The notes under the pieces: generated by a model
The model's input: the letters and a program-made list of their open reading frames with translations, nothing else
The model's database searches: none
Told to the model about the DNA's origin: nothing
Source of the DNA: a plasmid
DNA: 64,000 nt
Assembly (NCBI RefSeq): GCF_054482595.1
Contig: NZ_JBTHVH010000001.1
Reading direction: 5' to 3' (one strand)
Shown: positions 1 to 64,000 of the stretch, piece after piece
How the letters are laid out: each line of letters opens with the position of its first letter
Numbering within the stretch: position 1 is the stretch's first letter
Position numbers and translations under genes: made by a program

Positions 1-10230: not shown

Positions 10231-10419
10231 ATGAAAAACCGTAAAGCAAAGATTCTGTTAGTTCGTAGAAACGCTCCTGGCGTCTGGCAGTGGGTGAGAC
10301 TCAGCAACCGACGGATGGGGTTAATGAAACATTACGGGATGATGGATTGTGGTTTTTGCAAAAAGCCCAGCGCGGCGCAAAACCGCTGGAAAAACCACTT
10401 GCGCACTAAAGGAGAGTGA
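10231..10419 (+). CDS. small basic protein (62 aa)
   Basis: ATG preceded by GGAGAGCAAAGCG SD. Confidence 0.4.
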   Translation: MKNRKAKILLVRRNAPGVWQWVRLSNRRMGLMKHYGMMDCGFCKKPSAAQNRWKNHLRTKGE

Positions 10420-10420
10420 T

Positions 10421-10936
10421 ATGGCGTTAACACACCGCGAACTCTGTCAGATTGCGTACAAGTTCCTTAAGCGCAACGGGTTCAAGGTTTGTTTTCATGA
10501 CCGCTTTATAGCTGTAACCAGTACCGGAGAACAGCCAGATGCTATGGGATTCAGAAATTCAGCATCATGCCTGATAGAGGCGAAATGTTCTCGTGCTGAC
10601 TTGTTGGCAGATAGAAAAAAGCGTTTTCGTAAAAATCCGTCTCTTGGAATGGGCGACTGGCGATTCTTTATTAGTGAGCCGGGAATTATTTCAATTGAGG
10701 ATTTACCACCTGGCTGGGGATTACTTCACGTTGTTAACGGAAGAGTACGGAAAGTACATGGGTGGCCCAAGGGTAATTGCTGTTGGGGTAATCCTGACGA
10801 TAAGCCATTTACTGGAAATAAGCAGGTTGAATGCGATTACATGTTATCTGCATTAAGGCGCATGGAGTTAAGAGGGCACCTTAATGAAATATATGACGGT
10901 GTAATTGTTAATAAGAAAGAAGGAAACGCGGCATGA
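10421..10936 (+). CDS. PD-(D/E)XK-type nuclease-like protein
   Basis: ATG at 10421 with AAAGGAGAG SD; QPDAMGF...CLIEAKCSRADL (D...E-x-K) motif. Track ORF 10349..10936 is an upstream extension. Confidence 0.45.
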   Translation: MALTHRELCQIAYKFLKRNGFKVCFHDRFIAVTSTGEQPDAMGFRNSASCLIEAKCSRADLLADRKKRFRKNPSLGMGDWRFFISEPGIISIEDLPPGWGLLHVVNGRVRKVHGWPKGNCCWGNPDDKPFTGNKQVECDYMLSALRRMELRGHLNEIYDGVIVNKKEGNAA

Positions 10937-11841
10937 TCACTATTACCAAAGAGCGACTACTGACAATCAAGCAGTGGCGCGAAACATACGGACCTGGTAG
11001 CAACGTTGTACTGCCAGCAGAAGAAGCGGAAGAACTGGCACGAATTGCTCTGGCATCGCTGGAGCAGAATGTACTATCGGGCAACTCTCCGCTTATTCCT
11101 GGTGAAGTGTTGTCCGCAATCCGGGAGGTTGCCAGGATTCGTGCCGATTTCGATGATTTTGACGGTGACAGGCGAGGTATCGGTGATTGTCTGGATGAGG
11201 CCGAGCAAGAGCTTATCGTTACCATTAACAAATATGCCAGTCAGTTGGCAGCAGAACCGATAGCGACTAATGACGTTCGAGAGCAAACAGCCGTTCCGCC
11301 AATACAGGCTGATGTCGCGCAAGCAATTGAAAATCTCAAGCAGAAGTTAGTGGAATGCAATCGCTATAACTACTGCGCAGATGCAGTGAAGAACGTAGAG
11401 GATGCCTGCCGTGCTGTTAGCTATAGCCAAGCCGACAATCAGCCAGCATCTGGCAACCAGGCTGCCGAATCCAATCGCGGTAATGAGTGGACTGGCAATC
11501 CTGATATTGATAACGCCATCATCATGCTCGACCGCATAGATACGCTGGAAAATTGCGATGATGACCGTATTGAGGCTGTTAAGGCTGTTTTGCGTAGACT
11601 GGCTGGCAACTCTCCGGTAACTCCGGATGGTTGGATAAGCTGTAGTGAGCGAATGCCGGATACCAAAACAGCCGTTCTTGTTGCCAGGGAGTTTGACAGG
11701 AAAGGTGACTGGCGAATGAAATGGGCGACTTACATCCCGGGGCATCCTGACGCTAATGATGGGTGGGTAATACCTGGTGCGTCGTGGATTCCATCACACT
11801 GGATGCCGCTACCAGAACCGCCGCAGGAGGTGAATCAATGA
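10933..11841 (+). CDS. DUF551-like C-terminal domain protein
   Basis: C-terminal PDGWISCSERMPDT...HWMPLPEPP pattern. Confidence 0.45.
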   Translation: MITITKERLLTIKQWRETYGPGSNVVLPAEEAEELARIALASLEQNVLSGNSPLIPGEVLSAIREVARIRADFDDFDGDRRGIGDCLDEAEQELIVTINKYASQLAAEPIATNDVREQTAVPPIQADVAQAIENLKQKLVECNRYNYCADAVKNVEDACRAVSYSQADNQPASGNQAAESNRGNEWTGNPDIDNAIIMLDRIDTLENCDDDRIEAVKAVLRRLAGNSPVTPDGWISCSERMPDTKTAVLVAREFDRKGDWRMKWATYIPGHPDANDGWVIPGASWIPSHWMPLPEPPQEVNQ

Positions 11842-11905
11842 GCTGGCCTGAAGCATTCACCACGGTAGGAATTGTGATGGCGGCAGCACTGGGTTTGTAT
11901 TCAAT

Positions 11906-12157
11906 TTGTCGCTGGTGGTAACGATGGGAAAAATAACTTTTGTAGTCGAATTTGAGGATGGCAAAGAGCCACCTGTTAGCGCCAATCTTGATGTTGCTGG
12001 TGGCAGGCTTGTTTCGGTTCTATTTGGTGACTACCGAGATGACTTCTTCCAACCAGAAGAAGTTGATGTAGTGCGAGAGGCATTAAACGAGTTAAGTGTT
12101 GATAACGATGATGCTCATGCGGAAATCATCCAAAAAATGGAACTGCTAACTCACTAA
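11906..12157 (+). CDS. small acidic hypothetical protein
   Basis: Track ORF. Confidence 0.3.
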   Translation: MSLVVTMGKITFVVEFEDGKEPPVSANLDVAGGRLVSVLFGDYRDDFFQPEEVDVVREALNELSVDNDDAHAEIIQKMELLTH

Positions 12158-12205
12158 ATTATCAATTATGGTGCTATCACCTACGACACCGAGAGAAAAT
12201 TTATA

Positions 12206-12331
12206 ATGTCAAAAGTAAATGTTTTGATTTTTTCAGCAATTGTTGGCTTTGGTTTTACTGCCGGAGTGCAGATTTATATTACGTGGGAAAAAATCATCAA
12301 CTACGCATGGAGTTGTTTTATTAAGTGAGGT
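12206..12331 (+). CDS. 41-aa hydrophobic peptide (MSKVNVLIFSAIVGFGFTAGVQIYITWEKIINYAWSCFIK), single predicted TM helix
   Basis: Translated by hand; ATG with GAGAGA upstream; below the track's size cutoff. Confidence 0.35.
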
Positions 12332-12335
12332 AAGT

Positions 12336-12629
12336 ATGTGGAGAGGTAATAGTCATGGCAAAAGCCAGATGATACTTACCGAATATCAGTTTGACCATAA
12401 AACCAATAAATCACGTTCAGTATATTTGCTTCGGCACAATAGCCGCGTAAGGAATACCGTGCTGGAGCAAAATCTGACTGTTGAAATAGATAGTTACGGG
12501 GGCTTCAAGCCAACAATTTCGCTTGATGATTTTCCTCGTGGTTTAAGCGAAAGAGAAGCAATGCTGAAATTAGCAGAATGGCTACAAAGATTAAGCATTG
12601 CTATTGAAGATAACTGGTCTGAACCTTAA
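12336..12629 (+). CDS. hypothetical protein (97 aa)
   Basis: ATG at 12336 with AAGTGAGG SD; same frame as track ORF 12240..12629. Confidence 0.4.
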   Translation: MWRGNSHGKSQMILTEYQFDHKTNKSRSVYLLRHNSRVRNTVLEQNLTVEIDSYGGFKPTISLDDFPRGLSEREAMLKLAEWLQRLSIAIEDNWSEP

Positions 12630-12635
12630 ATTTAT

Positions 12636-13010
12636 ATGATGACACTAAAACATTTTCTTGACCGCCCATTATGGGCGGCAGCCGCAGGCTATGACTTTAA
12701 TTATATGGATTGCATGTCTTATACCGCCAATGCATACGACTATTCCTTCAGTCTGCTGCTTAATTCTTTAAGAATATTGCCGCAAACAGAAGTTGGAGAG
12801 CTTCATTTATGGCTATTGGGCTTTATCGCGGCTGTCGTTGGTATTGCTGTATGGCCTTTTATTTTCTGGCTGGTGGCTGTTGTAGTGTGGTTTAAGTGCA
12901 AGACATACCGGAAAAAGTATTTCTTAGGTGATGGAATGACTGATATTGCCAAAATGAACATTGAAGAATGGACTAAGGAATGTGAAAAGAAATGGCGCAA
13001 AAAGAAATGA
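12636..13010 (+). CDS. small membrane protein (two hydrophobic helices, basic C-terminus)
   Basis: Track ORF; LWLLGFIAAVVGIAVWPFIFWLVAVVVWF segment. Confidence 0.45.
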   Translation: MMTLKHFLDRPLWAAAAGYDFNYMDCMSYTANAYDYSFSLLLNSLRILPQTEVGELHLWLLGFIAAVVGIAVWPFIFWLVAVVVWFKCKTYRKKYFLGDGMTDIAKMNIEEWTKECEKKWRKKK

Positions 13011-13849
13011 CCAGAATAACTGAAGAGCGCATATCAGAGATTATTTCCCGTATCGAAATGTATGGTCACGGTGCTGGATATACGGCAGATGAAGGATTGG
13101 AAATAGCCCAGCAGATGCTGGCCTTGAGACAAAAAGAGCAACATGAAAGTAATACGTGTAGATTGAATTTTGAGCATTGGCTGGAACAGCAACGCGGAAA
13201 AATCGATGTGGACTGTGGTTGTGTGTCCACTGAAACATTCATGCACTGGCTGTGGGTAGCTTACGAGGCTGGCAACTATCCGGATATTCCGGATAGTTCG
13301 GTGCCAGCGCCAGGAAAGGGCGTCACCGGTGAACGTATCCGCATTAAGCCGCATGTTTATCGCGAACTGGTTAACCGTCTCCACGATACAGCGATCAAGT
13401 GTGCTGGCACCCAGCAATTACGAGAAAGAATTAGCCGTGTTTTGGGCGACGTTATTACACCAGATCATCATAAACAAGCCGAGAAAAGTGACCTGGAAAG
13501 GTGTCACCTTGAGGCGGCATTAAACATTAAGCCGGGGCATACGCTTGGCATTATTGATGCACTATTGGTTCATAAGATGGCCAGGGCTTTATTGCCGCTG
13601 GTGGCTGAAAAAGAGAACGCGAGCCTCAAAAAAATGCTGTCGCGGGCGGAAAGGGAATTATCAGGCAAATTATTGCCAGAAGAACTGCCACCAGCAGATA
13701 TACCAGATCGAGTGTCCCAGTGGATGAAGTCTTTTGGTTTGCCGTGGGAGGCTTTTTGGTGCTACGACCATCGCAGATGGTGTGATGAACTTGATAGCAA
13801 TTTTCCCTACTTTGCGGAAGGGAACACCTGCCCTCAATGCAGGGGATAG
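12992..13849 (+). CDS. hypothetical protein (285 aa)
   Basis: Track ORF. Confidence 0.4.
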   Translation: MAQKEMTRITEERISEIISRIEMYGHGAGYTADEGLEIAQQMLALRQKEQHESNTCRLNFEHWLEQQRGKIDVDCGCVSTETFMHWLWVAYEAGNYPDIPDSSVPAPGKGVTGERIRIKPHVYRELVNRLHDTAIKCAGTQQLRERISRVLGDVITPDHHKQAEKSDLERCHLEAALNIKPGHTLGIIDALLVHKMARALLPLVAEKENASLKKMLSRAERELSGKLLPEELPPADIPDRVSQWMKSFGLPWEAFWCYDHRRWCDELDSNFPYFAEGNTCPQCRG

Positions 13850-14184
13850 CATTTGACGAAATCGATCACCCTATCCTGAACTTCAGAAAGAAGGTCTTTT
13901 TCACGCGCCAGGACGTCAGGATATTGACGTTCTGGCCTTACCAGATGCCGGAGCTTCCCATTAAGCAGAATGGCCTCAGAAAACACTTTTACGCTGTGCT
14001 TTATCCCCTCTGTTTCACTTTTCAGCGTCAAAATAAAGCGCAATTGCTTATTAGCCTGATTCGGATTCAATACACGAATTTGCAGTTCGTCTATGCTGTT
14101 TCGCAATGGGATTGATGCCACCACACTGGTGCAGTCTCTGATTGTCTGAATTGAACGGCTAACATTGAGAACGTTATTGTGCAT
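13834..14184 (-). CDS. hypothetical protein, lone minus-strand ORF in a plus-strand block
   Basis: Track ORF; coding status uncertain. Confidence 0.25.
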   Translation of the reverse strand: MHNNVLNVSRSIQTIRDCTSVVASIPLRNSIDELQIRVLNPNQANKQLRFILTLKSETEGIKHSVKVFSEAILLNGKLRHLVRPERQYPDVLAREKDLLSEVQDRVIDFVKCYPLH

Positions 14185-14216
14185 GTGCCTGATCCACTAA
14201 CTCCTGGAGGTTTCTT

Positions 14217-14468
14217 GTGTCAGATCGAAATATAGCAGCTAAAAGCCAGGAAGAGCGAGACAAGGTGAACGTAGACCTTGCCGCCAGCGGCGTTGCTTAC
14301 AAAGAACGGCTGAATATACCTGTGATTGCAGAGCAGGTGGCCCGTGAGCAACCGGAAAACCTGCGCGCCTATTTCATGGAACGGCTACGGCACTACCGGC
14401 AGTTAAGCCTCCAGTTGCCAAAAGGGAGCGATCCGGTGTATCAGAACGAGGATGCACCAAAAAAATAA
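14217..14468 (+). CDS. hot: Hot, homolog of DNA pol III theta subunit
   Basis: [36 protein letters not shown] matches remembered HolE/theta sequence; GTG start with GGAGG SD. Confidence 0.8.
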
Positions 14469-14553
14469 CGGCAAGATGGGGGAGAAATGTGATTAGCCCC
14501 CAGCGTGGCGCGCCTACAAACCCCGCTTTCACAAACTATGCCTTTTCAATGTA

Positions 14554-14573
14554 TACTGTATGAATAAACAGTA
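14554..14573 (+). promoter_or_regulatory. LexA (SOS) box TACTGTATGAATAAACAGTA
   Basis: Perfect CTGT-N8-ACAG about 20 bp upstream of humD. Confidence 0.75.
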
Positions 14574-14591
14574 TCATTGAGGTAAAACGCT

Positions 14592-14981
14592 ATGGGCTTC
14601 CCTTCTCCTGCGGCGGATTATGTTGAAAGCCGAATTTCTCTTGATCAGCAGATAATTAGACATCCTTCAGCGACCTACTTCATGCGGGCAGCTGATAGCC
14701 ATCACCGTGAGGGAATATTGCAGGGTGCTTTGCTGGTGGTTGATTCCTCGCTTACTCCGGTTGATGGTTCTCTGCTTGTGTGCGCTATGGAGGGTGAATA
14801 TCGCATAAAGAGATACAGGAAGTATCCGCGCCAGCACCTGGAGGACTTAAGCACCGGGAAGAAAGAGGCGTTACCAGTAGATGACGATGGATACACGGGC
14901 AGTAATGCTGTTTTTGGTGTGATCACTCATGTCATCAATGATGCCCGAAGTGGGGAATTTGATGATTGTCCGGTTATTTAA
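14592..14981 (+). CDS. humD: HumD, UmuD' homolog
   Basis: FPSPAADYVE...HPSATYF...GVITHVI resemble UmuD; 129 aa; LexA box upstream. Confidence 0.85.
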   Translation: MGFPSPAADYVESRISLDQQIIRHPSATYFMRAADSHHREGILQGALLVVDSSLTPVDGSLLVCAMEGEYRIKRYRKYPRQHLEDLSTGKKEALPVDDDGYTGSNAVFGVITHVINDARSGEFDDCPVI

Positions 14982-15013
14982 GCTGCAAAGTGCTGGTGCT
15001 TTATGCCTGTGAA

Positions 15014-15046
15014 GTTTATAATTGTGTACACATAACGAGTACACGA
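15014..15046 (+). promoter_or_regulatory. phd-doc promoter/operator (-10 TATAAT plus two GTACAC palindromic repeats)
   Basis: TTTATAATTGTGTACACATAACGAGTACACGA directly upstream of phd. Confidence 0.65.
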
Positions 15047-15047
15047 G

Positions 15048-15275
15048 GTGTTTATGCAATCCATTAACTTCCGTACCGCGCGTGGCAACCTTTCTGAAGT
15101 GCTCAACAATGTTGAAGCCGGGGAAGAGGTTGAAATCACCCGCAGAGGCCGTGAGCCAGCAGTAATTGTCAGCAAGGCTACTTTCGAAGCCTACAAAAAA
15201 GCGGCGCTGGATGCTGAATTTGCATCCCTGTTTGACACCCTGGACTCCACCAACAAGGAACTGGTTAACCGATAA
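15048..15275 (+). CDS. phd: Phd antitoxin
   Basis: [39 protein letters not shown] matches P1 Phd; coupled to doc. Confidence 0.9.
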
Positions 15276-15655
15276 TGAGGCATATATCACCGGAAGAACT
15301 TATTGCGCTTCATGATGCGAATATAAACCGCTACGGCGGCCTGCCGGGAATGTCAGATCCGGGTAGGGCAGAGGCCATTATCGGGAGAGTTCAGGCCAGA
15401 GTTGCCTACGAAGAGATCACCGACCTTTTCGAAGTCTCCGCCACCTACCTGGTGGCTACAGCGAGAGGGCATATATTCAATGATGCCAATAAGCGTACCG
15501 CGCTAAACAGCGCGCTGCTATTTCTACGCCGTAACGGGGTGCAGGTATTTGATTCACCTGAACTGGCAGACCTTACTGTAGGCGCTGCGACTGGCGAGAT
15601 ATCTGTATCTTCTGTCGCCGACACGTTACGTAGATTGTATGGTTCTGCGGAGTAG
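15275..15655 (+). CDS. doc: Doc toxin (Fic-fold kinase)
   Basis: Fic motif [10 protein letters not shown]; 126 aa. Confidence 0.9.
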
Positions 15656-15839
15656 ATTAATGGCACGCAAATACAACAAATTGTCCCGTGAAGCGTTAAA
15701 GATGCTTCTTGATGGCGTGAGTCGCCGCAAGGTAAAGCAATACCTGGTTGGTAAGCAAATTGGAGTCAGGACCGCTATTGCTGTGTTATGCCGTCAGGAA
15801 ATGGTTGTGCTTAAACAGAGAATGCCGGGCAGCAGATAA
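15639..15839 (+). CDS. pdcA: post-doc small protein
   Basis: Position after doc as in P1; name from memory. Confidence 0.45.
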
Positions 15840-15866
15840 AGCCCAATCAGTGATTAAAGGTGTGAT

Positions 15867-16910
15867 GTGAAAGCCGTAATTACTCCCTTTGTACAGAAAG
15901 AGCTTGGCCTCGCCACGTTCAAAGTGGATCAGGAGGTCAGAAAGCTGGTGGAGGCTGGCCGTAAATTTATTATGGAGCCGGTGCCGCGTGAGTTAATCGA
16001 GCACATGGAAGACGGCCTCGTTGTTACCGAGCAAACCATGGCAACAAATGAGGCGTTGCAGCCGTTTTTTAACAGCGATGAACTGTTTCGCCGTATTGGT
16101 GGAATTGACGCGCTGGTGGCGTGGTTGCGTAGGAAAGAGAGTCAATGCCAGGCCGCAGATCGTAGTTGGTGTGACAACCATATTGTCCACGCTGAACGAG
16201 ACAATAGCGCGGTGTTGTTGTGCTGGCATCACGATAACCATTACCGGATGCGTGGTTTTAATGAGCTGAAAGAAACGCTGCACAATAATCGCGTTAACTG
16301 GATACTGGATGTCGCCCGTCAGGAAATGGGCCTTTCAAATAGCCATGATTTAAGTATTCAGGAGTTGTGCTGGTGGGCTTTCATGCGCAACATGATGCAC
16401 CTGATGCCGGAAGAAGTCTGCCGCATATCAATAAATAAGATGAAGGCTACTCCGCAGGATAGCGGACCTCTGAAAGAGGCGGATATTCGCCCGTATGACG
16501 ATCGCGCTACAGCATATGTTCAGATGATGGAAGAACGCGCCGCGCCGATGCGTGCAAAAGTATGCCCTGTGGATGTTGACTCCGACCCTGGCATGGCGCA
16601 TTTCAAAATACCAAAACTGCAATCGCTAAAATTACCTGAGTACATGGACTTTGTTGCTTCCCGTCCATGCTGTGGGTGTGGAGCGGCGGGAGCTGGCGCT
16701 CACATTACGCCTTATATCGTTCGTCATAGTCGATTATGCGCGCATGACATTTACGCAATTCCTCTGTGCCAGTCATGCCAGCGTGATATTGAGCGTGACC
16801 GCGATAATTGGGAGAAGACGCACGGTAGGCTGGCGATGCATCAACGATTGTTCTTTGATTACGCGCTTGGAGTCGGCGCTATCACAAGTTACTCGTCGAG
16901 TGTTAGATAA
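15867..16910 (+). CDS. pdcB: post-doc protein (347 aa)
   Basis: Position; GTG start. Confidence 0.5.
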
Positions 16911-16921
16911 AATTACTCTAA

Positions 16922-16938
16922 TATATTGCTATTTCTTT
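16922..16938 (+). promoter_or_regulatory. C1 operator-like site (14/17) upstream of lpa
   Basis: AATTACTCTAATATATTG. Confidence 0.45.
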
Positions 16939-16998
16939 AATCGATGGTATTATATTCCACGTTGATTAGTTGACATGAGCTAATCAGTAGGTGACAGG

Positions 16999-17451
16999 AT
17001 GTTACTTAACTGGCAGGGACGCCACTTCATGGAAATAAATCACTCACGAATAACATCGTACGAGATTGCGGATTACATGATCCGCACTAAATCTCTTCTA
17101 TCAGCGAAAGAACTCGCAGCAATTCTTGAAAAGGAATACCCGCATCTGGATGTCGATAAGCGCGATGTTTATCTGCGCTTAAAGGCTATCGCTGTGTCTA
17201 AGTATTCGTCTGTTTTGATTGATGACAGTACACGCCCACGTAGATTTCAGATCCACTCTCTGAATCCTGAATTCTTTCGCCGTAGCCGCGCTCCGCGCCG
17301 GTTTGATGAAAAACTCCAGAACGAACTCTATATGACGCAGGACGAAAAGGAACGCCGGGAGCACCAGCCTTGGGTAATGGCGCGTCAACTTTTCAATAAG
17401 GTGGCCCGTCAGCACCGTCATTACGGTAATGCCACATCCGCACGTATCTGA
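16999..17451 (+). CDS. lpa: Lpa, late promoter activator (gene 10)
   Basis: 150 aa, positioned before pacA as in P1. Confidence 0.65.
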   Translation: MLLNWQGRHFMEINHSRITSYEIADYMIRTKSLLSAKELAAILEKEYPHLDVDKRDVYLRLKAIAVSKYSSVLIDDSTRPRRFQIHSLNPEFFRRSRAPRRFDEKLQNELYMTQDEKERREHQPWVMARQLFNKVARQHRHYGNATSARI

Positions 17452-17536
17452 TTGATTGCTTGCCCGTTCCGGGCCTTTTGACATGTGACTTTCGTTACCC
17501 TCGCGTCAAAAAGAGTTTTTACGAAAGGAAGCATAA

Positions 17537-18730
17537 GTGACCTGGGACGATCACAAGAAGAATTTTGCTCGCCTGGCGCGAGATGGTGGTTACACCATCG
17601 CACAGTATGCCGCCGAGTTTAATCTTAACCCTAATACTGCACGTCGTTATCTCCGTGCCTTCAAAGAAGACACCAGGACAGCGGACAGCCGCAAGCCAAA
17701 TAAGCCAGTCAGGAAGCCACTAAAAAGCATGATCATTGATCACTCTAATGATCAACATGCAGGTGATCACATTGCGGCTGAAATAGCGGAAAAACAAAGG
17801 GTTAATGCCGTTGTCAGTGCCGCAGTCGAGAATGCGAAGCGCCAAAATAAGCGCATAAATGATCGTTCTGATGATCATGACGTGATCACCCGCGCCCACC
17901 GGACCTTACGTGATCGCCTGGAACGCGACACCCTGGATGATGATGGTGAACGCTTTGAATTCGAAGCTGGCGATTACCTGATAGATAACGTTGAAGCGCG
18001 GAAGGCCGCTCGCGCTATGTTGCGTCGGTCCGGGGCCGATGTTCTGGAAACCACTCTTCTGGAAAAGTCTCTTTCTCATCTCCTTATGCTGGAGAACGCC
18101 AGGGATACGTGTATTCGTCTGGTGCAGGAAATGCGCGATCAGCAAAAAGACGATGATGAAGGGACTCCGCCTGAATATCGTATCGCGAGCATGCTAAACA
18201 GCTGTTCCGCGCAGATAAGCAGCCTGATCAACACCATTTACAGCATCCGGAATAACTATCGAAAAGAAAGCCGGGAGGCGGAAAAGCACGCTTTATCTAT
18301 GGGGCAAGCTGGCATTGTTAAGCTGGCATACGAACGAAAGCGTGAAAATAACTGGTCAGTGCTGGAAGCAGCTGAATTCATCGAGGCGCATGGCGGAAAA
18401 GTGCCGCCCCTGATGCTGGAGCAAATCAAAGCCGATCTGCGTGCTCCTAAGACCAATACCGATGATGAGGAAAGGCAAACAGCCGTCGGTGGCCCTTCTC
18501 TTGAAGATCTGGACAAAGTTGCGCGAGAACGGGCCGCCAACCGCCGCGCCGATGCCGCATTGTGGATTGAGCAGCGTAGGGAAGAAATCGCCGATATCGT
18601 TGATACAGGCGGTTATGGAGATGTTGATACTGAAGGTGCATCAAACGACCCATGGCTGGAACAAGACCTGGACGAAGACGAGGAGGAAGACGAAGAAGTT
18701 ACCCGCAAGCTATACGGGGATGATGATTAA
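17537..18730 (+). CDS. pacA: PacA, terminase small/pac-recognition subunit
   Basis: 397 aa, GTG start; contains the pac hexamer clusters. Confidence 0.85.
17730..17916 (+). other. pac packaging site: two clusters of TGATCA/G hexamers (Dam sites)
   Basis: Hexamers at 17730, 17737, 17749, 17764 and 17860, 17872, 17883, 17911, inside pacA. Confidence 0.7.
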
Positions 18731-20214
18731 TGGCCAGAAGTTGCGTAACGGATCCACGTTGGCGCGAGCTGGTGGCGCTATATCGTTATGACTGGATTGC
18801 TGCCGCTGATGTTTTGTTCGGCAAAACACCTACCTGGCAGCAGGATCTGATTATTGAGTCTGTGCAGGAACAGGGTAGCAAGACATCTGTTTCGTCTGGT
18901 CACGGTACCGGGAAATCAGACATGACTTCTATCATGATCATGTTGTTCATAATCATGTATCCCGGTGCCCGCGCCATTATCGTTGCGAACAAAATTCAGC
19001 AGGTAATGACCGGTATATTCAAGTACATCAAGATAAACTGGGCTACTGCCACCAGCCGTTTTCCATGGCTTGCTGATTATTTTGTTCTGACAGAAACCGC
19101 TTTCTATGAGGTTACTGGTAAAGGTGTATGGACTGTAGTACCGAAGGGCTTTCGTCTGGGAAGTGAAGAAGCTCTCGCCGGTGAACACGCAGATCATCTT
19201 CTGTATATTATCGATGAAGCCTCCGGTGTCAGTGATAGAGCTTTCGGTATCATCACCGGTGCTCTTACCGGACAGGATAACCGCATCTTATTACTGTCAC
19301 AGCCTACACGCCCAAGCGGCTATTTCTACGATACTCATCATAAACTGGCCAAGCGTCCTGGTAACCCTGATGGCGTTTATACGGCGATCACGCTTAACAG
19401 TGAGGAATCACCGCTGGTAACGCCAGCATTTATCAAAATGAAGCTGGCGGAGTACGGCGGGCGCGATAACCCTATGTACATGATTAAGGTACGCGGCCTA
19501 TTCCCTAAATCACAGGATGGCTTCCTTCTTGGACGTGATGAGGTTGAACGTGCAACGCGGCGGAAAGTCAAGATTGCCAAAGGATGGGGCTGGCTTGCAT
19601 GTGTGGACGTTGCTGGTGGTACGGGAAGGGATAAGTCCGTTATCAATATCATGATGGTGTCCGGCCAGAGAAATAAACGCCGTGTAATCAACTATCGAAT
19701 GCTGGAATACACAGACGTTACAGAAACGCAGCTTGCCGCCAAAATTTTCGCAGAATGTAATCCTGAGCGATTCCCAAATATCACCATAGCGATAGACGGC
19801 GATGGGCTGGGTAAAGCAACAGCGGATCTGATGTACGAGTATTATGGTATTACCGTACAGCGTATACGCTGGGGTAAAAAGATGCATAGCCGTGAAGATA
19901 AGAGCCTGTACTTTGATAAACGTGCTTATGCCAACGTTCAAGCCGCAGAGGCCGTAAAATCTGGTCGTATGAGACTGGATAAGGGTAATGAAACTATTGA
20001 GGAAGCGTCGAAAATCCCTGTAGGGATTAACTCCGCAGGTCAATGGAAGGTGATGAGTAAGGAGGATATGAAGAAAAAACTCAACCTGCACTCACCAGAC
20101 CATTGGGATACATATTGTTTCGCTATGCTGGCGGATTATGTTCCCCAGGACGAAGTGCTTAGCGTCGAAGACGAAGCGCAGGTTGATGAAGCTCTGGCAT
20201 GGCTTAATGAATGA
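18730..20214 (+). CDS. pacB: PacB, terminase large subunit
   Basis: 494 aa; Walker-A-like GHGTGKS; ATGA overlap with pacA. Confidence 0.85.
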
Positions 20215-20217
20215 ACA

Positions 20218-20234
20218 TTTGCTCTAATAAATTG
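20218..20234 (+). promoter_or_regulatory. C1 operator (15/17) just after pacB stop, upstream of module A
   Basis: TTTGCTCTAATAAATTG. Confidence 0.55.
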
Positions 20235-20363
20235 TGTTTTTTAACTACCGATGTTACATTGAACCTGACCTCTTGCGCCTTGAGGCATTTTCGGTTTATG
20301 CTTATCAGGCACCTCAGTAAAACGGGTGCCGGGATTGGCCTCCCGCTTAAGTCTAAGGCGATA

Positions 20364-20387
20364 CAGACGCCGCTCGCGTCTTTTTTT
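20364..20387 (+). terminator. hairpin AGACGC-CGCTC-GCGTCT followed by T8
   Basis: Read directly; lies between an upstream target-like copy (GTCTAAGG, 20350-20357) and the c4-like RNA. Confidence 0.4.
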
Positions 20388-20417
20388 TGTATCGGCGTAC
20401 ACGCACACCTCTACAAT

Positions 20418-20497
20418 GGTGGGCTGTATGGGGCTACCTTCGGGTAGGCTGGTTACCTTGGACGCCAGTAAGGCCAACTCCGTACAGTCCACCGCCA
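20418..20497 (+). ncRNA. c4: c4-like structured antisense RNA (module A)
   Basis: 11-bp terminal stem GGTGGGCTGTA/TACAGTCCACC, internal hairpin with TTCG loop, 3' GCCA; single-stranded CCTTGGACG (20456-20464) complementary to CGTCTAAGG (20534-20542) on the downstream SD. Confidence 0.5.
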
Positions 20498-20553
20498 GCA
20501 AGATTGGTCTCTTCTGCGGTGGTTACATACCAACGTCTAAGGAGGCTGCCAAT

Positions 20554-20775
20554 ATGGCTACTATCCCTACCCCAACTCATCCTGAATTTATCTGGCGCTT
20601 TTACTCCTGCCAAAAACGTCACTATCACTTCGTTATTGCACCGACAGAAGATGAGGCACGTTCTCAGCTTCCTGACGCCCCATGTATTTTCTCTGCCCGT
20701 TTTTCCACTGATTCACGCAATTCTCTCAGTTACTGGTGCCTCCCTGTTAACGCTTCTGCTCAGGAGGGACTATGA
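20554..20775 (+). CDS. icd: icd-like small protein (73 aa), coupled to ant
   Basis: ATG with AAGGAGG SD; stop overlaps ant start (ATGA); track ORF 20326..20775 is an extension across the RNA. Confidence 0.55.
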   Translation: MATIPTPTHPEFIWRFYSCQKRHYHFVIAPTEDEARSQLPDAPCIFSARFSTDSRNSLSYWCLPVNASAQEGL

Positions 20776-21890
20776 GAACATCGTTAGTTACCCGTGAAGA
20801 GATGATCGAGGCAATTGAACAGCACACTGCCTGTATCAGTACCAGGGATATACCAGGCGTTATTGCCAACTACTTCATGATCACCAAACAACTTTACCGG
20901 AGAAAGGACAAGAACGCGGTTCACCGTATCCTGTTGTCTGATATCCGCGAATACCTGCTCGAACAGGGTCATCTGAATTACGCAACCGTCGCAGCCGAAT
21001 CACGCAAGGAGGCACACAGAATGAAAGCAACTAACGTTAAATCAGAAAAAATTCATGCACCTTCAGTTCAGGAATCGGAGCTGGTGGTTGTTCAGAATCA
21101 GTCTGATGAAATTCCCGTTCTGGAATGGCAGGGAGTGCGTGTAGTGACAACCGAGACTCTTGCTAGAGGGTATGGGACAGAAACAATCCGTATTCGCCAA
21201 AATCATCATGAGAACAAAGTACGCTTTGTTGAAGGGAAGCACTTTTTCAAAGTTGAAGGAGAATCATTGCGCGAGTTGAAGCACAGAGTAGCTTTAAACT
21301 ACTCTGTAAAAATTGCTCGCAATGTTCGCTCACTCACCCTCTGGACAGAACGCGGCGCAGCCCGCCACGCTAAAATGCTCGAAACCGATCAGGCATGGGC
21401 ATTCTTTGAAAAACTGGAAGACAGCTACTTCCGACAAAAAGAACAGCAACCGATCGCAATCCCCCAAACATTACCAGAAGCCCTACGCCTGGCTGCCGAA
21501 CTGGCTGAACAAAAGCAGCTTCTGGAACAGAAAGCCCACCAGCTAAATCAGCAGCTGGTGGCCGCCGCTCCTAAGGTCGATTTTGCCGACCGGGTATCAG
21601 TAGCTAAAGGGATCCTGATTGGGAATTTTGCAAAGGTTGTTGGACTTAAGCAAAACGCGCTGTTTGTCTGGTTACGGGAGAACGGCATCCTGATAGCGTC
21701 CGGTGGACGTAAAAATGTGCCGTTCCAGCAGTACATCAACGCGGGGTATTTCACGGTGAAAGAAGTGGTGCTGGATGATGAAGATGGCTACCAGATACGG
21801 TTGACGCCTCAATTAACGGGTAAAGGCCAGCAGTGGTTGACGCGTAAACTGCTCGATGCTGGCTTGTTAAAACCGGTGGCGGCTGAATAA
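20772..21890 (+). CDS. ant1: antirepressor Ant1 (372 aa) with in-frame internal start for Ant2 at Met84; C-terminal KilAC/ANT domain
   Basis: Size matches remembered 42/32 kDa Ant1/Ant2; AntA-like middle domain; conserved C-terminal block shared with 25550..26602. Confidence 0.7.
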   Translation: MRTSLVTREEMIEAIEQHTACISTRDIPGVIANYFMITKQLYRRKDKNAVHRILLSDIREYLLEQGHLNYATVAAESRKEAHRMKATNVKSEKIHAPSVQESELVVVQNQSDEIPVLEWQGVRVVTTETLARGYGTETIRIRQNHHENKVRFVEGKHFFKVEGESLRELKHRVALNYSVKIARNVRSLTLWTERGAARHAKMLETDQAWAFFEKLEDSYFRQKEQQPIAIPQTLPEALRLAAELAEQKQLLEQKAHQLNQQLVAAAPKVDFADRVSVAKGILIGNFAKVVGLKQNALFVWLRENGILIASGGRKNVPFQQYINAGYFTVKEVVLDDEDGYQIRLTPQLTGKGQQWLTRKLLDAGLLKPVAAE

Positions 21891-21897
21891 TGGAAGA

Positions 21898-21919
21898 ATG
21901 CCCGGTTGATGCCGGGCAT
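21898..21919 (+). terminator. hairpin ATGCCCGG-loop-CCGGGCAT after ant
   Basis: Read directly. Confidence 0.45.
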
Positions 21920-21922
21920 AAT

Positions 21923-22774
21923 TTATTGCGCGCTTTCGGGGTTGTCGTTTACTGGCTGCCCCTTCTTGGTTTTACGGCTGCGCGTAACTGATGCGGCTGA
22001 CTTAACCTTTTTCTCTTCGCGAGTGATGGCAATTTGTTTTTTTACATTTTCAATATCTGCCAGGCGATATATTTTTGCTTGCGGCCAGCGGTCGCAGATG
22101 ATCGGTTCTATGGAGTCATAAAGGCTAAATTTTGCTTTTTCGAATTCACCGTTGATGATAATTCCATCACGGAGAGTTTCATCGCAGATAAACACGCCAC
22201 ACAGTGGCACATGGTAACTAACTGATTTACCATCATTGTAGTTAGGGCTACTGGAAATGTAGTGGACGCGCAGCATTGTTTCGCTAAAGCCGTGTACGCG
22301 CATACGGAATTTTTCATCCTCCGGGTACTGCCTCATTAGCTCTTTTGTTGCTTCCAGGTTCTCTATGTATTTCGCACTGTGCTCATTGATCCCCGCGCTT
22401 TTTTGGATGCGAATGTCCTTATCAATCAGATGAATAATGCGGCCAGCGGTCATGTTGACGCTGTTCACAGCTTCTGTCTGATAAGTTGTAACCTTGCGCA
22501 CACCGCGAAGGATGTTAGGCACTGGATATAAAATAGTCTTTGGGATATTGAGGTCTGGGTACTGTTCCAGTTCCCGCGCCATTAAAGTCCATTTATCAAT
22601 TTCAGCCTGAATGCTGTCTGTTTCTTTGAACGGTAGAACGACAACCGGGCGTACAGGACGACCGTCGCTGGCGGCATCAACGTGTTGGGCGCGTGCAACA
22701 GCTTTTTTTAGAAAGAGATCCCTGAAGCTGACGAACTCCTGGTACAGTTGTTCGCCGTAGACATAATTTATCAT
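21923..22774 (-). CDS. c1: C1 repressor of lysis
   Basis: 283 aa; N-terminus MINYVYGEQLYQEFVSFRDLFLKKAVARAQ matches remembered P1 C1. Confidence 0.95.
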   Translation of the reverse strand: MINYVYGEQLYQEFVSFRDLFLKKAVARAQHVDAASDGRPVRPVVVLPFKETDSIQAEIDKWTLMARELEQYPDLNIPKTILYPVPNILRGVRKVTTYQTEAVNSVNMTAGRIIHLIDKDIRIQKSAGINEHSAKYIENLEATKELMRQYPEDEKFRMRVHGFSETMLRVHYISSSPNYNDGKSVSYHVPLCGVFICDETLRDGIIINGEFEKAKFSLYDSIEPIICDRWPQAKIYRLADIENVKKQIAITREEKKVKSAASVTRSRKTKKGQPVNDNPESAQ

Positions 22775-22868
22775 TGATCCTCCTCCAGAATTGACATGGT
22801 CAATAACGCCCGGCTGAGAAAACCGGTCATTACTGACCTATATTATAGAGGGATCAAACAAAAATAAT

Positions 22869-22885
22869 AGATTTATTAGTGCATT
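22869..22885 (-). promoter_or_regulatory. C1 operator-like site (14/17) between c1 and coi
   Basis: Reverse complement AATGCACTAATAAATCT. Confidence 0.5.
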
Positions 22886-23094
22886 TATTGTGAGTCTAAC
22901 TGGTTAGTTGTCATGAGATATTCGATTGTGTCAGTGAGGTCATCCAGGTCGTCTTGGGTGATGCGGTACTCCTGATTGGATATCTTTGAGTAGTGTTCAG
23001 CAATGGCGCGGGCAGCGTCGGTTTCGGCAGGGTCTACAGATAAAGCGTTAGAGCAATGTCTAACGTCGTCGATGGTTGGTTGAATGAAAGCCAT
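22885..23094 (-). CDS. coi: Coi, C1 inactivator
   Basis: 69 aa, directly upstream of c1 on the same strand. Confidence 0.85.
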   Translation of the reverse strand: MAFIQPTIDDVRHCSNALSVDPAETDAARAIAEHYSKISNQEYRITQDDLDDLTDTIEYLMTTNQLDSQ

Positions 23095-23332
23095 AATTAT
23101 GCCTCACTGTATTGACAACACAGAGCCCGAAGCTCTGACCTACTGTTTCACCCATGATCCATGCTGGGGTAATCTAACAACATTGCGCTGTGTGTAAGAT
23201 GAGCAATGCATAGCTGTAATGCCGTTGTATAAGGTTTCCCTGTTTGCTCATTTCCTTCTGAGCCGCTCTACAACGCTGAAGACACATTAAATAGTGAATC
23301 CAAAGTCGTATTACGTAACGGCGGCAAAACTA

Positions 23333-23349
23333 TAATTTATTAGAGCAAT
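23333..23349 (-). promoter_or_regulatory. C1 operator (16/17), Op99-type region upstream of coi
   Basis: Reverse complement ATTGCTCTAATAAATTA. Confidence 0.65.
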
Positions 23350-23415
23350 TGTCAAACAACTATGAAAAACAATCCAGTTTTTAGCTGGTGGAGTGGGATT
23401 TTTCTCTCAAAATTT

Positions 23416-23432
23416 ATTGCTCTAATAATTCT
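23416..23432 (+). promoter_or_regulatory. C1 operator (15/17)
   Basis: ATTGCTCTAATAATTCT. Confidence 0.6.
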
Positions 23433-23476
23433 TGATTTTTATGCGCAGCTGGACGTAAACTCCTCTTCGGATCTAA

Positions 23477-23510
23477 TAACTTCGTATAGCATACATTATA
23501 CGAAGTTATA
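23477..23510 (+). other. loxP: loxP recombination site
   Basis: Exact ATAACTTCGTATAGCATACATTATACGAAGTTAT. Confidence 0.97.
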
Positions 23511-23698
23511 TTAAGGGTTATTGAATATGATCAATTTACCTGTAAATCCATACAGTTCAATACTGTAGCAGGTCAAATAGTGACCACTTGATCATTTGAT
23601 CAAGGTTGCGCTACGTAAAATCTGTGAAAAATTGGCGGTGTTAGTCCTACAGATTTCGCGTAGCGCACTTAGCACCACCAATCAATCAGAGGTGAAAA

Positions 23699-23920
23699 AT
23701 GGGATATTCAACTGCTAAAGTGTCCACTCATCTTGAGCTTGAGAAAAACCGTGGTTACTGGCGGGCAAAAGGGTTTGATCGTGATAGTTGCCAACTGTCA
23801 TTATCGCGCGGTGAAGAGAAAATAGAACGCACGCGCGGTCGCTGGCGTTTCTATGACGAGAACCATAAACAGGTAAAGGCAGAGCCGATCCTGTACACTT
23901 TACTTAAAACCATTATCTGA
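23699..23920 (+). CDS. small ORF (73 aa) between loxP and cre
   Basis: ATG with GAGGTG SD; identity unknown. Confidence 0.35.
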   Translation: MGYSTAKVSTHLELEKNRGYWRAKGFDRDSCQLSLSRGEEKIERTRGRWRFYDENHKQVKAEPILYTLLKTII

Positions 23921-23927
23921 GTGTTAA

Positions 23928-24959
23928 ATGTCCAATTTACTGACCGTACACCAAAATTTGCCTGCATTACCGGTCGATGCAACGAGTGATGAGGTTCGCA
24001 AGAACCTGATGGACATGTTCAGGGATCGCCAGGCGTTTTCTGAGCATACCTGGAAAATGCTTCTGTCCGTTTGCCGGTCGTGGGCGGCATGGTGCAAGTT
24101 GAATAACCGGAAATGGTTTCCCGCAGAACCTGAAGATGTTCGCGATTATCTTCTATATCTTCAGGCGCGCGGTCTGGCAGTAAAAACTATCCAGCAACAT
24201 TTGGGCCAGCTAAACATGCTTCATCGTCGGTCCGGGCTGCCACGACCAAGTGACAGCAATGCTGTTTCACTGGTTATGCGGCGGATCCGAAAAGAAAACG
24301 TTGATGCCGGTGAACGTGCAAAACAGGCTCTAGCGTTCGAACGCACTGATTTCGACCAGGTTCGTTCACTCATGGAAAATAGCGATCGCTGCCAGGATAT
24401 ACGTAATCTGGCATTTCTGGGGATTGCTTATAACACCCTGTTACGTATAGCCGAAATTGCCAGGATCAGGGTTAAAGATATCTCACGTACTGACGGTGGG
24501 AGAATGTTAATCCATATTGGCAGAACGAAAACGCTGGTTAGCACCGCAGGTGTAGAGAAGGCACTTAGCCTGGGGGTAACTAAACTAGTCGAGCGATGGA
24601 TTTCTGTCTCTGGTGTGGCTGATGATCCGAATAACTACTTGTTTTGCCGTGTCAGAAAAAATGGCGTAGCTGCGCCATCTGCCACCAGCCAGCTATCAAC
24701 TCGCGCCCTGGAAGGGATTTTTGAAGCAACTCATCGATTGATTTACGGCGCTAAGGATGACTCTGGTCAGAGATACCTGGCCTGGTCTGGACACAGTGCC
24801 CGTGTCGGAGCCGCGCGAGATATGGCCCGCGCCGGAGTTTCAATACCGGAGATCATGCAAGCTGGTGGCTGGACCAACGTAAATATTGTCATGAACTATA
24901 TCCGTAACCTGGATAGTGAAACAGGGGCAATGGTGCGCCTGCTGGAAGATGGCGATTAG
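23928..24959 (+). CDS. cre: Cre site-specific tyrosine recombinase
   Basis: 343 aa; matches the well-known Cre sequence (MSNLLTVHQNLPALPVDATSDEVRKNLMDMF...MVRLLEDGD). Confidence 0.97.
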   Translation: MSNLLTVHQNLPALPVDATSDEVRKNLMDMFRDRQAFSEHTWKMLLSVCRSWAAWCKLNNRKWFPAEPEDVRDYLLYLQARGLAVKTIQQHLGQLNMLHRRSGLPRPSDSNAVSLVMRRIRKENVDAGERAKQALAFERTDFDQVRSLMENSDRCQDIRNLAFLGIAYNTLLRIAEIARIRVKDISRTDGGRMLIHIGRTKTLVSTAGVEKALSLGVTKLVERWISVSGVADDPNNYLFCRVRKNGVAAPSATSQLSTRALEGIFEATHRLIYGAKDDSGQRYLAWSGHSARVGAARDMARAGVSIPEIMQAGGWTNVNIVMNYIRNLDSETGAMVRLLEDGD

Positions 24960-24976
24960 CCATTAACGCGTAAATG

Positions 24977-24993
24977 ATTGCTCTAATTCTTTG
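24977..24993 (+). promoter_or_regulatory. weak C1 operator-like half site (core ATTGCTCTAAT)
   Basis: 13/17. Confidence 0.3.
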
Positions 24994-25009
24994 ATATTTA
25001 TGGCGACAT

Positions 25010-25321
25010 ATGAGAAAGAATTTCAACATCGACGGAAAATATGTAGTGCTGTCAGTGAGCACTAATATTCAGTCGCCAGCCGTCATTGTCACTGTAAAGC
25101 TGAGCGATAGAATGCCTGATATTGACTCAATATCCGTTGCGTTCCCTGTCAGAAGTATGCGTAGTGCTGAACATTTCGTGATGAATGCCACCGAGGAAGA
25201 AGCACGGCGCGGTTTTGCTAAAGTGATGTCTGAGTTTGGCGAATTTTTGGGGCACGTTGACAAAGCCCTCTCAATCAGTTCAGCAAGATCCAAAGCATTA
25301 ACAGCTTCCATGATGAAATAA
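25010..25321 (+). CDS. hypothetical protein (103 aa) downstream of cre
   Basis: Track ORF ending just before a hairpin; weak SD. Confidence 0.35.
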   Translation: MRKNFNIDGKYVVLSVSTNIQSPAVIVTVKLSDRMPDIDSISVAFPVRSMRSAEHFVMNATEEEARRGFAKVMSEFGEFLGHVDKALSISSARSKALTASMMK

Positions 25322-25326
25322 AAAAA

Positions 25327-25345
25327 GCCTGGCAAGGAGCCAGGC
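25327..25345 (-). terminator. hairpin GCCTGGC-AAGGA-GCCAGGC followed by a U-run on the minus strand; terminator for module B
   Basis: Read directly; A7 precedes it on the plus strand. Confidence 0.45.
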
Positions 25346-25549
25346 TGCACAAAAGAGCGGGTTTGTATTCCGCATCCAATCAATCAAGAAGGAGTATAGC
25401 ACACAGGTACTGACGTGAAAAAATATGATTCGCGATAAACAAAATACCTATCATTGCTCTAATTGAGCCGCAGTTTTTGTCAACTACGAAGACGTGGCCA
25501 TTACCTACTCCTTTGAAATCATTGGCGACCATTAGGCCGCCTTTTTTAA

Positions 25550-26602
25550 TCATTCAGCCGCCACCGGTTTTAACAAGCCAGCATCAAGTAGCTTGCGAGT
25601 CAACCACTGCTGGCCTTTACCCGTTAATTGGGGCGTCAGCCGTATCTGGTAGCCATTTTCATCATCCAGCACCACTTCTTTCACCGTGAAATACCCGGCG
25701 TTGATGTACTGTTGGCGCGGTACGTTTTTGCGCGCACCAAAAGCCATGAGAATGCCGTTCTGGCGCAACCATGAGAAAAGGGCGTTTTGCTTCAGTCCAA
25801 CGACCTTTGCAAAGTTCCCGATCAGGATTCCATTAGCCACTGATACCCGAACGGCAAAATCGACTTTAGGGGCTGCGGCCACCAGCTGCTGATTTAGCTG
25901 GTGGGCTTTCTGTTCCAGAAGTTGCTTTTGTTCAGCCAGCTCGGCAGCCAGGCGCAGAGCTTCGGGGAGTGTTTGGGGGAGCACTGGAGAAGCAGTGTTA
26001 GCCTGCTGCAATTCCTCCAGTTTGTCGATCAGCGAACGGCGGACCGCTTTTGACTCGCGCGCGGCAACTCGCAGGGCTTGTTTGTAGGTCATGGAGATAG
26101 TTTCAGATGTTGTGTTGTTTAATTTTTGCACTACGAAAATTTCGTAGTACTCACCATCCAGTTCATCCTTAACTCTGGCAATAAAATCATTATTGCGAAC
26201 TGGTTTTTCGCTGCATAATTTCCGCGCTTCATTGACCATCTTCAACAATGTTTGGCTGTCTATTGTGTCGCCGCTGTTGGGGATAACATTCACGGCTGGT
26301 GCAGTTGTTCCCAAAGACTTCGTAACTACAGCGTCTGGTTTGCTTGCTTTCATTCTGTGTGCCTCCTTGCGTGTTTCGGCTGCGACGGTTGCGTAATTCA
26401 GATGCCCCTGTTCGAGCAGGTATTCACGGATATCGGTTAGCAGAATGCGGTGAACCGCGTGTTTGTCCTTTCTCCGGTAAAGTTGTTTGGTGATCATGAA
26501 GTAGTTGGCAATAACGCCTGGTATATCCCTGGTACTGATACAGGCAGTGTGCTGTTCAATTGCCTCGATCATCTCTTCACGGGTGACTAATGACGTTCTC
26601 AT
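25550..26602 (-). CDS. antirepressor-like protein, paralog of Ant1 with a different central domain (350 aa)
   Basis: First about 85 aa and last about 150 aa near-identical to 20772..21890; middle unrelated. Confidence 0.65.
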   Translation of the reverse strand: MRTSLVTREEMIEAIEQHTACISTRDIPGVIANYFMITKQLYRRKDKHAVHRILLTDIREYLLEQGHLNYATVAAETRKEAHRMKASKPDAVVTKSLGTTAPAVNVIPNSGDTIDSQTLLKMVNEARKLCSEKPVRNNDFIARVKDELDGEYYEIFVVQKLNNTTSETISMTYKQALRVAARESKAVRRSLIDKLEELQQANTASPVLPQTLPEALRLAAELAEQKQLLEQKAHQLNQQLVAAAPKVDFAVRVSVANGILIGNFAKVVGLKQNALFSWLRQNGILMAFGARKNVPRQQYINAGYFTVKEVVLDDENGYQIRLTPQLTGKGQQWLTRKLLDAGLLKPVAAE

Positions 26603-26820
26603 AGTCCCTCCTGAGCAGAAGCGTTAACAGGGAGGCACCAGTAACTGAGAGAATTGCGCAAATCGGTAGAAAAGCGGGCAGAGAAAATACAGGGAGCATC
26701 CGGAAGCTGAGAACGTGCCTCATCTTCTGTTGGTGCGATAACGAAGTGATAGTGACGTTTCTGGCAGGAGTAAAAGCGCCAGATAAATTCAGGGCGTGCG
26801 CAAGGATTGGCATTAACCAT
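26599..26820 (-). CDS. icd-like small protein (73 aa), paralog of 20554..20775
   Basis: PEFIWRFYSCQKRHYHFVIAPTEDEARSQLPDAPCIFSARFSTD block shared; ATGA overlap with downstream gene. Confidence 0.55.
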   Translation of the reverse strand: MVNANPCARPEFIWRFYSCQKRHYHFVIAPTEDEARSQLPDAPCIFSARFSTDLRNSLSYWCLPVNASAQEGL

Positions 26821-26867
26821 AGTTACGGCCTCATGTACAGGTTTAACAACCTGCTATCCGCTGCTAA

Positions 26868-26947
26868 ACGGGTGGCAGGACGTGACGGGGTTAGCAGACT
26901 GGCGTACATGAAACCAGCAGGCCGAAGCCTCCCCATCACGCCCCACC
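26868..26947 (-). ncRNA. c4-like structured antisense RNA (module B), diverged from module A
   Basis: Aligns to the module A RNA with compensatory stem changes; recognition TCATGTAC complementary to GTACATGA on the icd-B SD (plus 26831-26838). Confidence 0.45.
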
Positions 26948-27121
26948 ATAATTCGGGCGTAACGTGGTTTTACGGACACAAAAATACCGCAATATCGGAT
27001 ATCTGCGGTTGTCCGCATGTACATTCAGGCTGCTAAACCCGGTCGCAGAATTTGCTACGACGGCGGAACTATAAGCCTGAATGACAGGAAGATCAATAGT
27101 CTGGCGTTCAATGGTAGTATT

Positions 27122-27154
27122 TTTGCTCCAATAAATCAAATCTATTAGAGCAAT
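27122..27154. promoter_or_regulatory. pair of C1 operator-like sites in tail-to-tail arrangement (13/17 and 16/17) between module B and the MBL gene
   Basis: TTTGCTCCAATAAATCA and reverse complement ATTGCTCTAATAGATTT. Confidence 0.55.
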
Positions 27155-27296
27155 AAATTATTATCCCAAGCTTTACAGTGCGCTGTAAAATTCAAACCTT
27201 CGGGTCAGTGGCGGAATCGTATTTCACTCACGGAATGAGTATTATTAGTTTTGTCATACATAGCTAGGTAATGAATCACTTGAAGGAACTACGAAC

Positions 27297-28097
27297 ATGT
27301 CCGTGACCATTAGCGTCCTGCTGGAAAACAGACTTAAGCTTGGAGTTAAAAACTCGCTGCGTGCTAAAGCAGGACTTAGTCTGTTGATACAGGATGAAAA
27401 CGATTCAATCCTGTTTGATACTGGGCCTGATGATAGCTTCATGTATAACGCAGGTTTAATGGGGGTCGATTTGACAAAACTGACCGCAGTTGTACTTTCC
27501 CATGGTCACTATGACCACTGCGGAGGTGTTCCGTGGATACCAGACACATGCAGGATAATATGCCATCCTATGGTGTCGGATGAGCGCTATTCGGCAATCA
27601 GGTTTTTAGGCTATACCGCCAGAATAAAAAAATTATCATTACATAATGATTTTTCACGTTTCCGCATGGAATACAGCAACACACCATTGCATATCAGTGA
27701 GCGTTTTATGTGGTCAGGAGAGATCCCTGTTGCCAGGCCACGCGCTTACGGTGTTATCGGGTGTAAGAATACGAAAGAAGATTACGTAAAAGATGAGGGG
27801 GTTTTAATTTATAAATCAGACTATGGGTTGATCATTTTTATCGGTTGTGGTCATTGCGGGGTAATTGATATTGTGCGCCACTGCCAAAATATAACCGGGA
27901 TAAATCATATTCATGCAATTTTTGGTGGTCTTCATCTGCGCTGTGCGTCCCCTCTTATGCTCTGGAAGGTGAGACAGTTCTTACGCCTTCATAAACCAGA
28001 TAAGATAATGGGGTGTCATTGTACTGGCAAATGGGGACGCTTGTGGTTACCGGAATCAACCTCTCCGGCAACAGGTGATGTTTATGTTCTTGGATAG
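27297..28097 (+). CDS. MBL-fold metallo-hydrolase
   Basis: HGHYDHCGG (HxHxDH), GCGHCG, GGLHL motifs in order; AAGGAA SD; AT-rich by eye. Confidence 0.65.
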   Translation: MSVTISVLLENRLKLGVKNSLRAKAGLSLLIQDENDSILFDTGPDDSFMYNAGLMGVDLTKLTAVVLSHGHYDHCGGVPWIPDTCRIICHPMVSDERYSAIRFLGYTARIKKLSLHNDFSRFRMEYSNTPLHISERFMWSGEIPVARPRAYGVIGCKNTKEDYVKDEGVLIYKSDYGLIIFIGCGHCGVIDIVRHCQNITGINHIHAIFGGLHLRCASPLMLWKVRQFLRLHKPDKIMGCHCTGKWGRLWLPESTSPATGDVYVLG

Positions 28098-28104
28098 ACA
28101 TGGT

Positions 28105-28221
28105 GCTGTTTCTGTTCATGTCGATTGTGTGGTTGGGGGCAAGAAAGAATTCACCTTGCTGAATAAGTCAGAGATGGAGTTGCTGGCTGACGCCTATGAG
28201 ATGGCAAACGTCATGCACTAA
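28105..28221 (+). pseudogene. ref: possible 3' remnant of ref (no start codon; C-terminal peptide GGKKEFTLLNKSEMELLADAYEMANVMH)
   Basis: Open frame from 28009 with no ATG; tail resembles remembered P1 Ref C-terminus; needs alignment. Confidence 0.35.
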
Positions 28222-28228
28222 TAAATAT
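28212..28228 (+). promoter_or_regulatory. C1 operator-like site (ATGCACTAATAAATATA)
   Basis: 12/17 to consensus, same variant type as the site at 22869. Confidence 0.35.
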
Positions 28229-28414
28229 ATTATTTTTAATGATAAATGATTGACAACTGACAAGTGACTTCAGCCAGAATCATCACACGCCCGGTACGGA
28301 TGGATCCCTTTTCAAATATTCCATGGACGGCACAGTCTGAGTACCGGGCGCTACCTTCAGTTGTATGTATTGCTAAGCCGCCGCTGGTGGCTTTTCTTTT
28401 TTGTAGGGGGCGCT

Positions 28415-29056
28415 ATGGATAAGAAAATATGCGTTGTTTCGATGAGCGTCGGCAAACCGGCGTCAATGACTGCTGCATGGATCAATAACGAGCTGATAAT
28501 GGCTGAGCGGACCAGCTACCCTGAACGCCGCCGCGATATGGAACTCCAGCTGCTGCGCGAATTGCGAGAAAAAGAGGAAAAGGGGTTTATCGTGCTGGTG
28601 GAAGAGGAAAACAGCTTTATTACTGGTCGAGTTGGCCAGCGTGTAAGGTTGCGCGATCCCTTCATGAACGGCAGGCCGGTACTAATTGAGGCAATGCAGA
28701 TTTATAAGGAGTTGGAACGCCAGAAAGCAATCAAGTTACCGCGCAAGGAATCCGGCAAATACATCCTCCACCAAAGCATCTTCGATTCCGAACACGATAA
28801 AAAAGGCGATGAATTTTTCAACATCAACTGGAGCGAAATAACGACAGAGCATGTTCTGACGTTACTATGTTGCTTTGCGACGGAATACAACAACGTTGCC
28901 AGCGCCGACTACATCAGGGCAATGGCTGGAGAAGTTGAGGCACGCCAGGAACCATCGTTACTAAGCCCTCTGATTAACATAATTCGCAGAACCCAAACAC
29001 TGGCGCAAAAACAAGTACCACAAGGGGAATTGACGGGTAAAGGTAATTATCTCTGA
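28415..29056 (+). CDS. hypothetical protein (213 aa from MDKK)
   Basis: ATG at 28415 with GGGGG SD; track ORF starts at TTG 28361; position corresponds to P1 mat (unverified). Confidence 0.4.
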   Translation: MDKKICVVSMSVGKPASMTAAWINNELIMAERTSYPERRRDMELQLLRELREKEEKGFIVLVEEENSFITGRVGQRVRLRDPFMNGRPVLIEAMQIYKELERQKAIKLPRKESGKYILHQSIFDSEHDKKGDEFFNINWSEITTEHVLTLLCCFATEYNNVASADYIRAMAGEVEARQEPSLLSPLINIIRRTQTLAQKQVPQGELTGKGNYL

Positions 29057-29095
29057 AAGATGCCCGGCGATAGACCGGGCAAAAGGGCGGAAAGT

Positions 29096-29344
29096 TTAAT
29101 CAGCATTCAGGAGCAATGCGTTATCTATGATGATCTGCTCCCATTCTTCGAATGCCCGATCGCGGACGCCCTGGGGAACACTGTTAGTTTTGAAATCGAC
29201 GACCGTACGCCATTTCCCGTCCGGACGGTACATGCGCAGAGCTTTACTTCCCCCTTCCCTGCGCACCTCAACGTTATGCTTGTCAGCAAACTCTTGTAAT
29301 GCTCGTAACGTCCCATGCTTTACTGTGTAGTATCGCTTTTTCAA
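29096..29344 (-). CDS. lxc: Lxc/Bof-like C1 co-repressor (82 aa)
   Basis: Size and position downstream of ulx-darB as in P1. Confidence 0.45.
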   Translation of the reverse strand: MKKRYYTVKHGTLRALQEFADKHNVEVRREGGSKALRMYRPDGKWRTVVDFKTNSVPQGVRDRAFEEWEQIIIDNALLLNAD

Positions 29345-29781
29345 GTTTTCTCTCCAGCCTGTGCCAAGGCTTCAACTTCCAAATCATAAGACTCAAACTC
29401 ATAGTCCTGGTCGTCAACTTCTTCAGGCACTGGCAGTAAATGCCAGGCTGAGTATATCTGACCATTATCAAAACGCTCCTGGCTGTAGAGCGTAGCGGCT
29501 ATGAGTGTTAGCGCCGGGCGGTCATAACGGTAAATTTTGCGAACGTCACGGTCAACGAGACGACCGAAATTACCATAACCGCGCTCCAGTAATAATTTTT
29601 TAATTTCCGGCCAGTATGGACCATAGCTGCGGTACAGGCGGGGATTTTTCAGTAATCGCCCGCGTAGCCCTGACAGGAAGAAATCAACGTATTCGTCTTC
29701 TGTCTTTCCTAACAACGCCGTACGCAGTACCGCCTCAAGATATGTTTTATTCGGTTTTATTGTATCAGATAGTGTGGCCAT
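29341..29781 (-). CDS. ulx: Ulx (146 aa)
   Basis: Immediately downstream of darB, overlapping stops. Confidence 0.5.
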   Translation of the reverse strand: MATLSDTIKPNKTYLEAVLRTALLGKTEDEYVDFFLSGLRGRLLKNPRLYRSYGPYWPEIKKLLLERGYGNFGRLVDRDVRKIYRYDRPALTLIAATLYSQERFDNGQIYSAWHLLPVPEEVDDQDYEFESYDLEVEALAQAGEKT

Positions 29782-29814
29782 ATTATGCGACGCCCGGCGA
29801 ACCGGGCGCTCCTG

Positions 29815-32800
29815 TTATGCGTATTGTTGGATGACGGCCAGAACGTCCGCCACGTTGTGTTTTGTCTCGATAATCCACCAGTTACCCGGGAAATCGCTGT
29901 TCTTTGCCTTCGCTGGCAGCCAGCGAGCGCCGAATTTCGCCTTGATTGCGTCTTTCGCACGGAAAAGAATGCCTTTCATGCCGGACGCCTCCTGAAGCCC
30001 AAATACCTCGCCAGCGGCGAATTTTGGTGCGTACATCATCTTCAGGTCGGCGGTGGATACGCGATAATTCAGACCAAGAGACTGAGCTATGCTGGTGGCA
30101 TCACCCTGTATTGATGATAACTCTTCTTGTTTCTCGTTTCTGGCGGCAATTTCTTCCTCCGTGATGTTGCCAAGGGCCAGGTTTATCCGATCAGCGTCGG
30201 CCTGTTTCTCTTCATCGGTGCGCCCGGCAAGAACCGTGTTAATTCTCTGCAATATCTCCACATGATTCTTGCGCATGCTGAGCAATTCCGGCGTAACCTC
30301 GTTAAGATCCACCAGCCCAAGGATGGCAAGGTCGGAAAACATTGATACCAGGTTGTAGGTCATGCGATAGCTGAGTTGGCCATAGGCTGATGGCAACTGC
30401 ACCGCATCCATTTTATAGGCATCCATAAATTTAGAGCCGTCGTTTACGACATCCGCAATTGCCGGTGTGATTTTCCCTGTGGTGGCGGCCTCCCTGATTG
30501 CTGTTACCCACGATTGAGTCAGTGCGGCGACTGCATGATTCAGATTGGCTTCCCGTTCTGCTGCGATGCGCGCGCTTGCTGCGTCCATTGCCTGCTTGAT
30601 CTCGGCTTTATTGCTGTAAATGCCAATGGTGCCAAACTGTGCTGTGGTGATCTCATAATCTGACGCCCGGAACTCATGGGTACCGAAAATGGCATTGGTG
30701 ACCTCAAGTTCAGAATCCCCGTTACGAGTAGCCCCCTGGCTTGTTTTCTCCGGCATTCTGGCGATCGCATCCGCTATTTTCTCCTGAATTGCTTCAGGGG
30801 ATAGCGTATCTCCATATGACGCGATTACATCGCCATAATTGGAGCCAAACAGTTCAGTCAGGAATACTTCTGCCAAACGGACCTGGCGGTTATTCCCTTC
30901 AGACATCATACCAAGCACCCATTTTGCAATTGACGACTTCAGCGCGCCGTCACGGCGATCCGGGTAAACCGCATGCTTCAGTGGGTCCGTATAGGTACCA
31001 ACAAAATCAATGCTATAGCCTGACTCTGTAGTCTGAACGCCGTATGAGTCAGTGATTTTGATCATGCCGCGCTGCTGGAAACGGTAGAAATCGTCACAGG
31101 AAATGATGTCGTTAATCCCGGCGATGGAGACGCCACCACTGATTTTCTGCATAACAGCATCTTCATCGGGAGTTACATCCACCTGTTTATCCAGCGTCTT
31201 CACATCCCAGTTACCCGATTTGGTGCCTCTTAAGGTAAAGATGATCTCCACGTCTGCGCGCTGGCTGTCGAAGTCCAGCGACTTAATGCGAACGATATCA
31301 CCGGCACAATCGTAGTATTGGCCTACACGCCATGAGCGATCGCCGATAACAAGGAACTCATTCGCATGGTTAACCAGATCAGGATCAACATCCAGAATGC
31401 CTTTATTTATTGCATCCTCCACCAGCGGGCGCAGGCGTTTGATATCCGTCGCGGCCTTCTGAGTACGGTTCAATAATTTCTCATAGCGGGAGATGGCCTG
31501 AGAGATATTAGCCTTGCGCTGAATGGCGCTTTTCAACGACGCGCGATACTGTGCTAACAACATACGGTCTGTGTGATGGACACTCCCCCAGCGGGCCTTC
31601 CAGTCTGCGTTATCCGCTGCCTTGGCCATTGCCGCCTGTTTGAATTTAGCTACCTCGGCGGTGGTCTTTTCAAGTTCCGCTTTGCTTCGCTCTAATTCAG
31701 CGGTAAGTACCTCCACATCCTCGCCAGCTGCGTGCTGCGCCTTGATGTAGTTCTGAAGGTCGATAGTAGCCTGTTCTTTCTGGCGAGCGCGTTTCGCAGC
31801 TTTCGCCTTATCCATTTGAACCTGCATCATTGCCAGACGTTCGCCGTCATCCTTCGCGGTATACATCTGCATTTCGATCATGTCATTGGCGTCGGCGTTC
31901 TCCATTTCTGACTTATCTGAACGGAGGATATCGGAGATCCAGCCTGCTTTACGCTTCAGCGTCTTCAGTCGGTATTCATCGAAAGACCCCTTGCCGCAGT
32001 AGTAGTGAACGCGAACGCTTGCACGGTTGGAACCAACTCGGGCACCGCGACCGTTACGCTGTGCGATACTGGCTGGTGTCCACGGCAACGTCAGGTGGTG
32101 GATATCCGTCGTTCCTCGATGCAGGTTGATACCCACCTCTGCCTTTTTGTTGCAGATGATGATCGGAGTCCGGCCCTCCTGGAAGTCGGCTGCAATCTTT
32201 TCCAGACCGCCCAACGACATTTCATTTTGCTGCGCGATATAGGCGTCATACAGAGCCATTTGCTCGTTGTATTTCGCTATCTGTGCATCTGTTGGTTCAT
32301 CCGGTAGCTCTTTCGGCGGTTTAACCGCTTTCAGTTTCTTACCGGTTTTACCTGCCTCGGCAACCGTCTGAGCATTCAGGATCCCCACCTTTGAAGGTTC
32401 AAGGTTTAGAGCATTGCAGATAATGCGCTTGAGCTTCTGGTGCTGCGTTTTTTCATCGGTGAAGATGATTTGCTTACCTTCCGGGAAAAACTCCTTCAGC
32501 GTGGCGATCAGCTTCGCGTATTTCGGCGTAACGGGGTGAGTTACGGTCTGTTCGTCAATGCCAAACCTGGCCAGGCGCTTATTCACTTCCTGCTCGAACG
32601 CTTCCGGAACCTGCAACTGAATAAACTCGCCCTTATCTATCAGGGAGTATTGCGATTGCTGCGTGATTGAATCATCACTGTCGTCGTCTTCGCTGGTGGC
32701 TTGTTTAGGCAAACTGTCCGCCAGCTGCTGCACCGCATCGGCGTACTCCGGCAGGAAACGATAGGTGATCCGGCGATAGTACAGGTCCATGTCAGTACAT

Positions 32801-35800
32801 ACGCGGTCCATATCCCTGATTATTGAGAAGATCGGACGGGCTTTCTCGTGCTCAATCACGCCATCTTCATTGACCGAGGTCGTTACGCCATTGTTGGCTT
32901 TGGCCGCCGCTTCCGCCTGCTGACGCAATTCTTCATACGCCGCCAGTTGTTCTTCAGTAAGTGGTGCATCCTGCTGGTGTTCGTCCAGCTCCGGGATCTC
33001 CACGGTATCCTTAACGTCTTCCGCCGTTTTAAGCGTTACCCAGCGATGGAATATACCGCGCAGCGCATCAAGGTTTTCAAAGCCCACCAGCGCCATTTTT
33101 TCTTCAACTTCACCGCTAATTTTCTGTACCGTTTCCAGCCTGGTCTTGCCGAAGAATTTAACGAAGTCATCAGGACCGTAGATCCCCATGTTCTGCCAGT
33201 ATTCCTTCGGCAGAACATGAGAAAGCATGTTGTATGCATCGATCGGGGTGTTAACGACTGGCGTTGCAGTCAGGAGAACCGGCCCGCGCCCGCCATTCTT
33301 TTTCATCAGGTACGCGTTTTTAATTGCCATATCTCGCGCCGATTGCGCCACCGCGCTGGTGGGCAGATAGGCCAGTTGTGACGCTTCGCGACCATTTTTA
33401 TAGCTATTGCGGTAGTTGTGACCTTCGTCAGCGATCACACTATCGAAGCCCATATCCTCAAAGTACGGATACTTCTCTGCTTTTTCGGTGCCGGTATCTG
33501 AATACTCCGACAATACCCGGCGACGCGCAGCCTCTTTGCGGTGGGAGTCGGAGTCCATTGCGCTGGCTACGCGCCCGGCGGCAACGAAGTCATAAAGCAT
33601 ATCCTGTGCATGCTCATCTACGGTGTCATCACGTAGCGGAATGCGGGCGTATTGTTCTTTGGTAAACACGACTGCACGGTAATTTGAGTGCGGGATCGCG
33701 TTCATCCGCGCCGTGATAGTGGCTTCATCTGCCAGCTTAAGAGCATCGCGCATAACGGGAGTGCCATCTGCACCAACGACAGGTTTACCGTTCTCATCGA
33801 GCACCGGCACCAGGCGAATCTGATCGCCATCCATCAGCACATCAAGACCGACGAACAGGTAGTTACTGAATGCCTCTTCACTCAGAAACTCTTTTGCTTC
33901 GTAATACCAGTTTTCCAGCACTGATTTAGGCACTACATACGCAGTACGGGTGGAACGACCGTTCTCATAGTTGAACGCCTCAAGCGCCAGCGCGGTCGTG
34001 GTTTTACCCAGCCCGGTACCGAAGCCCAGGATGCCGCGCCCATCTTCGGACAGTCGGCGCACCTCGCTATTCTGGTAATCAAATGGCTGTCGCTTACCGC
34101 TTAATCCCTTCAACCCAAGCGGATCGCCAGAGTGTTCATACGGGATATTGCTATTGAACACATCGTTGTATTTGGCAACCAGCTCATCGTAGCGATCGTG
34201 CGTCTTGATCCACGTATTGAACTGGTCCTCAAGCAGTGCCATCTGCTCGCGGTAGCCGTTCGCCGTCGCGCTATCTTTGCCACCGATACGCGCACCATTG
34301 AGATACTTTTCCAGCTGTGCCGGGAACCCGGTCGCGTTTTCACCTGATTTACGGTCCCACTCGTAGCGGATCTCGCCTGTTTCTTTATCCTTGCGCTGGA
34401 CGACACCGTATCGGTGCCCGACGAACAGACCATCACCACCGTGATAGGTGTCAGAAACCATTTCGTCGCCTTCCAGCTGCACTGACTGCACATAGCGCAG
34501 ATCCGGATAGCCGTTTTCCTGCAAAAATTCCAGAATCACGGAACGGTCGAACCAACGGCTATTGAGCTTAAACCGGATATTCTCTGCTGGCGTCTTGATG
34601 CGCTTCTCTTCGATCGCTGCCAGCTGATTAAGGACGTTGTTCTTTACTGGACCGTCGGGGAGCGTGGCGAGGAATTCCTGTTTTGGAGCCACTATCTCGT
34701 TAATGTCGCCGCTGGTGGCGCGGGCGAACGGAACAATCCCGCCATACGGTGAAACCGCAATGCCAGGGGTGCTGGCCAATAAATTAAGCAACTCGTCATC
34801 ACTGGCTGGCAGTTCGCCGGTAAACGCAAGGCGGAAATCATCGAGCTGGATTGGATCGCGGGTAAGATCGCTATAGAGATAACGCAGGGTGTCCTGATAG
34901 CTGGTGGAGTCATAACTGGCGCTGGAATCATGCGTAACCAGCTTTCCTGTCAGCTCGTCAGAAATAGTGCCATCCAGCTTAATTGCACCACGGAAAGCAA
35001 ACCAGGCGCGCGCACCGCTCCCCGATAATTTCGCTATCGGACCGCGACCGGGGTTACCAAAACGGTCAATCTCTGCCTGCAAACGGGATACCAGAGAAAG
35101 GCGCTGCTGTTCGATTTGTTCAGCACTATGCCCGGCGGCCTTCATGTCCTGATATTCAATTAACATCCGGCCAATCATCGCTCCGCGATACAAGCGTTCA
35201 CGGTATTTTTCAGGCTGGCTGTTAATCCAGTCCACCAGCTGCACCATATCGTCGCTGATTGATGTGGTGTACTTATCGCGGACATTTGCCATCTGGGTAA
35301 ATGTCATACCGAGACGGCCTTCTGTTGTAGTCAGGTTACGCTGAAGAGCCTCCCAGCTATCCGCACCATAACTGGCAACCTCAATCTTCAGCTCCTTCCC
35401 GGCATCAGCTTCAATCCAGCGACCACCAGCATATTTTTGCCATACGCCATTAATCAGGCGCATTTCCCCTTCATCAACAACATCTGCGGTCGGTGACGGT
35501 TCAGCCATATCGAGCAAAGACCAGTCGATACGACTTTCGAAACGATGAATCAGCTTCGCTTTAAGAGCCTGGTTATCAATCTGCCCGTCGGCACGAACCT
35601 CAATACGCCCCTGGAATCCCTTCTCCTGAGTGCCATGAACAAACCGGCGGCCGTCCTTTTCAAACCACTTGCCAGAAATAAACGTTGGCCAAAGCACATT
35701 TGCCGATTCAAGAGTGTCTTCATCCACCAGGGGGATTTTCTCAGCCATCTCCGCCGGATGTTTGCGCATCAGCACCACGTCAACGACCGTACTGGTCCCG

Positions 35801-36582
35801 TTTGCGTCAAAAGTACCGGTAGGCAAGCGGTGGGCACCAAGAAATTCAGCTTTCCGTGATAGGCGCAGGCGTAACCGCTTCATGTTTGAACCTGAAACAA
35901 TGGACGGCGGCACAATCACGCACATGAATCCGCCTGGCTTTATCTTGTCCAGCATGCGGAGCATGAAGTAAGAACCCATGTCCGTTTCTTCTGCGTAAGG
36001 CTTATCGATGTTGCGTGTGTTATCACGACCACCGAACGGAACGTTACCCACAACATGGTCGAATGAATCGTTAGGCGTGCTTACAGCCAGTTGTTCGAAC
36101 GGGGAAATCTGTACGCTGTCTTCCGGATGTAACAGCTGGTTTATACGACCGGAAACACTGCTGATCTCAGTCGCGGTCATCACCGTACCAACCGGTTTTG
36201 TCTCATTAAAAACGCCGGTGCCCGCCGATGGTTCCAGAGTGTTACCTACGTCCGCGCCGTAGAGCTTCATGATCTCCCAGACACCTTCAGCGATCGGCTT
36301 TGGTGTGTAATATTCGGAGACGGACCCGCCAATGCCACCTTCACCGGTGTACCCAGCCAGGATCTGGCGCTGTTCATCTGTCAGTGTCGCGCCGTCCACC
36401 AGCGAATTAAGCAAATCTATCGCCTTCTGATTCGCCTCACGGCGCAGTCGGTCATAGCTTTTGCCTTCCACCTTTTCCACGCCGTATTTAATCGGCGCTC
36501 GGTGAGATGTTATTGCCCTAATGTATTTCAATATTTCGCTGACACTTGAACAGCGAAACACCCCCATAGATAGCTTGTTCAT
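29815..36582 (-). CDS. darB: DarB antirestriction protein (N6-adenine methyltransferase plus helicase domains)
   Basis: 2255 aa; EPSAGTG and NVPF methyltransferase motifs; GTGLGKT Walker A and DEGH helicase box. Confidence 0.9.
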   Translation of the reverse strand: MNKLSMGVFRCSSVSEILKYIRAITSHRAPIKYGVEKVEGKSYDRLRREANQKAIDLLNSLVDGATLTDEQRQILAGYTGEGGIGGSVSEYYTPKPIAEGVWEIMKLYGADVGNTLEPSAGTGVFNETKPVGTVMTATEISSVSGRINQLLHPEDSVQISPFEQLAVSTPNDSFDHVVGNVPFGGRDNTRNIDKPYAEETDMGSYFMLRMLDKIKPGGFMCVIVPPSIVSGSNMKRLRLRLSRKAEFLGAHRLPTGTFDANGTSTVVDVVLMRKHPAEMAEKIPLVDEDTLESANVLWPTFISGKWFEKDGRRFVHGTQEKGFQGRIEVRADGQIDNQALKAKLIHRFESRIDWSLLDMAEPSPTADVVDEGEMRLINGVWQKYAGGRWIEADAGKELKIEVASYGADSWEALQRNLTTTEGRLGMTFTQMANVRDKYTTSISDDMVQLVDWINSQPEKYRERLYRGAMIGRMLIEYQDMKAAGHSAEQIEQQRLSLVSRLQAEIDRFGNPGRGPIAKLSGSGARAWFAFRGAIKLDGTISDELTGKLVTHDSSASYDSTSYQDTLRYLYSDLTRDPIQLDDFRLAFTGELPASDDELLNLLASTPGIAVSPYGGIVPFARATSGDINEIVAPKQEFLATLPDGPVKNNVLNQLAAIEEKRIKTPAENIRFKLNSRWFDRSVILEFLQENGYPDLRYVQSVQLEGDEMVSDTYHGGDGLFVGHRYGVVQRKDKETGEIRYEWDRKSGENATGFPAQLEKYLNGARIGGKDSATANGYREQMALLEDQFNTWIKTHDRYDELVAKYNDVFNSNIPYEHSGDPLGLKGLSGKRQPFDYQNSEVRRLSEDGRGILGFGTGLGKTTTALALEAFNYENGRSTRTAYVVPKSVLENWYYEAKEFLSEEAFSNYLFVGLDVLMDGDQIRLVPVLDENGKPVVGADGTPVMRDALKLADEATITARMNAIPHSNYRAVVFTKEQYARIPLRDDTVDEHAQDMLYDFVAAGRVASAMDSDSHRKEAARRRVLSEYSDTGTEKAEKYPYFEDMGFDSVIADEGHNYRNSYKNGREASQLAYLPTSAVAQSARDMAIKNAYLMKKNGGRGPVLLTATPVVNTPIDAYNMLSHVLPKEYWQNMGIYGPDDFVKFFGKTRLETVQKISGEVEEKMALVGFENLDALRGIFHRWVTLKTAEDVKDTVEIPELDEHQQDAPLTEEQLAAYEELRQQAEAAAKANNGVTTSVNEDGVIEHEKARPIFSIIRDMDRVCTDMDLYYRRITYRFLPEYADAVQQLADSLPKQATSEDDDSDDSITQQSQYSLIDKGEFIQLQVPEAFEQEVNKRLARFGIDEQTVTHPVTPKYAKLIATLKEFFPEGKQIIFTDEKTQHQKLKRIICNALNLEPSKVGILNAQTVAEAGKTGKKLKAVKPPKELPDEPTDAQIAKYNEQMALYDAYIAQQNEMSLGGLEKIAADFQEGRTPIIICNKKAEVGINLHRGTTDIHHLTLPWTPASIAQRNGRGARVGSNRASVRVHYYCGKGSFDEYRLKTLKRKAGWISDILRSDKSEMENADANDMIEMQMYTAKDDGERLAMMQVQMDKAKAAKRARQKEQATIDLQNYIKAQHAAGEDVEVLTAELERSKAELEKTTAEVAKFKQAAMAKAADNADWKARWGSVHHTDRMLLAQYRASLKSAIQRKANISQAISRYEKLLNRTQKAATDIKRLRPLVEDAINKGILDVDPDLVNHANEFLVIGDRSWRVGQYYDCAGDIVRIKSLDFDSQRADVEIIFTLRGTKSGNWDVKTLDKQVDVTPDEDAVMQKISGGVSIAGINDIISCDDFYRFQQRGMIKITDSYGVQTTESGYSIDFVGTYTDPLKHAVYPDRRDGALKSSIAKWVLGMMSEGNNRQVRLAEVFLTELFGSNYGDVIASYGDTLSPEAIQEKIADAIARMPEKTSQGATRNGDSELEVTNAIFGTHEFRASDYEITTAQFGTIGIYSNKAEIKQAMDAASARIAAEREANLNHAVAALTQSWVTAIREAATTGKITPAIADVVNDGSKFMDAYKMDAVQLPSAYGQLSYRMTYNLVSMFSDLAILGLVDLNEVTPELLSMRKNHVEILQRINTVLAGRTDEEKQADADRINLALGNITEEEIAARNEKQEELSSIQGDATSIAQSLGLNYRVSTADLKMMYAPKFAAGEVFGLQEASGMKGILFRAKDAIKAKFGARWLPAKAKNSDFPGNWWIIETKHNVADVLAVIQQYA

Positions 36583-36649
36583 TGGTAATCCTTAACAAGT
36601 GACTAGTGTTAAATTTCCGTTCAAACACGATGCGAATTATTCTAATTAA

Positions 36650-39380
<2,731 letters not shown>

Positions 39381-39391
39381 CCACCAAAAAT

Positions 39392-39413
39392 AACCCCGGC
39401 GAGTGCCGGGGTT
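39392..39413. terminator. hairpin AACCCCGGC-GAGT-GCCGGGGTT
   Basis: Read directly after pro stop. Confidence 0.5.
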
Positions 39414-39424
39414 CTCGTTAACTA

Positions 39425-39679
39425 TTATCGACTTCGCCTGCGTGCCATATATTTGCGCACCGCGCGGCGTGGACAATCTGAAGCGGTTTCTTTCTGCTGC
39501 ATCAATCTCGCGGCCATGCTCAAAAATGTCAGGCACAGCCGAAGCCCGGCATACAATAGCGGTTCCAGTGGCCACGTTTCATTAAGCACATATACCGCCA
39601 TGAAAATCGAGTCGAAAACTATCGCTGCCAGCGATAACTTCATTGTCGAAAGTCTGCGGAGCTGCCGGAGTTTATTCAT
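39425..39679 (-). CDS. small membrane protein, holin-like (lydD/lydE position)
   Basis: Hydrophobic core; directly downstream of lyz. Confidence 0.35.
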   Translation of the reverse strand: MNKLRQLRRLSTMKLSLAAIVFDSIFMAVYVLNETWPLEPLLYAGLRLCLTFLSMAARLMQQKETASDCPRRAVRKYMARRRSR

Positions 39680-40229
39680 TGACCAGTCCCGTCAGGCAAA
39701 GCTGGCGTTCTTTTTCACGGCGAATCTTTAAACCTCGCAGGGGCACGCCGTTACTGTTCACAAAATCAGGGAGATGGTTACACATATTCACCCATTCCCC
39801 TTTCTGCGCCCACTTGTGGATGGACGTTTCGACTCGCATGCCTCGCGCTTTGCTGTAGTAGGTCCGTAAGCTATTGCATCCCATATTGAATGCCGCGCTT
39901 GTCATTGCACTAAAGGCATTATCGGGCATGTCTTTGCCCCGGAAGTGCTGATTAATACAGCGTTCAGCGATCAGGATATTCTTTTCCCAATCAGCGGCGA
40001 TTTGCTGGTCGGTTTTTCGCACACCCGGCGTTACCCCGTGTGTATTACCGATCCCGTCAGTCCATACCCCCGCCGGGCACATGTATGGATCACGTCGGCA
40101 ACCTTCAGCGTTACCAATCAGCTCAAGCCCCGCCTGGTTGGTTCGCACATTGCCATTACCCATTACGATGGTAATCATCACCGCGATAGCGCAAATTGCA
40201 CCGCCTCCTGCGGCTGTTTTTCCCTTCAT
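39672..40229 (-). CDS. lyz: Lyz endolysin (T4-lysozyme family, N-terminal signal-anchor)
   Basis: 185 aa; E-x8-D-x5-T catalytic pattern; hydrophobic N-terminus. Confidence 0.85.
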   Translation of the reverse strand: MKGKTAAGGGAICAIAVMITIVMGNGNVRTNQAGLELIGNAEGCRRDPYMCPAGVWTDGIGNTHGVTPGVRKTDQQIAADWEKNILIAERCINQHFRGKDMPDNAFSAMTSAAFNMGCNSLRTYYSKARGMRVETSIHKWAQKGEWVNMCNHLPDFVNSNGVPLRGLKIRREKERQLCLTGLVNE

Positions 40230-40360
40230 AAAGACCTCATAAGCGAATTTTTACGCTCCAGGACAAACACCCATTCACAGCCAATACCGACTGACTCGAT
40301 CCCTTTAGAAGGCACAGGATAATGCAAATCACTTGTTAGCTACGTTTCAAAGATATACAT

Positions 40361-40377
40361 TATTGCTCTAATCATTT
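40361..40377 (+). promoter_or_regulatory. C1 operator (15/17) upstream of ssb
   Basis: ATTGCTCTAATCATTTT. Confidence 0.55.
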
Positions 40378-40397
40378 TATTTTATTAGGTAAGATAA

Positions 40398-40886
40398 GTG
40401 GCACAACGCGGTGTAAACAAAGTCATCCTGATTGGTACCCTGGGGCAAGACCCGGAGATCAGGTATATACCAAATGGCGGAGCGGTCGGAAGACTAAGCA
40501 TCGCAACAAATGAATCATGGCGCGACAAGCAAACGGGCCAACAGAAAGAGCAAACAGAATGGCATAGAGTCGTTTTGTTCGGGAAACTTGCTGAAATTGC
40601 GAGTGAGTATTTACGAAAAGGTTCTCAGGTCTACATCGAAGGGAAACTTAAAACCCGTAAGTGGACAGATGACGCCGGTGTAGAACGTTACACGACGGAA
40701 ATTATCGTCAACCAGGGCGGCACCATGCAAATGATCGGCGCTCGCCGTGACGATTCACAGTCCTCAAATGGCTGGGGGCAATCGAACCAACCTCAAAACC
40801 ACCAGCAATACAGTGGTGGCGGTAAACCTCAGAGCAACGCCAATAACGAACCTCCAATGGACTTTGACGACGATATTCCGTTTTAG
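40398..40886 (+). CDS. ssb: single-stranded DNA-binding protein
   Basis: [16 protein letters not shown]...[12 protein letters not shown]...DDDIPF is classic SSB. Confidence 0.95.
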
Positions 40887-41088
40887 AGTTTATGAGTAAA
40901 AAACGACTGAAAGAAAAGCGGTGGTCAAGACGCCGACAAAAGCACGAACTCGCAAACAAACGCCAAAGTTGGCAATGGCACGCGCTTTTAACGAATAGAA
41001 CACCCCGAGATATTGCTTTCGCTGGTGGGAAAACATTCCTAACCAACCTGAAGGCGCAATACATCAGTTTTTAAGCAGAGAAAAGACT

Positions 41089-41883
41089 ATGACAGCACAA
41101 AATACTAAAACCATTCAATACCGCCTGCGTAATGGCCAGAGTGTAGAAGTGACCATCAATAATGATGGTGTACCTGGCGAAAAGGTTTCGATCTCTGATC
41201 TGGCTATCGAAAAAACCATCATGTGCCACCTTGGCTTTACTGAAGAAGTGAGCAAAAAGCATGGTGTAGCTATCTGGCGCACAATGGATACTGGCATGCG
41301 CAGATTCATTACTGCTCGTACCCCTGGTATGACCATGATGGACCTCATACAGATTGCGCCGCTGTTTGAGTGTGAACCTTTGGATGTATTCAGCAATCCA
41401 GCTATCTGCCAGCAGTTATATGGTGAGATGAAACTCGCGGTTACCCCCATTGTGCTGCATGAAGGATCGCTTGCTGGCGTATGGAAAGTAGAGCGAATTT
41501 CAAGCTACATGCCATTCCACATCCATGTCAACGGCGTAATCGCAGGTGAAAATCAACCTGTTTCCGTTATAAAGTCAGACCTCAATCGCGCAATTCTTGA
41601 AGCAAGTTGTCGAGTTATCGGCCTGGGCAAACAGTCTTATGTTTCCTTCCCGGCTGGTCCTGAAGGCCCGGCAGAAATTCTGATTATGGATGCTGATCTG
41701 CTCTGGCAAATACAGTTTCTGATTGGCAAAAGCATCATCCGTGCTGAAGAACTCGATCAGTACATTACCTGCACGATGACGGATGAAGTCAAAAGTGTGG
41801 CTATAGCCAATGCCCGGAACCTGTGTCGTGCTGCATTAACAGAACCGCAAGAAAACATTCCAGAAGAAACAGAAAGTGACTAA
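41089..41883 (+). CDS. isaA: IsaA-like protein (264 aa)
   Basis: Position after ssb; name from memory of P1 order. Confidence 0.4.
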   Translation: MTAQNTKTIQYRLRNGQSVEVTINNDGVPGEKVSISDLAIEKTIMCHLGFTEEVSKKHGVAIWRTMDTGMRRFITARTPGMTMMDLIQIAPLFECEPLDVFSNPAICQQLYGEMKLAVTPIVLHEGSLAGVWKVERISSYMPFHIHVNGVIAGENQPVSVIKSDLNRAILEASCRVIGLGKQSYVSFPAGPEGPAEILIMDADLLWQIQFLIGKSIIRAEELDQYITCTMTDEVKSVAIANARNLCRAALTEPQENIPEETESD

Positions 41884-42080
41884 TAAAAACCCCGTCAGTT
41901 GGCGGGGAACTCCACGTCAAATGGCCAATTGTTATGTCAGCTAGCAGTTAAAGCGCCTAGTCATCATCTTTTAAAGAAGTCTTTTTAACTTACCTAAATT
42001 AGTGACACCTCCCGTTTTGCTTGCTATTGTACGCATTCATGAATCTATTCATTAATCTATTCACAATAGTAATTAAAACT

Positions 42081-43385
42081 ATGGCTATACATGCAACAAC
42101 AATCCGTAATTTGCTCAATCAAGGTCCTATGACACCAAGACAATTGGTTGAAAGACTAGGTGTTAGCCAACCAACGATATCTAGAGCATTAAGAGATCTT
42201 GGTGATGAAATCGTTAGGATCGGAAATGGAAGATCTATTCAATATGCTTTACGAGACTCTTTTAGAGGATTCGAATCAGTCCCCATTTATCGTATAACTG
42301 AAGAGGGGTGTATTTGCGTTCTTGGTACTCTCATTCCGGTGAGGCCAGAAGGCTATGTTATGGTTGAGGAAGGGAAAAATAACAGGCATAGCGATGGGTT
42401 ACCTTGGTGGTTATTTGATATGCGTCCACAAGGCTTCCTTGGAAGAGCATATGCATCAGCATATGCTCTTGAACTTAACCTTCCCTCAAATCCAGAGCAA
42501 TGGTCAGATACTGACGTGATCAAAGCCTTACTTAAGCATGGGCATGATGTTGTTGGTAATTTGTTAATTGGAGAGCAAGCACGCACGCATTTTTTAGAGA
42601 TGCAGCCTCCTGTTCCTGTTAATCGTGAAAGTGAATATCCTGTATTAGCTTTAGCTGCTGGTGAAGGTGATGTGCCCGGTTCATCTGCTGGAGGTGAACA
42701 ACCCAAATTTTGTACTTTCACAGAGCGTGGACATGTATTAGTGAAATTCTCTGCGCCTAACGACACCCCTATAAGTGAGCGTTGGAGAGATCTCTTGTTT
42801 GCTGAACATCTCGCATTAAAAGTTCTGGGGGTAGAAACAGAAGTTTTTGATTATAACGGTCAGAGATTCTTGGAAATTCCCCGATTTGATCGTGTTGGTC
42901 AACTAGGTCGGGTAGGTGTATTCTCACTTCGTGCACTTGATGCAGAATTTGTTGGGAATGCAAGAGCAACATGGCCCTTGCTGGTTAAAGAGTTGGTAAA
43001 AAATAAGTGCGTCCATCCTGATGCGATTATTATAGCAACAAGGCTATGGTCTTTTGGTTTGCTAATAGGCAATACCGATATGCATAATGGTAACCTATCG
43101 TTTATTAGTAGCCACGGACGCCCATATCATATTGCTCCAGCCTATGACATGTTACCTATGGGTTTTGCTCCACGCTCTGGGGGAGCAATATCTAATGAGC
43201 TTAGAAAAACAGCACTACCAGACTTTGTAAGTCGAAAAATATGGGATGAATCTCTTGAATTGGCTGAAAAATTTTATGCATTGGCCTGTGAGTCCGACAA
43301 ATTCTCAGCTAACTTTACTCCATGTTTAGAAGCGCTACGCATCCACCTAGATGATTGTAAGATACGCATAGCCCGCCTGGCATAA
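42081..43385 (+). CDS. HipA-family Ser/Thr kinase with fused N-terminal HTH (YjjJ/HipH-like)
   Basis: HTH PRQLVERLGVSQPTISRALRDLG; kinase motifs GNTDMHNGNLSF and APAYDM; start uncertain (TTG 42021 or ATG 42081). Confidence 0.7.
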   Translation: MAIHATTIRNLLNQGPMTPRQLVERLGVSQPTISRALRDLGDEIVRIGNGRSIQYALRDSFRGFESVPIYRITEEGCICVLGTLIPVRPEGYVMVEEGKNNRHSDGLPWWLFDMRPQGFLGRAYASAYALELNLPSNPEQWSDTDVIKALLKHGHDVVGNLLIGEQARTHFLEMQPPVPVNRESEYPVLALAAGEGDVPGSSAGGEQPKFCTFTERGHVLVKFSAPNDTPISERWRDLLFAEHLALKVLGVETEVFDYNGQRFLEIPRFDRVGQLGRVGVFSLRALDAEFVGNARATWPLLVKELVKNKCVHPDAIIIATRLWSFGLLIGNTDMHNGNLSFISSHGRPYHIAPAYDMLPMGFAPRSGGAISNELRKTALPDFVSRKIWDESLELAEKFYALACESDKFSANFTPCLEALRIHLDDCKIRIARLA

Positions 43386-43390
43386 ACAAC

Positions 43391-43414
43391 AAATCCCGCC
43401 GATTGGCGGGATTT
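43391..43414. terminator. perfect hairpin AAATCCCGCC-GATT-GGCGGGATTT, bidirectional
   Basis: Between convergent hipA-like and hxr. Confidence 0.55.
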
Positions 43415-43416
43415 CT

Positions 43417-43725
43417 TCAATATACGATCTGGTCTGCATGATCACCAAAATCATCGTCGTCGTCCTCATCGCCACCATCTACTGCTGGCCAATCAACAAA
43501 CCAGCCAGCGTAAAGATGCAGCGTTCGGAGAACATCACTTGCGGGAGCATCAAGGGTGTTAACGAATCCCATATAGCTATTGGGATTTGCCCCAGCTATG
43601 GCTTCAGCGATCATGTCCTCGGTAATGTCACCGGAGATAATGCTTAAACGCCCGGAAACTTCTTCATTATCATCAAATTCGATAATGGCATCTCCGCCTA
43701 ATGGCGCTGCGATTTTAATCTGCAT
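43417..43725 (-). CDS. hxr: last gene of dar operon (hxr position), acidic 102-aa protein
   Basis: Position; name from memory. Confidence 0.35.
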   Translation of the reverse strand: MQIKIAAPLGGDAIIEFDDNEEVSGRLSIISGDITEDMIAEAIAGANPNSYMGFVNTLDAPASDVLRTLHLYAGWFVDWPAVDGGDEDDDDDFGDHADQIVY

Positions 43726-46702
43726 TATTTAGCTCCTTTGCCACACCTAATAACAGTTCCAGCAATCCGTCACCATTCATCAGTGATGCGGCAGCGGCCT
43801 CTTTGTCATGATACAACTGAAGAGCCATAGAGAATACTTCCGTTGCTGACGTTTTGGAAATAGTCGGTGATTTCTGCCGAATTTTCCCGGTGTTACTTAC
43901 TGAGGCTGGCGGGTATACCTTCGCCATATAAATATTACTCAATCGAGATCTGAAGCACCATTCAGGCTTGCCACGCCCACCGATATTAACGAAAGATGGC
44001 TTATCCCCTTCAACATTGGCCTTCAGGAATGACCGGGCTTTCTCTAACAAACCAGGGTTACTGTACTCAAGATGATGACCCAGCTCGTGCCACAGTGCAC
44101 TTGCATTTTCATCGTTCAAATTGACAGCAACAACACCATTAAGATTTGCATATGCCCTTCCCTGGTGGTGAACCACCTTTGATAAGGTCGATATTTTCCC
44201 GCCGGTCAGGCGATAAATATCAGCAAGTTCCTTGCGCAGGTCTATCCCACCACTCTGTCCAGCGCGGGCTTCTTCCACTTCTTCCGTGATAAAAGAGTCG
44301 GCCCACTCAAGAGCTTTTTCTTCAGATACGGATGAGTTGGCTATCGCACTATTCATGGCAGATAACACTTTCTCGTGGACCGAACCCATACTTCGCTGAT
44401 TCATTTGCCAGCGTGTCTGCGGGTTATATGAGAATCGCTTAAGTAGTTGGTCAAGATGCTCAAGTTCTTCTTCGCTGACATACTTTTTAGCCTCACCAAT
44501 AATGCCGGGGAGAATATTGCCGTTAGGATTAAACGCTCGCGAAAGGAAGAGTTTCAGCGCCCCCATGCCCTCCGATGCTTCAATATCACCAATAACACGG
44601 TTAACAATGGCCGCACTCTTCGGATTAGCATCCGCCAACGCTCTGGCTACGATTTGCAGGGACGATACGACCTCACGCTGCATATCAGTCCTGATCTCAT
44701 CAATAAACTCTGGCGTTATGCCGTGCTCTTTAAGGATATCCCTGCCTTCCGCCGTTACCCCATCGATATCACCGACATGTTTATTAACCTGACTTTGCAA
44801 TGCCTTAAATGCCTTCAGAATTCCACGGGCATCATCAGCTTTACTAACGGCCTTCCTGAATGCTGGCAAGAAGTCAGAGTTAACCTCATTTTGTTGATCG
44901 GCCCACTGAATGGAGGCTTCTTTCATCTCGTCCAGAGTCAGATCACCCAACGCGGTATGGTCTGTGAATATGAGCGACAACCTCTGAACCATTTCTGCCA
45001 ATGGTGATGCCGAATGCGCCGCGCTAAGGAATGCTTTCACCCTGGTTGGGCGAATGGAAAACCAGTCAATAGCTGGTGGCATATCTCCGTTTTTTATCGC
45101 CTGCGCTATCTCGTCAAAGCCATCGCGCCCAAGGGAGGATGCGTGATTTAACAAGCCGCGAAGTAACGAATTGCTGATACCGAATAATCGGCACCATTTT
45201 TTCACGTCGGCAACAGGCATTCGAACAAAATGCGCAAGCACTTGTACAAGCTGTTCATCCTGGGGATCTGTGCGGGAAAGCAGCCTGATCAGATGAATAA
45301 TGTCTTTGATGCCGGATGCCCGATGTAATAGCAAACTGGTATACGGAGCAACACCGTTGTAACTACCGCCGGAAACGGACTCGAAAAGACCGCCGGATAT
45401 CCCTTGCATGCCTTCGTTTTCCAGTTCCTGAGACACCTGGCGAAGGATATCCTGTAACGACACATCACCACCGCCAAACATATCCCCCAGCGCCTGGCCC
45501 TGGTGCTGTAACTCATCATTGATACGTTGAGCCATCAATTTAAAGGCGGTGGCCATACGCTTCGCGCTACGGTTATTCGCGACGATGAACAACGCGAGCG
45601 CTTTCACTTCCGGGGCTGTTTCGCTGAACATATCCCCCTGAGCAATAACATCGATAATATGTTGGCCTGACTCCTTCGATTGCCTTACCAGGTCTACCGC
45701 ATCTTTCAATGCCGCCAGCGCCTTTTTATCGAGACTATCCGCTGTCTCAATACCATCAACAATAGTTGTCACAGCCTGCTTGTGCGCTTCTCCTGATAAA
45801 GCCTGCATCTGGACAAAATCATTGGCTGCCGCATTAAGCGCCGTCAGAACATTACGCATATCCGGATCAGGTTCTTCTGCAACCATCCTTACCAGGCGCG
45901 CATCCTTATATGCCTTGGCAAAGATCGCGTTTTGTATACGGTCTACAAGTTGCCGTGTTGGTCGCCCATCTTCCGTTACAAGGCCAGCAGCCTGTGTGGC
46001 ACCAACTTGCGTCATGAATCCGCGAATAAACGCGTCATTACTGCGGCTAAGCAGATCTCCGCTTTCTGATGGGTTAAACAGCGTCATCATCGCCGGAGTT
46101 ATGCTGTCAGCATCAACAAAAGCCTTTTCACTGGCTGCCATTTCCTGAAGATCAGAAATATTTGAGTCCTTGGCAAACTGAACGCGGTCAACCTTAGTTA
46201 ACCGGCGGCGCACCAGTACCGGAGCCGCCATTGATTCAACCTTTTCAGGTCGTATGCCGAATTCGGTCGCATGATCAATCAGGTACTCACGATACCGATC
46301 CGCATTGCCGTCCTGATAGGCTTTGATGATCCCCATGGTCCGTCCATTACCTGACTCAACGGCATTGTCCTCACCAATTATCGGCGCGCCATGGCTGGAT
46401 AAACCGGAATCGGTAAGCTGGGCAGGACGCAAATCCTTGGATATCTGGTTGACCTGAAGAAGACTGGATGCGCGGGTCCGGTCGCGCGGCTGAAGTTCCT
46501 GGGGATAGTCAGGGTTAATTTTCCCGTCCAGAGTATTGGATACCAAAAGAGCTGAGGCATCGACGATATCAAACGCTGTTTTTACCTCGTCTCCCTTCGC
46601 TGTCACCACATACGAAACCCGCCCGTAATTGGGCAGGTTTTTTAGCAGCTCGATCAGCGTTTCTATGCTGGTGGCCATTACCACCTGATCGCTTAAGCTC
46701 AT
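43715..46702 (-). CDS. ddrB: DdrB (995 aa)
   Basis: Large ORF downstream of ddrA-darA. Confidence 0.55.
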   Translation of the reverse strand: MSLSDQVVMATSIETLIELLKNLPNYGRVSYVVTAKGDEVKTAFDIVDASALLVSNTLDGKINPDYPQELQPRDRTRASSLLQVNQISKDLRPAQLTDSGLSSHGAPIIGEDNAVESGNGRTMGIIKAYQDGNADRYREYLIDHATEFGIRPEKVESMAAPVLVRRRLTKVDRVQFAKDSNISDLQEMAASEKAFVDADSITPAMMTLFNPSESGDLLSRSNDAFIRGFMTQVGATQAAGLVTEDGRPTRQLVDRIQNAIFAKAYKDARLVRMVAEEPDPDMRNVLTALNAAANDFVQMQALSGEAHKQAVTTIVDGIETADSLDKKALAALKDAVDLVRQSKESGQHIIDVIAQGDMFSETAPEVKALALFIVANNRSAKRMATAFKLMAQRINDELQHQGQALGDMFGGGDVSLQDILRQVSQELENEGMQGISGGLFESVSGGSYNGVAPYTSLLLHRASGIKDIIHLIRLLSRTDPQDEQLVQVLAHFVRMPVADVKKWCRLFGISNSLLRGLLNHASSLGRDGFDEIAQAIKNGDMPPAIDWFSIRPTRVKAFLSAAHSASPLAEMVQRLSLIFTDHTALGDLTLDEMKEASIQWADQQNEVNSDFLPAFRKAVSKADDARGILKAFKALQSQVNKHVGDIDGVTAEGRDILKEHGITPEFIDEIRTDMQREVVSSLQIVARALADANPKSAAIVNRVIGDIEASEGMGALKLFLSRAFNPNGNILPGIIGEAKKYVSEEELEHLDQLLKRFSYNPQTRWQMNQRSMGSVHEKVLSAMNSAIANSSVSEEKALEWADSFITEEVEEARAGQSGGIDLRKELADIYRLTGGKISTLSKVVHHQGRAYANLNGVVAVNLNDENASALWHELGHHLEYSNPGLLEKARSFLKANVEGDKPSFVNIGGRGKPEWCFRSRLSNIYMAKVYPPASVSNTGKIRQKSPTISKTSATEVFSMALQLYHDKEAAAASLMNGDGLLELLLGVAKELNNAD

Positions 46703-46714
46703 CCCTGTTACGCC

Positions 46715-47080
46715 TTACTCTGCCTCTTTAATGTTGGCGGCTATCCATGCCGCCGTGTGCTGTTTAACCTGGTCCAGATCGATGTATGTGCCAACATATT
46801 GACTCAAGTCCTGCAACGTACCGATAAATGCATCGGTGCTCTGATCGACGAATTTATCAGCCAGGAAATCAGCAACCAGTTTTGGCACACCATCATGTAC
46901 CGAAGGTTGTTTTTCCTCGCCACTACTGCCGCCGGACACACCGTACCCCATCTGTTGCATGATCTGGTCAATTTCATCGCTGATATCCAGCAACTCCATG
47001 CCACTCGCGGTAGCCGCTTTGGACATCAGAGCATCCAACTTATCGCTGAGATCCATTAACTCAATAGCTGATAGTGTCAT
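46715..47080 (-). CDS. ddrA: DdrA (121 aa)
   Basis: Position. Confidence 0.5.
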   Translation of the reverse strand: MTLSAIELMDLSDKLDALMSKAATASGMELLDISDEIDQIMQQMGYGVSGGSSGEEKQPSVHDGVPKLVADFLADKFVDQSTDAFIGTLQDLSQYVGTYIDLDQVKQHTAAWIAANIKEAE

Positions 47081-48996
47081 GCCGCTACCCCCGCTTTCTG
47101 GATTGCTACCAACAGATCAGCCAGGTGGCGAGCTGCGCCGTTAACCAGCTCTTCGTTTTCCTCAAAACGTCCGGCAGCCTGAAGGGCTGCAATCGCTTCC
47201 CGGACATTGCCCCGGGCGTTACGGATCTCCGCCATGTCAGTGCTTTGTATATCCATCACGTTATTGAGATATTCAATGGCTTTATTAGCCTCTGCATCTG
47301 CTTCGCTAACCGTTTCATCAGGCTGTGCCGGGGCCGGTTCTGGCTGAGTAATCTCACCGACTTCGGCCTGCAATGCATTGATCATGCTCTGCACCATTTT
47401 CTCGGTGCCAGCGCCCCCAGGAAACGCAATATTGGGGAAAGTTTTTTGAAACTGAGTTTTCAGCATTACGCGGAACTCGTCTGGTGAGCTGGTGGCCAGC
47501 TCCAGAGCTTTTTGTGCATATTTGCCAAACGGACCATTAGTAAGTGTCTTCGCCAGGAAGTCGAAAGAATCCTCGCGAGGCAATAACTTCAGGTCGTACT
47601 CACTCATTTGCTGATCAGAAAGCGGGGTATCGTAAGTAGCAATGCCGTAGCGTGCATATTCATAATACGGGTCACCTTCATCAGGGCGCGGCAGAATTGC
47701 TTTGTTACCTTCAGGTATTGCGCCAGGGGCCGCCGGACGCATTTGCAAGGCATATCGATATGCACCTACAGAGACTTCTGGTTCAGGCGAAGAGCTACCG
47801 GTATCCTCCGCTGGTTCAGGTTCGACGTTTTCCGGTTTATGTTCTTCTGGTTGGACCAGATATTCCGATACATTACCCGCTTTGTAGGCTTTAAACAGCT
47901 TGCCGATCGCATCTGCCATGTCCACACCCTGTATGGATTTAGCCTTGATCATGTACACGCTGCCATCCGAATCGGTTAACTGGATATACCCTTCGCCGTC
48001 CTCAATGAATTGCTTCATTGATGCTCCATTACTGAGCGTCACTTCCCCGTTCATATGCATACGATTTTTGATACTGGCAAGGCGATCCGTCAGCGCGCGC
48101 GAGTGCCCACCAGTCATCCCCGCTGGATCAATGGTATCGCGCCCACCTGTGCGATTGAGCTGATCAATCTCCGTCTGCAAACGCTCATTCTCTTCATAAA
48201 GAGAATCCGCTTCCGATGCAACAGCGTTAATTTTCTGCTCCAGATCTACCTTCTGCCCTTCTACCGCTGCCACCTGATCCGCGAGGTCGCTCATGGCATC
48301 CTCTTTCTGGTCACTGTCAGCCTGTAGTTGGGTTATTTCATCAACCAGGGCTTTTTTCTTCTTCTGCGCACGCTGGAATTTTGCCGAGTTTTTCTCTGCA
48401 AGGTTGGCAAGTTTCATGGTGACCTGCGCCAGCGTCATATCACGTCCACTCATCGGAGCAACGGTGTGAGTAACGTCTTTTTTATTCAGTAAGAACTGGA
48501 AAGCAACCAGCGTATCGCTATTGGTGATCCGGTTTTCCGCTGTCGGGCTATGAAACAGAATGCTGATAGTCTGACCATCACTGAGCGGAATAATGGCTGG
48601 CAGGACCGGCAGCCCGTTAACGTTACGTGCCCGGCCAATTTCAGCACCGCCGATCGCGCGCGCGCCGCTCTGGGCCACCTCCCCCGTTTTATCACTCCCC
48701 GCAGAGATTCCGGTACCATTCAGCTTCTGGTTCAATGCCCGGACAAATGCCTGCATGGTCCGGTGTAACTGCAAACGAGTAGAACTAATCGCCTCCAGTA
48801 AATCCGTAGCACACCAGTGGATCGGCGTGTCATAGAAGAACGTAGCCTCGATTTCCTCCAGGGTGTTGGATTCCGTCATCAGATAGCGGTCCTCACCGGC
48901 CATTAATGCGCGATATTCATCATCAGTCACTGGCGGGGGAAGCACGTCAAGCCCAGGCTTGATCGTCACCCCTTTATTGATATTTAACTGTTCCAT
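47077..48996 (-). CDS. darA: DarA antirestriction/head protein
   Basis: 639 aa, matching remembered DarA size. Confidence 0.75.
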   Translation of the reverse strand: MEQLNINKGVTIKPGLDVLPPPVTDDEYRALMAGEDRYLMTESNTLEEIEATFFYDTPIHWCATDLLEAISSTRLQLHRTMQAFVRALNQKLNGTGISAGSDKTGEVAQSGARAIGGAEIGRARNVNGLPVLPAIIPLSDGQTISILFHSPTAENRITNSDTLVAFQFLLNKKDVTHTVAPMSGRDMTLAQVTMKLANLAEKNSAKFQRAQKKKKALVDEITQLQADSDQKEDAMSDLADQVAAVEGQKVDLEQKINAVASEADSLYEENERLQTEIDQLNRTGGRDTIDPAGMTGGHSRALTDRLASIKNRMHMNGEVTLSNGASMKQFIEDGEGYIQLTDSDGSVYMIKAKSIQGVDMADAIGKLFKAYKAGNVSEYLVQPEEHKPENVEPEPAEDTGSSSPEPEVSVGAYRYALQMRPAAPGAIPEGNKAILPRPDEGDPYYEYARYGIATYDTPLSDQQMSEYDLKLLPREDSFDFLAKTLTNGPFGKYAQKALELATSSPDEFRVMLKTQFQKTFPNIAFPGGAGTEKMVQSMINALQAEVGEITQPEPAPAQPDETVSEADAEANKAIEYLNNVMDIQSTDMAEIRNARGNVREAIAALQAAGRFEENEELVNGAARHLADLLVAIQKAGVAA

Positions 48997-48997
48997 G

Positions 48998-49609
48998 TTA
49001 ATTTCCTGCTTTCAGTTGCTTAAGACGACGTTTGAGTTCGCCATTCCGTGCCTTTTCGTTATTGAGTCGGCCCGTCTCCTTATCCAGCTTCGCCCGCAAA
49101 TCAGTGATCTGCTGTTGATTGAAAGACACCGAATTCTGCGCGGACTTATAAGCGGCAACCACCTGAGCATTCCGCTGTTTTGCTTCTTGCAGGCGCTGAA
49201 AGTTGGATTTAACTGCCGGTTTCTTGTCTACCGGATTGGCAACACGCTTCGCTTTGGCGATCAGTGATTTCTGGAATTTTGCGGAGTTTTTGCGGGCCGC
49301 CTGTCCCATGACGGTACCAAGCGTCTTGATATCCGGCGACTGAGCGTTAGGAATAGCTTTTCCATTCAGTTTCACAGACGATATATCGCCAGTATCGTTT
49401 ACCTGTATGGCAAGAATTTGTCCGTCGTTAAGAACCAGCTTTGCGGTTTTAACTTTAACGCCATCTTTCGTTGTTGCGCGGTTGCTGGAGTCAACCTCAA
49501 TTACCGTAACACCGGTTTTATTGATCGCCGCGATAAGGGATTTCAGCCCCTTTTCATTAACCTGGTCAAAATCGACCGTTGCATACTTATTTTTCGTCAT
49601 CTGACACAT
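48998..49609 (-). CDS. hdf: Hdf (203 aa)
   Basis: Position upstream of darA. Confidence 0.5.
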   Translation of the reverse strand: MCQMTKNKYATVDFDQVNEKGLKSLIAAINKTGVTVIEVDSSNRATTKDGVKVKTAKLVLNDGQILAIQVNDTGDISSVKLNGKAIPNAQSPDIKTLGTVMGQAARKNSAKFQKSLIAKAKRVANPVDKKPAVKSNFQRLQEAKQRNAQVVAAYKSAQNSVSFNQQQITDLRAKLDKETGRLNNEKARNGELKRRLKQLKAGN

Positions 49610-50030
49610 CCTGTGCGAGATTTATTACGTAACTTCTGCGGATTTGCTGAGTAACAGGGAAAATCCGATACAACGGGTTAATGAACGAGTCGCCATGCGT
49701 AACCATGATGTTGAAATGCCACAGTCGCTCTCCTTTACCCATATATTCAGTGGGTATGTACAACCATTCACTGTTTTCGCCCTGTTCAGCCGACGTCAGA
49801 CAACGTTGTTCACCTTCAATCACTGTCGTCGGCTTCTGAACATCGCGGATCCAATATCTGACCGTTGCGCCGCGCAAAAACGGGAATTTAGACCGGTACT
49901 TGAACGGCACCCGGATGAAACCCGGTTTAATTTCCACATCACCAAGTTCTAAATGCGTGATGTCCTTGCGTTTTAGCAAATAGCGATCGGCTAAGGCTAA
50001 CGCAAGAACGCATACACCCCAGCCAATCAT
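49587..50030 (-). CDS. lydB: LydB
   Basis: 147 aa after holin. Confidence 0.5.
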   Translation of the reverse strand: MIGWGVCVLALALADRYLLKRKDITHLELGDVEIKPGFIRVPFKYRSKFPFLRGATVRYWIRDVQKPTTVIEGEQRCLTSAEQGENSEWLYIPTEYMGKGERLWHFNIMVTHGDSFINPLYRIFPVTQQIRRSYVINLAQDVSDDEK

Positions 50031-50356
50031 TTCCCGCCTCCCTTTTTCACCAAACTTGTAAGAACATTCAGAATGCTATCGATATTCACTCGTTTCATCC
50101 CTGAAATCACCTCATGACCGTTATTGCTGGCTATCGTTACCATTAAGTACGTAATTGATAACTCCCAGCCCTCGTGTTGCCCCAATAGGTACGCCACCGC
50201 GCCAGCTGTCACTGCAACAAAGATCTCCGTAACCAATCCCAACAAATTGCCAGACTGGCGACCGTCTCGGACATCCATCAGGAACGTGCCTATCCCACCA
50301 ATTACTGAAAGCAGGAGCGCAATAGCAACTGGAGCTAATTCCTGTGTGTCAAGCAC
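50027..50356 (-). CDS. lydA: LydA holin
   Basis: 109 aa with hydrophobic helices. Confidence 0.6.
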   Translation of the reverse strand: MLDTQELAPVAIALLLSVIGGIGTFLMDVRDGRQSGNLLGLVTEIFVAVTAGAVAYLLGQHEGWELSITYLMVTIASNNGHEVISGMKRVNIDSILNVLTSLVKKGGGK

Positions 50357-50423
50357 AAGTTCCCTCCTACGTTGTCAGGAGGTAATGGTATGCAAAGTAA
50401 CTTCTCAACCGGTCATTTGTTGC

Positions 50424-50705
50424 TTAAGAGGCATTTCTATTGAGGTACGAATCGATAATCCTTTGTAACTTTTCAAGAATGAGCCTGTTATTGATGCTGC
50501 AAATAATAGTCACGCAATTCTGAAGACTTTCATCCATACCCTTATATTCCGCGAAATACATGCCTATAAAGCCTGCAAGTACGGCAGCAATACACTCGGC
50601 CATCAATTGCCTGTATGACGCTTCGTAACGTTTTTCACGAACCCCATTCAGAAACGAATGCACCCCGCCAAGGATGGAGAGGAGCATTATTGTGAAATCA
50701 CACAT
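50424..50705 (-). CDS. LydC-like holin-family membrane protein
   Basis: 93 aa, hydrophobic helices. Confidence 0.4.
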   Translation of the reverse strand: MCDFTIMLLSILGGVHSFLNGVREKRYEASYRQLMAECIAAVLAGFIGMYFAEYKGMDESLQNCVTIICSINNRLILEKLQRIIDSYLNRNAS

Positions 50706-50832
50706 AACTATTTCCTTAATAGTGAATTAAATATCATTGGGAAACGGTATGTACTTTGTGATTTCCACACATACTGGTTTTTGTTAATTAAAATCCGCAG
50801 CTTGCTATAAATAACGATAGTGAGCAGAAAAT

Positions 50833-50967
50833 ATGCTAATAGGCTATGTACGCGTATCAACAAATGAACAAAACACTGCTTTACAACGAAACGCTCTTGA
50901 AAGCGCAGGATGTGAGCTAATTTTTGAGGACAAGGCGAGTGGAAAAAAGGCTGAACGACCAGAGTGA
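50833..50967 (+). pseudogene. cin: cin remnant: first 44 codons of a Cin/Hin-family serine invertase, then stop
   Basis: [44 protein letters not shown] then TGA; resolvase-family N-terminus with catalytic Ser. Confidence 0.6.
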
Positions 50968-51140
50968 AAAAGGCTTTTGATAGGTAAACTCTGGTCGTAT
51001 GAAAGTTAAATTTGCGTGGGTGCAGCATGCGCTCACTCTTGAGGCATGAACGGTAATCATCTGATAACTTGTAGCTCGATTATCCGGACGCACTGGAACC
51101 AGTCGATGCTTCCAGCGATCCAGATATTTCATTAAATGGA

Positions 51141-51551
51141 CTACGCCTCCGGGAACGCTGGCCAATTGACATCTGGTGCAGTGCTGGTATCCGTTGCGGT
51201 CACCGCATCGATATAATCCAGCACAGCGTTAAGACGGGTGGTTTCAGCCTGCGTAAGATTCCGCCCGGCCTGTAATTTCAGTTGAATAAGACTAATGGAA
51301 GCCATTGCGGTATCAATCAGCGACTGTTTTTTCTGTTCAGCGTCAGCTACCAGTTCATCATGAGAACGTTCCGGAGTGGGTGGCGCAGTAAATCCCCCGT
51401 CTGAATACACCCAGCCGATTCCGGGCTGCTCACTGATATCAGAAATATTAATGAGCTGCTGATTATCCGGCACTGTGAATTCAGCCTCGCCATCCCAGAC
51501 AATGACATTCACAACCATCCCATTTTCAATAACTGCATATGATGTATTCAT
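51141..51551 (-). CDS. tail fibre assembly/chaperone protein (U-like)
   Basis: ATG at 51551 overlaps S stop (TAATG); ends ...NWPAFPEA. Confidence 0.6.
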   Translation of the reverse strand: MNTSYAVIENGMVVNVIVWDGEAEFTVPDNQQLINISDISEQPGIGWVYSDGGFTAPPTPERSHDELVADAEQKKQSLIDTAMASISLIQLKLQAGRNLTQAETTRLNAVLDYIDAVTATDTSTAPDVNWPAFPEA

Positions 51552-54500
51552 TATGCAAACTCCTCGATAATACAAATCCCTGCAGCGCCTTTCCCGCCCG
51601 TCATACTGGTTCCGCTATAACCGGCATCGTATGCACCACCGCCGCCCGAACCATATGCCCGACCGATAACGCCACCGCCAGCGCCTGCGCGACCACCGCC
51701 CCCCCAGAACGATGATCCTCCTTCACCACTGACGCTGATATTTCCGGACTGACCGTCACCTCCATGCCCACCAATAATGCGGACATCACCAGTATTCGGC
51801 GCGCCTCCATTACCACCGTTCGTGTTTGTGACTCCTACTTTCCCGCCGCCTTCACCGCCAGGGGCTATTACCGTTCCGAACGAGCTATCACCGCCCTTGA
51901 GGCCGTTCGTCGCACCAACACCGCCGCCCCCACCTGCGCCGATAGTGACTGGATAACTATTCTGTGTCGGGGTCATTATTGAAATTATTGTCCCACCGGC
52001 CCCACCGCCAGCACCGAAAAACGTCTCGTTATTGGATGTAGCCTGGCAGCCACCACCTCCGCCACCGCCGCCCGTAATTGTGACCCTGATTCGTTTTGTT
52101 CCTGGCGTCGGGGTATACGTACCTGATGAAGTGAAAACCCGGGTATTCACCAAACGCCCAACATATCCGCTTGAATCGCTCAGGCCAAGGTTAGCAGCAG
52201 TTAAAGTAATATTTGCAGAACCATCAAACTTAACACCGTTGATAGTGCGTGCAGTCTGTAGTTTCGTTGCGGTTGCGGCATTACCGGTAGTGCTCTGATT
52301 ACCTGCTTTATTCACGCCCGGCAGGTCGATATTGGCACTACCATCGAATGACACTCCGCCTATTGTGCGTGCTGTTTGCAGTTTTGTTGCAGTTGCAGCA
52401 TTGCCGGTAGTGCTCTGATTACCTGTTTTATTCACGCCCGGCAGGTCGATATTGGCACTACCATCAAATGACACCCCGCCGATTGTGCGTACTGTTTGCA
52501 GTTTCGTAGCGGTTGCAGCATTGCCGTTCAAACTACCATTGATGCCGCCAGTAACATTGAGTCCATTACCGATCGTAACAGTACCATTGGCATTGTTAAT
52601 GATAAGCGGCCTTAAATTATTATAGGTTCCCAGGCTGTTACCCGAATTGGTCAACATGAAATATGTGTTTGAACCATCGTTTCGGATAAAGAATCCGTAG
52701 TTTCCGTAGGCAATGCGCAGACCATTCGCCGATTTTGAAATGATCTCACCAGTAGCCGTTAAACCGCCGTTGAGATTTCCTCCGGTTATTGGTAATGCGC
52801 CGACATCCGTGGCGGTCGGTTTAATGTGCGAACTGTAAATTACATATACAGTTCCATCTGTCAGGCCTGTTGGTTTATTCGCTGTATAAGATGGTGATGT
52901 ATGAATCGTTACGCTGGCGTTACTGGTATAATCCCACTGAATATTAACACGTGTGGTGTAATTACCTATTTCAACATAAACATCATAGGTATCACCGGAT
53001 GTATTCACCCATGCAAAATTAGTAAATCCAACCGATGTCCGTCGCCATAACGCACCAGTAAGACCTTTTGGATTCCCATTTCCCGCACGAAGAACAAGTT
53101 CAGATATACCAGCCTGCATAGGGGAGTTAACATTATATCCAGAACCACCAATCAGGCTTATGTAAACCACGGAACTGGACTGTGGCATGGTTACAGTTGC
53201 CAGCTTGAACCATCCAGTACCACCACTAAAAGACATTGTTGTTGAGTTGATCGTGCCTATAGACCTTGGAGTTAGCTCAATGTTTTTAGAACCGTCAAAC
53301 AACACCCCATTTATAGTTCTAGCGGTTTGTAACTTGGTCGCTGTCGCTGCATTACCGGATGTATTCTGATTACCCGCAACGTTAACACCAGGTAAATTAA
53401 TATTCGCAGTACCATCAAAGCTAACTCCGCCGATAGTTCTTGCCGTCTGTAGTTTTGTAGCAGTTGCCGCATTGCCAGTTGTATTCTGATTGCCAGTGGC
53501 ATTCACACCAGGAATGGAGTCCCTTGATGTATATACCTGCGCCCACGCTGACCATGCCGCATCAGTGTGATCTCTTCGGGAGCGAATGAAAACCGGCGCA
53601 TGTGCACCGCTCGTACCACTCCAGCCAATAAGCAACTCGCCCTCACCAGCAGCACTCGCACCTTTCATGTGCAATACGTTGCCATACGCGGTCGGGTAGC
53701 TATTGTTGTACGCCTCATACATCTGCAATCCAGTAGAAGCACCTTGTGTTGTATCGGTGAGCGCAGTAACACGCCCTCTGGACGCAATTGTTGGTATCGA
53801 AATGTTCGCAGAACCATCAAACTTAACACCGTTGATTGTGCGTGCTGTTTGCAGTTTTGTTGCAGTTGCGGCATTACCGGTAGTGCTCTGATTACCTGCT
53901 TTATTCACGCCCGGCAGGTCGATATTGGCACTACCATCAAATGACACCCCGCCGATTGTGCGTACTGTTTGCAGTTTCGTAGCGGTTGCAGCATTGCCGG
54001 TAGTGCTCTGATTACCTGCTTTATTCACGCCCGGCAGGTCGATATTGGCACTACCATCGAACGACACTCCGCCGATTGTGCGTGCTGTTTGCAGTTTTGT
54101 GGCGGTGGATGCATTACCTGTCAAAGATCCACTAAGAGCCACGGCACTAAGAGACTTAACACTTACATCCTGACCCCATCCGGAAACAACAACCTGACTC
54201 CACGCTGTCCAGTTTCCATTAACAACAAAGCGAACGTATATACGTTTTGTGTCGCTGTTAATCAGCGTTTGCATGTTCGCATAATCTGATCCCGTAGTCT
54301 TACGAATCGACTCTACACGAACCAAAAAGTTACCGCTTACGCCGTCAGGCTTATTGGTAATATTTGCACCACCTGCGACAGTTTTGCATTGATAGTATTT
54401 AACGGATCCAGCTTCTGTATTAGCAATAATCAAGTCGTTTAAATCAATAGCCCGGCCGTCAATGGCTTCCGGCTCGATGGCTCCTGCTATCCCGGCACTG

Positions 54501-55978
54501 AATGTAGCAGCGGCTGAAAACGCTGTCTTACCTTTGAAAGTCTGTTGAGAACTCCAGGTATTAGCTGTGCTCAACAGGGGGATCTTTTCGCCGCTGGTTC
54601 CGATTTCTCTTAAACCAAGGTATTGGATAACAGCCAGTGTGCTTGTTTTAGCCAGGATATCGCGACCGACTGACGTTAAATCAGTCTGGGAAACAGTGTC
54701 TGTACCGGTAAAGTACGGCAATTTATTTGCGCCTGTCGCAAGACCAGCAAGCGCGGTTAAAGTTGCATCCAGAGGCTGTTTGCCTGCCAGCGCATTTGTC
54801 ATTGTTGTCGCAAAGTTCGGGTCATTGCCCAGTGCTGCTGCAAGCTCATTCAGGGTATCAAGAGCTTCAGGTGATGAGCCGACCAATGCAGAGATAGCAG
54901 CTCTTACATAAGCGGTCGTAGCAATCTGCGTGTTATTCGTACCCTGTGCAGCGGTAGGCGCAGTAGGTATTCCCGTTAATGCAGGACTTGCTAAAGGAGC
55001 TTTAAGAGCCAGAGCATTGTTGATAGTTGTGCTGAAATTCGGGTCGTTATTGATCGCAGCAGCTATTTCTTTAAGCGTATCCAGTGTGCCAGGTGCACCG
55101 TTGATAAGTGCCGTTACAGCTGCCTTAACAAAGGCTGTATTTGCGATCTGCGTGCTGTTTGTACCTTGCGCTGCCGTCGGCGCGGTTGGCGTTCCTGTCA
55201 GACTCGGGCTTTCTATTGGCGCTTTGGTATCAGCCAGCTCTTTTACAGACTTAACGGCTTTAGGGGTAGCCGCCATTGTTTCGCTGTCGCTGTTAGTTGC
55301 GCTACTGAGCTGAACTAATCCCTTTTGTGTTGTGCTTGCATCCTGCGCCGTATACTTGCTTTTAGCCAGATCGTAGGCTTTTTTAACCGCCAGCGAACTT
55401 GCAGCGACATCACTTCTGGTACTGGTTACAGAGTCGGAAATTTCAATGCCTATCGCGAGATCGATGCGGTCGGATACATCTATCATTTCCTTAGTAATAG
55501 CAGATACGCCAGCAGGGATATTCACCGTACAAACAAGCAGTTCCCCATCTCCTAACTGATATGAATCGGTATAGGTTCTGGCAACAAATTCAGCCGCATG
55601 AATATGTGACGCGGTATTAACCTGATAAGAATCTTCTCCAAGGAGGTATCTTCCCTTCAGCACAATTGCATATTTCTTACCTGCGCTAAGTGCAAGAGAA
55701 ATATCCTTACGCTGCTGAATAGTTACCTGGTAGAATTCACCAATATTCACTGACGCCGCGCCAGCGGTTTTATCACCATCCACTGAGGTGATTAACAGGT
55801 TCATCCCACCGCCAGGCTTAGGAAAAAAACCGGCATAAAATCCAGGGTCAACAATTCCCCTGAATTTTCGGTTTAGCGCGGCTGACAGATATGGTTCGTG
55901 GTATTGCACATCAGCCACCAGAGCCAACGACTCGGGTGATGGGTAAGTAACCGATGTGACAACTGTAACGTCATTCAT
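51551..55978 (-). CDS. tail fibre protein S (1475 aa) with phage-fibre repeats and glycine-rich C-terminus
   Basis: ATG at 55978 with AAGGA SD (track ORF extends to 56065); about 8 copies of GNAATATKLQTARTIGGVSFDGSANIDLPGVN. Confidence 0.8.
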   Translation of the reverse strand: MNDVTVVTSVTYPSPESLALVADVQYHEPYLSAALNRKFRGIVDPGFYAGFFPKPGGGMNLLITSVDGDKTAGAASVNIGEFYQVTIQQRKDISLALSAGKKYAIVLKGRYLLGEDSYQVNTASHIHAAEFVARTYTDSYQLGDGELLVCTVNIPAGVSAITKEMIDVSDRIDLAIGIEISDSVTSTRSDVAASSLAVKKAYDLAKSKYTAQDASTTQKGLVQLSSATNSDSETMAATPKAVKSVKELADTKAPIESPSLTGTPTAPTAAQGTNSTQIANTAFVKAAVTALINGAPGTLDTLKEIAAAINNDPNFSTTINNALALKAPLASPALTGIPTAPTAAQGTNNTQIATTAYVRAAISALVGSSPEALDTLNELAAALGNDPNFATTMTNALAGKQPLDATLTALAGLATGANKLPYFTGTDTVSQTDLTSVGRDILAKTSTLAVIQYLGLREIGTSGEKIPLLSTANTWSSQQTFKGKTAFSAAATFSAGIAGAIEPEAIDGRAIDLNDLIIANTEAGSVKYYQCKTVAGGANITNKPDGVSGNFLVRVESIRKTTGSDYANMQTLINSDTKRIYVRFVVNGNWTAWSQVVVSGWGQDVSVKSLSAVALSGSLTGNASTATKLQTARTIGGVSFDGSANIDLPGVNKAGNQSTTGNAATATKLQTVRTIGGVSFDGSANIDLPGVNKAGNQSTTGNAATATKLQTARTINGVKFDGSANISIPTIASRGRVTALTDTTQGASTGLQMYEAYNNSYPTAYGNVLHMKGASAAGEGELLIGWSGTSGAHAPVFIRSRRDHTDAAWSAWAQVYTSRDSIPGVNATGNQNTTGNAATATKLQTARTIGGVSFDGTANINLPGVNVAGNQNTSGNAATATKLQTARTINGVLFDGSKNIELTPRSIGTINSTTMSFSGGTGWFKLATVTMPQSSSVVYISLIGGSGYNVNSPMQAGISELVLRAGNGNPKGLTGALWRRTSVGFTNFAWVNTSGDTYDVYVEIGNYTTRVNIQWDYTSNASVTIHTSPSYTANKPTGLTDGTVYVIYSSHIKPTATDVGALPITGGNLNGGLTATGEIISKSANGLRIAYGNYGFFIRNDGSNTYFMLTNSGNSLGTYNNLRPLIINNANGTVTIGNGLNVTGGINGSLNGNAATATKLQTVRTIGGVSFDGSANIDLPGVNKTGNQSTTGNAATATKLQTARTIGGVSFDGSANIDLPGVNKAGNQSTTGNAATATKLQTARTINGVKFDGSANITLTAANLGLSDSSGYVGRLVNTRVFTSSGTYTPTPGTKRIRVTITGGGGGGGGCQATSNNETFFGAGGGAGGTIISIMTPTQNSYPVTIGAGGGGGVGATNGLKGGDSSFGTVIAPGGEGGGKVGVTNTNGGNGGAPNTGDVRIIGGHGGDGQSGNISVSGEGGSSFWGGGGRAGAGGGVIGRAYGSGGGGAYDAGYSGTSMTGGKGAAGICIIEEFA
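52170..54130. repeat. three clusters of tandem about 129-bp coding repeats inside S (52180-52560, 53280-53520, 53800-54120)
   Basis: Near-identical DNA blocks read directly. Confidence 0.6.
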
Positions 55979-55989
55979 CAAGCATATCC

Positions 55990-56424
55990 TTATGCTGTAG
56001 TCGTGTTTATGGCCATAACTGCGGTATATGTTTTGCCCACATACAGCGAGTCTTCCTGGACACAAATAATGGCGATTGGCTTGTTCTCGTTATCCAGAAC
56101 AACCAGAGTGTTGAATGGGTAGTTTTTCCCTTTCTGCAACTGGCTTTGATCAAGGTCCATTCGGACAGTAATTATCCCGCCTGAGTAGGTTGGGACGAGG
56201 TTGATGGTGCAAAATTTACTGGTCAGTTCTGCCAGATCGAAAGCCTTTGGCAGTTCTCCAATCTCATAAGTGCCATCTCCTTTCTTAGTAACCAGTGAAC
56301 TGGTACCGAAAACGGCCTTGCTGATTAAAAATCGAGAGCCTTTGTTAATGGACGATTCAGCGCGCCGCTGATAGTAATAGTCCAACAACTGACTCTTATA
56401 GAGGTTTGTTGAGACGTCAGACAT
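55990..56424 (-). CDS. R-like tail protein (144 aa)
   Basis: Position upstream of S. Confidence 0.45.
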   Translation of the reverse strand: MSDVSTNLYKSQLLDYYYQRRAESSINKGSRFLISKAVFGTSSLVTKKGDGTYEIGELPKAFDLAELTSKFCTINLVPTYSGGIITVRMDLDQSQLQKGKNYPFNTLVVLDNENKPIAIICVQEDSLYVGKTYTAVMAINTTTA

Positions 56425-56474
56425 GATTTTCCCTAATCAATGTTGTGAAGCCTCATTGTAAGAAAAGTAACTTG

Positions 56475-56499
56475 TCACCCCGCCCTGCGGACGGGGTGA
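56475..56499 (-). terminator. hairpin TCACCCCG-loop-CGGGGTGA between gene 16-like and R-like
   Basis: Read directly. Confidence 0.3.
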
Positions 56500-56502
56500 T
56501 TG

Positions 56503-57342
56503 TCAGGCGTCGCTATCCAGCAACAAATCATCTGCGCGTGTGCGATCAAACGTAGGTGTCGCTTTCACAATAGTGCCACCAGGCGTTGCGGTGATCGGGG
56601 CGCTAATCGACGTAACTCCAGTAAGCGAAGTTGTATCCGAAGTTTCAAACCAGCAGTACGCTTTTTCGGTATCAGAAATCTCGTTCAAAGTGATCATGTC
56701 GGCCTGTTCATTCACAACAACCGACAAATAGAGCGTAAGCCCATCAAACACTATATGCAGTGGCAGTAGAGGCTTTACGAACTGATTAAACTTTCTGAGA
56801 ATTTCTTCTGTAATTGCGGACTGATCTATCGTGCCAGTAATACCCATTGTCCGGGCCAGGTCGTTTATGGGAATACTGATCATCCCTCTGGAAGTCAGAA
56901 ACATCTCACCGAATGTGCCGCCGGTAGTTTCCAGTGTGCTTTCTGGTATTAGAACTGTGCCATAGGGATGACGTTCAAGGTCCACCGGTGCATATATCGG
57001 ATCCCATAAAACAGAAATACCATTAAATTCGCGGTAAATTGTCTGGTTTATAGGGCGTTCAGTCCCCTTAAAGTGAATCTCATCAAGCCGCTGTTGTAAC
57101 AACATCGGAACGGAAGATGAGTTTGAGGTTCTGATAGTAAAGAACTGGCCAAGTTCATTTGTCCTGGTCTCCAGATCCTCCTTGCTCATGGAAAAAATAG
57201 ACTTCCGGTTGGTAATTCGCTCCAACCATGGGTCAACAAAGGTGTCCATCATTGACTGAACCAAATCAGCCAATGATTTATAGAGCAATGACTTTTGCTT
57301 AGCTGATGTAAGCCGATTATTAAACCAGGAACGTTGCATCAC
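56503..57342 (-). CDS. baseplate protein (gene 16-like)
   Basis: Position. Confidence 0.45.
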   Translation of the reverse strand: MMQRSWFNNRLTSAKQKSLLYKSLADLVQSMMDTFVDPWLERITNRKSIFSMSKEDLETRTNELGQFFTIRTSNSSSVPMLLQQRLDEIHFKGTERPINQTIYREFNGISVLWDPIYAPVDLERHPYGTVLIPESTLETTGGTFGEMFLTSRGMISIPINDLARTMGITGTIDQSAITEEILRKFNQFVKPLLPLHIVFDGLTLYLSVVVNEQADMITLNEISDTEKAYCWFETSDTTSLTGVTSISAPITATPGGTIVKATPTFDRTRADDLLLDSDA

Positions 57343-58772
57343 TCCTCCTCATACGAAATATTAAAGGTGGAGTTTTCTGTATCCAGATAAACGAAATCGT
57401 AAAAGCCGTTGGACTCATTCCACTCGACAAATTCCAGATAAAAGTCGCGGAAATAACCCAGCGTTTCGATAAATGCCCAAACGTCTTTTTTCTTGATCAG
57501 GATGTACTTGCCGACACCGTTCGGATCAAAGAAATTTGAGTCGCGCCCAAATTTTGTTTCCAGTGCCGACTTCAACTCATCAGTCACGTTCTCAATAGTC
57601 AGGCTTGCCGATATCCGCCCGGTGATGGTTATCTTAAATGGTAGTTTTCTGACCTCTTTATAAGAGAATTTCTTGTTCAGTTCATTCGGTACCTTCTTAA
57701 AGGCAGTCAGGATCATTTCTTCAAGCTCTGACTGGCTTTTATTTGGATGCCATCCTGAAATAAATATCTTATTGATATTCTGAACATTATAAGCACCATC
57801 TAATTTCTCTTGCTGGCCTTCGCCCCATGCCTTTACCCAGGACAGCCCCGGGATGTTACGAACCAGAAAATACGTATAGTCCCCGCCCCATACGACCTGA
57901 TCATCATAGGCAAGGTAATATTGTGCACGGTTACGTGTGATCTCCGTTGTTTCAGCATCGGTACCTGCGGTTATAGGTGTCGTTGTCTTAACTGAAATCA
58001 AATTAGCTAAATTAGCCGCAGAATCGACAGGCGTCAGGTTTTGGCCAGCAACCAGGGTTATATCGCCGTTGGTGCACCATACCTTAAGCGTAATTGTCGA
58101 ACCTTCTGGCGGTATTTGCCCAATTAGCCCATCGCCGAATCGAACCCCCAACTGCTCGGATGGTTTATAAAACTCAACGTAGACCTGGCTTTTACTACCG
58201 GCTAACCGGAACATAGTGCTGGAAGACCACTGCGTGGTCTTACCATCGGTCGTCACGAATACTTCCAGCTTATAGCAGACAGCAGTAAGAGCCTTTGATA
58301 ACACGACTTCCAGAAATTCTTTGGCTGCCGTAACGGTATATGTCACCTCCTGGATTTCCAACTGTGCCACTTCTACCGTACCGGTGCCGTCAACCAACCT
58401 GCATACATCCATAGTCATGTAAGGGTACTGGTCGTCAGATATTAAAGGCATGTTTTTGGGGATTACCGCTGGGGCATCTTCACTTGTGGCGGTGATCTCA
58501 ATCATCCCCGATGACGGTGTTGGCTTGGTACCAACGTAACTATTCGTTTCTGCCGCTGCCAGGATAGAGGAACGCCGCGTCGCGGTCGATATAAAGCCTT
58601 CAGCCAGCGCCGCATCGGCATACTGAAAGCACCTGTAGACAATCTGGGTAATAAACAATGTCAGCATCGAGACAAATTGAGAGCCGACAAACTTCGACCA
58701 GAATGAATCTTTCTCGACAAGCTCTTCAAACTCTGCACGAATACTGTCTTTAGTCGGTGTTGTTTTACTCAT
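57339..58772 (-). CDS. baseplate protein BplA-like
   Basis: 477 aa, position. Confidence 0.5.
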   Translation of the reverse strand: MSKTTPTKDSIRAEFEELVEKDSFWSKFVGSQFVSMLTLFITQIVYRCFQYADAALAEGFISTATRRSSILAAAETNSYVGTKPTPSSGMIEITATSEDAPAVIPKNMPLISDDQYPYMTMDVCRLVDGTGTVEVAQLEIQEVTYTVTAAKEFLEVVLSKALTAVCYKLEVFVTTDGKTTQWSSSTMFRLAGSKSQVYVEFYKPSEQLGVRFGDGLIGQIPPEGSTITLKVWCTNGDITLVAGQNLTPVDSAANLANLISVKTTTPITAGTDAETTEITRNRAQYYLAYDDQVVWGGDYTYFLVRNIPGLSWVKAWGEGQQEKLDGAYNVQNINKIFISGWHPNKSQSELEEMILTAFKKVPNELNKKFSYKEVRKLPFKITITGRISASLTIENVTDELKSALETKFGRDSNFFDPNGVGKYILIKKKDVWAFIETLGYFRDFYLEFVEWNESNGFYDFVYLDTENSTFNISYEEE

Positions 58773-59128
58773 AGCACCACGTCCTGTGTGATAGTTATAT
58801 CCCTGATACGAATGGATATTTTCAACTTATCAAAAGCATCTCCCTCGGCTACTGACAAGCCAGAAATCGGTATGTCAGGTAAATCTACCGTCAGTTTTTG
58901 CAACAGCATTGCCTCAACCGCAATTTGAACATGCGACAAGTTGGTCGGTTCGTGTTTAAACTGCGGTAAAACATTGCCCCATGACGGATCTCCGTATACC
59001 TCACCCTGATAAGTGTTTAGCCACTCATATAAACGAGCGCCCCAGGCCTCCTCCTGGGACTCATACGTTTTTACGCCGGATAACTCCAGCGTCAGCAAAG
59101 GATCAATTTCGTTATTGTTGGCCATCAA
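58769..59128 (-). CDS. PmgA-like morphogenetic protein
   Basis: Position. Confidence 0.4.
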   Translation of the reverse strand: MMANNNEIDPLLTLELSGVKTYESQEEAWGARLYEWLNTYQGEVYGDPSWGNVLPQFKHEPTNLSHVQIAVEAMLLQKLTVDLPDIPISGLSVAEGDAFDKLKISIRIRDITITQDVVL

Positions 59129-62100
59129 TCAACTCTCGCGTAGTCATTCATCAACGGATCATCAATTGACAGTGGTACCGTGCGCATAACGCCCGGCTGA
59201 GGCGTGCTGACCTTTACGACAGTTCCCTGGCCTTTCGCCGAGTCTTTGGTGTGCTCTTCAATCCTGGCAAGCAATGAGGTCATCTGCGCAAACAGCCGCT
59301 TCGTTTCACCATCAAGTGAAACGGTATTATCAGCCAACTGCATTGTCGGCTTGGCACCGGAACCGCCAAGGTCACTAATAACCTGCCCGTCTATCTGCAT
59401 ACGACCGGTTGGTTGCTGCAAATCGTTGGCGGCAGTCGTCACCTTGGACGTGGAGGCTGGTTCAGGCGCATTATTTTTCCGCATCCCCGGCGAGTTGCGG
59501 AGTTTATCGAATAGTCCATCAATCCCCATTTGTGCGCCGAGTTGGTCAAAGTAACTTGAGTTGCTGGCCACCGGACGCGCCTCTTCAACTGGCATCGGAA
59601 TATCAACATACACATTGCCAGCTGCTGTTGCGGTCCCCTTCCCTCGTGCACGTTCTTCGAGCGTTCCCTGAACGACTTCCCGACGCATACCCCGGCCATT
59701 CATGAATTTGTTGACCAGATCGTTAACGCCAACAGCATTGCCGATTTTGTCTACCAGACCGCCTTTCTCAAACGGGCTATCACCAGGGGTAAACGCCAGG
59801 CCAGTAGACTGATCGATAACAGCGTTATCAGGCAGTGGTCCCCTCACTCCATATTGCGCCCCACCCTGTGCTCCTGCTCCAGGTGTATAGATTTCACCAC
59901 CTAAATAGCGAGCACGATGAGTATTGACCTTGATCGCGTACTCACGGTTTTCTTTCGATAAGTCACCTGTGCCTTTTTTCCACTTATTGATAGTGCCAAA
60001 CCCAGCGTTATATGCAGTGATGGCCTCGTTTAAGTCTCCATTGGCTTGCTTCAGATACTTGCTCATGAGAAGAGCCGCAGCTTCTGCCGATTTCACAGGA
60101 TCAAACGATTCACCTTCAGCTAAGCCAGTCTCTTCACGAGCAATCCCCGTGAACTGAAACATTCCCAGAGCACCGGTTTGGGATTTTGCATACGGATTAC
60201 CACCAGATTCAGTTGCAGCAATCGCGTAAAGAGTGCCTTCTGGAAGACCATATTTATTCTCTAGTTCAGCAAAATACGGAGCCAACTTATCGAGATTTGC
60301 CTTACCTTCAGATCCAAGACTTCCGACTTTTACATCCAAGCGGCCATTGTTGTAGGTATCCGCAGCTTTCTGAATGTCACTCCTGGTGCCAGTGGTATTA
60401 AGCGACGATGATGACGAGCTATTTTGACCAATAGCTTTATCAATTTTCTGCAACGCGCTATTGCCCGTTTCTACGGCATTTGCATTGATAATCTGATTCG
60501 CAGTTTCTTTAACTGTTTTATTGCTATCTTTCGCCGTGTCCAGTGCCGCATTTATCACGCGGGTAACAATATTAGTCTGTTTGGCATCGGATTCAGTTTT
60601 AGAATCAGATGTCTCCTGGTGGCTATTAACCGGAGCTTTTAACTCTGGAGTGATTTCTTTGGCATTAGCCTCGCTATTAACCGGAGCTTTTAACTGTGGA
60701 GCGATTTCTTTCGCATTAGCCTCGCTATTAACCGGAGCTTTTAACTCTGGAGTGATTTCTTTCGCATTAGCCTCGCCGATCGGATTGGGTATTTTTGATA
60801 CAATCATTGCCGCAGGGGTATTTTTAACGGCATCAACCGCTGCATCTAATGCTTTACCAGGTAAATTTTTAACCCCATCCCAAATATTACCAGCCGCCTC
60901 TTTAATGTGTTTCCCTGGGTTCTTAATGAAATCAATTGCACTATCAATTGCATCACTGAAAACCTGTTTCAGGTTATCAACAGTAAAGAAGTCTTTGATG
61001 GCATCCAGCTTTTCAAGCAGCTTATTAGATGTATCGCTAAACCATGCTGAAACAGCATCACCAATCTTTGCTGTGTAATCTTCGAACTTGGTAGAAATGG
61101 TGTCGCCAAGGTTAGAAATATATGTTTCTAAGTTGGTAATCCCACTATCAATGGCCTGGGCAATACTTTCCGTCGAAAATGATTGCAACATATTGCCGAT
61201 ATCCTCAAATCCAAGTGATTTGAGAACCTCACCAATGGCGCTGCTAATACCAGATACCAGTCCCCCCATATCAAGAACATTGGCTAACGTATAAGCGGCT
61301 TTTTGCTGGAATGATGGATCTTGTCCTGATTTAAGCCCAAACGCTCGACGTTGCGCTTCTGTATCATTCCAACCGGTTACCGCATCATAAATACCTCCAG
61401 CCACTGTGCCGACTAAGGGAATTGCGCGTAACGCCCCTTTACCAACTGCCTTTAATCCAAGTTTACCTGCTGCCCGGGCAGCCAAATCTCCACCTTCATG
61501 GGCGATAGTCTTCTTGCCACCACCGCGTAGCATTCCTACAAGTTTCTTTGCCCCCAGAGCGCCAAAAGCGAGTGCTCCAGCTTTTTTCAGCATGCCACGC
61601 CCCATTAACAACGACGCGACGCCACCGGCCCCCTTCCCTAACAGGCTAAATAGTTTGGACAGCAAGCCGCCCTTCTTTTTCCCGGTGTTTTTGGCTATCT
61701 GATCAAGGGCGCTGAGAATCTTGTCATTGCCCTCTTTAATTTCGCTGGTCTGCTCCTGAAGTTCCTGAACTGTCCGTTTTTGGGTGTTAACCTGAACGAC
61801 ATCGGCACTATTTTGCGATTTACGCCTAAAAAAACCTTTTCTACGGCTGTTATCGTCATTGCCACGAATCACATCGGCAATAGACTTTCTGGCACCATTA
61901 AGCGATCCACCAACTTCTTTTGATATCCCGCCAAGCTCCTTCCCTGCTGCCCACAATGGACCAGCAACGGCATAACCTAACGCATCAACGGCACGAGTCT
62001 CTGAAGGGTTACCTATGCCTTCAGCTACTTTTGACAGTTTTTTTAATAAACCTGATTCAGCATTTAGACGCTCATCATCCTCTTTACGCCTGGCCTTTTC

Positions 62101-62916
62101 AGCACGTTCAGCACGGGCATCTTCCGCTGCGGCCTTACTCCCTGACTTTCCAATAAAACGACCACGCGCATCGCGTTGGTTTTGGCTTTTTTGCGCACCG
62201 CCTTTTTGATCGAACATTTCGCGAGCGTGTTCGGCTGCTTCGGTCCGTTGTGCCTTTATATCCTCTGGTATAGCCTTCCTGCGTCGTTTTTTACCCTTTG
62301 GTGTAGTTGATTTGGCCTGCTGTTCCTGTTGAGCAATGCCCTCCTGAACTACACGAGAAACGTCCCCTAAATTAAGCCGTTTCATTGCGTCAACAATAGG
62401 GTCTACTGATGGCGCATTGGCCACAAAGTCTGGCCGGGAATTTTCGATTGTTCGATTTAATGCCGACACACTGCGAGATACTGGGTCAACCGTTGCAACG
62501 CGTTCCCCTTTCAAATCACGAGCGAGTTTAACCGTTTCTAACCGCTGTGCTTTAACATCCTCTGTTATTGCCTCTCTTCGTCTATTTGGGGGATTGTGCG
62601 CTGTTGGTGCAGCCTGCTGTGCACGGTTAGTGACTTTGTCCTCCCGTATACGAGAAACGTCCCCTAAATTAAGCCGTTTTATTGCGTCAACAATAGGGTC
62701 CACTGATGGCGCATTGGTCACAAAGTCAGGACGTGAATTTTCGATTGTGCGATTTAATGCCGACACACTGCGAGAGACAGGATCAACAGTTGCAACTCGT
62801 TCCCCTTTCAAATCTTCAACAGCTTCCCGAATACCTGCAAGCTCTTCCAGCTCTTTCGCGCTGGCGGTTTCAACTGTCCTTATAACATCGTCAATATTGG
62901 CGTTTTTTCTTTCCAT
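59125..62916 (-). CDS. sit: Sit, structural injection transglycosylase (tape-measure-like, SLT domain)
   Basis: 1263 aa; SLT motif AIAATESGGNPYAKSQTGALGMFQF. Confidence 0.85.
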   Translation of the reverse strand: MERKNANIDDVIRTVETASAKELEELAGIREAVEDLKGERVATVDPVSRSVSALNRTIENSRPDFVTNAPSVDPIVDAIKRLNLGDVSRIREDKVTNRAQQAAPTAHNPPNRRREAITEDVKAQRLETVKLARDLKGERVATVDPVSRSVSALNRTIENSRPDFVANAPSVDPIVDAMKRLNLGDVSRVVQEGIAQQEQQAKSTTPKGKKRRRKAIPEDIKAQRTEAAEHAREMFDQKGGAQKSQNQRDARGRFIGKSGSKAAAEDARAERAEKARRKEDDERLNAESGLLKKLSKVAEGIGNPSETRAVDALGYAVAGPLWAAGKELGGISKEVGGSLNGARKSIADVIRGNDDNSRRKGFFRRKSQNSADVVQVNTQKRTVQELQEQTSEIKEGNDKILSALDQIAKNTGKKKGGLLSKLFSLLGKGAGGVASLLMGRGMLKKAGALAFGALGAKKLVGMLRGGGKKTIAHEGGDLAARAAGKLGLKAVGKGALRAIPLVGTVAGGIYDAVTGWNDTEAQRRAFGLKSGQDPSFQQKAAYTLANVLDMGGLVSGISSAIGEVLKSLGFEDIGNMLQSFSTESIAQAIDSGITNLETYISNLGDTISTKFEDYTAKIGDAVSAWFSDTSNKLLEKLDAIKDFFTVDNLKQVFSDAIDSAIDFIKNPGKHIKEAAGNIWDGVKNLPGKALDAAVDAVKNTPAAMIVSKIPNPIGEANAKEITPELKAPVNSEANAKEIAPQLKAPVNSEANAKEITPELKAPVNSHQETSDSKTESDAKQTNIVTRVINAALDTAKDSNKTVKETANQIINANAVETGNSALQKIDKAIGQNSSSSSSLNTTGTRSDIQKAADTYNNGRLDVKVGSLGSEGKANLDKLAPYFAELENKYGLPEGTLYAIAATESGGNPYAKSQTGALGMFQFTGIAREETGLAEGESFDPVKSAEAAALLMSKYLKQANGDLNEAITAYNAGFGTINKWKKGTGDLSKENREYAIKVNTHRARYLGGEIYTPGAGAQGGAQYGVRGPLPDNAVIDQSTGLAFTPGDSPFEKGGLVDKIGNAVGVNDLVNKFMNGRGMRREVVQGTLEERARGKGTATAAGNVYVDIPMPVEEARPVASNSSYFDQLGAQMGIDGLFDKLRNSPGMRKNNAPEPASTSKVTTAANDLQQPTGRMQIDGQVISDLGGSGAKPTMQLADNTVSLDGETKRLFAQMTSLLARIEEHTKDSAKGQGTVVKVSTPQPGVMRTVPLSIDDPLMNDYARVD

Positions 62917-62997
62917 GATCTTATCGCCTACCGTTTCGGTTTAAGTTTTTCTTCCAGTTTCTCCAACAGGAAAAACGCATAGGATTCAGTAAGCCTT

Positions 62998-63879
62998 TCA
63001 GCGTCCTGAATCGGTATACCCCCATACAAAACCAGGTTGGACACTAAGGTCTGATAGCTTTTCAATCCCCACCTGTGGAATGAAGTCGGTAGCCCGAAAG
63101 GGCACCCACAGACGGGTATATGCACCCTCTGTGGACTCCTTTTTATCCTGATTTGGGCATTTATGCGGCGGGAGACGAAGACGCATTTCACCTTTATCGA
63201 TGTAGCACGGTAAACCATGTTCGAGCTTTTCATGAGCCAGTCGGATGTGTGCCGCCAGCTTCATAAATTCAGTATCAATGGCCATCCGTTTAATCGTTTC
63301 ATAACGACGCTCAGCCTGATCTTCACGAGTACCGCTAACATCGTTATAAAGCTCACACTGATAAGCGAATTCCCAAAAACGCAAATCAACGATCGCTTCT
63401 TTGAATTCCGCGTCGTCTTCAGCTGGCAATGCTGCACGGCGCATCTCCAGCATTTCCATTGCCCAACCATCAAGCGGCACGATACGCCATTGATAAGGTA
63501 CTCCCTCTACAGACACCTCAATATCGTCAATGAAAGGTTCCACTTCCAGGACCTGGATATCTTCAGCCAGAGCATTCATATCGCAATCGTAATAATGCTC
63601 TTTACCGCAATGTTTACAGGTGTAGGTGAATGTCTCGACCGGTGTTTCACGGGAGCCGGTAAATATCCACCATAACGCGGTAATCCGGTCCTGCGCCGTC
63701 CATGTCAGGGGATCATGTTTCGCGGGTTCAGCCAGCAAGGCTTTTAAATACGCCGTTGTCTGTTGTTCTTGTTCCTCCGGTGTTATCGAGTTGAAACGCA
63801 TCGCATCAGCAATATTTGGCTGACGGAACTGGATCAATTCAGTTGGCCGCGATGGTAGCGGGAAAAGGGGTAAAAGCAT
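62998..63879 (-). CDS. PmgB-like protein
   Basis: Position upstream of sit. Confidence 0.4.
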   Translation of the reverse strand: MLLPLFPLPSRPTELIQFRQPNIADAMRFNSITPEEQEQQTTAYLKALLAEPAKHDPLTWTAQDRITALWWIFTGSRETPVETFTYTCKHCGKEHYYDCDMNALAEDIQVLEVEPFIDDIEVSVEGVPYQWRIVPLDGWAMEMLEMRRAALPAEDDAEFKEAIVDLRFWEFAYQCELYNDVSGTREDQAERRYETIKRMAIDTEFMKLAAHIRLAHEKLEHGLPCYIDKGEMRLRLPPHKCPNQDKKESTEGAYTRLWVPFRATDFIPQVGIEKLSDLSVQPGFVWGYTDSGR

Positions 63880-64000
63880 CCTTGCTCCTTAATTCAAAGA
63901 GAAAAACTAAAGCCCAGAAGGGAAGCCAAAGAACTTGAGGATTGGTTAAACGTGCTGTGCAATGCGAAGGTCATTGGGAATGACTTAAATTCCGTAACCT

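Follow-up and report, generated by a model that had tools for sequence, protein, structure and literature searches.

A HipH/YjjJ-family kinase gene with a proposed direct-repeat operator at cargo site RD-2 of a P1-like phage-plasmid

An AT-rich gene between isaA and hxr

In the window, by which we mean the whole 64,000-nucleotide stretch of plasmid DNA that was analysed, homology to P1 ends at position 41857 and restarts at 43419. The segment in between stands in for the isaA 3' end, IS1 and isaB of P1, which agrees with where the sequence-only reading had located it, and carries a hipH/yjjJ-like gene (42081-43385, + strand) whose 434 aa product is a winged helix-turn-helix (HTH) fused to a HipA-type Ser/Thr kinase. 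Both neighbours are P1 backbone genes. On the left is isaA (41089-41883, + strand), which is 96% identical to P1 up to 41857 and whose last nine codons have diverged from P1 and can still be aligned; on the right is hxr (43417-43725, - strand), homologous to P1 from 43419. The interval 41912-43414, earlier described as an AT-rich island, has a GC content of 41.8% as compared with a window mean of 48.5% (SD 2.6), which puts it at the 0.24th percentile among 1.5-kb windows, practically the lowest value in the window. The GC profile thus bears out the composition, and the borders are moved slightly, the island proper being about 41884-43390. The GC content of the kinase gene itself is 42.5%, and that of its closest known homologues is 52-59%; its composition is foreign both to the P1-like backbone and to these homologues.

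Hairpins are present at both ends of the island, as had been noted, although only one of them has the properties of a clean terminator. The left hairpin (41890-41907, -13.5 kcal/mol) has a T-run on the - strand and none on the + strand and is therefore not a clean terminator for isaA. It duplicates the right hairpin in diverged form, with 16 of 20 positions matching both the right hairpin and the terminator at an empty site. The right hairpin (43391-43414, -17 / -22.9 kcal/mol) is a bidirectional intrinsic terminator that serves the kinase gene as well as the hxr/dar operon convergent with it, and it is a backbone isaA/hxr element, since an identical hairpin lies between isaA and hxr in the P1-like plasmid NZ_CP141752.1, in which the site is empty. 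Further upstream, the ssb-isaA transcription unit runs toward the kinase gene and is controlled by a C1 repressor operator, Ossb (40362-40378, + strand), which has two mismatches to the P1 C1 consensus and occupies the P1 Ossb position upstream of ssb. No C1 operator was found within 41884-42081, and direct C1 control of the kinase gene was discarded for want of a nearby operator.

The open reading frame of the kinase spans 42021-43385 (+ strand), and we chose the ATG at 42081 as the start codon, a choice backed by homologues, by PGAP and by the NCBIfam alignment; the resulting protein is WP_024192174.1, which PGAP labels as YjjJ. Starts at TTG 42021 and at ATG 42039 (the choice of the PHROG profile, giving 448 aa) were both rejected because the added residues overlie the repeat array described below and are not conserved as protein in homologues. 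The PHROG match is phrog_30447, of unknown function, and since the INPHARED collection gave no match, phrog_30447 must derive from sequences outside that collection. No Shine-Dalgarno sequence is visible before the kinase gene, which makes its expression level uncertain.

In agreement with the earlier observation that no HipB-like gene is adjacent, the 197-nt gap upstream of the gene contains only ORFs of 39 aa or fewer. We considered those of 21-39 aa as antitoxin candidates and dismissed them as chance ORFs overlapping the promoter and hairpin. Hxr, which the P1 annotation calls an Xre homologue, was likewise considered as a hidden HipB-like antitoxin and rejected, as it has no Pfam match even at E<=10, is convergent with the kinase gene rather than co-transcribed, and is present in all P1-like backbones that lack the kinase. 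With no antitoxin gene next to the kinase gene on either side, we also rejected a canonical type II toxin-antitoxin system; the RefSeq product name is family naming and not a demonstrated two-gene system.

Family membership and distribution of the kinase

The protein scores 533.6 bits against NCBIfam NF007297, the YjjJ equivalog profile (cutoff 401), with aa 4-434 aligned to profile positions 3-446 of 446, and it is colinear with E. coli K-12 HipH over aa 6-433 at 35% identity. Pfam identifies HipA_C (4e-15, aa 201-363) and HTH_5/MarR_2 (aa 4-43), and the Pfam HipA N-terminal domains were not detected in it. A common length and architecture are found in 671 family clusters (E<=1e-30), and at least 586 HipH loci were identified. 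The AlphaFold2 (AF2) model, with a pLDDT of 93.8 and HipA, HipT and CtkA as its top PDB folds, shows a confidently predicted HipA-like fold. The predicted winged HTH domain (aa 4-59; 42090-42257, + strand) is delimited by both the HTH_5/MarR_2 match and the AF2 model, which places helices at aa 2-12, 19-26 and 30-43 and wing strands at 44-47 and 54-58; aa 2-58 have pLDDT >90 and an ArsR-like local fold match. The recognition helix starts at S29-Q30-P31-T32, and S29, S34 and R35 are near-invariant in the family alignment.

All catalytic residues of the kinase core are intact. The Gly-rich, ATP-binding loop VPGSSAGGEQPK (42675-42710, + strand), assigned by family conservation, includes S201 and S202; among 55 family members G205 and K209 are invariant and the two serines are at least 90% conserved, and the GSSAGGEQPKF motif is identical in the plasmid-borne protein and K-12 HipH. 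Residues 199-203 form the sole low-pLDDT segment of the AF2 model. Lying beside the Gly-rich loop, S201 and S202 are candidate autophosphorylation sites. The HipA motifs previously picked out by eye are both present, the catalytic motif GNTDMHNGNLSF at aa 330-341 (43068-43103, + strand; D333 and N338) and the Mg-binding motif APAYDM at aa 352-357 (43134-43151, + strand; D356), with D333, N338 and D356 invariant in the same 55 members, and this region aligns to the catalytic region of HipT.

Passing the HMM cutoff and having a kinase core, an N-terminal HTH extension, two serines and no linked antitoxin, the plasmid-borne protein is, by its sequence, a full HipH/YjjJ family member. The description of a solitary HipA-family kinase with a fused HTH is thus upheld, and the gene is less unusual than that description implied, because the HTH-HipA fusion defines the named HipH/YjjJ family; HipH/YjjJ constitutes clade X of the Hip kinases, whose genes are as a rule monocistronic and have no HipB (Gerdes et al. 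2021, PMC8262856). What is known of function comes from K-12 HipH, the only member for which Ser/Thr kinase activity and growth inhibition are established (PMC9948734). It is toxic if overproduced, its kinase targets are RpmE (ribosomal protein L31) and CsrA, HipB rescues its toxicity, and it affects division and carbon metabolism and has cross-talk with HipA/HipB (PMC9948734). Its promoter is regulated, its toxicity needs the HTH, and it has been tied to c-di-GMP and to persisters in biofilms (PMC11452175), although the source of toxicity is disputed between kinase activity (PMC9948734) and a claimed HTH-dependent DNase activity (PMC11452175). Because K-12 HipH is toxic on overproduction, the label 'toxin' would be reasonable for the plasmid-borne protein by homology, but with only 35% identity to this sole characterised member its substrates may differ.

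The plasmid-borne protein belongs to a subclade separate from that of K-12 HipH, and its nearest relatives there are 62-72% identical to it. Their genes are scattered over variable regions of Pantoea, Enterobacter, Serratia, Proteus and some Betaproteobacteria and not at deoD-lplA, and the neighbouring genes of homologues differ at every locus sampled; the plasmid-borne gene has its own promoter and terminator. No closer donor was found: a search of 5.8 billion proteins left the range between 72% and 100% identity empty. A recent copy of the host hipH was rejected as an origin, since a blastn search of E. coli genomes with the plasmid gene misses the chromosomal hipH.

Among P1-like plasmids the kinase gene is accessory and not core. 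It is present in 31 of about 519 P1-like PLSDB records (about 6%), where its RefSeq name is yjjJ, and in 25 of 5426 complete E. coli genomes by blastn, whereas megablast and tblastn searches of the 50,697 phage genomes deposited in INPHARED, with P1, P7 and other sequenced P1-like phages among them, did not find it. All ten sampled contigs that encode the exact protein are P1-like, and the carrier plasmids come from humans, poultry, pigs, ducks and wastewater in several countries. Besides being empty, the isaA-hxr site can be occupied by a dGTPase, OmpC/NmpC, mcr-1, TnpB or IS elements. Two P1-borne alleles of the kinase gene have the same junctions, so that their divergence happened within P1-like backbones, and the dN/dS of 0.195 between them shows, as judged from substitution rates, that the gene is under purifying selection.

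This AT-rich site is published as RD-2, or variable region 2, of P1-like elements, with IS1, a phosphohydrolase, nmpC/odaA, blaSHV-2 and unknown ORFs as its cargo (PMC6906374, PMC9603915). The island described here is like RD-2 in genomic position, low GC content and cargo exchange, and differs from the published examples in that its cargo is a HipH kinase. Neither of these two papers, as far as we found, mentions a HipA/HipH kinase there, and our literature search returned no paper linking HipA with P1-like phage-plasmids. In one sense the gene is a routine addition to the list of P1-like phage-plasmid cargo, and one that already has a RefSeq name; it also represents a divergent member of the HipH kinases that is spreading, at an exchange site already known, among E. 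coli of clinical and farm origin.

Direct repeats over the predicted transcription start

A promoter scan identified a sigma-70 promoter for the kinase gene at 42002-42030 (+ strand), with a -35 element GTGACA, a 17 nt spacer and an extended -10 element TGcTATTGT. The layout (G/A)TGAC(A/T) - 17 nt - TGnTAnnnT is kept in homologues from Enterobacter, Gibbsiella, Pantoea and Salmonella. Between the -10 element and the start codon, just after the extended -10, are three tandem 12-bp direct repeats (42035-42070, + strand) with the sequences ATTCATGAATCT, ATTCATTAATCT and ATTCACAATAGT, the family consensus of the repeat being ATCTATTCAnnn. We propose, from their sequence and position, that the repeats are an operator for the protein's own winged HTH and span the transcription start.

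The spaced motif ATTCA-N7-ATTCA-N7-ATTCA occurs a single time in the window and not at all in 300 shuffles, and the array is found upstream of HipH genes across Gamma- and Betaproteobacteria. Within 80 GTDB loci (880 kb, both strands) every one of its 62 occurrences lies just upstream of a hipH-like start and on the same strand; the exact triple is present in 50 of the 80 loci, at a constant position. At least three exact 5-mer copies at exactly 12 bp are found in 54 of 79 upstream regions, as against 1.3% of random windows, and 39 of 61 arrays begin 2-4 nt past a -10-like hexamer. The K-12 hipH gene has the same three 12-bp CTATTCA repeats directly before its start codon, whereas the plasmid-borne gene has an extra 12 nt between the last repeat and the ATG. 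The two P1-borne alleles retain the ATTCA cores and differ in the adjacent bases.

The repeat sequence changes together with the recognition helix (SQPT vs S/T-R), which suggests that the protein represses its own gene through its HTH: loci with ATTCA repeats have the helix SQ(P/A)T.SR in 64 of 64 cases and loci with other repeat motifs have (S/T)R..T..R in 12 of 12, in a comparison that spans few independent lineages and in which the R-type helices may represent only 2-4 clades. An alternative is that some other conserved factor could bind the repeats, but such a factor would need to have accompanied the gene through two classes of Proteobacteria and on to a phage-plasmid. We also considered an RNA element and rejected it, as no structure is predicted for the leader (z = 0.18) and its one Rfam hit, at 22 bits against a gathering score of 114, is not credible. 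Our literature search found no paper connecting hipH/yjjJ with the repeat sequence and no demonstration in the searchable literature that any HipH HTH binds these repeats, and this upstream control site of HipH genes seems to be previously undescribed. We propose the array of three to four direct 12-bp repeats as a feature of the HipH family, in addition to its published definition. The array and the matching helix changes predict self-repression and name the bases and residues to mutate, those of K-12 hipH included.

Possible roles and relation to known systems

We think it probable that the island is a self-contained, single-gene HipH cassette, carried as optional cargo at RD-2 and self-repressed via the repeats. 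The HTH would bind the repeats head-to-tail over the transcription start and repress its own gene, which would keep a potentially toxic kinase low in the lysogen with neither a separate antitoxin nor a separate repressor. If released or over-expressed, the kinase would be expected to phosphorylate itself and host proteins and to slow growth. Prophage induction could raise expression further, as transcription of the C1-controlled ssb-isaA unit might run on into the gene past a left hairpin that lacks a + strand U-tract.

Several suggestions can be made as to what such a kinase does for a phage-plasmid. It is possible, although we hold this only tentatively, that it acts in lysogenic conversion, a low kinase activity retuning translation, carbon storage or division, or raising stress or antibiotic tolerance in a subpopulation. 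This might occur via the host HipH/HipA/HipB circuit and benefit the carrier cell and hence the plasmid. The RpmE and CsrA phosphorylation and HipA/HipB cross-talk of K-12 HipH (PMC9948734), its link to c-di-GMP and biofilm persisters (PMC11452175) and the purifying selection on the gene are all in keeping with this, and an operator core, CTATTCA, and a helix, SQ.T.SR, common to the plasmid-borne and chromosomal genes make cross-regulation plausible; against it, signals as well as substrates may differ at 35% identity, and Gratani et al. report that HipH has no direct effect on antibiotic tolerance (PMC9948734). A role in excluding other phages or competitors, in which infection by another phage would activate the DNA-bound, auto-repressed kinase of the lysogen, translation or regulatory proteins would be phosphorylated and the infection aborted, so that both the clonal population and its resident P1-like plasmid are protected, is in our view rather unlikely. 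In other P1-like plasmids the same hot spot is occupied by a porin or by a dGTPase that PGAP annotates as anti-phage, and HipA-family kinases are validated defence effectors in HipAD/DS-6 (PMC13092281) and HipA+DUF3037 (PMC12548924), but the separate DUF3037 partner of these systems is absent from the kinase locus. Compared with known anti-phage systems, HipAD/DS-6 and PDC-M66 among them, the protein has no full-length match to any PADLOC-DB v2 model; its matches are local (E 2e-4 to 7e-3), to generic HTH models and, over 30 residues at the catalytic motif, weakly to the candidate PDC-M03A. Some close homologues adjoin a type I R-M system, a GmrSD-like gene or an integrase/AlpA/Fic/BrxR island, and R-M, GmrSD, BrxR or integrase genes lie near four of eight Pfam-annotated homologue contexts in a raw count. 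Other contexts are housekeeping or metabolic, and only one of 47 nearest-neighbour ORFs at 12 further homologous loci has a PADLOC match, a weak one to a generic Csa3-like HTH. The first contexts looked promising for an enrichment in defence islands, which the PADLOC scans of these 47 neighbours did not confirm. K-12 HipH is itself a chromosomal gene studied for other roles.

The gene might instead be a passenger with no selected role, one that recombination brought into a promiscuous site and that has since been carried along in the clonal expansion of successful plasmid lineages. The very diverse cargo at the site, IS elements included, the foreign GC content and the lack of a known donor above 72% identity are what a passenger would predict, but we regard this as improbable given the intact ORF and catalytic residues, the dN/dS of 0.2 between alleles that diverged within P1-like backbones and the finding of carriers in humans, several kinds of farm animal and wastewater in more than one country. 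We give still less credence to plasmid addiction by a one-polypeptide toxin-antitoxin, in which the HTH or N-terminal part would be a cis-antitoxin whose loss or dilution after plasmid loss frees the kinase. Gerdes et al. do suggest the HTH extension as a cis-acting antitoxin, with EzeT as a precedent (PMC8262856), the gene is on a low-copy plasmid prophage, and in Klebsiella michiganensis a hipBA carried on a plasmid makes plasmids more stable (PMC11487325); however, it is not obvious how toxin and antitoxin could differ in stability when both are one polypeptide, phd-doc normally fills this purpose in P1-like elements (PMC9603915), 94% of P1-like plasmids lack the gene, and chromosomal homologues are found in ordinary neighbourhoods. 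Equally doubtful is a host-takeover kinase for P1 lytic growth, following the logic of T7 gp0.7 and expressed mainly by ssb-isaA read-through after induction. The co-orientation of the kinase gene with ssb-isaA, the lack of a + strand U-tract in the intervening hairpin and the C1 operator upstream of ssb would permit this, but the gene has its own promoter and operator in a layout identical to that of chromosomal homologues, and its absence from P1, P7 and all deposited phage genomes means that the kinase is not needed for lytic growth.

An extension of the self-repressed cassette, offered as a speculation that we do not expect to hold in full, is that HipH is a one-polypeptide toxin-regulator bound head-to-tail on three to four repeats, their occupancy both setting the kinase dose and restraining the kinase, and that the P1-borne copy cross-represses or titrates the host HipH or triggers abortive infection. 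If so, a phage-plasmid could plug into the host HipH circuit via the common core and helix, with possible cross-talk between plasmid-borne and chromosomal HipH in one cell, and release from DNA under attack by a competing phage would constitute a single-gene abortive-infection trigger.

The closest characterised counterpart is K-12 HipH (YjjJ, b4385), which has the same length and architecture, with an N-terminal HTH followed by a HipA-type kinase core, and likewise has a two-serine Gly-rich loop, a catalytic D-x-H-x-x-N and a Mg-binding D; it too is monocistronic, has no adjacent antitoxin and scores above the NCBIfam equivalog cutoff. It differs in being chromosomal, whereas the 35% identical protein described here is encoded by an AT-rich gene on a phage-plasmid. 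By structure the model is most similar to HipA of the HipBA systems of E. coli and Shewanella (Foldseek E 8e-10, TM about 0.55), which has the same catalytic residues at about 14% sequence identity. HipB is the paradigm for autoregulation via an HTH at the own promoter, as we propose here, but hipB is a separate gene with an Xre-type HTH, while the HTH of the plasmid-borne protein is fused and of the winged ArsR/MarR type. HipB operators are palindromic, in contrast to the three to four direct 12-bp repeats proposed for HipH. In the HipBST systems of E. coli O127 and Legionella, HipT(Lp) is the closest solved structure by sequence (E 7.5e-6, aa 255-365), and HipT has the logic of the two-serine Gly-rich loop in common with the plasmid-borne protein (PMC8262856); HipBST has three genes, with HipS as the antitoxin, and HipT lacks the N-terminal extension that is here a DNA-binding domain. 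In HipAD/DS-6 the catalytic activity of a HipA-family kinase is needed for phage defence (PMC13092281, PMC12548924), so that the HipA fold can act in defence, although that kinase belongs to another Hip subfamily and is neutralised by its DUF3037 partner.

The island between isaA and hxr

The window belongs to a P1-like (IncY) phage-plasmid, and the genes around the island are ordered lyz (-), ssb (+), isaA (+), island, hxr (-), ddrB (-), ddrA (-) and darA (-). BLAST homology to P1 (NC_005856) stops at 41857 and resumes at 43419, and between these junctions P1 contains the end of isaA, IS1 and isaB, where a sequence-only reading had placed the island. The proposed AT-rich interval has a GC content of 41.8% compared with 48.5% for the window, at the 0.24th percentile among 1.5-kb windows. 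The single long ORF in the island (42021–43385) contains both peptide motifs quoted in that reading, and RefSeq annotation and the family profile put the start of the kinase gene at the ATG at 42081, giving a 434 aa product (WP_024192174.1). A second stretch of similar composition (~42% GC) lies at ~11550–13600 and has several plus-strand ORFs of 124–302 aa.

The two hairpins said to flank the island, at 41890–41907 and 43391–43414, are both real, but their roles differ from those described. In the empty-site P1-like plasmid NZ_CP141752.1 the isaA–hxr gap is only 29 bp and contains exactly the right-hand hairpin (AAATCCCGCCGATTGGCGGGATTT), and 43391–43414 is therefore the bidirectional terminator of the convergent backbone genes isaA and hxr. 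The left hairpin lies at the equivalent position 3' of the isaA stop codon and is identical to the right hairpin in 16 of 20 positions; the cassette therefore has a copy of the same terminator on each side. These copies (41887–41907 and 43388–43414 in the window; 5385–5410 in the NZ_CP141752.1 extract, L022) suggest insertion or recombination at the terminator itself. Because the left hairpin has a T-run on the minus strand only, transcription from the C1-controlled ssb–isaA unit (operator at 40362–40378) may enter the island. Matches to the P1 C1 operator consensus with at most three mismatches occur twelve times in the window (1412, 5036, 5085, 7177, 16912, 20218, 22869, 23333, 23416, 27138, 36512 and 40362) against 0.29 expected by chance, in keeping with a dispersed immunity network of the P1 type that is still intact.

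Among PLSDB plasmids, 31 (30 from E. coli) contain the exact island, which comes in two alleles (at least 99% and about 97.5% identity). The surrounding P1 backbone is found in about 519 PLSDB records, so roughly 6% carry the kinase gene, which is accessory rather than core in P1-like genomes. Of 5426 complete E. coli genomes, 25 have it (24 of the 25 copies are plasmid-borne), as do six IMG/VR contigs, but a search of 50,697 deposited phage genomes gave no hit; the ten contigs sampled for the exact protein all proved P1-like. The gene is also present in an E. coli record labelled chromosome (NZ_CM148631.1, 4437679–4438983), and a 575-kb contig (L013) has a P1-like segment that runs up to a TnpB element adjoining host genes (OapA-like, FKBP); these two cases reflect either integration of P1-like segments or misassembly.

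The site corresponds to RD-2 (Venturini et al. 2019, PMC6906374), or variable region 2 (PMC9603915), described as AT-rich in both papers. Elsewhere among P1-like PLSDB records it is empty or holds IS1, TnpB elements, mcr-1, an OmpC/NmpC porin, an anti-phage dGTPase or gldA; in E. albertii p2RM9976 the dGTPase gene is at the ssb–hxr site (L023, 4631–5986) and isaA is replaced as well. Between the two P1-borne alleles of the kinase gene, which have common junctions, 15 changes are synonymous and 10 are non-synonymous (dN/dS 0.195), so the gene has retained its function during its residence in P1-like backbones. The next closest proteins, 72% identical, are chromosomal 'YjjJ' proteins of Pantoea, Serratia, Enterobacter, Gibbsiella and others. 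In a comparison with loci L014–L055, the P1-borne gene has 42.5% GC against 52–59% for its closest known homologues (68–72% identity), the Proteus faecis homologue alone being similar (43%), which hints at a donor in an unsampled low-GC enterobacterial lineage.

A HipH kinase with a fused HTH

The product was proposed to be a solitary HipA-family kinase with a fused HTH, and profile searches agree: NCBIfam NF007297 ('HipA family toxin YjjJ', an equivalog) aligns end to end with 533.6 bits against a cutoff of 401, and Pfam matches are to HipA_C (4e-15) and, at aa 4–43, to ArsR/MarR-type HTH models. Searching the whole library with HMMER at E<=1e-30 recovered 671 clusters (50% identity level), almost all of them 430–460 aa long and of the same architecture. 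Among 55 aligned members G205, K209, D333, N338 and D356, the ATP-loop, catalytic and Mg-binding positions, are invariant, and S201/S202, the two Gly-rich-loop serines considered possible autophosphorylation sites by Gerdes et al. (PMC8262856), are at least 90% conserved. An AlphaFold2 model (pLDDT 93.8, pTM 0.90) is uncertain only in the Gly-rich loop; its top solved-structure match is HipA (E 8e-10), followed by HipT and CtkA, and the PDB structures searched included no HipH. In PHROGs the protein falls in phrog_30447 ('unknown function'; profile of 448 residues starting at ATG 42039, inside the repeat array), whereas NCBIfam and PGAP call it YjjJ with a start at 42081, an annotation gap between libraries.

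As the earlier reading noted, there is no adjacent HipB-like antitoxin gene, the upstream gap containing only chance ORFs. Hxr, annotated as an Xre homologue in P1, was rejected as an antitoxin; it gives no hit in Pfam and belongs to the backbone. The protein has every feature of the published HipH definition that can be checked here, including absence of an adjacent antitoxin gene. The proposed module thus stands in its identity and accessory status but is not an unusual type, since the trait that seemed odd defines a known family. The HipH/YjjJ family is already known, and the gene in RD-2 of P1-like plasmids represents a divergent, AT-rich subclade of it.

A 12-bp repeat array 5' of hipH genes

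A promoter-like site (GTGACA, 17 nt, TGcTATTGT) is located at 42002–42030, and 4 nt past it begins a run of three 12-bp tandem repeats with an ATTCA core (42035–42070). No second such triple exists in the window, and 300 shuffles produced none. The same layout is found 5' of homologues in Enterobacter, Gibbsiella, Pantoea, Salmonella and a metagenomic island, and upstream of K-12 hipH (L003, 9734–9769) in spite of the low protein identity. Among the extracted comparison loci, the array also precedes hipH-like genes in L014, L017, L019–L021, L030–L032 and L044–L123. Two ~69%-identity homologues, L056 (6001–6159, Pantoea dispersa DSM 30073) and L030 (1631–1738, IMG/VR), keep the array but have frames truncated by stops after 53 and 36 codons respectively, and are either pseudogenes or sequencing errors.

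We surveyed 80 loci with 40–70% identity from GTDB species representatives of Gamma- and Betaproteobacteria. At least three exact 5-mer copies at exactly 12-bp spacing are present in 54 of 79 upstream regions, compared with 1.3% of random windows from the same loci, and all 62 occurrences of ATTCA-N7-ATTCA-N7-ATTCA on both strands of 880 kb lie directly 5' of a hipH-like start, on the strand of the gene. The array, located downstream of the -10 element and ahead of the start codon, consists of three (45 cases) or four (16 cases) direct repeats, with the consensus ATCTATTCAnnn derived from 199 units; the gap from the end of a -10-like hexamer to the first core is 4 nt in 25 arrays and 2 nt in 14. 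Some lineages have other 12-bp periodic motifs (ATTCG, TCGTTAC, CACAT, GTTTC), and the recognition helix begins (S/T)R..T..R in all 12 of their proteins, compared with SQ(P/A)T.SR in all 64 with ATTCA arrays. Repeat sequence thus co-varies with the recognition helix, although few independent lineages may lie behind this. The predicted leader RNA is unstructured, and Rfam gave no credible match in the region, its sole hit being at the right-hand terminator and far below the gathering score. From the conservation and co-variation we infer that the winged HTH of each protein probably binds the array across the transcription start and represses its own gene. The literature searched, a non-exhaustive collection, yielded no description of HipH 12-bp repeats, and what is added here is an operator prediction for the whole family.

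Possible roles and relation to K-12 HipH

Of five roles considered for the gene on the phage-plasmid, conversion of physiology or tolerance ranks highest, as a tentative proposal. Defence is rather doubtful: the same site has a dGTPase in other plasmids, R-M, GmrSD, BrxR or integrase genes are near four of eight Pfam-annotated homologue contexts, and HipA-family kinases with a DUF3037 partner are validated in defence (PMC13092281, PMC12548924), but the protein matches PADLOC models only weakly and locally, in 12 additional loci the 47 nearest-neighbour ORFs gave a single match (a generic HTH), and other contexts are plainly metabolic or housekeeping. That the gene is simply a passenger seems a little less probable still.

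Plasmid addiction and a part in lytic takeover are equally improbable and rank last. One polypeptide is a hard basis for an addiction system, and phd-doc is reported to serve that purpose in P1-like elements (PMC9603915); lytic takeover sits poorly with absence of the gene from all sequenced P1-like phages and with a promoter-operator layout the same as that of chromosomal relatives.

For K-12 HipH, Gratani et al. (PMC9948734) showed that it phosphorylates itself as well as RpmE and CsrA, and that its toxicity depends on kinase activity and is rescued by HipB, while Liao et al. (PMC11452175) reported that the hipH promoter is regulated by c-di-GMP, that toxicity requires the HTH and that the protein has DNase activity; the two conflict as to the toxic activity, and at 35% identity neither account is simply transferable to the plasmid-borne protein. 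The putative operator core and the recognition-helix type are nonetheless common to plasmid-borne and K-12 hipH, and in a K-12-like host carrying the plasmid each HipH might therefore regulate the promoter of the other. Divergent as they are, the two proteins are colinear and their genes have the same promoter-repeat layout.

Follow-up and report, generated by a model that had tools for sequence, protein, structure and literature searches.

We asked whether a P1-like plasmid prophage that carries only the beginning of the invertase gene cin can still switch its tail fibres. The initial annotation of this DNA had described cin as reduced to 44 codons and had considered the tail-fibre inversion system lost and the host range fixed in one state. 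The DNA analysed here, called the window, is one stretch of 64 kb (64,000 nucleotides), and all coordinates refer to it unless another record is named.

The locus lies in a P1-like plasmid prophage

Sequence comparison identified the setting of the region as a P1-like plasmid prophage. Window positions 49500-52500 are 100% identical to the E. coli plasmid pEC258-2 (NZ_CP097097.1; window position = plasmid coordinate + 38394). The locus is the same as the one that in phage P1 (NC_005856) contains cin (31660-32220), cixL, Sv', U', U, Sv and cixR, and the genes follow in the same order, lydB-lydA-lydC, then cin, and further on U, S and R. On the left flank, hdf/odaE, lydB, lydA, lydC and the cin promoters are 99% identical to P1 (48673-50971, megablast), and the limit of P1 homology moved to 51037 when a sensitive blastn search was used. 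P1 homology is back at 54531 and runs (to 58000) through Sc, R, gene 16 and the baseplate genes. Plasmid pYLMB49b is colinear with the window over 12 kb (99.96% identity), and an apparent insertion of ~1.5 kb in relatives (3 pieces over 4474 bp) was set aside as an artefact of the internal repeats of S.

Other features of the window lie apart from this locus. A perfect 13-8-13 inverted repeat at 23476-23509 (ATAACTTCGTATA...TATACGAAGTTAT) is loxP, and near it a 343-aa ORF (23928-24959) is found at the expected place of cre. A HipA-family toxin annotated as YjjJ (42021-43385, plus strand; pEC258-2 3687-4991) is non-P1 cargo between ssb and a ddrB/prt-like gene. At 5036-5101, nested perfect inverted repeats, one of 13 bp (5036-5048 and 5089-5101) around one of 11 bp (5061-5071 and 5078-5088), form a 66-bp compound palindrome.

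cin is reduced to a decayed remnant

The following features make up the cin part of the locus:

50711-50794, plus strand: P2cin and P1cin promoter elements, 27/27 and 33/33 identical to the annotated promoters of P1 (NC_005856)
50833-51037, plus strand: cin pseudogene (Δcin), 205 bp corresponding to cin nt 1-217 (codons 1 to ~73)
50833-50967, plus strand: residual 44-codon ORF, Cin residues 1-44 including the catalytic-serine region VRVST, ending with TGA at 50965-50967
50851-50922, no strand: orphan Fis-dependent recombinational enhancer in the 5' end of cin, 72/72 identical to the P1 annotation

The 44-codon invertase N-terminus with its stop codon was borne out by translation and by homology: the peptide is identical to P1 Cin across residues 1-43/44 (tblastn), aligns with the Gin structures 4m6f and 3uj3 over residues 1-43 and matches DNA-invertase families of PHROG. 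The statement that cin is reduced to 44 codons is nevertheless true of the ORF only, as the DNA derived from cin extends over 205 bp and carries several lesions. An alignment to P1 cin and the C-segment had been proposed initially as a check. It places the remnant at cin nt 1-217 with an internal deletion and two stops, and comparison with the intact cin genes of P1, P7, JL22, pSBF45b, pGZM7b and pE166_1 gives the lesions as L45* (TTA>TGA), an 11-12-nt deletion causing a frameshift, W61* (TGG>TGA) and several clustered substitutions. A second fragment of Cin, 'TLVV*KLNLRGCSMRSLL', is found in another frame at 50988-51041 (tblastn).

What does the remnant still hold of an invertase? The N-terminal motif of serine invertases with the catalytic serine (VRVST...) is present. 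The complete catalytic domain (residues ~1-100) and the helix-E dimer/tetramer interface are absent, with homology stopping at cin nt 217 (codon ~73) and with two stops and the frameshift preceding this point. For the C-terminal helix-turn-helix domain, tblastn found no match to Cin residues 75-186 in the window or in pEC258-2 1-50000. Over the first 107 nt of cin, identity to P1 is 100%, falling to about 80% in the remainder (blastn and alignments); the full identity of this first part, which includes the enhancer, could be due to recent recombination or to constraint. Two ORFs on the minus strand, of 106 aa (50708-51028) and 82 aa (50917-51165), were taken as antisense artefacts of the cin 5' end and of the U' stub described below.

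A deletion joins cin to the 3' end of U'

Downstream of Δcin lie:

51038-51170 (about 105-133 bp), plus strand: U' stub (ΔU'), about 35-42 codons from the 3' end of a convergent tail-fibre assembly gene, in decayed form
51141-51551, minus strand: U-like tail-fibre assembly (chaperone) gene, intact, 136 aa, its start overlapping the S stop (TAATG)

The distance from the 44-codon ORF to the stop of the U-like gene (51141), initially given as about 170 bp, was measured as 173 bp. This spacer is made up of the rest of Δcin and the U' stub, with the actual junction of the deletion at about 51037/51038. The stub aligns clearly to the C-terminus of pro483 ORF32 (...NLWLDYLDALELVDTSSAPDIEWPTPP) over 51064-51170, the 26 nt at 51038-51063 lying outside this alignment, and it carries an in-frame stop (TGG>TAG) and a 5-nt insertion. 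Its 3' end overlaps that of U by 30 nt, as in the convergent tfa pair of phage pro483. From 51087 on, the window aligns to the U'-U intergenic region of plasmid pSBF45b and then to its U gene.

Compared with an intact system, the window is missing cin nt 218-561, cixL, Sv' and most of U'. The absence of alternative Sv'/U' genes noted at the outset thus holds: of a set in opposite orientation there is no Sv', and U' is present only as its decayed 3' end, the last ~40 codons. A Cin-mediated deletion between cix and a quasi-cix site was considered and rejected. The deletion looks illegitimate, because the junction sequences at 51037/51038 contain no cix-like core; any microhomology at the junction is masked by decay on both sides. 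A scan for canonical terminators or promoters arising at the junction gave nothing above the shuffle expectation.

The junction is shared by other plasmids and the remnants have decayed further

The same junction is carried by 44 PLSDB plasmids (87-100% identity) and by 72 of 5426 complete E. coli genomes (84-100% over plasmids and genomes together), and by none of the 50,697 phage records of INPHARED. The 5' part of cin is matched in 386 of these genomes; the lineage accordingly makes up about 1.3% of complete E. coli genomes and roughly a fifth of those that match the cin 5' part.

Three relatives, AR437 unnamed1, pVPS18EC0801-3 and RHB43-C19 unnamed3, were aligned in detail. All three share with the window the large deletion, the loss of 11 nt, W61* and the substitutions that form the repeat. 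Codon 45 is TTA in the relatives, which gives an ORF of 52 codons, and because relatives with the same junction read TTA, the TGA of the window is, on this comparison, a late lesion private to its sub-lineage on an old pseudogene. AR437 has a lesion of its own, TAG at codon 17, so that separate carriers show independent nonsense mutations (codon 45 and codon 17). An extra 18-nt deletion in ΔU' is present in all three relatives. The remnants of the window and AR437 are 88-90% identical, compared with 99% for lydA, lydB and U; the remnants thus diverge about 10 times faster than the flanking genes, which fits relaxed constraint. Multiple disabling lesions, a shared junction and independent later lesions are found together here, as in a pseudogene left at a deletion scar.

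The same Δcin/ΔU'/U block also occurs in RHB43-C19 unnamed3 (p3, CP099081.1; 4341-4730), whose phage-plasmid backbone is more distant (rep_cluster_1704). This plasmid has another replicon type, and the sequence that precedes its cin ATG differs as well. The presence of the block on this different backbone indicates that it moves between backbones by recombination, and the scar appears to have spread horizontally together with the fibre module. Within the first 107 nt of cin the relatives differ from P1 and the window does not; this P1 identity, present in the window but not in the relatives, indicates a recombination boundary inside the remnant.

The inverted repeat in the cin remnant

The remnant contains one further feature:

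50955-50965 and 50988-50998, no strand: perfect 11-bp inverted repeat (ACGACCAGAGT/ACTCTGGTCGT), 22 nt between the arms

The initial annotation had drawn attention to this repeat as flanking the truncation point. The repeat is present and perfect, and it brackets the stop codon and the 11-12-nt deletion, which falls in the spacer between the arms, but the real junction at 51037/51038 lies outside it. On its own the repeat is unremarkable, because the 64-kb window has 8 such perfect repeats in all (11 nt or more, within 60 bp), loxP among them. Its source is an imperfect repeat of intact cin (CGCCCTGGGT...ACCCTGGTCG). All six sampled intact cin alleles read CGCCCTGGG...ACCCTGGTCG, whereas the four remnants all read CGACCAGAG...ACTCTGGTCG; two changes bring the left arm into agreement with the right, and a third is matched by one in the opposite arm. 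No variant with a perfect repeat was found in the intact cin of P1, P7, JL22, pSBF45b, pGZM7b or pE166_1 or in the pro483 invertase.

Could the remnant have been kept for a new function? A minus-strand hairpin at 50955-50998, followed by UCAGCCUUUUUU, might end or insulate the late R-S-U tail-fibre transcript; it would then replace the U/U' bidirectional terminator lost with the deletion, and it may come from quasi-palindrome (template-switch) correction of the imperfect cin repeat. We consider such a function improbable. The predicted RNA hairpin is more stable than expected in the window (z = -3.0) and in AR437 (z = -3.1), with 0/200 shuffles as stable, versus z = +0.14 for the same stretch of intact P1 cin. 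This stability and the base changes that distinguish remnants from intact alleles favour a retained element, as does the fact that 21/22 arm positions are conserved although the remnants of the lineages compared differ by ~10%. The arm conservation is, however, not significant (p about 0.14, an estimate that assumes ~15% divergence), there is no covariation among the remnants themselves, and three of the four changes are synonymous third-position changes, as expected from an unsampled diverged cin allele. A perfect 11-bp repeat is moreover expected about once per 64 kb by chance, and the window has 8. As an intrinsic terminator the hairpin has a stem of 11 bp, but its loop is 22 nt long and the run of T (U in the RNA) begins 6 nt past the stem; the consensus terminator scan made no call. 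A search for known RNA families in 50300-51700 gave none at E <= 1. If the hairpin did have this function, it would help to explain why the stub accompanies the U-Sv module from one P1-like backbone to another. We prefer to read the remnant as part of a deletion scar, and we infer that it is neutral.

An intact fibre gene with a single crossover site

On the other side of the junction, the fibre gene and its crossover site are arranged as follows:

51551-56065, minus strand: S tail-fibre gene, intact, 1504 aa, a single uninterrupted ORF
54618-56065, minus strand: Sc, the constant part of S, 94-96% identical to P1
51551-54617, minus strand: Sv, the non-P1 part of S, with repeated ~40-aa units and a Gly-rich C-terminal domain
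54605-54630, no strand: orphan cixR (TTCTCTTAAACCAAGGTATTGGATAA) at the Sc/Sv joint inside S, 26/26 identical to P1 cixR

The protein of the U-like gene belongs to phrog_188, tail fiber assembly (E = 8e-31), and at the nucleotide level the gene is 94% identical to U of pSBF45b. It is annotated as a complete tail fiber assembly protein in CP063718. The PGAP annotation of NZ_CP020522 (1762-2112, equal to window 51141-51491) lists it as 'tail fiber assembly protein, incomplete, missing N-terminus'. The gene is probably a tfa variant with a short N-terminus and not a pseudogene, since its ORF of 136 aa is uninterrupted and start-coupled to S, and the annotation of CP063718 gives it as complete. 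In S, the ~40-aa unit of Sv occurs in about 8 copies (GNAATATKLQTARTIGGVSFDGSANIDLPGVN...). The gene table of pEC258-2 in PLSDB lists only the C-terminal 561 aa of S, as 'glycine-rich domain-containing protein'.

The crossover point of cixR is at 54617/54618. A search for cix-like sites had been suggested by the initial annotation, and one such site was found, cixR, intact in S; it is alone, however, and inversion is not rescued by it. The scan used cixL, cixR and gixL (up to 8 mismatches of 26) and also hixL as targets, and it gave no second cix-like site in the window or in pEC258-2 1-50000, even at 7-8 mismatches of 26. A hixL-type match at 61201-61226 was rejected, its crossover core being missing. 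A second invertase or other Cin homologue was likewise found neither in the window nor in pEC258-2 1-50000 (together the whole plasmid apart from 2.1 kb at 50001-52166). Thus the enhancer of the P1 C-segment switch is present, but in place of two inverted crossover sites (cixL and cixR) there is only cixR. In all 44 plasmids and 72 genomes that carry the junction, the segment has the same single orientation relative to Sc.

Might the switch work in trans, through an invertase of the host or of a co-resident element (Pin, or Cin of another P1) that acts on the lone cixR with the enhancer and so inverts DNA or swaps Sv cassettes with other elements? We regard this as very unlikely. The perfect identity of both elements to P1 would suit it, but cixR lies inside the coding sequence of S, and coding constraint explains its conservation. 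The plasmid has a single cix-like site over the sequence scanned, and invertases of the Cin family strongly disfavour intermolecular reactions. Host chromosomal invertases such as Pin of e14 are possible, but they would still meet no second site. In addition, the P1/pSBF45b homology boundary at 54531 lies 87 bp inside the segment, away from the crossover point, which points to past module exchange by homologous recombination.

That cin is really full length, and its stop or missing segment an assembly or sequencing error, has next to no probability and is already refuted: the single TTA>TGA could be an error in one record, and nothing else speaks for this beyond the general possibility, but the DNA itself lacks the cin 3' end, cixL, Sv' and U', the junction and the internal lesions recur in complete genomes assembled independently of one another (72) and in PLSDB plasmids (44), and the correction of codon 45, by which a full-length invertase might have been recovered, yields merely the 52-codon ORF of the relatives.

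The tail fibre is very probably fixed

We conclude that an old deletion in the tail-fibre switch of the C-segment very probably left this region as its scar, that inversion is no longer possible and that one fibre is fixed. The anatomy of the locus, the absence of the partner elements and the shared junction are plain from the comparisons above. In the history that we propose, one illegitimate deletion would have fused cin, cut at nt ~217, to the last 40 or so codons of U'. Lost with it would be the 3' two-thirds of cin, which encode the whole DNA-binding domain and most of the catalytic domain, together with cixL, Sv' and the greater part of U'. The promoters and the 5' end of cin with the enhancer would have stayed, as would the U' stub, U and Sc-Sv as expressed genes and, inside S, cixR without its partner. 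That there was a single deletion, of about 2.4 kb, is suggested by analogy with pSBF45b and pro483; the exact ancestor, with the U' type of the window beside the U of the window on a P1 backbone, was not recovered. Both Δcin and ΔU' would later have decayed as pseudogenes.

To invert DNA, an enzyme of this family must have a complete catalytic domain and a DNA-binding domain at its C-terminus, and it acts on a pair of inverted crossover sites. The window provides none of the three, and the fibre is therefore fixed as Sc-Sv with U. Having no invertase and a single crossover site, the phage would undergo no inversion and would always make one fibre (Sc fused to the Sv of the window) with one chaperone (U). 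The original claim of a lost switch and a fixed host-range state agrees with these results, as the invertase is dead, cixL is gone, no second site or invertase was found in the sequence scanned, and S and U are intact. At the level of phenotype, we infer the loss of host-range switching.

Comparison with known systems

How does this locus compare with systems already described? It is an ordinary, widespread and already annotated pseudogene scar, and as such it is already known. On an identical locus in NZ_CP020522, PGAP calls a partial pseudogene, 'recombinase family protein, incomplete, missing C-terminus'. The 44-aa ORF covers positions 1-44 of phrog_8275 ('DNA invertase', a profile of 51 positions; E = 8e-33), but the private TGA makes it 8 codons shorter than the form of 52 codons that is usual in the family. 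Plasmid pSvP1 (NZ_MN510446) carries the same Δcin/ΔU'/U junction (94.6% over query 8-641) and differs by large IS and plasmid insertions. For its 'partial invertase orf', the excerpted text of the pSvP1 report considers that the truncated cin likely impairs the switch (Venturini et al. 2019, Sci Rep 9:18861, PMC6906374); those excerpts describe neither a U' stub nor an orphan cixR, nor how common the junction is.

Relative to the C-segment system of P1, the cin promoters, cin nt 1-107, the enhancer and cixR are identical and Sc is 94-96% identical. In contrast, the window has a decayed cin that stops at nt 217, no cixL or Sv' and only a stub of U', and its Sv and U belong to another, longer module, S having 1504 aa compared with 987 aa in P1 (a CDS of 2964 nt). 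The P1-like plasmid pSBF45b (NZ_CP067234), in which the switch is intact, has the same backbone, and its U and Sv 3' end are 93-94% identical to those of the window. It differs in having its own full-length cin, cixL, Sv' and U', and its U' is of the P1-U type, whereas the stub of the window is of the pro483 type.

These findings matter mainly for annotation and for host-range prediction of P1-like phage-plasmids; the scar opens no new mechanistic question. For a lineage that appears to lack fibre switching and to make one long non-P1 fibre, the transduction range and the use as a delivery vector would not be inferable from P1.

More distant counterparts are P2-like phages such as pro483, the Gin/G segment of Mu and Min of p15B, which share convergent overlapping tfa genes, alternative fibre C-termini and a serine invertase. 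The convergent pair of pro483 aligns to U and ΔU' of the window at 81-84%. The systems of pro483, Mu and p15B are complete, whereas the window has one functional half of a convergent pair. The P1-like plasmid CP098993.1 (3660-6640) has a reversed invertase gene and a pro483-like convergent overlapping tfa pair (Min/p15B-like), a third architecture at the cin-C-segment hotspot. The cin-Sv'-U'-U-S block is a recognised hypervariable region in P1-like phage-plasmids (PMC9603915), and the present results indicate that the hotspot evolves by module replacement and deletion.

Follow-up and report, generated by a model that had tools for sequence, protein, structure and literature searches.

Organization of the S locus

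The window, a 64-kb stretch of plasmid DNA, carries on its minus strand an intact tail-fiber gene, S (51551..55978; ATG at 55978, stop codon at 51551-51553), which is preceded by the Shine-Dalgarno sequence AAGGA and encodes the 1475 residues counted by the initial annotation. Its product matches the tail fibre protein family phrog_454 (1788 bits) and a 98%-identical RefSeq protein of 1474 aa annotated as tail fiber protein (WP_077251300.1), and the locus shares 99.9% identity with the E. coli plasmid pEC258-2; no NCBIfam family was found for S, three S segments, R or Tfa. Upstream lie R (55990..56424, minus), a 144-aa tail-fiber structure/assembly gene (phrog_2032, E=6e-84) within a block 95% identical to P1, and the P1 late promoter LPs (56455..56473, minus), located by alignment to the annotated P1 LPs (7028-7046), with identical -22 and -10 boxes and one mismatch in the spacer. 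The constant N-terminal part, Sc (residues 1 to ~482; 54531..55978, minus), is 95% identical to P1 at the nucleotide level up to 54531 and includes Phage_fiber_2 repeats (Pfam PF03406) at residues 176-254. The locus has an Sc homologous to that of P1 and an R-S operon behind LPs, as expected of a P1-type S; judged by its sequence, S encodes the tail fiber of a P1-type element, as had been proposed, here an E. coli phage-plasmid.

Immediately 3' of S lies the gene of a 136-aa tail-fiber assembly chaperone, Tfa (51141..51551, minus), with a Shine-Dalgarno sequence GAGGAG and an ATG that overlaps the S stop codon (TAATG); Tfa is predicted to be translationally coupled to S. The protein matches Pfam Caudo_TAP (PF02413, E=3.2e-22, residues 32-135) and phrog_188 (E=8e-31), and its predicted model shows a beta domain followed by helices, with the conserved C-terminal helical domain and the gene position of that family. 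Its identity to P1 U is 28% and confined to the C-terminal 89 aa. Of the U-type assembly gene announced earlier, the Caudo_TAP chaperone thus stands and orthology to P1 U does not: Tfa belongs to the family of P1 U without being its orthologue.

A fixed distal part behind an orphan cixR site

Near the end of Sc lies an orphan cixR site, TTATCCAATACCTTGGTTTAAGAGAA (54605..54630, minus), identical to P1 cixR at 26/26 positions and formerly the boundary of the invertible C-segment. No second cix-like site was found in the 64-kb window at up to 3 mismatches, and the invertase gene cin is a pseudogene, a stub of 44 codons (50833..50967, plus) whose residues 1-43 are identical to P1 Cin and are followed by a stop; in NZ_CP060935.1, PGAP labels the stub 'recombinase family protein, missing C-terminus'. 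No S-related DNA was found in the rest of the window, be it a cassette for an alternative Sv' or a multi-inversion system like that of p15B. cixL, Sv' and U' are absent, and with them the invertible segment with two alternative C-termini (Sv/U and Sv'/U'). Because cin is truncated and a second cix site is missing, the fiber should be unable to switch and is predicted to be locked with a single fixed C-terminus. Truncated cin and lost C-segments have already been described in P1-like plasmids (PMC6906374).

The part of S beyond cixR spans ~990 aa, in which three repeat clusters alternate with non-repeat segments (residues ~480-618, 739-832 and 913-1040) and a gp34/Mu-S-type trimerization module. 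This Gp34_trimer-type domain (residues ~1041-1127; 52598..52858, minus) matches Pfam PF21446 (E=1e-28) and, in the PDB, Mu S (5yvq, E=2.6e-35) and T4 gp34 (4uxe/5nxf, E ~6e-20).

A glycine-rich distal tip of the Pam3 gp24 type

S ends in a 211-aa distal module (residues 1265-1475; 51554..52186, minus), in which a TNF-like beta-sandwich runs continuously into a glycine-rich domain with ~11 glycine motifs, among them GGGGGGGG (residues 1303-1310), GAGGGAGG (residues 1322-1329) and GGGGRAGAGGG (residues 1426-1436). Glycine makes up 38.9% of residues 1301-1467, as against 13.8% of the whole of S, in line with the earlier description of poly-glycine motifs split by variable segments near the C-terminus; over the last ~170 aa, glycine reaches 39%. 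In close and diverse homologue sets alike, the glycines are kept and the segments between the motifs vary. The domain search and structure prediction that had been advised were both run: the module matches Pfam PF21722 (Gly_rich_2) with E=3.7e-11 over model positions 2-224 of 226, and AF2 models it with a pLDDT of 95.7 and a pTM of 0.90. A profile of the tip family (59 sequences) matches residues 71-276 of Pam3 gp24 (7YFW/7YPX) with E=6e-16, a value to be read with the high compositional bias score of 54 bits; the superposition of the AF2 model on the solved Pam3 gp24 domain gives this match independent support. The profile was needed, since phmmer with the tip alone returned from the PDB chance antibody matches and a sub-threshold Pam3 match. 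In the phage collection, a tblastn search with the tip yielded phage Goslar alone, which is not evidence of rarity, as the low-complexity filter probably masks the glycine runs. The true family of the S tip is that of Pam3 gp24, a TNF-like domain joined to a Gly_rich_2 domain.

In 133 of 138 representatives, the Gly_rich_2-type domain lies at the C-terminus; searching the literature by the names Gly_rich_2 and PF21722 returned unrelated plant papers only. Pam3 gp24, with a reported 39% glycine, forms a 3:3 complex with gp25 and is found in the virion (PMC9608196). In its Klebsiella-phage homologue TFP_Y, host-range mutations lie in the glycine-rich domain, and LPS triggers DNA ejection (PMC12671077). 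The model supports the view that the glycine-rich C-terminus of S is a folded distal domain of receptor-binding type. That its variable distal loops may bind the receptor is suggested indirectly, by the concentration of variation between the glycine motifs and, by analogy, by the mapping of the Klebsiella-phage host-range mutations to the same domain (PMC12671077).

The initial annotation had likened this end to the tips of T2-type gp38, and a gp38-type adhesin of the T2/S16 family, fused to the fiber and working as gp38 does, would share its composition, with glycine-rich motifs parted by variable segments. In the Pam3 gp24 type, every fiber chain ends in a fused tip that is folded with the help of a Tfa, while gp38 caps gp37 as an adhesin in its own right; in S, the glycine-rich module forms the C-terminal end of the fiber chain, not a separate polypeptide, and the sole downstream gene is that of the Tfa chaperone. 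Pfam GP38 gave no match in S even at E<=10, the PDB, searched with the profile at E<=10, yielded Pam3 and no gp38 entry, and hhalign of the tip-family profile against S16 gp38 returned a probability of 1.2%, with just a 14-column poly-G run aligned. The Pfam and hhalign results do not support kinship of the tip with T2/S16 gp38. The N-terminal domain of gp38 docks on gp37, and gp38 shows a beta-helix instead of a TNF-like sandwich (PMC9608196). In the literature, gp38, Pam3 gp24, Bxb1 gp33 and ALK are grouped as one structural class of glycine-rich PPII bundles, within which Pam3 gp24 and gp38 superpose weakly, over 52 C-alpha atoms (PMC9608196, PMC13243192). On this grouping, the resemblance of the S tip to gp38 is limited to the class 'glycine-rich PPII-helix bundle'. 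The present data speak against gp38-family membership of the tip, and we regard a gp38 in this position as very improbable.

We give a slimmer chance still to the glycine-rich end being no receptor-binding tip at all but either a tail of low complexity, whether disordered or collagen-like, or else an intramolecular chaperone cleaved after assembly. Poly-glycine is frequently disordered, and several phage fibers are generally known to carry removable C-terminal intramolecular chaperone domains, the peptidase S74 domains mentioned in PMC12143355 among them; however, the AF2 model is very confident (pLDDT >=90 in 197 of the 211 residues) and superposes on a domain of known structure that mature Pam3 virions contain (PMC9608196, PMC9942802), Pfam shows no peptidase S74 or other chaperone domain in S, and a separate Tfa gene follows.

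The tip and its chaperone as a mobile cassette

Positions 52192-51160 of the window are 88% identical to the adjoining fiber and Tfa genes of prophages whose baseplate genes are of the Mu gp45-48 type, and Tfa itself is 87% identical to the Tfa that follows a 308-aa chromosomal fiber. The tip cassette was matched in 470 of 5426 complete E. coli genomes (~9%) and in 57 plasmids; plasmid L011 has the same cassette as far as the cin stub, and the cassette recurs in a second lineage of phage-plasmids, whose replicon type differs and whose tail genes have diverged. Tip and Caudo_TAP chaperone form a mobile cassette whose parts travel together.

Repeat clusters and length variants of S

The three clusters hold eight repeat units (3+2+3) with the core GNAATATKLQTxRTIxGVxFDGSANI, confirming the number noted before; the period is 40 aa, or 120 nt (TRF period 120), and not the ~43 aa stated there. 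Cluster A (residues 619-738; 53765..54124, minus) has units starting at residues 619, 659 and 699, cluster B (residues 833-912; 53243..53482, minus) has two diverged units starting at 833 and 873, and cluster C (residues 1150-1269; 52172..52531, minus) has units starting at 1150, 1190 and 1230. A 325-nt stretch of cluster A (53801-54125) is 91.4% identical to its counterpart in cluster C (52208-52532; BLAST E=6e-131), bearing out a near-identity that had been put at ~250 bp. Units A1, A2, C1 and C2 are mutually 88-96% identical (C1/C2 versus A1/A2, 89-96%), whereas A3 and C3 share 73% and the cluster B units 51-73% with the others. The repeat block has no solved relative except a weak match to the phage L Dec tail-fibre-like motif (E=0.05), and Pfam leaves the 40-aa units unscored, its Phage_fiber_2 matches lying elsewhere, at residues 176-254.

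Relatives with the same tip have S proteins of 1023, 1110, 1475 and 1515 aa, with 5, 2, 8 and 9 repeat units, respectively, and the breakpoints between these length variants fall inside repeat units. Alignment breakpoints delimit, between near-identical units, an internal module (52532..53884, minus) made of A3, cluster B with a globular segment on either side, and the gp34-type domain; this module is missing from the 1023-aa S of NZ_CP023381.1, covered to at least 80% in 57 plasmids and partly in 395. The intragenic duplication proposed at the outset fits both the identity matrix of the units and the copy-number variants, which support a repeat block probably shaped by intragenic duplication or unequal recombination. 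The near-identical units coincide with recombination breakpoints and copy-number changes among relatives.

The least credible explanation is that misassembly produced the enlarged S with its clusters, or that S is the decaying remnant of a defective element. In its favor, 120-nt repeats at 86-96% identity may mislead assemblers, cin is a pseudogene, PGAP marks the chaperone as partial (N-terminally incomplete) in one near-identical plasmid, one record annotates just the C-terminal 561 aa of S, and a functional impairment is suspected in P1-like plasmids whose C-segment is altered (PMC6906374). Against it, the intact 4.4-kb ORF and the same arrangement recur at 97-99.9% identity in at least 9 complete plasmids of independent origin, with duck, poultry, cattle and human sources in several countries; clusters A and C can be told apart at 9% of positions; promoter, Shine-Dalgarno sequence and translational coupling are all intact; and across hundreds of genomes, Tfa normally has 136-138 aa. 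This recurrence, together with the series of lengths and repeat numbers, excludes the misassembly that had been raised as an objection.

A more ambitious reading, to which we assign a low probability, makes S a serial multi-module receptor-binding device, in which the non-repeat segments between clusters would be former tips kept as secondary binding sites, and the near-identical A and C blocks would permit RecA-dependent loss or regain of the 451-aa internal module, as between the natural variants of 1475 and 1023 aa. If so, homologous recombination would vary fiber length and specificity within populations, replacing the lost Cin switch.

Interpretation and significance

Taken together, these results very probably describe the S gene of a P1-family phage-plasmid in which a fixed, mosaic distal region of ~990 aa, with a Pam3 gp24-type tip that forms a cassette with its Caudo_TAP chaperone, has taken the place of everything beyond cixR. 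On this account, the sequence 3' of the old crossover site would have been swapped for a fixed mosaic end, closed by the 211-aa Pam3 gp24-homologous tip and supplied with its own chaperone as a cassette. By analogy with Pam3 gp24-gp25 and the Klebsiella-phage homologues, the fiber would be a trimer bearing three tip modules, and the chaperone would form a 3:3 complex with the tip, thereby folding and trimerizing it. Receptor, trimer state and chaperone stoichiometry are each carried over from relatives that share ~30% identity, and are putative to that extent.

The Gly_rich_2-type class of receptor-binding domains counts at least 7996 cluster representatives and, as far as we found, has been studied only in one cyanophage and a small number of Klebsiella phages. 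Annotations miss many of its copies, labelling them "carbohydrate kinase" or "hypothetical protein". P1-like phage-plasmids are vehicles of resistance genes, and recognizing the tip as a host-range determinant of some of them would help to predict the hosts they can reach; the S variants also offer a clean natural series for fiber-length variation via repeat recombination. Mosaic tail fibers, cassettes of tip and chaperone, and P1-like plasmids that have lost the Cin switch were already established, and no concept is changed. S is a real but ordinary case of phage tail-fiber mosaicism, and its practical value is modest.

Comparison with known systems

One of the closest known systems is Pam3 gp24/gp25 (PDB 7YFW, 7YPX), which resembles S in its ~39% glycine, in its number of glycine motifs (12, versus ~11 in S) and in having the tip at the C-terminus of the fiber chain, followed by a Tfa-type chaperone gene. 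By contrast, Pam3 gp24 is a minimal fiber of 280 aa with an alpha-helical shaft and direct baseplate docking, whereas the S tip caps a P1-type shaft of 1264 aa; sequence identity between the tips is only ~30%, and the S-linked Tfa has no detectable sequence similarity to gp25.

P1 shares with this locus R, LPs, Sc (residues 1 to ~482) and cixR at 95-100% identity, and the position of S between baseplate genes and lydC/lydA/lydB. In P1, however, S is 987-988 aa long and its Sv is Mu-like, and the phage also carries the alternative Sv'/U', a cixL site and a complete cin. Here Sv is replaced, U has given way to a different Tfa, cin is cut down to 44 codons, and Sv', U' and cixL are all absent; the comparison with P1 S that had been recommended shows no canonical P1 Sv at the C-terminus. 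The cassette is the same in the 308-aa fiber with its 138-aa Tfa in E. coli and Shigella prophages with Mu-type baseplates, at 88% nucleotide identity and, in protein, 88-90% for the tip and 87% for Tfa. Unlike S, that fiber carries the tip on a shaft of ~95 aa that is fixed to a Mu gp48-type baseplate, and has neither the 40-aa repeat array nor a P1 Sc. It is often mislabelled 'carbohydrate kinase'.

The likeness to S16/T2 gp38 (PDB 6F45; Pfam GP38) is of class level: glycine-rich motifs parted by variable segments and, for the S tip as suggested by the literature grouping, a putative PPII-type lattice with variable distal loops and a putative place as receptor-binding tip of a long fiber (PMC13243192). 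Unlike the S tip, gp38 is a separate protein on the gp37 trimer, with a beta-helix and a three-layer lattice of 10 motifs. Part of other assemblies are gp33 and gp29 of mycobacteriophage Bxb1, which are tail-tip 'wing brush' and tail spike proteins of a siphophage, and the glycine-rich domains of ALK/LTK, which belong to metazoan receptor ectodomains binding cytokines.

A chimeric tail fibre in a P1-family phage-plasmid

An E. coli phage-plasmid of the P1 family makes up the window, and its minus strand carries sit, pmgA, bplA, gene 16, R, S, lydC, lydA, lydB, hdf and darA in the order of P1, with the P1 late promoter LPs conserved at 56455-56473. Plasmid pEC258-2 (NZ_CP097097.1) matches positions 51000-56500 at 99.9% identity, and another eight complete plasmids, of poultry, cattle and human origin, match them at 97-99%. 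The tail-fibre gene S extends on the minus strand from an ATG at 55978 to a stop codon at 51551-51553 and encodes 1475 aa, as the initial annotation had it, and all the elements described there were found. Locus annotation differs between near-identical plasmids; in NZ_CP097097.1 (11265-12950), the annotation of S covers no more than its C-terminal 561 aa, as a 'glycine-rich domain-containing protein'. The antisense ORF at 52032-52298 (+), 88 aa with a poly-proline run, is not a gene; it simply arises opposite the poly-glycine codons of S. Elsewhere in the window, 29815-36582 (-) is a very large ORF encoding 2255 aa, and no tRNA gene was found across the whole 64 kb.

Repeat units form the shaft and mark module junctions

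S contains eight repeat units with the core GNAATATKLQTxRTIxGVxFDGSANI, arranged, as proposed, in three clusters: A (aa 619-738), B (aa 833-912) and C (aa 1150-1269). The units recur every 120 nt (40 aa), rather than at the roughly 43 aa first estimated. The two clusters described as near-identical are A and C, which share 91.4% identity across 325 nt: units A1, A2, C1 and C2 are mutually 88-96% identical, identity drops to 73% between the third units A3 and C3, and the B units are far more diverged. The proposed duplication within S holds. The three non-repeat segments between the clusters (53885-54541, 53483-53764 and 52859-53242, corresponding to S aa ~480-618, 739-832 and 913-1040) had no sequence match in Pfam, NCBIfam or PDB, and two of them end in the motif W-x-A-W-x-Q-V. 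PGAP calls a related S a 'pyocin knob domain-containing protein', and given this name, the segments may be lateral knob domains.

Among relatives with the same tip, the distal C-terminal module, S varies in length and repeat number: 1023 aa and five units in NZ_CP023381.1, 1110 aa and two units in CP099080.1, 1475 aa and eight units in the window and pEC258-2, and 1515 aa and nine units in NZ_CP020522.1, where cluster A gains one unit. The 1023-aa S corresponds to that of the window less ~451 aa, a stretch that extends from unit A3 to where C1 starts, and the junction lies within a repeat unit, in its conserved first part; this internal module occurs alone in many other plasmids (57 at ≥80% coverage, 395 partial matches). 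In most P1-like plasmids with the same upstream part, similarity breaks off where cluster C ends (query positions 4256-4293), and a related prophage cassette also begins there. These length variants and breakpoints at repeat units indicate that the repeats are real. They are structural shaft units of the fibre that also mark the sites of module joining, duplication and loss, a pattern of classical tail-fibre mosaicism.

The inversion switch is lost and the fibre is locked

The match to P1 (95% identity) spans from upstream of R to just beyond cixR, a perfect 26-bp site inside S (54605-54630, minus strand), and ends there. This site is an orphan, since no second cix-like site lies within the 64-kb window, and neither Sv' nor U' was found when the window was searched for S-related DNA. 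Adjoining lydC, cin is reduced to a stub of 44 codons (50833-50967, plus strand), whose first 43 residues are exactly those of P1 Cin before a stop codon, and which, in a plasmid nearly identical to this one, carries the RefSeq label of a truncated recombinase. The stub covers the position of the annotated P1 inversion enhancer. With the second cix site, Sv' and U' missing and cin cut to 44 codons, the fibre is locked in a single form. Truncation of cin, and C-segments that are altered or missing, are already published for P1-like plasmids (PMC6906374), in which lydC-cin-Sv'-U'-U-S is a recognised hypervariable region (PMC9603915).

The tip and its chaperone travel as one cassette

Directly after S lies a 136-aa chaperone gene, tfa (51141-51551, minus strand), whose ATG overlaps the S stop codon and which has its own Shine-Dalgarno sequence, GAGGAG. 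The initial reading as a U-type assembly gene stands as far as the family is concerned (Caudo_TAP, E=3e-22), but Tfa is not a P1 U orthologue, with 28% identity over the C-terminal 89 aa only. A Tfa of the same length in NZ_CP060935.1 (6717-7067) is flagged by PGAP as a partial pseudogene, probably an artefact, since 136-138 aa is the standard length in hundreds of genomes.

The tip and Tfa are one cassette. Window positions 52192-51160 are 88% identical to a gene pair of E. coli and Shigella prophages with baseplate genes of the Mu gp45-48 type, comprising a complete 308-aa short fibre and a 138-aa Tfa. This fibre is widely misannotated as 'carbohydrate kinase' (8001-9343 in the E. coli chromosomal loci L003-L006). 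The pair adjoins an Acyl_transf_3 gene, the fibre lying immediately upstream of it; this gene may encode an O-antigen-modifying acyltransferase, which would hint at O-antigen or LPS as the receptor. Cassette matches occur in 470 of 5426 complete E. coli genomes (262 of these at ≥80% coverage) and in 57 plasmids. One carrier, NZ_CP058619.1, represents a second phage-plasmid lineage with another replicon type and diverged tail genes; its sequence follows that of the window at 91% identity through the tip, Tfa and spacer exactly as far as the cin stub, so the truncation is older than the spread of the cassette. The jumbo phage vB_EcoM_Goslar encodes a related tip (MK327938.1, 99196-99525; 76% identity over the module's first 109 aa) and a related Tfa (69% identity), indicating that the cassette reaches virulent jumbo phages too.

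The glycine-rich tip belongs to the Pam3 gp24 family

Glycine makes up 38.9% of S aa 1301-1467, and the three poly-glycine motifs reported earlier lie at aa 1303-1310, 1322-1329 and 1426-1436. Their likeness to gp38 adhesins had been proposed; the tip is indeed of a receptor-binding type, but kinship with gp38 is rejected: Pfam found no GP38 domain in S even at E≤10, and hhalign of profile A3, an alignment of 59 diverse members of the tip family, against S16 gp38 gave a probability of 1.2%, aligning the poly-G run alone. Pfam assigned Gly_rich_2 (PF21722) to aa 1284-1472 (E=3.7e-11), and a Gp34_trimer domain to aa 1041-1127. Against PDB, profile A3 matched the cyanophage Pam3 tail fibre gp24 (7YFW, 7YPX) over the whole module (E=6.4e-16), gp38 being absent even at E≤10, and the AlphaFold model from the same alignment was very confident (pLDDT 95.7, pTM 0.90). 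We conclude from these results that the tip is a member of the Pam3 gp24/Gly_rich_2 family, with a TNF-like sandwich continuous with a glycine lattice.

An exhaustive search (E≤0.001) retrieved 7996 cluster representatives with this type of tip, which forms the C-terminus in 133 of the 138 full-length matches. Seven PHROG tail-fibre families carry it, including phrog_454, the best family match for the N-terminal, P1-like portion of S. The protein was already in RefSeq and its domain in Pfam and PHROGs, with a solved structure of a homologue and a published loss of the Cin switch; the present analysis demonstrates which domains this fibre has, how the cassette is built, that the fibre is locked and where the recombination breakpoints lie.

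Variation in the family sits between the glycine motifs, the glycines themselves being conserved: among close relatives, column entropy averages 0.05 at glycines versus 0.30 at other residues, and in the diverse set 1.0 versus 2.5. The same layout, conserved motifs and variable distal residues, has been described for Pam3. Tips of the gp38 and Pam3 gp24 types share only a broad structural class, glycine-rich PPII bundles (PMC9608196, PMC13243192).

Follow-up and report, generated by a model that had tools for sequence, protein, structure and literature searches.

The sit locus and its internal repeats

The window, a 64,000-nucleotide stretch of plasmid DNA, carries on its minus strand the gene sit (59125-62916), which encodes a tail tape measure protein that includes a lytic transglycosylase (SLT) domain. 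The list of open reading frames and the translation verified that the reading frame is intact and uninterrupted over 1263 amino acids. The gene is preceded by pmgB (62998-63879, minus strand) and followed by pmgA (58769-59128, minus strand) and bplA (57339-58772, minus strand), and this pmgB-sit-pmgA-bplA order is that of P1 and places sit within the tail module, as expected of a tape measure gene. The protein matches phrog_2533 along its full length and is 96% identical to Sit of P1, 98% to that of P7 (96-98% outside indels for these two) and 93% to that of phi456; full-length identity and the SLT domain assign it to the Sit orthologue group. Sit of P1, whose name stands for structural injection transglycosylase, is virion-associated according to LC-MS/MS of virions, and the role of tape measure was assigned to it (PMC9024508). 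The same role is listed in cryo-EM work in which Sit itself was not resolved and low-resolution density was found at the baseplate centre (PMC12810830). Based on this literature assignment, the SLT domain and the position between pmgB and the baseplate genes, sit is identified here as the tail tape measure gene of a P1-like phage-plasmid.

The N-terminal 34 codons (62815-62916, minus strand) encode a conserved capping helix that precedes the repeats, is invariant in the window, P1, P7 and phi456 and has a motif that is still recognisable in distant homologues. AlphaFold2 modeling of the entire protein yielded a mean pLDDT of 58 with about half of the residues below 50, and predicted a helix at residues 8-38 (pLDDT 87-91) and further helices through residues 261-427 and 500-708. 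A glycine-rich hydrophobic stretch is apparent in the sequence at residues 412-506, and the region around residues 460-620 is matched most often in distant homologues. The SLT domain (residues 881-990; 59947-60276, minus strand) was detected with Pfam PF01464 (E = 1.8e-27), is modeled with pLDDT values above 95 and is without the 10-residue loop found in other alleles behind residue 912 (TLTRSPNGKL in P1). Two antisense open reading frames that overlap the repeats (62417-62944 and 60521-61078, plus strand) yielded no PHROG match, were dropped as candidate genes and were treated as chance reading frames. Promoter-like and terminator-like sites were not more frequent between 58900 and 63300 than in shuffled sequences.

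Directly behind the capping helix, two modules of 99 codons are arranged in tandem. Module A (residues 35-133; 62518-62814, minus strand) is an extra copy absent from P1 and P7 and consists of a conserved 55-residue head and an A-type tail of 44 residues. Module B (residues 134-232; 62221-62517, minus strand) is judged to be the orthologue of the one module present in P1 and P7, because it shares 93-94% nucleotide identity with that module versus 78% for module A. Module A in turn shares 98% identity with its counterparts in phi456 and pEC15-3. A repeat search paired 62306-62517 with 62603-62814 (spacing 297 nt, 84% identity across 212 nt), and the two whole modules are 78% identical over 297 nt. 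The first-pass annotation had proposed a tandem duplication of about 99 codons at 62361-62520 and 62657-62815; the duplication is real and in frame, and these intervals lie in the right place but each covers only part of a unit. The module head contains an ..IVxAMKxLNLG.. motif, which is kept in homologues of 46-53% identity, and is adjoined by basic patches (KKRRRK / NRRRE) visible in the sequence, and no family or domain match was obtained over the module.

The second repeat is formed by three tandem 17-codon units (residues 715-765; 60622-60774, minus strand; EANAKEITPELKAPVNS / EANAKEIAPQLKAPVNS / EANAKEITPELKAPVNS). Tandem Repeats Finder reported 60622-60776 with a period of 51, 3.0 copies, 95% matches and a score of 289, and in the phase of the protein the units comprise residues 715-731 (60724-60774), 732-748 (60673-60723) and 749-765 (60622-60672), all on the minus strand. 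Three such tandem repeats had been noticed before, at 60640-60790, which is shifted by approximately 16 nt. Within each 51-nt unit there is a small hairpin that was picked up as a terminator-like site on the antisense strand, probably by coincidence.

Both repeats exceed chance expectation by a wide margin. Within sit, exact direct repeats are up to 39 nt long; 200 codon shuffles gave a longest repeat of 11.7 nt on average and 16 nt at most, and the remaining repeat families in the 5-kb region reach only 16-22 nt. As plain self-BLASTP of Sit returned the diagonal alone, a windowed and masked protein self-comparison was employed instead, which detected the 99-residue and the 17-residue families only.

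Length variants of sit in P1-like plasmids

The Sit proteins of P1 and P7, which are encoded at the same place between pmgB and pmgA/bplA and have the N-terminal helix, the glycine-rich hydrophobic region and the SLT domain in common with the window, are 1140 and 1130 residues long. They differ in that each contains one module and one unit, while the window protein contains two modules and three units and is missing the 10-residue SLT loop of P1. The length balance is exact (1263 = 1140 + 99 + 34 - 10, a net gain of 123 residues), so that the duplications, together with the missing loop, fully account for the extra length. This bears out the earlier suggestion that they are its source, as well as the length of about 1140 residues given there for P1 Sit, and the comparison with P1 confirmed that the repeats are not identically present there.

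The exact 1263-residue protein is on record from 97 contigs, and p91 of E. coli 127 (CP023381.1) carries a sit gene of 3792 nt, the same as in the window. Many IncY P1-like plasmids and phi456 (OR339795) carry the same A+B module duplication in sit, with 98-99.7% identity; phi456 Sit differs in that it has only one unit, which is diverged, and in that its central region has also diverged and contains an insertion of eight residues. Module numbers were surveyed in evenly spaced samples of 60 rows rather than as full counts, and were scored by the length of the matched span, since the coverage threshold of the 700-nt query was useless for this purpose (single-module records still reach 81-82% coverage). 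Of the 60 sampled PLSDB records, 17 (approximately 28% of the sampled P1-like plasmids) had two modules; among the 60 records sampled from complete E. coli genomes there were 24 with two modules (approximately 40%) and one with three. A three-module allele is represented by CP195583.1, with an intact open reading frame of approximately 1322 residues, and an allele with a single module and two units by AP027786.1. The best 120 Sit homologues all have two modules with one to five units; a query of the protein database with P7 Sit is uninformative for single-module alleles, as two-module proteins outrank them when both modules score. To look for a lineage with a lone A-type module, which could have donated module A, PLSDB was queried with a synthetic A-only allele; the best match was 92.6% and none attained 95%, so that such an allele is absent from the records sampled there. 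The sit gene of CP195583.1 is split in the PGAP annotation, and the sit annotation of pEC15-3 is also frameshifted or split.

Copy number thus differs among otherwise near-identical alleles while the reading frame is kept, as in a VNTR-like locus. The duplications are common alleles of a copy-number polymorphism that spans one to three modules and one to five units among P1-like alleles, and are not private to the element in the window. The papers searched described neither length variants of sit nor the tail lengths that P1-like plasmids or any of these variants produce.

Age of the duplication and selection on the module

The tails of modules A and B have diverged with a dS of 1.06 and a dN of 0.47, compared to a dS of 0.059 for the rest of sit between the window and P1. 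Based on this tail dS of about 1 versus 0.06 and on the 78% nucleotide identity, the module pair is judged to be old, and its duplication to be ancient relative to the split of P1, P7 and the window. The heads show a dS of 0.28 and a dN of only 0.017 (dN/dS of approximately 0.06), values which indicate that the 55-residue heads are under purifying selection. The strength of this selection suggests a specific function of the head besides spacing.

Identity and module number do not run in parallel, as P7 with one module is 98% identical to the window protein and phi456 with two modules 93%, which is a mosaic pattern. The middle module of the three-module allele of pEC15-3 is a hybrid of a B-type head and an A-type tail, which demonstrates unequal crossover between modules. 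The copy-number variants of sit are best explained by unequal homologous recombination or slippage between the repeat copies, with recombination shuffling the alleles among plasmids. In the allele of the window, the second 99-residue module is located directly after the conserved N-terminal helix, and the proline-containing 17-residue unit is present in three copies rather than one.

Predicted consequences for the tail

The tail of P1 is 2450 Å long and consists of 53 rings with a rise of 40 Å (PMC10304247). The longer Sit protein would be expected to yield a tail approximately 200 Å (five 40-Å rings, or about 10%) longer than the 53 rings of P1, and this lengthening is considered the most likely effect of the expansions. 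The residue-to-length rule behind such an estimate is uncalibrated for P1, since the tube of approximately 2100 Å exceeds the 1710 Å that 1140 residues would span at 1.5 Å each. Insertions and deletions in the tape measure proteins gpH of lambda and gp29 of T4 scale the length of the tail, and in-frame internal duplications and deletions of the tape measure gene, engineered or natural, link these systems, like TP901-1, to sit; their effect on tail length was measured there and is only predicted for sit. Sit of the P1 type further differs in that it contains an SLT domain and is part of a contractile tail that is ultra-long. In TP901-1, tape measure insertions and deletions likewise scale tail length (PMC5099701). 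As phi456 is a plaque-forming myovirus (PMC10967188), a phage with a two-module allele can be infectious. Units are also duplicated in tandem and lost in tape measure proteins with 11-residue (or 11/18-residue) aromatic repeats, whose copy numbers differ between related phages (Belcaid et al. 2011, PMC3271669). Sit does not belong to this class, given its periods of 17 and 99 residues, the missing Trp/Phe-marked periodicity and the lack of any aromatic residue in the 17-residue unit. In general terms this kind of variation is already known, in that internal segments of tape measure genes are duplicated and lost in the course of evolution, and tails become longer when duplications are engineered.

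A somewhat unlikely alternative is that both repeats are neutral linker slack, situated in disordered or extended parts of Sit that take no part in measuring. Copy number would then drift through recombination and slippage and leave tail length unaffected; at most, the SLT domain of the ejected protein would differ in its reach or flexibility. Such a role is consistent with the side-by-side occurrence of many copy-number states and with the AlphaFold2 model, in which the module heads (residues 40-73 and 133-171) are coil with pLDDT below 50 and form no classical long ruler helix, and the 17-residue array (residues 706-781) is coil with pLDDT of about 30; as both repeats fall into low-confidence coil, their share in the ruler is uncertain. 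The 17-residue unit moreover contains two prolines and no hydrophobic core. It follows the helical ruler region and precedes the SLT domain, with the SLT-proximal helices immediately downstream. However, the low dN/dS of the module heads argues that these are not a free linker, and an all-helical Sit would not span the P1 tube, so that extended segments must contribute to its length. Neutral slack is also at odds with the established proportional effect of such changes in lambda gpH and T4 gp29. Non-terminal insertions and deletions in TP901-1 changed tail length proportionally as well, whatever their sequence (PMC5099701).

It was also considered that the conserved head serves as a docking site, so that its duplication would change how many binding sites Sit offers and not how long the ruler is; candidate partners would be the putative tape measure chaperone PmgB, the terminator or tube top, or the DNA end via the basic patches. 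The heads of A and B are nearly identical as proteins despite their dS while the tails diverged freely, and both the conserved head motif and the patches are compatible with binding. Nevertheless, this dosage effect is very unlikely, as no partner was identified, the module matches no family or domain, the AlphaFold2 confidence in this region is too low for a fold search, and P1 and the outgroups function with one copy. An expansion or collapse of the repeats by the assembler, for which repeats are a classic source and of which the disrupted sit annotations of pEC15-3 and CP195583.1 might be a sign, is extremely improbable, because modules that differ by 22% in nucleotides are not confusable in assembly, the 153-nt array is short enough to lie within one read and the identical protein has been recovered on 97 contigs, and also from closed plasmids that independent laboratories sequenced.

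The preferred reading therefore combines two in-frame tandem expansions, a standing and recombination-driven polymorphism and a longer tail as its inferred outcome, and a probability of roughly 0.6 is assigned to it as a whole. Of its elements, the repeat anatomy, the polymorphism, the recombination signature and the selection pattern were demonstrated in this analysis, and the role of Sit as tape measure comes from the literature. A further proposal, that tail length is kept polymorphic by selection, for instance through the thickness of the host envelope or capsule, with modules (one to three) and units (one to five) providing steps of approximately 15 nm and 2.5 nm on a 245-nm tail and the 55-residue head acting as a discrete docking motif and not just as a spacer, is regarded as quite unlikely. 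For annotation, the findings mean that multi-module sit alleles are split or mislabeled by some pipelines. P1 serves as a model phage, and its contractile tail of 53 rings is unusually long. Alleles of Sit that form a natural series from approximately 1130 to 1322 residues are already present in public E. coli plasmids. This series could be used to calibrate the number of residues per ring and to show which segments of Sit measure.

Repeat families within sit

The tail tape measure gene sit occupies 59125-62916 on the minus strand as a single long open reading frame of 1263 amino acids with an ATG start, which holds both families of internal repeats. Megablast matched it, with gaps, to the sit genes of P1, P7 and further Punavirus records at 96-98% identity, and the neighbouring genes follow the P1 order (pmgB upstream, pmgA and bplA downstream). 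An SLT lytic transglycosylase domain was identified at residues 881-990 (Pfam, E = 1.8e-27). Sit is accepted in the literature as the tape measure protein of P1. It was detected in virions by LC-MS/MS, its size suits this role and pmgB was proposed to encode its chaperone (PMC9024508); cryo-EM work lists it as the tape measure protein and could not resolve it (PMC12810830). The BplA baseplate-wedge homologue WP_029487598.1, located downstream of pmgA in pEC15-3 (L004), CP195583.1 (L008) and two further RefSeq P1-like plasmids (L005 and L006), is named 'bleomycin hydrolase' in RefSeq, which is probably a misleading annotation. A 1504-aa reading frame at 51551-56065 (minus strand) would, if it is a tail-fibre gene, be much longer than the one for the P1 S protein (~105 kDa).

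A repeat search revealed a direct repeat (62306-62517 and 62603-62814) whose copies are 84% identical over 212 nt and offset by exactly 297 nt, and a family of three copies spaced by 51 nt at 60622-60776, for which Tandem Repeats Finder returned a period of 51, 3.0 copies, 95% matches and a score of 289. All remaining repeat families of the 5-kb region measure 16-22 nt. Read from the minus strand, the former represents two 99-codon modules near the N-terminus, module A (62518-62814, residues 35-133) and module B (62221-62517, residues 134-232), and the latter three 17-residue units (60622-60774, residues 715-765; EANAKEITPELKAPVNS, EANAKEIAPQLKAPVNS, EANAKEITPELKAPVNS). Just these two families emerged from a windowed self-comparison of the protein. 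The longest exact repeat within sit is 39 nt, compared with a maximum of 16 nt in 200 codon shuffles, and the repeats are far above chance level. With both families in one reading frame and beyond the shuffle expectation, the duplications proposed in the first-pass annotation are real; their places were right, although each 99-codon unit was covered only in part and the short array was set about 16 nt off. Units 1 and 3 of this array contain a hairpin with a 6-bp stem (CCGGAG...CTCTGG; plus strand 60630-60648 and 60732-60750), which a scan classed as terminator-like for the antisense strand. The hairpin, while probably incidental, could favour slippage.

Sit of the window, P1, P7 and phi456 was compared in a four-way protein alignment. 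The 1140-aa Sit of P1 and the 1130-aa Sit of P7 each contain one B-type module and one 17-residue unit, to which the window's protein adds module A and two further units. Among the four proteins, only that of P1 carries a 10-residue loop in its SLT domain (TLTRSPNGKL). The earlier suggestion that the repeats explain the length in excess of P1 Sit holds to the residue (1263 = 1140 + 99 + 34 - 10), P1 having one copy of each repeat. The same pair of modules A and B is found in phi456 Sit (1231 aa), whose central hydrophobic and helical region (about residues 430-720 of the alignment) is far more diverged than its ends and includes an 8-residue insertion, GKLATKGL. As judged from the alignment, phi456 sit is a mosaic gene.

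Copy-number polymorphism among P1-like plasmids

Database sequences indicate that the sit repeats are a population polymorphism and not private to the window. The exact 1263-aa protein is on record from 97 contigs in the protein collection, and sit of plasmid p91 of E. coli 127 (CP023381.1) is 3792 nt long and matches at 99.7% identity. All of the best 120 protein matches (1224-1307 aa) contain two modules, together with one to five units in many unit-variant arrays. The modules were counted in rows taken at even intervals from the ranked matches to a 5' query of 700 nt, so that the counts are sample estimates: two modules were present in 17 of 60 sampled rows from PLSDB (479 matching records) and one in the rest, and complete E. 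coli genomes (471 records) yielded one module in 35, two in 24 and three in one of 60 rows. The polymorphisms of modules and units are independent, because AP027786.1 has a single module and yet two units (1147 aa). An indel of the SLT loop (after residue 912, window 60180/60181) also segregates independently of the repeat copy numbers; many plasmids have the form PLTRSPDGKL (consensus P/TLTRSPD/NGKL), and the window and P7 are without the loop.

Three modules were found in CP195583.1 (4399-8364 of L008, NZ_CP195583.1), where the frame is open over about 1322 codons and RefSeq/PGAP splits sit into a partial pseudogene and a shorter CDS. They were also found in pEC15-3 (699-4783 of L004, NZ_CP060921.1), where sit is frameshifted downstream of the modules (about 2072-2213 of L004), owing either to a sequencing error or to a real pseudogene. 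Inactivation of sit in a P1-like plasmid is exemplified by pSvP1 (NZ_MN510446.1), in which the match spans 5026 nt due to an inserted IS element, annotated in PLSDB with an IS3-family transposase and described as IS2 (PMC6906374).

Ancestry of the modules and exchange between them

A module is made up of a 55-codon head, near-identical in A and B, and a strongly diverged 44-codon module tail (VVQEGIAQQEQQAKSTTPKGKKRRRKAIPEDIKAQRTEAAEHAR in B, IREDKVTNRAQQAAPTAHNPPNRRREAITEDVKAQRLETVKLAR in A). Nei-Gojobori estimates between A and B gave dS 0.28 and dN 0.017 for the heads and dS 1.06 and dN 0.47 for the module tails; for the rest of sit, window versus P1, they were 0.059 and 0.005. By these values, A and B diverged long before the lineages of the window, P1 and P7 separated; alternatively, an unsampled diverged lineage was the source of module A. 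A search of PLSDB with a synthetic A-only sequence detected no allele with a single A-type module (best match 92.6%). One module is probably the ancestral state for the wider family, because the distant Sit homologues P0122 and P0123 (53% and 46% identity) and the database protein P0270 each show a single module-like region and, in it, a single IVAAMKKLNLG motif.

The middle module of pEC15-3 joins a B-type head to an A-type module tail, as expected if module B of one copy and module A of a second had undergone unequal crossover in the conserved head. P1 and P7 have a patchy single module, A-like over about the first 70 nt and B-like beyond, and module A of pEC15-3 contains a B-like patch. The modules have thus evidently undergone repeated exchange or gene conversion. 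Overall Sit identity to the window is 98% for P7 with its one module and 93% for phi456 with two; this uncoupling of the rest of sit from the module state points to recombination among alleles. Exact stretches of up to 39 nt are common to the 51-nt units, enough for slippage or unequal exchange. The 1009-aa database protein P0124 starts inside an A-type module tail, continues through module B and about 110 more Sit residues and from there on gives a full-length match to phrog_2299 (a 995-aa family); it is apparently the product of a deletion or fusion in some P1-like plasmid. A window reading frame at 43715-46702 (minus strand, 995 aa) equals that family in length.

Predicted structure and tail length

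AlphaFold2 was run on Sit residues 1-1200 with a 64-sequence alignment (mean pLDDT 58). The model contains an N-terminal helix (residues 8-38, pLDDT 87-91), the folded SLT domain (870-1000, above 95) and helical segments at 261-427 and 500-708 (about 28-93 per 10-residue block, lowest at 420-510). The module heads (40-73 and 133-171) are modelled as coil with pLDDT below 50, short helices follow at 75-80 and 173-180 (mostly below 50), and each module tail ends in an 18-residue helix (116-133 and 219-236, about 50-70). The region with the 17-residue array (706-781) is coil at about 30. The model assigns neither repeat to a long ruler helix of the classical kind; low pLDDT is expected for a monomeric tape measure protein and is no proof of disorder inside the tube.

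Tail length scales with tape measure length in lambda (gpH) and T4 (gp29). An N-terminal tape measure duplication in TP901-1 likewise gave a proportionally longer tail and kept the titre (PMC5099701). The P1 tail measures 2450 Å, with 53 rings at a 40-Å rise (PMC10304247), or comprises 52 BplB rings plus initiator rings (PMC12810830). We give a probability of roughly 55-60% to the reading that the window's allele specifies a tail 8-10% longer than that of P1: the 133 added residues (module A and two units) would lengthen the ruler and add five to six rings. At the canonical 1.5 Å per residue they amount to about 200 Å or five rings, and at P1's own ratio (about 2100 Å/1140 aa = 1.84 Å per residue) to about 245 Å or six. 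A tail of 120 nm was given in the 2022 proteomics paper, backing a fit of 750 helical residues (PMC9024508); set against 2450 Å from cryo-EM (PMC10304247), this means that the residue-per-length argument for Sit needs revisiting. Since phi456 with its two modules forms plaques (PMC10967188), the duplication is compatible with infectivity.

It is less probable, though worth weighing, that the repeats add neutral slack to linker segments and leave tail length unchanged. At 1.5 Å per residue, 1140 residues span 1710 Å, less than the P1 tube. Some of Sit must thus be stretched beyond helical geometry, an argument for coil segments counting toward length too. A docking function of the conserved head, with its dosage being what matters, is improbable; a dN/dS of about 0.06 with appreciable dS does imply that both head copies are constrained at the protein level. 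An assembly artefact was rejected, as modules A and B differ at 22% of their nucleotides, the 17-residue array spans only 153 nt and the allele recurs across many closed plasmids.

Internal duplication and loss of units are well known for tape measure genes (PMC3271669, PMC5099701), and the sit duplications, real and correctly read in the first-pass annotation, are ordinary in kind. With lengths of 17 and 99 residues and a non-aromatic composition, the sit repeats are not members of the described class of 11/18-residue aromatic repeats. Their sequences are already abundant in public databases, and no description of Sit length alleles was found in the literature searched. The sit alleles represent a ready-made natural allelic series to calibrate the ruler of P1's ultra-long contractile tail.
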